Program-made: the position numbers and the translations under genes
The notes under the pieces: model-generated
Told to the model about the DNA's origin: nothing
Database searches by the model: none
What the model saw: only the letters and a program-made list of their open reading frames with translations
In this document: in pieces, positions 1 through 24,561 of the stretch
Layout of the letters: every line of letters begins with the position of its first letter
Numbering within the stretch: position 1 is the stretch's first letter
Virus record (IMG/VR): IMGVR_UViG_3300044267_000038
Span: 1 to 24,561 of that record
Strand: one strand, 5' to 3'
DNA length: 24,561 nucleotides
From: a virus
Taxonomy: Duplodnaviria > Caudoviricetes

Positions 1-1
1 T

Positions 2-349
2 GATGATGATGTTGTTATGCTTGCACCTATACCAAGTAATGCTGTCGTTCCACAAATTTGGATCGGATCAGATACATTTGGCGGTTCATGTACTTTCAAT
101 GTTGGAATTTATCAATCAAATGGTACAGTAGTCGATGAAGATTACTTCGCAACTGCGGTGGCTGATGCTGCTGCAATGGCTGATGTAAGACACGAAGCTG
201 CTGACATCAATACTGCTGGAAAACAAATGTGGGAAATGGCTGGAGCGTCATCTGACCCTGGAGGTTTCTACTACATAGCGGCTACTATGGCTGCTGCGGG
301 TGGAACTGAAGGCGATATGTCTTTCAACATTCACTATGTTGTTAACTAG
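2..349 (+). CDS. Virion structural protein, 5'-truncated by the window (possible capsid cement/decoration protein)
   Basis: The frame is open from position 2 (DDDVV-MLAPIPSNAVV...), so the true start lies upstream. Small Ala/Gly-rich, beta-type protein immediately before tail tubular A, where BPP-1-like phages place their cement protein. Function is inferred from position only. Confidence 0.5.
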   Translation, partial: DDDVVMLAPIPSNAVVPQIWIGSDTFGGSCTFNVGIYQSNGTVVDEDYFATAVADAAAMADVRHEAADINTAGKQMWEMAGASSDPGGFYYIAATMAAAGGTEGDMSFNIHYVVN

Positions 350-358
350 GCAATAATT

Positions 359-394
359 TTATAGGCGGGAGCGGGAGACTTAACTCGCCTATAA
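359..394 (+). other. Intergenic GC-rich stem-loop (pause/processing/stability element)
   Basis: TTATAGGCGGG (359-369) pairs with CTCGCCTATAA (384-394) with one G-U pair. An inner GG-GAGA-CT could form a GNRA loop. There is no U-tract. Confidence 0.55.
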
Positions 395-420
395 TCCAAA
401 CAAAATTTTAAAGGAATAAA

Positions 421-1002
421 ATGGCAAGCGTTGTTCAAATATGTAATTCAGCATTAAATCAATTAGGAGCAAGTTCTATTACAGCTCTTACTGAAAATTC
501 AAAGAATGCTAGAATATGTAATGAAAGATATGAAACAGTTAGAGATGCAGTTTACAGATCTCATCCTTGGAACTGTCTTATTAAAAGAGTTCAATTAGCA
601 CAAGATAGCGATACGCCAGCTTGGGGTTTTACTTATCAATATACTTTACCCTCAGATTGCATACGGGTTTTACAAGTTAAAGATTATAATTCAGATTACA
701 AAATTGAAGGAAGAAAATTATTAATAAACGAAAGTGAAGTTTATTTAATTTATTTAGCTATGGAATCAGATGTAAACCAATTAGATATTTTATTAAGAGA
801 AACTATCTCTGCTGGTTTAGCTCAAGATATAGCTTATGCCATAACATCTAATTTGCAAGTTGCAAAACTGATGACAGAAAAATATCAAGCAAAATTATCT
901 GAAGCAAGACACGCAGATGCTTCAGAAGGTTACAATACGGATCCTAACAATGGTCCAACAGATCAAATCATAACAGAAGATTTTATAAACAGTAGATACT
1001 AA
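421..1002 (+). CDS. Tail tubular protein A / head-tail adaptor
   Basis: 193 aa with typical N-terminus ICNSALNQLGA..I, HPWNC and Y.LPSDCIRV motifs; SD AAGGA upstream; precedes the nozzle gene. Confidence 0.85.
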   Translation: MASVVQICNSALNQLGASSITALTENSKNARICNERYETVRDAVYRSHPWNCLIKRVQLAQDSDTPAWGFTYQYTLPSDCIRVLQVKDYNSDYKIEGRKLLINESEVYLIYLAMESDVNQLDILLRETISAGLAQDIAYAITSNLQVAKLMTEKYQAKLSEARHADASEGYNTDPNNGPTDQIITEDFINSRY

Positions 1003-1003
1003 T

Positions 1004-3772
1004 ATGCCTAAACAACTTTTAAGCATACCTAGCTTTACCGCTGGTGAGCTTTCATCATCTATGGAGGGTCGTACAGACTTCGCTAAATACTTTAACGGAG
1101 CAAGCAATATTGAAAATTTTGTTGTACTACCTCATGGACCCGTAACAAGACGACCAGGAACTTATTTTGTTTCTGAAGTTAAAACATCTGCAAATTCTAC
1201 ACGATTAATTCCATTCACATTTTCAACTGAACAAACTTATGTATTAGAATTTGGTAATAACTATATTCGTTTCTTTAAAGACAATGGTCAAATTACAGAA
1301 GGTAATAAAACTATTACTGGAATTACTCAAGCTAACCCAGCTGTCGTTACCTCAAGCTCTCATGGTTATTCCAATGGAGATTTTGTAAATATTTCTGGAG
1401 TTGTTGGTATGACAGAAGTTAATGGTAAAACTTTTAAAGTTGCTGATAAAACTACTAATACTTTTGAATTACAAAATGTTGATGGTACAGATATTAATTC
1501 ATCTAGTTACACAGCTTATTCTTCGGGTGGTATAGCAAACAAAATTTATCAAATCACAACTGAATATACGACAGCTCAACTCTTTGATTTAAAATTCGCA
1601 CAATCCGCAGATGTTATGTATATCTGCCACAACTCTCACGAAGTTATGAAACTTTCAAGAACGGGTCATACTTCTTGGACTTTATCAGAAGTCGATTTTG
1701 CAGAGACCGGACCCTATATGGATGCCAACACCACAACAACCACAATAACCCCAGCATCCGCTGGAACGGGTACAGGTGTTAATTTTACAGCTAGCGCCAT
1801 AGTTGGTATTAATGGTGGTGATGGTTGGAAAACAACAGATGTAGGAAGAATTTTAAAATTTAATAGTGGTGAGGCAGTTATTACAGCAAGAACTAATACA
1901 ACAGTTGTAGTCTGTACGATTACTAAAGCCTTTGCAAATACCGATGCTACTGCAACTTGGCAACTAGGTTCTTTTTCAGATACCACGGGTCATCCCGCTT
2001 GTGTGTCATTCTTTGAACAACGATTAGTATTTGCAGCAACAACCGATCAACCTCAAACTATGTTTTTTTCTAAATCGGGAGATTATGAAAACATGACATC
2101 TGGCTCAAATGCTGATGATGCTATGATTTATACCATTGCATCTAACCAAGTTAATGCCATTAAATCTTTAAAAGCCACAAGAACTTTAATTTGTATGACT
2201 ACAGGGGGTGAATATGCTGTAAGCTCTGGTTCATCTCAAGATGCTATTACTCCAACTAATATTAATATTAGAAAACAATCCAACTATGGATCTGCCGGAG
2301 TAGATGCTTTATCTATTGGAAACGCTACAATCTTTTTACAAAGAGCTAAAAGGAAAGTTAGAGAGCTTGCTTATAACTTTGATACAGATGGTTATGTTGC
2401 ACCAGACTTAACAATTTTGGCGGATCATATAACAGAAAGTGGAGTAGTTCAAATGGATTATCAACAAGAGCCTTACTCTGTTGTATGGGGAGCAAGAACG
2501 GATGGGGTATTATCTGGTTTAACTTACAATAGATTAGAAAATGTTGTTGCCTGGCACAGACACATTATAGGTGGCAAATCAGACACTACAAAAAACATTA
2601 TTCATCAACAAATTTCTTTCACATCTAATTCTTCAAATGTAAATACTACAAACAACACAATTACGATTTCATCACACGGATTATCTACAGCTGATCCAGT
2701 TTATTATTATGCAGCTAGTAATGCGATTGGCGGACTAGATAATTCAACATTATATTATGCTATCGCATCAGATAGTAACACAATCAAATTAGCAACAACT
2801 GCATCTAACGCTACTGCCGGAACTGCTATATCCTTTACTTCAGCTCCTAGCTCAGACACAACTCAATATATTTATCAAGGTGTAAATATCTCATCTAATT
2901 TTATTTATTCAGCTTCTCATGGTTTTACGACAGGTGATATATTTTATTACGACAACACAGGAACTGCCATTGGTGGTTTGTCTGAAAATACAAAATATTA
3001 CATTGAAAAAATAGACGACAATCAATTTAAACTTTATTCAAACAAAACTTTAGCAACTGTTGTCAGTTTAACATCAGCTCACACATCAGAACAAACTGAT
3101 AATATTTTAACTCATGCTAAAGTAGAAAGCGTAGCTGTCATTGATGGCGATGCAGATGAAGATCAAGTTTGGGTTATAGTTAAAAGATGGATTAATGGAG
3201 CGGTAAGAAGATATGTTGAATATTTTACTCCATTTGATTTTAATGAAGATTTAACTGCATTTCATTATTTAGATAGTGGATTAAGCTACACAGGAGATTT
3301 AACTTCAAGCCTTTCTGGTTTAGATCATTTAGAAGCAGAGGTGGTTGATATAATTGGAGAAGGATCAACGCAAAATTCAAAAACAGTTTCAAGCGGAGCT
3401 ATAACATTAACCAATGCTACCGAACAAGCTAAAGTTGGTTTATTATATACATCTGATTTACAAACAATGAGATTAGACGAAGGTTATACCGAAACAACAC
3501 AAACAAAAACAAAAAGAATTTATGACTTATCCGTTAGATTTCAAAATACAGTTGGTGCAAGTGTTGGACCCAATGCTGGTAATTTAACTTCAATAGACTT
3601 TAGAGCAAGTGGATCTCCTATGGATTTACCTATCCCATTATTTACAGGAGATAAATCTATTGAATTTGATACAGACTACGGAACAGAAGGCTTGGTTTAT
3701 GTGCAACAATCTCAAGCTTTACCTATGACGATACTTGGAATTTATCCTAGATTGGAGACAGAAAGTGTCTAA
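1004..3772 (+). CDS. Tail tubular protein B / nozzle with inserted repeat domains
   Basis: 922 aa with characteristic SFTAGELS...GRTD, RRPGT, FAQSADVMYI.H, FFEQRLVFA, VVAWHRH and YLDSG motifs. Confidence 0.88.
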   Translation: MPKQLLSIPSFTAGELSSSMEGRTDFAKYFNGASNIENFVVLPHGPVTRRPGTYFVSEVKTSANSTRLIPFTFSTEQTYVLEFGNNYIRFFKDNGQITEGNKTITGITQANPAVVTSSSHGYSNGDFVNISGVVGMTEVNGKTFKVADKTTNTFELQNVDGTDINSSSYTAYSSGGIANKIYQITTEYTTAQLFDLKFAQSADVMYICHNSHEVMKLSRTGHTSWTLSEVDFAETGPYMDANTTTTTITPASAGTGTGVNFTASAIVGINGGDGWKTTDVGRILKFNSGEAVITARTNTTVVVCTITKAFANTDATATWQLGSFSDTTGHPACVSFFEQRLVFAATTDQPQTMFFSKSGDYENMTSGSNADDAMIYTIASNQVNAIKSLKATRTLICMTTGGEYAVSSGSSQDAITPTNINIRKQSNYGSAGVDALSIGNATIFLQRAKRKVRELAYNFDTDGYVAPDLTILADHITESGVVQMDYQQEPYSVVWGARTDGVLSGLTYNRLENVVAWHRHIIGGKSDTTKNIIHQQISFTSNSSNVNTTNNTITISSHGLSTADPVYYYAASNAIGGLDNSTLYYAIASDSNTIKLATTASNATAGTAISFTSAPSSDTTQYIYQGVNISSNFIYSASHGFTTGDIFYYDNTGTAIGGLSENTKYYIEKIDDNQFKLYSNKTLATVVSLTSAHTSEQTDNILTHAKVESVAVIDGDADEDQVWVIVKRWINGAVRRYVEYFTPFDFNEDLTAFHYLDSGLSYTGDLTSSLSGLDHLEAEVVDIIGEGSTQNSKTVSSGAITLTNATEQAKVGLLYTSDLQTMRLDEGYTETTQTKTKRIYDLSVRFQNTVGASVGPNAGNLTSIDFRASGSPMDLPIPLFTGDKSIEFDTDYGTEGLVYVQQSQALPMTILGIYPRLETESV

Positions 3773-4217
3773 TGTAGTTATTGTTCCATTCGAAAATCAA
3801 CACGCTGAACAAATATTAAATCAAGGTTTGAATAGCGATTTACTAGAATTAAAACCAGAGCATAGAAAATATGCTTATTTTTTAAAAGAAGTTGGAATGT
3901 CGTTTACAGGTCTAGTCAATAATAAACCTATTGCGGCTGGGGGTGTCTTTCATCTCTGGGATGGCGTTGCCGAGGGGTGGGTCTTAGCAACAAAAGATAT
4001 TTATAAATATCCAGTTTTTTGTGCTAAACACATTAAACAAAGAACTGAAATAATTTTACAAGCCAACAAAATAAAAAGATTACAAACTTCCGTAAAAGCT
4101 AATTGCGATGTGGCATTAAGATTTGCCAAGTGGTTAGGTTTAAAAGAAGAAGGATTAATGAAAAATTATGGTCCCGATGGATCAGATTTTATAAGATTTG
4201 CGAGGATAATTAAATAA
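3765..4217 (+). CDS. GNAT-like putative acetyltransferase (tail/internal virion assembly region)
   Basis: Motifs IAAGG...AEGWVL and ALRFAKWLGLKEEG.MKNYG; conserved position after the nozzle gene. GTG at 3765 preceded by GGAG (3754-3757) is preferred over the TTG at 3735. Confidence 0.7.
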   Translation: MSNVVIVPFENQHAEQILNQGLNSDLLELKPEHRKYAYFLKEVGMSFTGLVNNKPIAAGGVFHLWDGVAEGWVLATKDIYKYPVFCAKHIKQRTEIILQANKIKRLQTSVKANCDVALRFAKWLGLKEEGLMKNYGPDGSDFIRFARIIK

Positions 4218-4672
4218 TGAGTTTTTTTGGAGATATATACGGGGGTAAAGCCGCACAAGCTGGAGCTAATTATAATGCAGCTTTATTAAATCGTGATGCT
4301 AAAATAAAAGAGCAAGAAGCTGATCAAGCTTATAAAGTTTATACTGGTTATGATTTACCGGCATTTAATGTAAATGCTGAAAGATTAGAAGGTGAAATCA
4401 TTACAAATTACGCAACTTCTGGTGTTGCTTATTCTGGTTCTGTTTTAGAAGTGATGATGGATAATGAATTAAATATGGAACGAGATAGAGATATGATGAA
4501 GTATAATGCTGAAGTTGCAAGAGATCAAAAATACAACGATGCAATTAACAAAAGAGCTGAGGCTTCTATGGAAAGATGGCGTGGTAAAGTTGCTAAGAAA
4601 GCTAGTTACTATGCAGCGGGTCAAAGCTTATTAAATTTAGCAACATCAACAAAAACAGCGGGAATGTGGTAG
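4217..4672 (+). CDS. Small internal virion (ejection) protein
   Basis: 151 aa, Ala-rich and helical, with an SGV...GS motif; position matches the first ejection protein; coupled through a TAATG overlap. Confidence 0.65.
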   Translation: MSFFGDIYGGKAAQAGANYNAALLNRDAKIKEQEADQAYKVYTGYDLPAFNVNAERLEGEIITNYATSGVAYSGSVLEVMMDNELNMERDRDMMKYNAEVARDQKYNDAINKRAEASMERWRGKVAKKASYYAAGQSLLNLATSTKTAGMW

Positions 4673-4678
4673 GAGTTT

Positions 4679-6952
4679 ATGGCAATTAAAATATATCAAC
4701 CAAAAATAAGACCAACAACAGAAGTAAAGGAAAGACAATCTACTTCTGGAATGTATGTAGATCAACAGACAATGACAATGATCCCAAGAGCAATGAAGGG
4801 GATGTTCCAAGCTGGAGAAGATTTTTATATTAAGTATGAAAAACAAAAAGCTGAAAACGCTGTTATTGAAGCAAGTAAAAATATCGACAAAGATGAAATA
4901 ACAGAGCATCCAGCAAGCGGAGCTATTCTTACTAGAAAAGAAGGGTTAGCAACAAAAGCAAATAAATACAAAGAAAGTACAAAACCAGATGAAGCCTTAG
5001 CTGGATATAAAGCTGATTGGCAAGCCACTTTAGATAAAACTTTACCAACGCTTAAAGGTAATATGGCTAAAACAATGTTCAAAAATTATATGAACAAAAG
5101 ATTTATTCAAGATACTGGCACAATTAGAAATAATACATTTGTTAATTTTAGAAATGAAAGCCGAGTATTAAAAGTTCAAGAACTAGATGGTATTGCTTAT
5201 AAAATTGCAAATGCTCAAGTTGGTTCTAAAGAATATAAAATGGCTCAACAAGATTTAAACGCTTTCTTTTCAAAACAAAGTAATTATGATTTATTTGGTG
5301 ATAAGTTTAAACAATTACAATTTGATACCCTAAACAACATTGATGTTTTAACAATAGAAAATCATTTAGCCAAAGATCCTATTCAAACTTTAACTAATTT
5401 TAATAATGGTGTTTATAAAAATCTAAATGCTAATACTAAAATCAAATTACAATCCAAAATAGTTTTAGCTGCACAACAAAAGATGGTTAAAAATATAGAC
5501 GAGGATACTATAAGAGCTAAACTCGGTAAACCCGCACAGTTTAATGCCAAAGAATATCTTAAAGCTTTTAAAGGTTATGAATCTTATGACAATATAAAAT
5601 TAGCAGTTGATACCAATAATTATGTTAGAGGGGCTATTCAACAAGTTCATACATCTAAAAGTAAAGATTTAGCAAAAATTAAATTATATCAATTAAAAGG
5701 CTCTGGCTCTGAAATTCAAGCCAAAACAAAAGCTAATCAAATTATTCAAGCAGCTATAGCGGAAAGAACTAAATCTATTAAAGAAGGTGATGCTGCTGGT
5801 TATGTTGCAAAAATAGATACAGAAATATCAACCTTAAATGAAAAAATTAATTTAACAGATGACGCTGACTTTGAAACGCCTAAATATAAAGAGTATGTAG
5901 CATCAAAGAAAAAATTATTAATAGCAGAAAGAAACTTATTGTTAGATAAAAAATATGAAGAGTTAGATATTCAACACGATAAAAGATTTTATATGACTAA
6001 AGCTGAAGCTGCTGGAATTGTTAAACAAGTTACGGATCCTAGTAAAACTTGGCAAGAGAAAAAAGGAATGTTAATTGGTTTAAGCGAAACTTATGGCACA
6101 GATAAAATGCAAGGCATTATACAACATTTATCAATGGAAAAATTACCTACTTATTTTCAAATTGCTATGAGTACCAATAGCGAAAATCTTAATGAAGATA
6201 TTTTACAATCACATTCAACAAAAGATTTAGAAGCAGCGGTTAAACCAGAATTAAAAACTGGTCAAACACTACCTAAAATTAGAAAAGACATATCTGACAA
6301 AATAGATAAATGGGAACAAGTAATTGAAAATCAATTAACTGGTTCAATGGATGTTATTACATATAAAAATGCTGTTGAAGATACTTTATATCGAGCAGCT
6401 TTATTAAGAATTGAAAGAGGGGATAGTGTTAGCGATGCAGTAAACAGCGTGTCAAAAGAATTTTTACAAGATTATGCTATAGCTCCAGGTAAAACATTTT
6501 TTATTCCTGTAGATGTAAATGGTAAACAAGTTAATATGGCAGCTGTTATGACTAAATCGGAGGCTATTGAATTAGCAGTACAAGATGGTGAGTATTTAGA
6601 TCGTTTTATGGATAATGATTATACTCATTATGCAAGCGATGATGATTTAACTAAATTATCTAAAAAAGATATTAATATTAAAATGAAGTCTGTTATTAAA
6701 AACAATTCAGTTTGGTTATTAAATAATAAATCAACTGGTTTAGTTTTGTATTTTAAAACTGCTGATGGACCAGTACCTATAGCAAATAATAAGGGTCAAA
6801 AAATAGAATTTTATTTTACAGATCAAGTGGGTCAAGATCAAAATATTAAAAGCACAGAATATGTAGAGCCAGGAACTGAATTACCTTTACAAGTTATAGA
6901 CACATACGATGTATTTGGAACAGATGATGTAGATGGAGGTCTAGCGGGTTAA
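4679..6952 (+). CDS. Internal virion (ejection/core) protein
   Basis: 757 aa, helical, MAIKIYQ-type N-terminus, SD AGGAG; located in the core-protein block. Confidence 0.6.
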   Translation: MAIKIYQPKIRPTTEVKERQSTSGMYVDQQTMTMIPRAMKGMFQAGEDFYIKYEKQKAENAVIEASKNIDKDEITEHPASGAILTRKEGLATKANKYKESTKPDEALAGYKADWQATLDKTLPTLKGNMAKTMFKNYMNKRFIQDTGTIRNNTFVNFRNESRVLKVQELDGIAYKIANAQVGSKEYKMAQQDLNAFFSKQSNYDLFGDKFKQLQFDTLNNIDVLTIENHLAKDPIQTLTNFNNGVYKNLNANTKIKLQSKIVLAAQQKMVKNIDEDTIRAKLGKPAQFNAKEYLKAFKGYESYDNIKLAVDTNNYVRGAIQQVHTSKSKDLAKIKLYQLKGSGSEIQAKTKANQIIQAAIAERTKSIKEGDAAGYVAKIDTEISTLNEKINLTDDADFETPKYKEYVASKKKLLIAERNLLLDKKYEELDIQHDKRFYMTKAEAAGIVKQVTDPSKTWQEKKGMLIGLSETYGTDKMQGIIQHLSMEKLPTYFQIAMSTNSENLNEDILQSHSTKDLEAAVKPELKTGQTLPKIRKDISDKIDKWEQVIENQLTGSMDVITYKNAVEDTLYRAALLRIERGDSVSDAVNSVSKEFLQDYAIAPGKTFFIPVDVNGKQVNMAAVMTKSEAIELAVQDGEYLDRFMDNDYTHYASDDDLTKLSKKDINIKMKSVIKNNSVWLLNNKSTGLVLYFKTADGPVPIANNKGQKIEFYFTDQVGQDQNIKSTEYVEPGTELPLQVIDTYDVFGTDDVDGGLAG

Positions 6953-6953
6953 T

Positions 6954-8240
6954 ATGTATAATGTTGGATTGGGTCAATTTGAAAAATCAAAACAAGAAGT
7001 GCAATCAACTTTTGGAAGTTTAAATACTGGTTTTTTTGAGGCACAAAAAGCAAATATTATTAATACTTGGAACTATAATCCTACTTATTCTTTATGGAGA
7101 AAAGGTGAAGAGTTATCAGCTTACAATCAAGACAACACTCTTTTAAATAGAGATGATTTAAACAAGGAATACGGAAATATTGGTTTAAATTTTAAAGAAG
7201 ATACTAGAAAAGCAGTTGTTGATTATTTAGTTAAAAGAAAAGAATTAGAAAGAGAAAGAGCTAGCATTATTCAGCGTGGACCCCAAAATGTTTTTGCTAA
7301 AGGTTCTTTTTTTTTAACATCGTTAGCAACTAGCTTTGTAGATCCAATAAATATAGTAGCTTCTTTTATTCCTGTAATTGGTCAAGGTAAGTTTGCTTCA
7401 ATGGTAGCTCGTTCTGGTAAAAATGTTGCTAGAATGAAAAAAGGTTTTGTTGAAGGTTTAGTAGGTAATACAGCTGTTGAACCGATTGTGTATGGAGTAC
7501 ACAGATCTCAACAATCTGACTACGATCAATACGATGCTTTTATTAACATAGCAGCGGGAGGTATTATTGGTTCTACTTTTCACGCTGGTTTTGGAAGAAT
7601 AGGAGATTATCTTGCTAAAGTTCAAGGCAAGCCAAATATCTATCAAAGATTAGCAGCAGTTTCTCCAGATCATCAACAAGCTTTATTAAGACATTCAGTA
7701 GGAAAAGTTTTAAGAGGAGAAAAAGTTGATACAGGAGATGTTATTGTTAATAAAACTAGAATAGGTGATAAACAATTAAATCAATTAGACGATCAAATTG
7801 CAGAATATAAAACTTTATATGCAGAGGCTATCAAAAAAGGAGATAGAAAATCTGCTAAAACTTATTTATTAAATTTAAGAAATTTACAAAAAACTGAAAG
7901 ACAAATCTTTGAGGCTAAACAAAAAGCAGCCGAGCAAGCATTAGAAAGAAATCAAGCACAACTTAAATTAAGAGACGAACAAGGAAAAATAACTGAAGAA
8001 GATATTAAGAGAAACGACAAGAATACAGCTGAAATTGAAAATGAAGCTCAAACTTTAGTAGAAAGAGAAAAGTTCCATCAAAAACAATTAGATGTTAAAG
8101 ACGAAGATTTAGCAAAAGATAGTAATATTATTGCAGACAGAGCAGAGATAGCAAAAATAGATAATAATATTAAAAATAAAAATAAAATTAGAGATGCAAT
8201 TAGAGCAGCATCAAACTGTGTAAAAAAAAGAGGTAGTTAA
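6954..8240 (+). CDS. Internal virion protein
   Basis: 428 aa with Gly/Ala-rich amphipathic segments (DPINIVASFIP, IAAGGIIGSTFHAGFG) followed by a coiled coil, as is typical of ejection proteins. Confidence 0.6.
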   Translation: MYNVGLGQFEKSKQEVQSTFGSLNTGFFEAQKANIINTWNYNPTYSLWRKGEELSAYNQDNTLLNRDDLNKEYGNIGLNFKEDTRKAVVDYLVKRKELERERASIIQRGPQNVFAKGSFFLTSLATSFVDPINIVASFIPVIGQGKFASMVARSGKNVARMKKGFVEGLVGNTAVEPIVYGVHRSQQSDYDQYDAFINIAAGGIIGSTFHAGFGRIGDYLAKVQGKPNIYQRLAAVSPDHQQALLRHSVGKVLRGEKVDTGDVIVNKTRIGDKQLNQLDDQIAEYKTLYAEAIKKGDRKSAKTYLLNLRNLQKTERQIFEAKQKAAEQALERNQAQLKLRDEQGKITEEDIKRNDKNTAEIENEAQTLVEREKFHQKQLDVKDEDLAKDSNIIADRAEIAKIDNNIKNKNKIRDAIRAASNCVKKRGS

Positions 8241-10714
8241 TGGCAGATATAAAAAAAATATCTAGATGCTTTCAAGAAGTAAAAAGATTAAGTGGAGATT
8301 TATTACCTGATGAACAAATTAATAAAATTTTAGATGATATAAAAATAAAAAATAATCAATCAAAATTTGATAAAGCTCAAGAAAAAACAGACAGTTTATT
8401 AGCAGAAGAAGTTATAAATCAATTTGAATACGAACAAGCTCTTAAAAAAAGAAATGCAGCAGATAACAACATTAAAGCTTTAGATATGTTTCAAAAAGTA
8501 AAGGATGCTGTTGCTTTATCTCAAGGTAAAATTAATGCTGTAAAGGGTATTAGAGGTATTTTAGTAGGTATTCAAGAATTTTCTACTATTGCTAGGAACT
8601 CTATTGGTTCAAAACAAGATACAGCAGAAGTAGTTTATATAACAGAAATGTATCAAAAAATAAATAAAATATCAGATACAGCATGGAAAGATTTTTCTGA
8701 AGGAATATTTGATTTAGAATTAAAACAAGCAATGGCTGGTGAAACAGTTTTAAATGAAAATGTTGTTGCAATCGCAAAATTGTTACAAGAAGCTCAAGAA
8801 AAATGGAGAATACAACTTAATGATTTAGGAGCAAACATTGGTGAGTTAAGAGATTGGATTACTAGAACAATGCACAATACTGAAAAAATGGGTAATGCTA
8901 GCAAACGATCTAAAATAGTTGGAGACAATAGGTTTGCTTGGAGAGAGTATATCAAGCCAAGGTTAGATCTTGAGCGAACTTTTCCAGGTGTAATGGATGG
9001 CTCAAAAATAGATGAAATATTAGATGGTATTTATAATAGTTTATTGTCTAACGATCACCTTAAACATGGTGGAACTAACAGCATTTATGGAACTCGAAAT
9101 GTTACAAATAGATTAAACGCATCAAGAGTTTTACATTTTAAAGATGCAACAGCTAGACACGAATACGATTTAGCTTTTGGAGAACCATCATTAAAAGAAA
9201 GCGTAATGAGTGTATTAAGCAATAGTGCTAGAAACATTGCTTTAATGCAAGAACTTGGAACAAATCCTAAAGAAACTTTTGAAAAAGTTTTAGCATTATT
9301 AAGAAAAGAATATAAATCTTCTGATCCACAATTTACTAAAAAATTAACTTTTAAAAATTTTAAAAAAGAATTTGCTGAAATAGATGGGTCTATTAATGGT
9401 ATTGGAAATGAAATTGGAGCAAAAATTTCAATGACAGTTAGAGCTTTACAATCCATGGGTAAATTAGGATTTGCTGCACCAACCTCTATTGCTGATTTGG
9501 GTCAATATATGAGTACAACAAATTTTCAAGGTAGAGGTTTTTTAACAGGATTGTTTGAAGCATTAGGTGGTTTATTTAAAACAGGAGACAAACGAGCAAT
9601 GGAAGTTTTACAAGTAACCAGTAATTCTATTCATTCTTTTATGGGTAATAAATATGGTTCAGCTGGAGACACTTGGGGAACAATGGGAAAACTACAAAAT
9701 GCTTTTTTTAAATTTAATAGTTTGAACCGATGGGTTTCAAGTTTAAAAACTGGAATGACAGTTGGTTTAGCAAGATCTTATGGAATGTTAGCTGATAGCA
9801 AATGGTTAGACTTAAAAATTAGAGAAAGAAATCTTTTAAAACTTTATGGTTTTGATGAAGGAAAATGGGATATGCTTCGTTCAATAAAAACTCTCGATGA
9901 AAATGGCAGTAGATATATAACAGCAGAAGATGCAATGGAAATACCAGATGACGCTATTAATAATTATTTAGGTAAAAAATTAAGTCAAAGAGAATTAAGA
10001 AACTGGAAAAAAGATTTTGAAATGACTTGGAGAAATGTTTTAGTAGATCAAGCTATGCACGCAACTCCAGAACCCGATGCAGCAGTTCGATCTATTATGC
10101 ATCAGGGTCAAGAAAAAGGAACTATTCCAGGAGAGGCTTTAAGATTTATGGGTCAATTTAAAGCGTTTCCTATATCAATTTGGAAAAAAATTATTGGCAG
10201 AGAAATGAAGTCTTATGGACCAGAAGAAGGCAATTTAGCAAGAATTACAGGTTTAACATCAATGTTATTATTATCTGCAATATTTGGTTATATTGCTTTA
10301 TCTGTTAAAGATATGTTACGAGGCAGATCTCCAAGAGACCCAACTAAAGGAAATGTTTTAATGAACGCTTTAGCTCAAGGTGGAGGATTGGGTATTTATG
10401 GGGATTTCTTATATCAAGAACTAGAAAATGAGTATGGTGGCTCTATGGCAGAAACTATTGCTGGACCAACATATCAAGATGCTATGAAATTATTAGATGT
10501 TGTCTTTAATGTTAATAAACCAGCAAAAGCTGGTAAAAAATTGGTTCAATTTGCAGAGGGAAATGTACCTTTTTTAAATATGTATTACTCTAAAGCTGCC
10601 TATGATTTCTTAATAGGCTACCAAATCAAAGAATTTTTAGACCCAGGTTTCTTTTCAAGAATGGAAGGAAGGCATGAAGAAAAGAGGGGTCAAACTTATT
10701 ATTTAAAGCCATAA
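8240..10714 (+). CDS. Large internal virion (ejection) protein
   Basis: 824 aa with a C-terminal hydrophobic segment and QFKAFP, GGGLGIYGDFL and GPT motifs; last gene before the tail fibre. Confidence 0.65.
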   Translation: MADIKKISRCFQEVKRLSGDLLPDEQINKILDDIKIKNNQSKFDKAQEKTDSLLAEEVINQFEYEQALKKRNAADNNIKALDMFQKVKDAVALSQGKINAVKGIRGILVGIQEFSTIARNSIGSKQDTAEVVYITEMYQKINKISDTAWKDFSEGIFDLELKQAMAGETVLNENVVAIAKLLQEAQEKWRIQLNDLGANIGELRDWITRTMHNTEKMGNASKRSKIVGDNRFAWREYIKPRLDLERTFPGVMDGSKIDEILDGIYNSLLSNDHLKHGGTNSIYGTRNVTNRLNASRVLHFKDATARHEYDLAFGEPSLKESVMSVLSNSARNIALMQELGTNPKETFEKVLALLRKEYKSSDPQFTKKLTFKNFKKEFAEIDGSINGIGNEIGAKISMTVRALQSMGKLGFAAPTSIADLGQYMSTTNFQGRGFLTGLFEALGGLFKTGDKRAMEVLQVTSNSIHSFMGNKYGSAGDTWGTMGKLQNAFFKFNSLNRWVSSLKTGMTVGLARSYGMLADSKWLDLKIRERNLLKLYGFDEGKWDMLRSIKTLDENGSRYITAEDAMEIPDDAINNYLGKKLSQRELRNWKKDFEMTWRNVLVDQAMHATPEPDAAVRSIMHQGQEKGTIPGEALRFMGQFKAFPISIWKKIIGREMKSYGPEEGNLARITGLTSMLLLSAIFGYIALSVKDMLRGRSPRDPTKGNVLMNALAQGGGLGIYGDFLYQELENEYGGSMAETIAGPTYQDAMKLLDVVFNVNKPAKAGKKLVQFAEGNVPFLNMYYSKAAYDFLIGYQIKEFLDPGFFSRMEGRHEEKRGQTYYLKP

Positions 10715-10721
10715 ATAATGA

Positions 10722-10762
10722 TAGACAGAATTGACAAATTAATTTAAGAGAAAAAATATAGT
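10722..10762 (+). promoter_or_regulatory. Possible sigma70-type promoter upstream of the tail fibre gene
   Basis: Perfect TTGACA at 10731-10736 in an 86-bp intergenic gap. The best -10 (TATAGT, 10757-10762) is 20 bp away, so the spacing is non-canonical. Confidence 0.3.
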
Positions 10763-10800
10763 GGGTATATCACGCCTACAAAAATCCAATAATCAATATT

Positions 10801-12729
10801 ATGACAGTAACAACAACAACAATTAAAAATAGTTATAGCGGTAATGGTTCAACAACAGAGTTTGCTTACACTTTTCCTATTAATTCAACTTCTGAAATAA
10901 CAGTAATTGAAAGATCGGCTACAGGCGCTGAAACAGTTAAATCTGAAGGAACAGGATCTACTAATTATGGTATTTCTGATAACGGAGCTAGTGGTGGAAC
11001 GATTACTATGGTTACAGCTCCGGCAAGTGGAACGACTTTAGTTATTAGAAGAAACACAGCTTTAACACAAGAGACTGATTATGTGGCTAATGACCCTTTC
11101 CCAGCTGAAACGCATGAAGATGCTTTAGATAAACTTAATATGCAGACACAAGAGCTGCAAGAAGAATTAGATAGATCATTTAAAGTTTCAAGAACCAATA
11201 CCATTACTACATCTGAATTTACAGAAAGTGCAACAGACAGAGCATCAAAAGCTTTAGGATTTGACAGCGATGGTAATTTAACAACGATTGCAGATTTCTT
11301 ACCCGCTGGTGGAGATAATGCACAATTAACTTATTCAACAACTACTAGCGATGCAGACCCTGGAGATGGTAAAATTCGTTTTAACAATTCAAGTCTTGCC
11401 TCAGCTACAGAAGCTTATGTAGATGATGAAGATACAAATGGTACAGATATTTCCGCATGGGTGCAATCCTTTGACGATGTAACGGGTAATGCGACTAACA
11501 GAGGAAGATTAAGAGTTACTAAATCTAATTCATTAACTGTTTGGCATACCTTTAAAATTTCTGGAGCTGTTACTGATGCCTCTGGCTATACCAAGTTAGC
11601 TTTAACTTATATTGATGGTGCTGGAAGTTTAGCAGACGCAGATAAGGTATTTATATCTTTTGTTCCATCTGGTGAAGATGGCGCAATACCAGGTTATTTT
11701 TATAAATTTGCGACATCTACTAGCGATAGTGATCCAGGCGGTGGATATTTAAGATTTAATAATGGAACTTATGCCTCAGCAACTGCGATTTATATAGATG
11801 ACGCAGATGCTAATAGCGCAAGTACATCCACAGATGTTTTAACTTGGGATGACTCAACTTCAACAATAAAAGGATATTTACATATTGTTGATATTAATGA
11901 CAGATCAACATACGCAAGATTTTCTATAAGCGGAACTACAACTGATGCAAGCGGATATAATAAATTAGCTGTTACTCACTTAGCGTCTAATAATACTTTT
12001 TCTGCTGATGACGAGTTATCAGTTCATTTTACAAGAACAGGATTAAAAGGAGACACAGGAGCAACTGGTTCAACGGCTGGTACTGCTGGTCTTGGAATGA
12101 CTTGGGATAATTCAACATCCGATGCAGATAATGGAGCTGGAAAAATAGCTTGGAACAATGCAACGATAGCAAGTGCTAGTGTTTTGTATGTGGATGATGT
12201 TGACGATGCGGGAGCCGATATATCTGGTTTCGTTCAAAGCTGGGATGATGTTACAAATACAACAGCAAAAGGCTTTGTTCATGTTGCAAAAGAAGGAGCA
12301 AATTCTACTTATGCAATTTTTAAAGTTAATGGAACTGTAACTGATGCTTCTGGATATACAAAAATTCCAGTAGCTCATGTAGTTTCAAATGGATCATTTT
12401 CAGATGGAGACGGAGTTGGAGTTCAATTTGTTCAATCTGGTAGTGATGGTTCTGGGTCAATGTCTAACTGGGTTGTTTCCGATGGATCTACAACTCAAAC
12501 TATTGCAGATGGTAATACGCTAACTGTTACAGCTGGTGAAGGTATTGATGCTGCCGTATCAGCAACAGATACTTTAACTATTTCTGGTGAAGATGCCTCA
12601 ACAAGTAATAAAGGAGTAGCGAGCTTTGCTACGCAAGATTTTACTGTAGCATCTGGTGCTGTTTCATTAAATCAAAGTCAACATCCAAATATAACAAGCA
12701 CAGGTAAAGCTTTGGTATTTGGATTTTAA
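10801..12729 (+). CDS. Tail fibre protein (T7 gp17-type N-terminal anchor + three tandem ~117-aa domains)
   Basis: N-terminus YSGNGSTTEFAYTFPI...HEDALDKL..QELQEELDRS; three repeats of TSD.DPG.G...NN...TDASGY.K; short collagen-like GLKGDTGATG linker. Confidence 0.85.
   Translation: MTVTTTTIKNSYSGNGSTTEFAYTFPINSTSEITVIERSATGAETVKSEGTGSTNYGISDNGASGGTITMVTAPASGTTLVIRRNTALTQETDYVANDPFPAETHEDALDKLNMQTQELQEELDRSFKVSRTNTITTSEFTESATDRASKALGFDSDGNLTTIADFLPAGGDNAQLTYSTTTSDADPGDGKIRFNNSSLASATEAYVDDEDTNGTDISAWVQSFDDVTGNATNRGRLRVTKSNSLTVWHTFKISGAVTDASGYTKLALTYIDGAGSLADADKVFISFVPSGEDGAIPGYFYKFATSTSDSDPGGGYLRFNNGTYASATAIYIDDADANSASTSTDVLTWDDSTSTIKGYLHIVDINDRSTYARFSISGTTTDASGYNKLAVTHLASNNTFSADDELSVHFTRTGLKGDTGATGSTAGTAGLGMTWDNSTSDADNGAGKIAWNNATIASASVLYVDDVDDAGADISGFVQSWDDVTNTTAKGFVHVAKEGANSTYAIFKVNGTVTDASGYTKIPVAHVVSNGSFSDGDGVGVQFVQSGSDGSGSMSNWVVSDGSTTQTIADGNTLTVTAGEGIDAAVSATDTLTISGEDASTSNKGVASFATQDFTVASGAVSLNQSQHPNITSTGKALVFGF
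11332..12450 (+). repeat. Three tandem protein-domain repeats within the tail fibre
   Basis: Repeats start near 11332, 11701 and 12103, each containing SD(A/S)D.G.G, Y(V/I)DD.D, (W/F)DD and TDASGY(T/N)K. Confidence 0.85.
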
Positions 12730-12744
12730 CAATAGGAGAAAAAT

Positions 12745-13074
12745 ATGGCAAGTGAAGTATTAAAAGTATCACATACAGCAGGAGTTACAAACTCTGAAAG
12801 TGTTTTATTGAACGGAGTGAATGGTCATACATACACTATTCTTTCAATTACAGTTTGTGAAACAGCTGGTGCTGCTGAAACATTTGATCTATACCTAGAC
12901 GATGGCGGAGGTGGAACGGATTATGAAATCCTCTCTGATCAAACTCTTGGTGCTAATGAAACATTTGTATTTAATGACAGATTAGTTTTAGAAGATGAAG
13001 ATCACTTATGTGCAGCAACTGCATCATCAGCAAATGTTGATATAGTTGTAAGTTATTTAGATCAAACAAGATAA
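12745..13074 (+). CDS. Tail-fibre-associated small beta protein (adaptor/chaperone candidate)
   Basis: 109 aa, acidic and beta-strand rich; SD AGGAG; lies directly between the fibre and the propeller genes. Confidence 0.55.
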   Translation: MASEVLKVSHTAGVTNSESVLLNGVNGHTYTILSITVCETAGAAETFDLYLDDGGGGTDYEILSDQTLGANETFVFNDRLVLEDEDHLCAATASSANVDIVVSYLDQTR

Positions 13075-13088
13075 GGAAATTAAAAATT

Positions 13089-14225
13089 ATGACAGGTATA
13101 ATTAAAAAAAATACAGGTAGAGCTTCTGGTTTAGTTGGAGCTGAATCAGCTGGTGTTCCAGCCGTTACTTCAGATCCACCTACTGCAACTCTTGAATTAG
13201 GAGATGTATGGATAAGAACAGATGAAAAAAAATTAAAAGCATATCTTTTAGGTGCTGCTGCTTGGTCTGCTGGAACAGCATCCCCTTGGGGTGCAACTAG
13301 CTGGGCAGCAAATGGACCAGGATATAATGATTATACACTCTTATGTGGTTATGGCGGTCACCCAAAAGGTGGTGGCGATAACGGAGCAAGAGGTGATGAC
13401 CATTTGCATTGGGACGGCTCATCTTGGACTACAGAAACCGATCATCCTTATCACTGTTCAGGTTGTTTTGTAATGGGATCAGATAGTGCAAAATTATCAG
13501 GTGGTGGTCATGGTAACCCTGCTGGACCAGGTTCACCTATTCACCCATCTTATACTGGAACAACTATTTCTCAAGAATGGGATGGCTCATCTTGGGGATC
13601 ATCAGCAACTTTAAATTATCATGGTTCAAGTTGGGATCAACAAGCTGGTCATGGAGGAACTCAATCTTCGGGATATACTATTAATGGCTGGACTTCACCA
13701 TCACCATCTAACCAAATGCAAACTTATAATGGTTCATCATGGTCAGCTGGAACCACTACACCTATTTCAACAAACCAGCATGTTAATAGTGCTGGACCAG
13801 CTACGAATATTTTAGCTTTTGGAGGTGGACCAGGATATTCAAACAATTCAATCGAATGGGATGGAAGCAGTTGGTCAAGTGGTGGATCTTTAAATGTTAC
13901 AAGAAATGAGGGTTCTCGAATGGGAACTACAGATACTTCAGCAGGTGGCTCAGGTGTTTTAGCTATTGGTGGTGCTTCTCCATATAACACAACAGAATTA
14001 TACAACGGAAGTAGTTGGTCAACAGATGTAGCATTACATACGGCACCGACTTATGGCAGTTCATCAAGTGATCAAGGTCACAGAAGTGGTGGAAATACAG
14101 GAGGTGGAAATGCAAGAGGCATTACATCTGGAGGTGGTTCACCACCATATCCTTCAAGTATGCAAGCAGTTTATCAAGGAGAAGCCTTAGCTGCTCTTAG
14201 TTCACCAACAACATTCGGTGGTTAA
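13089..14225 (+). CDS. Kelch-like beta-propeller protein, putative receptor-binding protein
   Basis: N-terminal DP....GDVW.RTD...LK fibre-type motif, then five (W/Y)(D/N)GSSW repeats plus one degenerate copy, with intervening GG motifs. Confidence 0.7.
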   Translation: MTGIIKKNTGRASGLVGAESAGVPAVTSDPPTATLELGDVWIRTDEKKLKAYLLGAAAWSAGTASPWGATSWAANGPGYNDYTLLCGYGGHPKGGGDNGARGDDHLHWDGSSWTTETDHPYHCSGCFVMGSDSAKLSGGGHGNPAGPGSPIHPSYTGTTISQEWDGSSWGSSATLNYHGSSWDQQAGHGGTQSSGYTINGWTSPSPSNQMQTYNGSSWSAGTTTPISTNQHVNSAGPATNILAFGGGPGYSNNSIEWDGSSWSSGGSLNVTRNEGSRMGTTDTSAGGSGVLAIGGASPYNTTELYNGSSWSTDVALHTAPTYGSSSSDQGHRSGGNTGGGNARGITSGGGSPPYPSSMQAVYQGEALAALSSPTTFGG

Positions 14226-14242
14226 TTTAGAAAGGAAATATT

Positions 14243-14545
14243 ATGGCAAATTTATATTGTACTTCAAATAATACAGGAAAAAATTTTGTTACTCATGCTG
14301 AACAAGAAAACGCAGAACCTTTAAATGCTAGAGGTTATCCAGGTAATGTTTGGGTTGTTAATGATAATGCAACAGGAACAGCTTGGATTACAAAAGTTCA
14401 TGGGGTTTCTAAAACAAAATCAGAAGCTCAAACTCTAGTGAATACTGCTGTTGCATCTTTGCAATCTGCTTGGGATGCTTTAGAAGATGATGATTTTAGA
14501 AAAGAACCACCAAAAACAAGACCCGCTTCAATAACGCTTCCGTAA
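14243..14545 (+). CDS. Hypothetical protein (partner of the propeller protein)
   Basis: 100-aa ORF with SD AAGGA, in the late operon. Confidence 0.6.
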   Translation: MANLYCTSNNTGKNFVTHAEQENAEPLNARGYPGNVWVVNDNATGTAWITKVHGVSKTKSEAQTLVNTAVASLQSAWDALEDDDFRKEPPKTRPASITLP

Positions 14546-14560
14546 ATTATATCAAATTTT

Positions 14561-15277
14561 ATGTCAAAAAAAATAAATCCGTTAATACCTAAAGATGATC
14601 AATTATTAAATATATTAAGCGAGGATGAGGTAAAAGATTTTAAAGCTATGCGTCTTGAACTACAAGACACTTGGTTTAAAAATCAAATGTTTAGAACTGA
14701 AACTGAAATGAGGGTTTCTGTATTAAACGATCTTAAACACCCAACACCAGCTTCTAAATATTGGCAATCTGTTAGAGAACAGAATGTTATGTTTGAACAA
14801 TTAATAGTTCTTTCATTCGATTATAGAAAAAATGCAGTGTGTATTCAAAAACTTGAAAAAGAAATTGCAGAAGAAAAAGATCCTTTAGAAAGAGAACTTA
14901 AACAAGTAGATTTAGATGAACGACTTTATTGTAAAGCACATTTAGAACTTACAGCTAAAGATAGAATGAGAGAGTTAAAATTATGGTCTCATTTAAAATC
15001 AGAATTAGTTAAAGAAGATCCTAACTTTGACAAACAAAATGTTGCTACTCATCAAAAAGAATCTTTACCAAAAAGATTACTTCAAACCTGGAAATATTTT
15101 ACTGACGCAAAAGATGGTGATGGAGCAAAGAATATAGCTTCTCAAATTATAACAGCTACACGATTAAACAAAGAAGGAAGATTACCTGACATTAAAGAAT
15201 ATGAAGCTCTTAAACAAACAAAAGAATATAAAAATCTTCAAAAAAATCCAGTAGTTGATGATAAAATCGTTAAATAA
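14561..15277 (+). CDS. Hypothetical coiled-coil protein
   Basis: 238-aa ORF, charged and helical; overlaps the first oxygenase gene. Confidence 0.65.
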   Translation: MSKKINPLIPKDDQLLNILSEDEVKDFKAMRLELQDTWFKNQMFRTETEMRVSVLNDLKHPTPASKYWQSVREQNVMFEQLIVLSFDYRKNAVCIQKLEKEIAEEKDPLERELKQVDLDERLYCKAHLELTAKDRMRELKLWSHLKSELVKEDPNFDKQNVATHQKESLPKRLLQTWKYFTDAKDGDGAKNIASQIITATRLNKEGRLPDIKEYEALKQTKEYKNLQKNPVVDDKIVK

Positions 15278-15848
15278 TTTTTTATCATCTAATGAGCTTA
15301 ATTTAGCTATTGAATATTGGAAGATAAAAGAACAATCTTTAAAACCTTGTGGTCAAGAAAAAAATGCTGTTGCTGAATATTCAGATATTTTAAGTGAAAC
15401 ATTTTTAAAAATAAAACAGCCTATTATTGAAGAAGCTGTTGGAGAAAAGTTAATACCAACTTATAGCTATTCAAGAATGTATTATAAAGGCTCTGAATTA
15501 AAAAGGCATGTTGACAGACCACCATGCGAAATATCAGTTAGCTTTAGTATTTTTGGAACTGATAATTGGAAATTGTGGTTTCATAAATTAATTGAAGAAA
15601 GAGGTAAGGTGGTTGATCCTAATGCTCAACCTACTTCAATAACTATCAAAGCTGGTGATGGTGCAGTTTATGAGGGATGCCAGTATCAACATTGGAGAGA
15701 TCCGTATGATGGAGAAAAAGGTATGCAAATTTTTATACACTACATCAGAGCAAACGGAAGATATAAAGCTTTTACATACGATGGCAGAAAAACATTAGGT
15801 ATTCAAAAAACTAATCAAGCTATGAAAGAATTATGGAGTAATGTATAA
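15255..15848 (+). CDS. 2OG-Fe(II) oxygenase family protein
   Basis: YSRMY..G..L.RHVDR..CEIS (HxD), GDG..Y.G...HWR (distal His and Arg), QIFIHY. Confidence 0.85.
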   Translation: MMIKSLNNFLSSNELNLAIEYWKIKEQSLKPCGQEKNAVAEYSDILSETFLKIKQPIIEEAVGEKLIPTYSYSRMYYKGSELKRHVDRPPCEISVSFSIFGTDNWKLWFHKLIEERGKVVDPNAQPTSITIKAGDGAVYEGCQYQHWRDPYDGEKGMQIFIHYIRANGRYKAFTYDGRKTLGIQKTNQAMKELWSNV

Positions 15849-16465
15849 TGCCTATATGGTTAGAGCCTAAATGGAAATCTTACATTGTTGAATCTAATGC
15901 TCCTTTATTTACTAAAGAACAATGCGAACATATTATTAGAGTTGGTCAATCAATTAAACAAGAAGATGCAAAAGTTGGAAGCAATAAAACAAAAGATGGA
16001 AAAACAGAAACATCTGGAGTAAATGATTCTAAAAGAAGAATTACTACTGTTTCATGGTTACCTTTAGATCATAAAGAAACTGATCCTATGTATACTCTAG
16101 TTGATAGATGGGTTAAAAATATTAATATTAATCATTTTGGTTTTGAAGGCATACAAATAGGAGAGAGAGCGCAGTACACAGAATATCCAACTGGCGCTTT
16201 TTATGATTGGCATACAGATAGTGAAGTCAATATGACTACACAACCTACAGTTAGAAAAATGTCTATGACTTGTTTACTTTCTGATCCTTCTGAATTTGAA
16301 GGTGGAGAATTAGAATTAATTGGTGAATCTGAAACACCTAAAGCAAAAATGAAACAGGGTCATGCCGTATTCTTTGCAAGTTTTATTAGACATAGAGTTA
16401 AACCAGTAACTAAAGGAAATCGTAAATCTTTAGTAATGTGGTTTAGTGGACCACCATTTAAGTAA
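15848..16465 (+). CDS. 2OG-Fe(II) oxygenase (PKHD/prolyl-4-hydroxylase-like)
   Basis: QYTEY..G.FYDWHTD (HxD), RKMSMT..LSDP.EFEGGEL, HRVKPVTKG.RKSLVMW. Confidence 0.9.
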   Translation: MPIWLEPKWKSYIVESNAPLFTKEQCEHIIRVGQSIKQEDAKVGSNKTKDGKTETSGVNDSKRRITTVSWLPLDHKETDPMYTLVDRWVKNININHFGFEGIQIGERAQYTEYPTGAFYDWHTDSEVNMTTQPTVRKMSMTCLLSDPSEFEGGELELIGESETPKAKMKQGHAVFFASFIRHRVKPVTKGNRKSLVMWFSGPPFK

Positions 16466-16498
16466 TTTATATAAACATTAACAACAAAGGGTAAGACT

Positions 16499-16711
16499 AT
16501 GAAAGTGCTACTCGTTATGATTATGTGTAGTGCTATTCAGCAAGAATGCCTTGCTCCACATCAAATGCCAAATCTATACAATAATTATTACGATTGTTTA
16601 AATGCTGGATATGATGAAGCATTAAAAAAACAAAAAGAAATAGGAAAGTTAGAAACTAATAAACATCAAATTTTTATTAGGTTTCGATGTGAATACTTAA
16701 ATGAAACTTAA
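16499..16711 (+). CDS. Small exported Cys-containing hypothetical protein
   Basis: 70 aa; hydrophobic N-terminus MKVLLVMIM; four Cys. Confidence 0.6.
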   Translation: MKVLLVMIMCSAIQQECLAPHQMPNLYNNYYDCLNAGYDEALKKQKEIGKLETNKHQIFIRFRCEYLNET

Positions 16712-16931
16712 AAGAAAAAAAACAATATCTGAAAACACTAATGCAATAAAAATTTCATATCACGAAAAGGTATGTCAAGAGCGTATGAAAACTATTTTTA
16801 AAGTTTTAGATGAAATGCGTAAAGATGTTAAAGATTTAAAAGCTGATATGAATAGGGGTAAGGGTGCTGCTGCAATAATAATATTACTTGGAGGTTTGCT
16901 TGGCTCGGTCTTTTACTTCTTCACGAAATAG
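16701..16931 (+). CDS. XhlA/holin-like membrane protein
   Basis: 76 aa; HE..C.ER coiled coil followed by a C-terminal TM helix (AAAIIILLGGLLGSVFYFF); upstream of the lysozyme. Confidence 0.55.
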   Translation: MKLKRKKTISENTNAIKISYHEKVCQERMKTIFKVLDEMRKDVKDLKADMNRGKGAAAIIILLGGLLGSVFYFFTK

Positions 16932-17196
16932 AAAAACCGCATCTGTTGGTTTAAGTAATGAACTATTAGCACAGGCTAAGTTTGCCAAGAATCCAGACTT
17001 AATTGTCTTTGTTCCTGTTGGCGGTAATGGACCCATAGATATTCTAACTCTCAACACTAAGACTAAGGAGATTAAAACTTATGATGTTAAGACACAAAAC
17101 TTTCGCAGCAATGGTTGGAAGATTGCAAGAGGAAGAACTAAGGAACAAAAAAAACTAGGTGTTAAAATACTTAATTTTAACCCAAAGAAAACTTGA
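16900..17196 (+). CDS. Small PD-(D/E)xK-fold nuclease (resolvase/homing-type)
   Basis: G..NE..A helix, GPIDIL and YDVKT motifs. TTG at 16900 with GGAGG (16890-16894) is preferred over the start at 16888. Confidence 0.6.
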   Translation: MARSFTSSRNRKTASVGLSNELLAQAKFAKNPDLIVFVPVGGNGPIDILTLNTKTKEIKTYDVKTQNFRSNGWKIARGRTKEQKKLGVKILNFNPKKT

Positions 17197-17205
17197 GGAG
17201 ATAAA

Positions 17206-17643
17206 ATGTCAGACTACAAAGAACTTGAACTTAAAATTCGAAAACACGAAGGGTACAGAGATCATATCTACCTTGATAGCCGTTCCATTCCTACTTTTGG
17301 TTATGGTCACATGGTACTACCCGATGATGATCTTGTTGAAGGTAAGCATTATCCTATTGAAGTTGCTGAGGAATATTTCACTAAAGATTTTAACATTGCT
17401 GTATCGGCTGCTGAGAAACTTATAGGAGATATTAATTTAAACTTCATTCAAAAGTGCTGCATAATTCAAATGACTTATCAGCTCGGTGGACCCCGTACTG
17501 CTAAATTTAAAAAGATGTGGCAAGCTTTAAGAGATGGAGATGCACAAGAAGCGTCAGCACAAATTTTAGATTCGGCTTGGCATAAGCAAACGCCTGGTCG
17601 TTGTGAAGAGGTTGCATCAGAAATGGCTAGTAGTATTTTATGA
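17206..17643 (+). CDS. Endolysin, T4-type lysozyme (GH24)
   Basis: HEG.R...YLDS...PT.GYGH (Glu-Asp-Thr triad), M.YQLG, FKKM..AL, LDS.W.KQTP.R. Confidence 0.92.
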   Translation: MSDYKELELKIRKHEGYRDHIYLDSRSIPTFGYGHMVLPDDDLVEGKHYPIEVAEEYFTKDFNIAVSAAEKLIGDINLNFIQKCCIIQMTYQLGGPRTAKFKKMWQALRDGDAQEASAQILDSAWHKQTPGRCEEVASEMASSIL

Positions 17644-18008
17644 TCCACTTATTAAAAATATTTAATAACCCATTAACTAAAATGGTTATTAATAAAGCAA
17701 CAGATCACTTTAAACATAAAGCTGAAAAGCAAAAAGTAATAAGAGCTGCTGAAATAGAGGCAGCTAAGGATGTCGATATAACTAGAATTAAAAGTCAGAA
17801 CAACACGATAAAAGATGAAGTGTTAATGTTCTGGTTAATTGGAATGCTTACTACTGGCTGGTTCCCAGCTACAAGAGAAAACTTTAGAGAATGGGTAGGT
17901 ATAATAAACGATTTACCAGATAGCGTATGGTACTTGGTTATTATTGTTTTTACTGCCAGCTTTGGTTCTAAAGTTTCTGACAAACTAATGAACAGGAAGA
18001 AAAAATAA
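17640..18008 (+). CDS. Holin-like membrane protein
   Basis: 122 aa; ATGA overlap with the lysozyme; KDE motif followed by two hydrophobic segments, an ASFG motif and a basic C-terminus RKKK. Confidence 0.65.
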   Translation: MIHLLKIFNNPLTKMVINKATDHFKHKAEKQKVIRAAEIEAAKDVDITRIKSQNNTIKDEVLMFWLIGMLTTGWFPATRENFREWVGIINDLPDSVWYLVIIVFTASFGSKVSDKLMNRKKK

Positions 18009-18295
18009 TGCCAATAACTAAATCAGATTTTGATCCTAATTGCTTTGGTTCACAATACGATGATGCTCCAGAAACATTACACTTTCAATTTGAAGGTGTG
18101 AGATGTGATAACTATGTGTATCGTTATGTATTGGTCGATAAGTTTAGACCCAATAAAATAGATTCAAGAAGTAAGAAAACAGAAGAAGAAAAGAATTTAG
18201 ATCACAAACAGATTAGTGCTAAATATAAAAGATGTGAACACCATCAAGAGGTAAAGCCTAGCTTTATAGATAAGATTAAAAAAGTTTTATTTTAA
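18008..18295 (+). CDS. Hypothetical protein
   Basis: 95-aa ORF coupled by TAATG overlaps at both ends. Confidence 0.6.
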   Translation: MPITKSDFDPNCFGSQYDDAPETLHFQFEGVRCDNYVYRYVLVDKFRPNKIDSRSKKTEEEKNLDHKQISAKYKRCEHHQEVKPSFIDKIKKVLF

Positions 18296-18429
18296 TGGCA
18301 AAAAAAAGACCATTATTCGGTGTTTCAAATTATGTAAAAAAAACAAGAAAAAAAAGAAGAGGCAGACACGCTAAAAGTTATTCAAAGCGTGTCCCGTCAA
18401 GAAGTAAGTATAGGGGTCAAGGCAGATGA
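18295..18429 (+). CDS. Small very basic protein (44 aa; not in ORF track)
   Basis: MAKKRPLFGVSNYVKKTRKKRRGRHAKSYSKRVPSRSKYRGQGR; fills the gap exactly, with TAATG and ATGA overlaps. Confidence 0.75.
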   Translation: MAKKRPLFGVSNYVKKTRKKRRGRHAKSYSKRVPSRSKYRGQGR

Positions 18430-18785
18430 AGATAAACGATAATACAAATATAAGCTTGCCTGTAAGAAATCTTATAGCTTTATTAGCAGCAGTAGCTATG
18501 GGTATCTTTGCTTATACAGAAATTACTACTAGACTTACTAGCTTAGAAACTTCAAGAGAATTGTTTAATGCTGATTTATTAAAAAAATCTCATCAAAAGC
18601 CTGTGGACCAGGAACAATTTATGCTTCTGGAAGAGTTATATAAATCCGTGGAGAAAATTGAAATTAGAATTGAAGATATGATGCACAACAAAGTTAATAT
18701 AGAATTTGTACAAAAACAATTATCAAAAGCTCTTACTGATATTGAAGAATTAAAAGATAAAGTTAGAGCAAATGGATCGCATTAA
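18426..18785 (+). CDS. Membrane-anchored coiled-coil hypothetical protein
   Basis: 119 aa; TM segment LIALLAAVAMGIFAY followed by a heptad-rich region. Confidence 0.7.
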   Translation: MKINDNTNISLPVRNLIALLAAVAMGIFAYTEITTRLTSLETSRELFNADLLKKSHQKPVDQEQFMLLEELYKSVEKIEIRIEDMMHNKVNIEFVQKQLSKALTDIEELKDKVRANGSH

Positions 18786-18995
18786 ATGGAAATTGTAATT
18801 GCACTTTTAATGTTTGTAGATCATGAGATTAAAGAGCATCGTATTCAAGACTCAATGAGTGTCTGCTTAAAGCATAAGCGAGAAGCTTCGAGACAGATAA
18901 ATGAAAACATAGAATACAAGTGTATTAAAACTAAAGCAGAATTAGAAACTAATATTGATGGAACTAAATCCATTAAGAAAATTATTTTAGAATAA
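18786..18995 (+). CDS. Small exported hypothetical protein (2 Cys)
   Basis: 69 aa; hydrophobic N-terminus MEIVIALLMFV; starts directly after the previous stop codon. Confidence 0.65.
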   Translation: MEIVIALLMFVDHEIKEHRIQDSMSVCLKHKREASRQINENIEYKCIKTKAELETNIDGTKSIKKIILE

Positions 18996-19007
18996 TTATG
19001 AGGGAGA

Positions 19008-19574
19008 ATGAAAAAATTAATTATATTGTTTTTATTACTTACAACATCGGTGTACGCTGGCTCAACGCAATCTAATGTTAGTGGAAGCAATACTGCTATT
19101 GAAGGAAATTACACAGGGGGATCTACAACTTATGAAAGTGGATCATCATCTAGCTCAACAACAAATTCTACAAGTAATTCTAATATAAGATCTGCACCAC
19201 CAACTTCAGCATCACCAGGAGTAAATACTTCTAATAATTGTGCTATTGCTTTATCGGGTGGAGTACAGACTTTTTCTATTGGAGTGTCAGGTGGTAAATC
19301 TTATCAAGATAAAACTTGCGAATTAATTGCTTTATCAAAAACATTAAGTGGTATGGGAATGAAGGTTGCTGCAATCAGTTTGTTATGTAGTGATGAAAGA
19401 ATTTTTGAAGCTATGTTTATGGCAAAAACTTATTGTCCCGTAGATGGAGAAATAGGAGAAAAAGCTTACAACTTATTAGTTAACAAATACGACTACGAAA
19501 TGCCTACTTATAAAAAGTATGTAGCACTTGAAAAAAAAAACAAAAACAAAATTAAAATAGAGAAATTAAAATGA
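19008..19574 (+). CDS. Secreted Ser/Thr-rich hypothetical protein (4 Cys)
   Basis: 188 aa; Sec signal MKKLIILFLLLTTSVYA|G; S/T/N-rich stretch; SD GAGGGAG. Confidence 0.75.
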   Translation: MKKLIILFLLLTTSVYAGSTQSNVSGSNTAIEGNYTGGSTTYESGSSSSSTTNSTSNSNIRSAPPTSASPGVNTSNNCAIALSGGVQTFSIGVSGGKSYQDKTCELIALSKTLSGMGMKVAAISLLCSDERIFEAMFMAKTYCPVDGEIGEKAYNLLVNKYDYEMPTYKKYVALEKKNKNKIKIEKLK

Positions 19575-19684
19575 TTTGGTTTCTTTTATTTACAGGAGTA
19601 ATGGTTTATGCGGTATATGCTATTAATACTTTTGCTGATGATGTTAACCCTTACAACTTCAGCAGAAGAGATAACGACAGGTAA
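19571..19684 (+). CDS. Small membrane peptide (37 aa; not in ORF track)
   Basis: MIWFLLFTGVMVYAVYAINTFADDVNPYNFSRRDNDR; ATGA-coupled to the upstream gene; overlaps the start of the next gene in another frame. Confidence 0.5.
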   Translation: MIWFLLFTGVMVYAVYAINTFADDVNPYNFSRRDNDR

Positions 19685-21035
19685 TTTACTTCCTAATGCT
19701 GGAGACAATGCGTCATCAGCTCAGAGCGTAGATAATAATATACCTAATGTTGCCTCAAGCTGTTCAGAATTTACAGTAAATGGAGCAACTTGTTTTTCTA
19801 ATGAAATTGAAACAACGGGAACAGGTACAGTTAAAGCGACAGGCTCTTTATTAAATATTACAACTAACTCTGACACGACTACTCAAGATAAATTAAACAA
19901 TGGAATTACTTTAGATAGTACGAGTATTGTTCAAAACTGTGAATGGGATGGATCTTCTAATGAGTGTGGAGATAGAGCTGGTGCAAGAGATACTTTTAAA
20001 ACAACAGTAAAGATATTAGATACGAATGGAAATACTTTAGCATCAGTAGATCAGATAAGAAATACTGATAGCCATTATTATTCTAATGCTCATAAATATA
20101 CTGACCAAGTTATCTATACAGGAACAGGCTCTAATTCTTTTGATTGGACTTGGACAGGGATAGATAACAATGCTAATCCAGGTAATCTTGGTGGACCCAA
20201 TCTACTTGGTGCTTCTTTAACAATGACTTATGAGAATGTAGTTTTAGAAGTAGAAACACAAACAGCTTTAAATGAGGTTAGTAGTGTTATTAATGCTACT
20301 GAAATTGAAGAAGCAATAAGTGTTGAGATAAAAGAAGAAACTCAAACTTTAGCAACTAAGGTACAAACAATAGCAACAACACCTTTGCCTAGTAAAACTA
20401 AGGTGGTTCAAGTTACAGCAGCCATTAAAAAGTTTGAAAAGAAAACTGGAGCTAAAGTAGTTAAAGCTCAGATAACATCAAAGCCAACATCAACACCTAC
20501 TAATACACCAACAGCTGTGGTTCAAACTAAGAAAGTTAAAGAAGAAAAAAAACCCCAAGCTATTGCTAAACAAATAATACAATCAACTGCTAAGGAGGAA
20601 AAAGCAAATGAAAAAGAAGAAAAACAAGAAGAAAAAAAATCAGAAAAACAAGAAGAAAAACAAGAAAAGAAGATAGTATCTACTAAGACTAAAACTAAGA
20701 ATACTAAAGTTTCTAAGTTAGATGCTGCTATGGACAAGGTAGATGCTGTGGTTAAAGATACTGCCAAAAACCTTGAAGTAAAAAATATTATTTTATTAGA
20801 CGCTATAGCCGGAGAGAATAATCTTTCTGCTTATCTTAACCAAGTGTTTTATAAAACTAAAGATATTTACTTAAATCAAAATTTTATTATAGACAATCGA
20901 AAGATCTATAATGGAGTAAGTCTTGTAAGCTATATGGAAAACGATCCTTTGTTTATTAAAAACAAAATTTTACAAGATATTAATTACGAAAAACAAAGAC
21001 TCATCTTAAAATTAAAGGAGTTAAAAAATGGGTAA
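19608..21035 (+). CDS. Secreted multi-domain hypothetical protein with Lys/Glu-rich linker
   Basis: 475 aa; signal peptide ending TTSA|EE; N-terminal Thr/Asn-rich beta domain with 4 Cys; EEKQ repeats; helical C-terminus; SD AGGAG at 19594-19598. Confidence 0.75.
   Translation: MRYMLLILLLMMLTLTTSAEEITTGNLLPNAGDNASSAQSVDNNIPNVASSCSEFTVNGATCFSNEIETTGTGTVKATGSLLNITTNSDTTTQDKLNNGITLDSTSIVQNCEWDGSSNECGDRAGARDTFKTTVKILDTNGNTLASVDQIRNTDSHYYSNAHKYTDQVIYTGTGSNSFDWTWTGIDNNANPGNLGGPNLLGASLTMTYENVVLEVETQTALNEVSSVINATEIEEAISVEIKEETQTLATKVQTIATTPLPSKTKVVQVTAAIKKFEKKTGAKVVKAQITSKPTSTPTNTPTAVVQTKKVKEEKKPQAIAKQIIQSTAKEEKANEKEEKQEEKKSEKQEEKQEKKIVSTKTKTKNTKVSKLDAAMDKVDAVVKDTAKNLEVKNIILLDAIAGENNLSAYLNQVFYKTKDIYLNQNFIIDNRKIYNGVSLVSYMENDPLFIKNKILQDINYEKQRLILKLKELKNG
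20616..20669 (+). repeat. Imperfect GAAGAAAAACAA (EEKQ) coding repeats
   Basis: Purine-rich repeated 12-mers encoding EEKQEEKKSEKQEEKQEK. Confidence 0.6.
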
Positions 21036-21288
21036 ACTTAAAGATCAATTAGCTGGTATAGCTGCATTGATAGCAGCTGTAGTTGCAATCGGTGGTGGCT
21101 TTGCAAAGTTTGGAGAAATGCAAACACAATTAAATACTTTATCTGAACAGACAGCACCAGATCTTACACCGCTTGCTGCAAACATTGGTGAAAATAATAA
21201 AAATATTGCAGTATTAAAAACGGAAGTCGAATTACTTAATCTTATGATTAAGGAAATGAAAGCTAAAGCCTCAAATCCTTTACAGTAA
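21028..21288 (+). CDS. Membrane-anchored coiled-coil hypothetical protein
   Basis: 86 aa; TM segment LAGIAALIAAVVAIGGGF followed by a coiled coil; SD AAGGAG. Confidence 0.7.
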   Translation: MGKLKDQLAGIAALIAAVVAIGGGFAKFGEMQTQLNTLSEQTAPDLTPLAANIGENNKNIAVLKTEVELLNLMIKEMKAKASNPLQ

Positions 21289-21503
21289 TGGTTAAGAAAA
21301 CTTGGAGGAAGCTAACTCAAACAGTTCTTAATATTGGACCCTGTAGGTATTGCAAAAAGGATATGGTTAATACCGAGAGCTTTGTAGCTTTTCATGTGGG
21401 AGAACCTAAATTTGCTCATTATGAATGTATGAAAAAAGATGATGAGCTGAGAGAACAAAATTTAAAAGTAATAGAAAACGAAATAGAGCAAGCTATGTTT
21501 TAA
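21288..21503 (+). CDS. Small putative zinc-binding protein
   Basis: 71 aa with CxxC (CRYC) and HxxC (HYEC); last + strand gene, and its stop codon abuts the tRNA 3' end. Confidence 0.6.
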   Translation: MVKKTWRKLTQTVLNIGPCRYCKKDMVNTESFVAFHVGEPKFAHYECMKKDDELREQNLKVIENEIEQAMF

Positions 21504-21581
21504 TGGTCGGAGCGGTTGGATTCGAACCAACGACCCTCTGGTCCCAAACCAGATGCGCTGACCAGACTGCGCTACGCTCCG
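21504..21581 (-). tRNA. tRNA-Pro: tRNA-Pro (anticodon TGG), complete with encoded CCA
   Basis: Reverse complement is CGGAGCG TA GCGC AGTCTGGTCA GCGC A TCTGG TTTGGGA CCAGA GGGTC GTTGG TTCGAAT CCAAC CGCTCCG A CCA; all four stems pair fully. Confidence 0.97.
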
Positions 21582-21592
21582 AAACTTATAAA

Positions 21593-21614
21593 AAACAGAG
21601 ACTAAACAGAGACT
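21593..21614 (+). repeat. Tandem 11-bp direct repeats, putative integrase arm-type sites (left pair)
   Basis: AAACAGAGACT at 21593-21603 and 21604-21614. Confidence 0.75.
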
Positions 21615-21789
21615 ATACGATAAATCAATCTGATATATCACTTATAAATCAATGTTTATTTATATGGATTTTTGGCAACTTTTTTGTTTCTATTTTAAGT
21701 AGAATTGTTGTAAACATTAACTTAATTGGGGTTGTAGTCTATAGGTTCAAATACTATCGACAACCATTGGTATTGTTAATTAATTTAAC

Positions 21790-21812
21790 AAACAGAGACC
21801 AAAACAGAGACT
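21790..21812 (+). repeat. 11-bp direct repeats, putative integrase arm-type sites (right pair)
   Basis: AAACAGAGACC at 21790-21800 and AAACAGAGACT at 21802-21812. Confidence 0.75.
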
Positions 21813-21922
21813 AAAATAAATATTGTAAAAAACTTTAAAAAAGAAATTTTACGGGTATCTAATATATATAATGCAACACTTAAATAGCTTTCTATTAGAT
21901 AAATTAGTGAGCCGTACCTTGC

Positions 21923-22108
21923 TTATGGATAGGAGGTACCGGATGAACTAGAAGTATTAAGCGGGGATTTTTTAATCCCCGCTTTTTTTTTACATTCTTC
22001 TAAATATATTTTGTATTTTTTTTGAACAATATGATCCTTTTCAAAAGTAACAAAATGGTTCATTTCTAAAGTGAGCTTAAATAAAAGATAGCTCATTACT
22101 GAAGCCAC
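21923..22108 (-). CDS. Possible small hypothetical protein downstream of the integrase
   Basis: 61-aa ORF whose GTG start directly follows the integrase stop codon. Its 3' end runs through two + strand RNA structures, so coding status is uncertain. Confidence 0.35.
   Translation of the reverse strand: MASVMSYLLFKLTLEMNHFVTFEKDHIVQKKYKIYLEECKKKAGIKKSPLNTSSSSGTSYP
21959..21991 (+). terminator. Rho-independent terminator
   Basis: GCGGGGATT-TTTT-AATCCCCGC perfect 9-bp stem (21961-21982) followed by 9 T. Confidence 0.9.
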
Positions 22109-23278
22109 TTACGATAAAAGATTATTGATTGCTTTAGATCTTTTGTCTTTATTATGATCTATATCCCTGTAATACCACCTGTCAGGAGTATCAGAGTTAG
22201 TCCAGCCTAATCTTCTTAATAGCTGATCCTTTGGAAGAGCTTTAGTATCCTTTAGATAAGAATAACTAAACTTTCTAAAAGGTGATATTCCACCTTCCCA
22301 TTTAATCCCTAGTTTATCAGCAGCTTTTTGAACTTTTCTTTTAGCCATCTTCTTAGATACTTTGCCAAATATCATTCTATATTGACCAGCTCTCGTAGGC
22401 ATTGTTTGATCTTTCATCCAAGCTTTTAAAATTAAAACTAATTGTTTGCTTATTTCAACTCTTCTTTTAGAACTAGCAGTTTTTAAAAAGTTTTCTCTAA
22501 AGCCATTCCATTTATCAATAGTGTGGTTAAAGCTAATAGTCGGTGGATTACTTTTAAAATCAGGATCAGAATAAGTTAAACCTAACAATTCATTTAACCT
22601 ACAACCTGTTTCAGCAGCTGTATGAAATAAAGCTCTATTTAATAAATCCTTTTCTGAATTTACTAATAAAACTATATCCTTATACTTAGGCATAAACTTT
22701 TTCTTTGTATTTTCTCCTTGAAAAAAGTTTTTATTAAATTTCCAATCTAAGATTCCTCGATCAATAACCCATTTTCTTTCTAGGCAATACTTTACAAATA
22801 ATTTAAAGTTGGCAACTGTATCTTTAACAACCTTTTTACCAATCGTTTTATTGGTTCTAACTATTGTACTAATTCCACCTGGTAAGTTCTGAACTCTAGT
22901 GCATTTTGAGGCTAGGAGCTGCGGTAAGTAGCTTTCTTTAAAATCGTGGTAGGTGTAGTCGGATAACAGATCTTTGCTTATGTACGGCTGGATATGGTTG
23001 ATTATATAGCCACATATATGCAGTTTAGTCTCTTCTACCTTAAATTTATCCTTTAATACGGATTTCTTATATTCTTCAAAAGCAAGCTTAAAAGAAACCT
23101 CTTGTGGCATAACCAAATCTGGATCTCCGTTTTTCAATTCTAAAACATAAGCAAAGGCTTGTCTTTTTTGGTTAAGATTAAATATTTGTAAGTTTTTCTT
23201 TTTGCCTTGATTATCCATAGCTTGAACAACCCAAACTGATTTGGTTTTTCTTTTAACTTTACAGATTTTAAACTTCAT
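22109..23278 (-). CDS. int: Tyrosine integrase
   Basis: 389 aa; TGCRLNELLGL (Arg I), LKTASSKRRV (Lys), SPFRK (variant HxxR), LGW...DRWY (Trp and catalytic Tyr); SD AGGAGG; adjacent to the att-like region. Confidence 0.88.
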   Translation of the reverse strand: MKFKICKVKRKTKSVWVVQAMDNQGKKKNLQIFNLNQKRQAFAYVLELKNGDPDLVMPQEVSFKLAFEEYKKSVLKDKFKVEETKLHICGYIINHIQPYISKDLLSDYTYHDFKESYLPQLLASKCTRVQNLPGGISTIVRTNKTIGKKVVKDTVANFKLFVKYCLERKWVIDRGILDWKFNKNFFQGENTKKKFMPKYKDIVLLVNSEKDLLNRALFHTAAETGCRLNELLGLTYSDPDFKSNPPTISFNHTIDKWNGFRENFLKTASSKRRVEISKQLVLILKAWMKDQTMPTRAGQYRMIFGKVSKKMAKRKVQKAADKLGIKWEGGISPFRKFSYSYLKDTKALPKDQLLRRLGWTNSDTPDRWYYRDIDHNKDKRSKAINNLLS

Positions 23279-23546
23279 TAACCGCCTCCTTTATAGTTAT
23301 AGTTGTTGGTGGGATAGGTATTACATATTTAGAATATCCCTCATAAAAATAAGTAACAGGAACTTTAAAGAAATTAGCAAGATCTAATAATTTTTCTGAG
23401 CTAACTCCATTAGTTCCTTTTTCGTATTTTTGAATTTGTTGGAATGTGTAACCAATTCCTTCTCCAACTTTTGATTGTGTTAAACCTAATTGCAATCTTT
23501 TAAATTTAATTTTTTTTCCTAGGTGTTTATTAAAGCTATTTTCCAT
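23268..23546 (-). CDS. XRE-family HTH transcriptional regulator (repressor candidate)
   Basis: LGKKIK.KR..LGLTQ..VG..IG.TFQQIQKYEKGTN...L..LA.FF.VPV.YFYEG, an alphaproteobacterial-type XRE signature; SD AAGGAG. Confidence 0.92.
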   Translation of the reverse strand: MENSFNKHLGKKIKFKRLQLGLTQSKVGEGIGYTFQQIQKYEKGTNGVSSEKLLDLANFFKVPVTYFYEGYSKYVIPIPPTTITIKEAVNEV

Positions 23547-23566
23547 TAAGCATCTCCTTTTAATTT

Positions 23567-23636
23567 CTTTTAAATTAATATTGCCAAGATGTCAATATAG
23601 TGAATTAATGTGATATTACATTGCCAATTAGACAAC
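23567..23636 (-). promoter_or_regulatory. Promoter for the repressor-integrase operon overlapped by two operator-like dyads
   Basis: Minus-strand TTGACA (23595-23590), 17-bp spacer, TAAAAG (23572-23567). Dyads TTGCC-N5-GTCAA (23581-23595) and TTGCC-N5-GACAA (23621-23635). Confidence 0.6.
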
Positions 23637-23701
23637 TTTCTTTAGGCGTAGGAAGGGTTATACTACAATTAAGTAGTTTAAGAATAATTATAAATAACCA
23701 A

Positions 23702-23905
23702 TTATGTTTGGTTATATATGTATTGTTCGTCTTTCAACTGTAATACTTCAATTAAAGTTGAATGACTTTGTTTAGAGAGAGCAGCAATGCTTGGATTAAC
23801 CACTTCATTTTTTAAAAGTTTTGTTATCTTAGCGTTCAACTTTTTTCTCTCCTTTTCTTTCTCCTGGATCTTTGTTTCCAGGTGTTGATAGTGTGTTATT
23901 GCCAT
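23702..23905 (-). CDS. Hypothetical coiled-coil protein
   Basis: 67 aa; strong SD AGGAGGT upstream of the ATG. Confidence 0.65.
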   Translation of the reverse strand: MAITHYQHLETKIQEKEKERKKLNAKITKLLKNEVVNPSIAALSKQSHSTLIEVLQLKDEQYIYNQT

Positions 23906-24080
23906 CAGGCTTTACCTCCTTTATGGTACTGTGTTGGTATCTAATACTATTATTAGACACCTTTATTTTCGCAGCTGTACTTGGCACTATCTTCTTGGAA
24001 GCTGCGTCTAAGGAACCAAAAGTTTCAATAGCTTGAAAGCTACACTCTCCGTTCCAAATTTTTAAAAAACTTTTACTCAT
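23829..24080 (-). CDS. Hypothetical protein
   Basis: 83 aa; ATGA overlap with the upstream gene; its 3' end overlaps the next gene by 77 bp. Confidence 0.55.
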   Translation of the reverse strand: MSKSFLKIWNGECSFQAIETFGSLDAASKKIVPSTAAKIKVSNNSIRYQHSTIKEVKPDGNNTLSTPGNKDPGERKGEKKVER

Positions 24081-24412
24081 GGATGATCCATTAACATTTT
24101 ATTATATTCCTTTAATTCTTTATTTTCTTTTTCTAATTTTTTATTTTTTTCTAATAAAATTTGATATGAGAGGATTGCTTCTATTAAATATCTTGAAATA
24201 TCTATTGCTTCTTCTAATGCTTCATTTAACCATTTTTTACAATCAATAGGATTTTTTAACATAACTTGCCGCATTGTCAAACCGAACTTATCCATACCTT
24301 CCTTGTCTCGATCTATAATTTTACTAATTAAAGTATTTGTATTGGGATCGGGAGATAAAGTTATCGGTTGATTTGGATACTGCGATGTTTTCCGTTTAGT
24401 TTTTTTATCCAT
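24077..24412 (-). CDS. Hypothetical phage protein, possibly related to all-alpha NTP pyrophosphatases
   Basis: 111 aa; R...G..KFG.T...WL.EA.EE..D...YL pattern containing EExxD; SD GAGG. Confidence 0.5.
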   Translation of the reverse strand: MDKKTKRKTSQYPNQPITLSPDPNTNTLISKIIDRDKEGMDKFGLTMRQVMLKNPIDCKKWLNEALEEAIDISRYLIEAILSYQILLEKNKKLEKENKELKEYNKMLMDHP

Positions 24413-24561
24413 TTTCTATCCTCTAGTTGTTGTAATATTGCTCCAATTCCAGACTTTGATTTTAAACCCACCGCAACCTTCATTTCTTCGTAAGAAGGTG
24501 CGATAGGTTTTTTCTTCATATATGATTTAATATAATTAAATAATTTTAATTGTTTGTTAGT
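24361..24561 (-). CDS. Stand-alone LexA-type winged-helix DNA-binding domain protein (5' end at/just beyond window edge; not in ORF track)
   Basis: TNKQLKLFNYIKSYMKKKPIAPSYEEMKVAVGLKSKSGIGAILQQLEDRKWIKKLNGKHRSIQINR* follows the alphaproteobacterial LexA N-terminal pattern T.KQ..L...I......PS..EMK..L.L.SKSGI......LE.R..I..L....R.I. Confidence 0.8.
   Translation of the reverse strand, partial: TNKQLKLFNYIKSYMKKKPIAPSYEEMKVAVGLKSKSGIGAILQQLEDRKWIKKLNGKHRSIQINR

What the first reader, a model, noticed from the sequence alone, without database searches (positions are those of the whole stretch)
21504..21991. Complete phage tRNA-Pro beside an attP whose tRNA 3'-end copy looks broken: candidate tRNA-compensating lysogeny
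Seen: both pairs of 11-bp repeats lie on one side of the intact tRNA-Pro, so the tRNA itself is unlikely to be the crossover core. Between the pairs, on the + strand, is ATAGG-TTCAAAT-ACTAT-CGACAACCA (21741-21766). This resembles a tRNA T-arm plus 3' end, but it has a G-A mismatch at the loop-closing pair and only 9 nt after the T-stem instead of 11. A + strand terminator follows. Known: tyrosine integrases often recombine in the 7-nt T-loop and normally supply an exact 3' copy to restore the tRNA. Some actinobacteriophages instead disrupt the host tRNA and depend on their own tRNA gene for lysogeny. Inference: integration here would destroy a host tRNA, and the phage's own tRNA-Pro(UGG) would replace it, making the prophage essential while integrated. 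Which host tRNA the remnant derives from (Pro, fMet or other) cannot be decided from the window.
Basis: partly seen in the sequence, partly recalled or inferred. Interest (0 to 1): 0.78.

Follow-up and report, generated by a model that had tools for sequence, protein, structure and literature searches.

The report
Pelagiphage attP with replacement proline tRNA
This marine phage, a relative of viruses of SAR11 bacteria, carries an integration site that would cut the host's proline tRNA gene without repairing it, plus its own proline tRNA gene that likely replaces the lost one; this strategy is known, but here relatives with the repairing and the replacing design can be compared side by side.

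Summary
Observation confirmed; interpretation supported by comparative evidence but not by a junction. The window is an HTVC010P-type phage (tail protein 61% identical) with a lambda-like tyrosine integrase. Across integrase relatives (33-100% identity) two arm-repeat pairs flank a T-loop-like TTCRAAT core at conserved distances. Of 63 scorable loci, 45 have a broken 3' copy plus their own tRNA-Pro(UGG), 17 have an intact tRNA-Pro 3' end and no tRNA, 1 has both, and none is broken without a tRNA. The states are interleaved on the integrase tree: 4 changes and 4 independent pairs, none discordant, too few for significance (p 0.125). So the target is very likely host tRNA-Pro, cut at the T-loop. 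No attL/attR junction was found, and no SAR11 genome was examined. tRNA-dependent lysogeny is published (PMC10865867), as is replacement-tRNA integration in T7-like pelagiphages (10.1101/410191); this scan noted other cases on other DNA. New here: phage group, T-loop crossover, and the within-family contrast.

The parts
21504..21581 (-). Complete phage tRNA-Pro(UGG) gene with encoded CCA; proposed replacement for the host gene
   Evidence: ARAGORN, Rfam 69.2 bits, cloverleaf fold; same site and anticodon in 46 of 63 scorable relatives, 17 distinct sequences, the 16 others 68-84% like the window's
21593..21614 (+). Left pair of arm-type integrase sites (11-nt spacing), inferred
   Evidence: equivalent pair about -150/-139 from the core in relatives, with clade-specific sequence
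21737..21744 (+). Left core-type site GTCTATAG, inferred
   Evidence: T at -4 invariant in 29 of 29 distinct cores and not required by the search pattern; 7 of 8 symmetric with the right site
21746..21752 (+). Predicted 7-bp overlap TTCAAAT, equal to a tRNA T-loop
   Evidence: Same position holds the T-loop of an intact tRNA-Pro 3' end in sister clades; only the purine that also varies in tRNA T-loops toggles, in 4 of 12 att groups with two or more members
21753..21768 (+). Right flank: positional homologue of the tRNA-Pro 3' end, broken (11 of 16 differences); contains the inferred right core-type site CTATCGAC at 21754-21761
21790..21812 (+). Right pair of arm-type sites (12-nt spacing), inferred
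   Evidence: +47/+59 from the core here, +47 to +82 in relatives
21959..21991 (+). Intrinsic-terminator-like hairpin with T run; would stop transcription running from the broken host tRNA toward int after integration (inference)
   Evidence: similar GC hairpins with T runs right of the arms in relatives
21923..22096 (-). 57-aa ORF right behind int, conserved N-terminal 36 aa; candidate directionality factor (unsupported guess)
   Evidence: Homologues in 23 of 75 loci, the window's twin L001 included; no PHROG match
22109..23278 (-). Tyrosine integrase, 389 aa, three-domain lambda/Tn916-like fold with an N-terminal three-strand-plus-helix domain
   Evidence: PHROG 1; Pfam PF00589 in 45 of 45 homologues; R227, K266, R335, Y369 invariant in 45 of 45 and W359 in 43 of 45, first His replaced; model pLDDT 85.8; best folds Tn1549 Int and lambda Int
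23268..23546 (-). HTH transcriptional regulator upstream of int (repressor-like)
   Evidence: PHROGs 8, 4, 3
1004..3772 (+). Tail tubular protein B, marker that places the phage among HTVC010P-type pelagiphages
   Evidence: Best hit HTVC010P, 61.2% identity over 82%; all 15 listed hits are Pelagibacter phages

Best explanation
This is likely a tRNA-dependent integration module of an HTVC010P-type phage: its integrase is predicted to recombine the 7-bp core at 21746-21752 with the T-loop of the host's tRNA-Pro(UGG) gene, which would leave that gene broken, and the phage's own tRNA-Pro(UGG) 165 bp away would supply the lost function. Shown: an integrase with intact catalytic residues; arm pairs on both sides of the core; the core sits where sister phages keep an intact tRNA-Pro 3' end; broken core and phage tRNA co-occur without exception. 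Inferred: Int binds the arms and the inverted core-type sites and exchanges strands across TTCRAAT. attL would then join the host 5' part to the phage flank, which loses most acceptor-stem pairs and the CCA. The phage tRNA would end up next to attR, pointing into the prophage. Since only a UGG anticodon reads CCA codons (established decoding rule), a host with one such gene would depend on the phage copy until precise excision restores attB. The host is inferred to be SAR11 from phage kinship.
For: Contingency in 63 scorable of 75 loci: 45 broken+tRNA, 17 intact+none, 1 intact+tRNA (L018), 0 broken+none. States interleave on the integrase tree, 4 changes each; 4 independent pairs, 3-4 concordant and 0 discordant over 200 pairings. 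Arm geometry is conserved around the core although arm sequences differ. The tRNA gene is replaced by different tRNA-Pro(UGG) sequences next to near-identical att sites (L001, L003, L004), so the isotype is kept, not the sequence. The tRNA follows this integrase, not the backbone: 0 of 77 loci that share the neighbouring late gene but lack this integrase carry any tRNA; 64 of them have at least 1 kb beyond the gene (counted from its output). With three viral tRNA-Pro genes as stand-ins for the host, the window's flank cuts T-stem pairs from 5 to 3 and acceptor pairs from 7 to 2-3, and removes ACCA. Du et al. list tRNA-Pro-TGG as SAR11 attB for 20 HTVC010P-type genomes (PMC8477408 supplement).
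Against: No integrated copy was seen. 0 broken-attL matches in viral contigs. 40 matches in metagenomes, none near this integrase; most are degenerate tRNA-Pro 3' halves without a tRNA 5' end, host not tested. No attR among 23 intact-3'-end hits. Only other phage att sites turned up among loose ends in four seawater runs. The independent-pairs test cannot reach significance (median p 0.125, quick tree only), and the Fisher p of 2e-14 ignores kinship. No SAR11 genome was examined, so the host tRNA sequence and copy number are untested. No tRNA-specific promoter was identified; one weak 9/12 site lies at 21641-21612. TTCRAAT is shared by many tRNAs, so broken-type integrases could have moved to other targets.
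Confidence: 0.8

Rival explanations
1. Integration breaks host tRNA-Pro as described, but the phage tRNA is helpful rather than required, because hosts have a second UGG gene or the lysogen state is transient.
For: Host copy number was not tested; no lysogen was seen.
Against: 0 of 45 broken-core loci lack the tRNA. A freshwater SAR11 genome has only 31 tRNA genes (PMC6811365), which leaves little room for duplicates.
Confidence: 0.09
2. The tRNA serves lytic translation or counter-defence. The core has decayed or retargeted for unrelated reasons, and the two traits are linked only by descent.
For: CCA is the commonest Pro codon in 20 window ORFs (92 of 189). Only 4 independent contrasts exist.
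Against: 0 of 77 backbone-sharing loci without this integrase have a tRNA. The tRNA sits 157-188 nt from the core in all 46 cases. Catalytic residues, arms and core symmetry are conserved. The seven HTVC010P-type isolates of Du et al. have no tRNA.
Confidence: 0.07
3. The complete tRNA-Pro gene is itself the attP identity block, and integration restores the host tRNA in the ordinary way.
For: Du et al. assigned attB tRNA-Pro-TGG by BLASTn with 14-43 bp cores; their Fig. 4 could not be seen, so which sequence they matched is unknown.
Against: All arm repeats lie on one side of the tRNA. The tRNA points the opposite way to the intact 3' copy of sister clades. None of 17 distinct phage tRNAs has the CCTGC stem of that copy. 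L018 has both the tRNA and an intact core.
Confidence: 0.03

Closest known systems
tRNA-dependent lysogeny of actinobacteriophages (Fionnbharth/K4, cluster L, Gaia; Guerrero-Bustamante & Hatfull 2024, PMC10865867; abstract, sections 6, 10, 11 and passages read)
   Same: Tyrosine integrase with arm sites flanking a short core that does not rebuild the tRNA; cognate phage tRNA; close relatives that rebuild the tRNA and lack the gene.
   Different: Here the predicted crossover is in the T-loop; the paper calls the anticodon loop common for mycobacteriophage sites and has 0 occurrences of 'T-loop', 'SAR11' or 'pelagi'. The isotype is Pro(UGG), absent from their Table 2. Presumed alphaproteobacterial host. 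No experiment here.
T7-like pelagiphages HTVC019P, HTVC025P, HTVC119P, HTVC200P (Zhao et al., bioRxiv 10.1101/410191; passages and section 11 read) and uv-Fonsiphage-EPL (PMC6811365; passages read)
   Same: SAR11 phages that split a host tRNA gene on integration, with the phage tRNA described as 'likely used instead'; HTVC011P has both a repairing core and its own tRNA, like L018.
   Different: Different phage group (HTVC019P-type); tRNA-Cys and tRNA-Leu, cores in the middle of the gene; their junctions were sequenced, ours were not.
HTVC010P-type subgroup II temperate pelagiphages (Du et al. 2021, PMC8477408; passages and both parts of the supplement read, figures not visible)
   Same: Same phage group, integrase with attP downstream, tRNA-Pro-TGG listed as attB for 20 metagenomic genomes.
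   Different: The passages read describe repair of tRNA-Asn by HTVC028P and report no tRNA in the seven isolates; they do not describe broken cores or replacement tRNA-Pro. No isolate in the phage collection has a full-length relative of this integrase.

Membership tests
tRNA-dependent lysogeny (PMC10865867) | Phage-encoded tyrosine integrase | tested here: met
tRNA-dependent lysogeny (PMC10865867) | attB overlaps a host tRNA gene | tested here: inconclusive
   Inferred from intact tRNA-Pro 3' ends at the homologous position in sister clades and from Du et al. Table S4; no junction found
tRNA-dependent lysogeny (PMC10865867) | Short (about 10 bp) common core that cannot rebuild the tRNA | tested here: met
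   Right flank differs at 11 of 16 positions from the intact 3' end; pairing lost with stand-in tRNAs; true host sequence not available
tRNA-dependent lysogeny (PMC10865867) | [quoted passage not shown] | tested here: met
   tRNA-Pro(UGG) in the window and in 45 of 45 broken-core loci
tRNA-dependent lysogeny (PMC10865867) | Host tRNA essential (single copy) | not tested
tRNA-dependent lysogeny (PMC10865867) | Phage tRNA required for lysogen survival | not testable with these tools
   Needs a deletion or vector experiment
HTVC010P-type pelagiphages | Structural genes closest to HTVC010P-type phages | tested here: met
   Tail tubular B 61% to HTVC010P; one gene tested
HTVC010P-type pelagiphages | At least 40% shared genes (Du et al. 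criterion) and a SAR11 host | not tested
   Window is a partial genome; host inferred from kinship
Lambda-type heterobivalent integrase attP | N-terminal arm-binding domain and direct-repeat arm pairs on both sides of a symmetric core | tested here: met
   Model shows three strands plus a helix at residues 2-50 (its likeness to an arm-binding domain is recalled, and no Pfam arm family matched); lambda Int aligns over 398 columns; repeats. Binding not tested

The most novel reading that the evidence does not exclude
This integrase family has switched repeatedly between repairing and replacing the host tRNA-Pro, and the switch pays. Once the phage owns a tRNA, the right core site is freed from copying the tRNA and converges on a palindrome of the left site (median 6 vs 4 of 8 matches). 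The phage then no longer has to match the host's acceptor-stem allele (two intact alleles seen). Its own tRNA has a recoded T-stem that escapes its own integrase (0 of 17 GYAGG vs 40 of 106 other viral tRNA-Pro; T at position 51 in 12 of 17 vs 4 of 106). L018, with both features, would be the intermediate. The result is a decay-proof prophage end in the ocean's most abundant bacteria.
Probability: 0.35. Interest if true: 0.65.

Novelty: new variant of a known kind. Interest (0 to 1): 0.5.

Why it matters
It extends tRNA-dependent lysogeny to a second, very abundant group of SAR11 phages and to T-loop-targeting integrases. It also offers a natural experiment on a question the defining paper leaves open (PMC10865867, Discussion): whether tRNA gain came before or after loss of the repairing core. 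It shows that BLAST-based attP calls can miss such cores or take the phage's own tRNA for the core. Matched repairing and replacing int-attP pairs could become integration vectors for SAR11, where genetic tools are scarce (own knowledge).

Tried and rejected
Junction searches gave nothing: broken-attL pattern, 0 in viral contigs and 40 unrelated hits in metagenome contigs; full tRNA-Pro with the intact 3' end, 77 viral hits and none near this integrase; intact 3' end without tRNA context, 23 hits, of which 20 have the integrase in the locus, L204 and L209 are family att sites cut short, and L215 is an unrelated high-GC phage; reads laid from seawater runs showed only other phage att sites. The patterns assume a GYAGG host T-stem and exact matches, so they do not show absence. 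The GTDB scan found one close integrase, on an 8.5-kb, 33% GC contig in a MAG labelled Verrucomicrobia (L079); it resembles the window's early genes and att region, the MAG's region L081 is 41% GC, and no other tRNA-Pro match was found in it, so I treat it as probably mis-binned and not as host evidence. RNA run X17 has two depth-2 contigs at 21604-21754 and 21781-21931, which is no evidence of expression. The remnant as a structured RNA was rejected. The remnant as fMet or another isotype was rejected, because intact sisters end in CCGACCA. A full IQ-TREE search did not finish; the quick tree was used. Paper searches for pelagiphage + tRNA-Pro, SAR11 + prophage + tRNA-Pro and Pelagibacter + tRNA-Pro + prophage listed no paper on this system; listings only, and paywalled papers and figures were not covered.

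Full report
What the window is. A partial phage genome: structural and lysis genes on +, then an early block on - that ends in an HTH regulator (23268-23546) and a 389-aa integrase (22109-23278). Tail tubular protein B is closest to Pelagibacter phage HTVC010P (61%). The DNA is held by seawater and aquatic viral metagenome runs. The SAR11 host is inferred from this kinship only. The integrase keeps R227, K266, R335 and Y369 in 45 of 45 homologues. Its model has an N-terminal three-strand-plus-helix domain, and it folds like Tn1549 and lambda integrases.

The tRNA, the four 11-mers, the T-loop mimic and the hairpin are at the stated places. The repeats are far beyond chance (4 vs 0.05). The mimic alone is not.

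Relatives decide it. A profile of 45 homologues fetched 74 viral loci and 2 genome loci. I scored 75, leaving out the 31% fragment L080. In every clade inspected, a pair of direct repeats lies about 150/139 nt left of a TTCRAAT loop and another pair 47-82 nt to its right, although the repeat sequence differs between clades (18 representatives shown). The loop and the A at -3 were part of my search pattern, so their invariance is by construction. Their position is not: 157-188 nt from the tRNA in 46 of 46 tRNA-bearing loci. Nor is the invariance of T at -4 and of the third base after the loop in 29 of 29 distinct cores. What follows the loop falls into two classes: a perfect tRNA-Pro 3' end (CCTGCCRCYCCGACCA, 0 differences) or a sequence 7-12 of 16 bases away from it. 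Among 63 loci with core and flank visible: 45 broken with phage tRNA-Pro(UGG), 17 intact without, 1 intact with (L018), 0 broken without. Dropped: 7 with the core off the contig, 4 ending within 300 nt of the core (2 intact, 2 broken) and L048, whose core is a tRNA-Arg-like 3' half and which has no tRNA. L004 adds one more broken+tRNA case and L209 one more intact without tRNA. Many rows are near-duplicates. On the quick integrase tree (72 rows; 3 fragments under 250 aa left out) each trait changes 4 times. There are 4 independent pairs, none discordant, median p 0.125. The association is strong but rests on few events.

Control for the backbone. The late gene next to the tRNA (21028-21288) fetched the best 80 of 377 loci. 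Three carry this integrase family; only the two with the broken Pro core have a tRNA; 0 of the other 77 have one. The tRNA therefore travels with the integration module. Its sequence is exchanged freely: three near-identical att regions carry three different tRNA-Pro(UGG) genes, and the other 16 distinct genes are 68-84% like the window's.

How it most likely works. Inferred steps: Int bound to arms and core-type sites exchanges strands across TTCRAAT with the T-loop of host tRNA-Pro. The purine in the loop toggles A/G within otherwise identical att sites in 4 of 12 multi-member groups, as it does in tRNA T-loops; this fits repeated exchange with hosts but is indirect. attL would join the host 5' part to 21753 onward. 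With stand-in tRNAs this leaves 3 of 5 T-stem and 2-3 of 7 acceptor pairs and no CCA. The phage tRNA lands beside attR. By decoding rules (established knowledge) CCA codons need a UGG anticodon, so a single-copy host would need the phage gene until excision.

Two further patterns, both suggestive only, since the sequences are related. Broken right flanks mirror the left flank better than intact ones (15 vs 5 distinct sites, median 6 vs 4 of 8, p 0.02). And the phage tRNAs avoid the GYAGG T-stem implied for attB: 0 of 17 against 40 of 106 other viral tRNA-Pro genes, the control being 120 hits from 3 of 64 parts of the collection. On the narrower CCTGC test the difference is not significant (0 of 17 vs 12 of 106, p 0.22). 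Shared ancestry could also explain it.

What is missing. No junction, no host genome, no promoter, no expression.

Comparison with what is known. PMC10865867 defines tRNA-dependent lysogeny and shows it experimentally (abstract, sections 6, 10, 11, passages). Zhao et al. (10.1101/410191; passages and section 11; supplements closed) sequenced junctions showing that HTVC019P, 025P, 119P and 200P split host tRNA-Cys or tRNA-Leu, with the phage tRNA 'likely used instead'. Chen et al. (PMC6811365; passages) say the same of a Fonsibacter prophage. PMC10533544 (passages) links marine provirus target tRNAs to virus-encoded tRNAs in bulk. PMC3861242 (passages) describes the exact-match attP method. Du et al. 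(PMC8477408; passages and supplement) list tRNA-Pro-TGG as attB for 20 HTVC010P-type genomes; their Fig. 4, which might show which sequence was taken as the core, could not be seen. The module works like tRNA-dependent lysogeny and meets three defining features. The target is inconclusive without a junction, and essentiality is untested.

Verdict. It is a new variant of a known strategy: T-loop crossover, proline isotype, HTVC010P-type phages, and an unusually clean within-family contrast. Interest 0.5.

Noticed in passing
L048 (downstream of its integrase); same contig as L346: A 39%-identical integrase whose attP holds a tRNA-Arg(TCT)-like 3' half from the anticodon loop on; its arm spacing fits an anticodon-loop crossover, so the family may have shifted between tRNA loops. 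Its neighbouring late gene is 84% identical to the window's, which points to swapping of the integration module.
   Followed up: partly
L018:3478-3554 and its attP: Only locus with both a phage tRNA-Pro and an intact 3' copy; candidate evolutionary intermediate, or a copy regained from a host.
   Followed up: partly
window 21923-22096 (-): Small ORF right behind int, with homologues in 23 of 75 loci and no PHROG match; possible directionality factor.
   Followed up: partly
L035 and L044 (one 69.7-kb IMG/VR contig): One contig holds two different integrases, one intact-type and one broken-type, each with an unhybridised attP; probably two phage genomes assembled together.
   Followed up: no
L215:2501-2529: A high-GC phage with no match to this integrase also has a T-loop plus tRNA-Pro 3' end at an att-like site.
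   Followed up: no
window about 21640-21725: AT-rich motifs between the left arms and the core (AATCAA..TTAT, TTTTG[G/T]CAA, AAGTGTT.TA) recur in both att types; likely host-factor or directionality-factor sites (label recalled, not tested).
   Followed up: no
L161, L165, L168-L170, L176-L179, L183-L186, L190-L192: Low-GC marine contigs with degenerate tRNA-Pro 3' halves and no tRNA 5' end, resembling decayed island attachment sites; host not determined.
   Followed up: no
window 15255-16465 (+): Two adjacent ORFs with motifs that look like 2OG-Fe(II) oxygenases (recalled, not scanned), a common accessory gene type in marine phages.
   Followed up: no
window 21501-21506: The tRNA's CCA end abuts the stop codon of the convergent 71-aa ORF; in many relatives the tRNA likewise abuts the stop codon of whichever late gene comes last.
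   Followed up: partly
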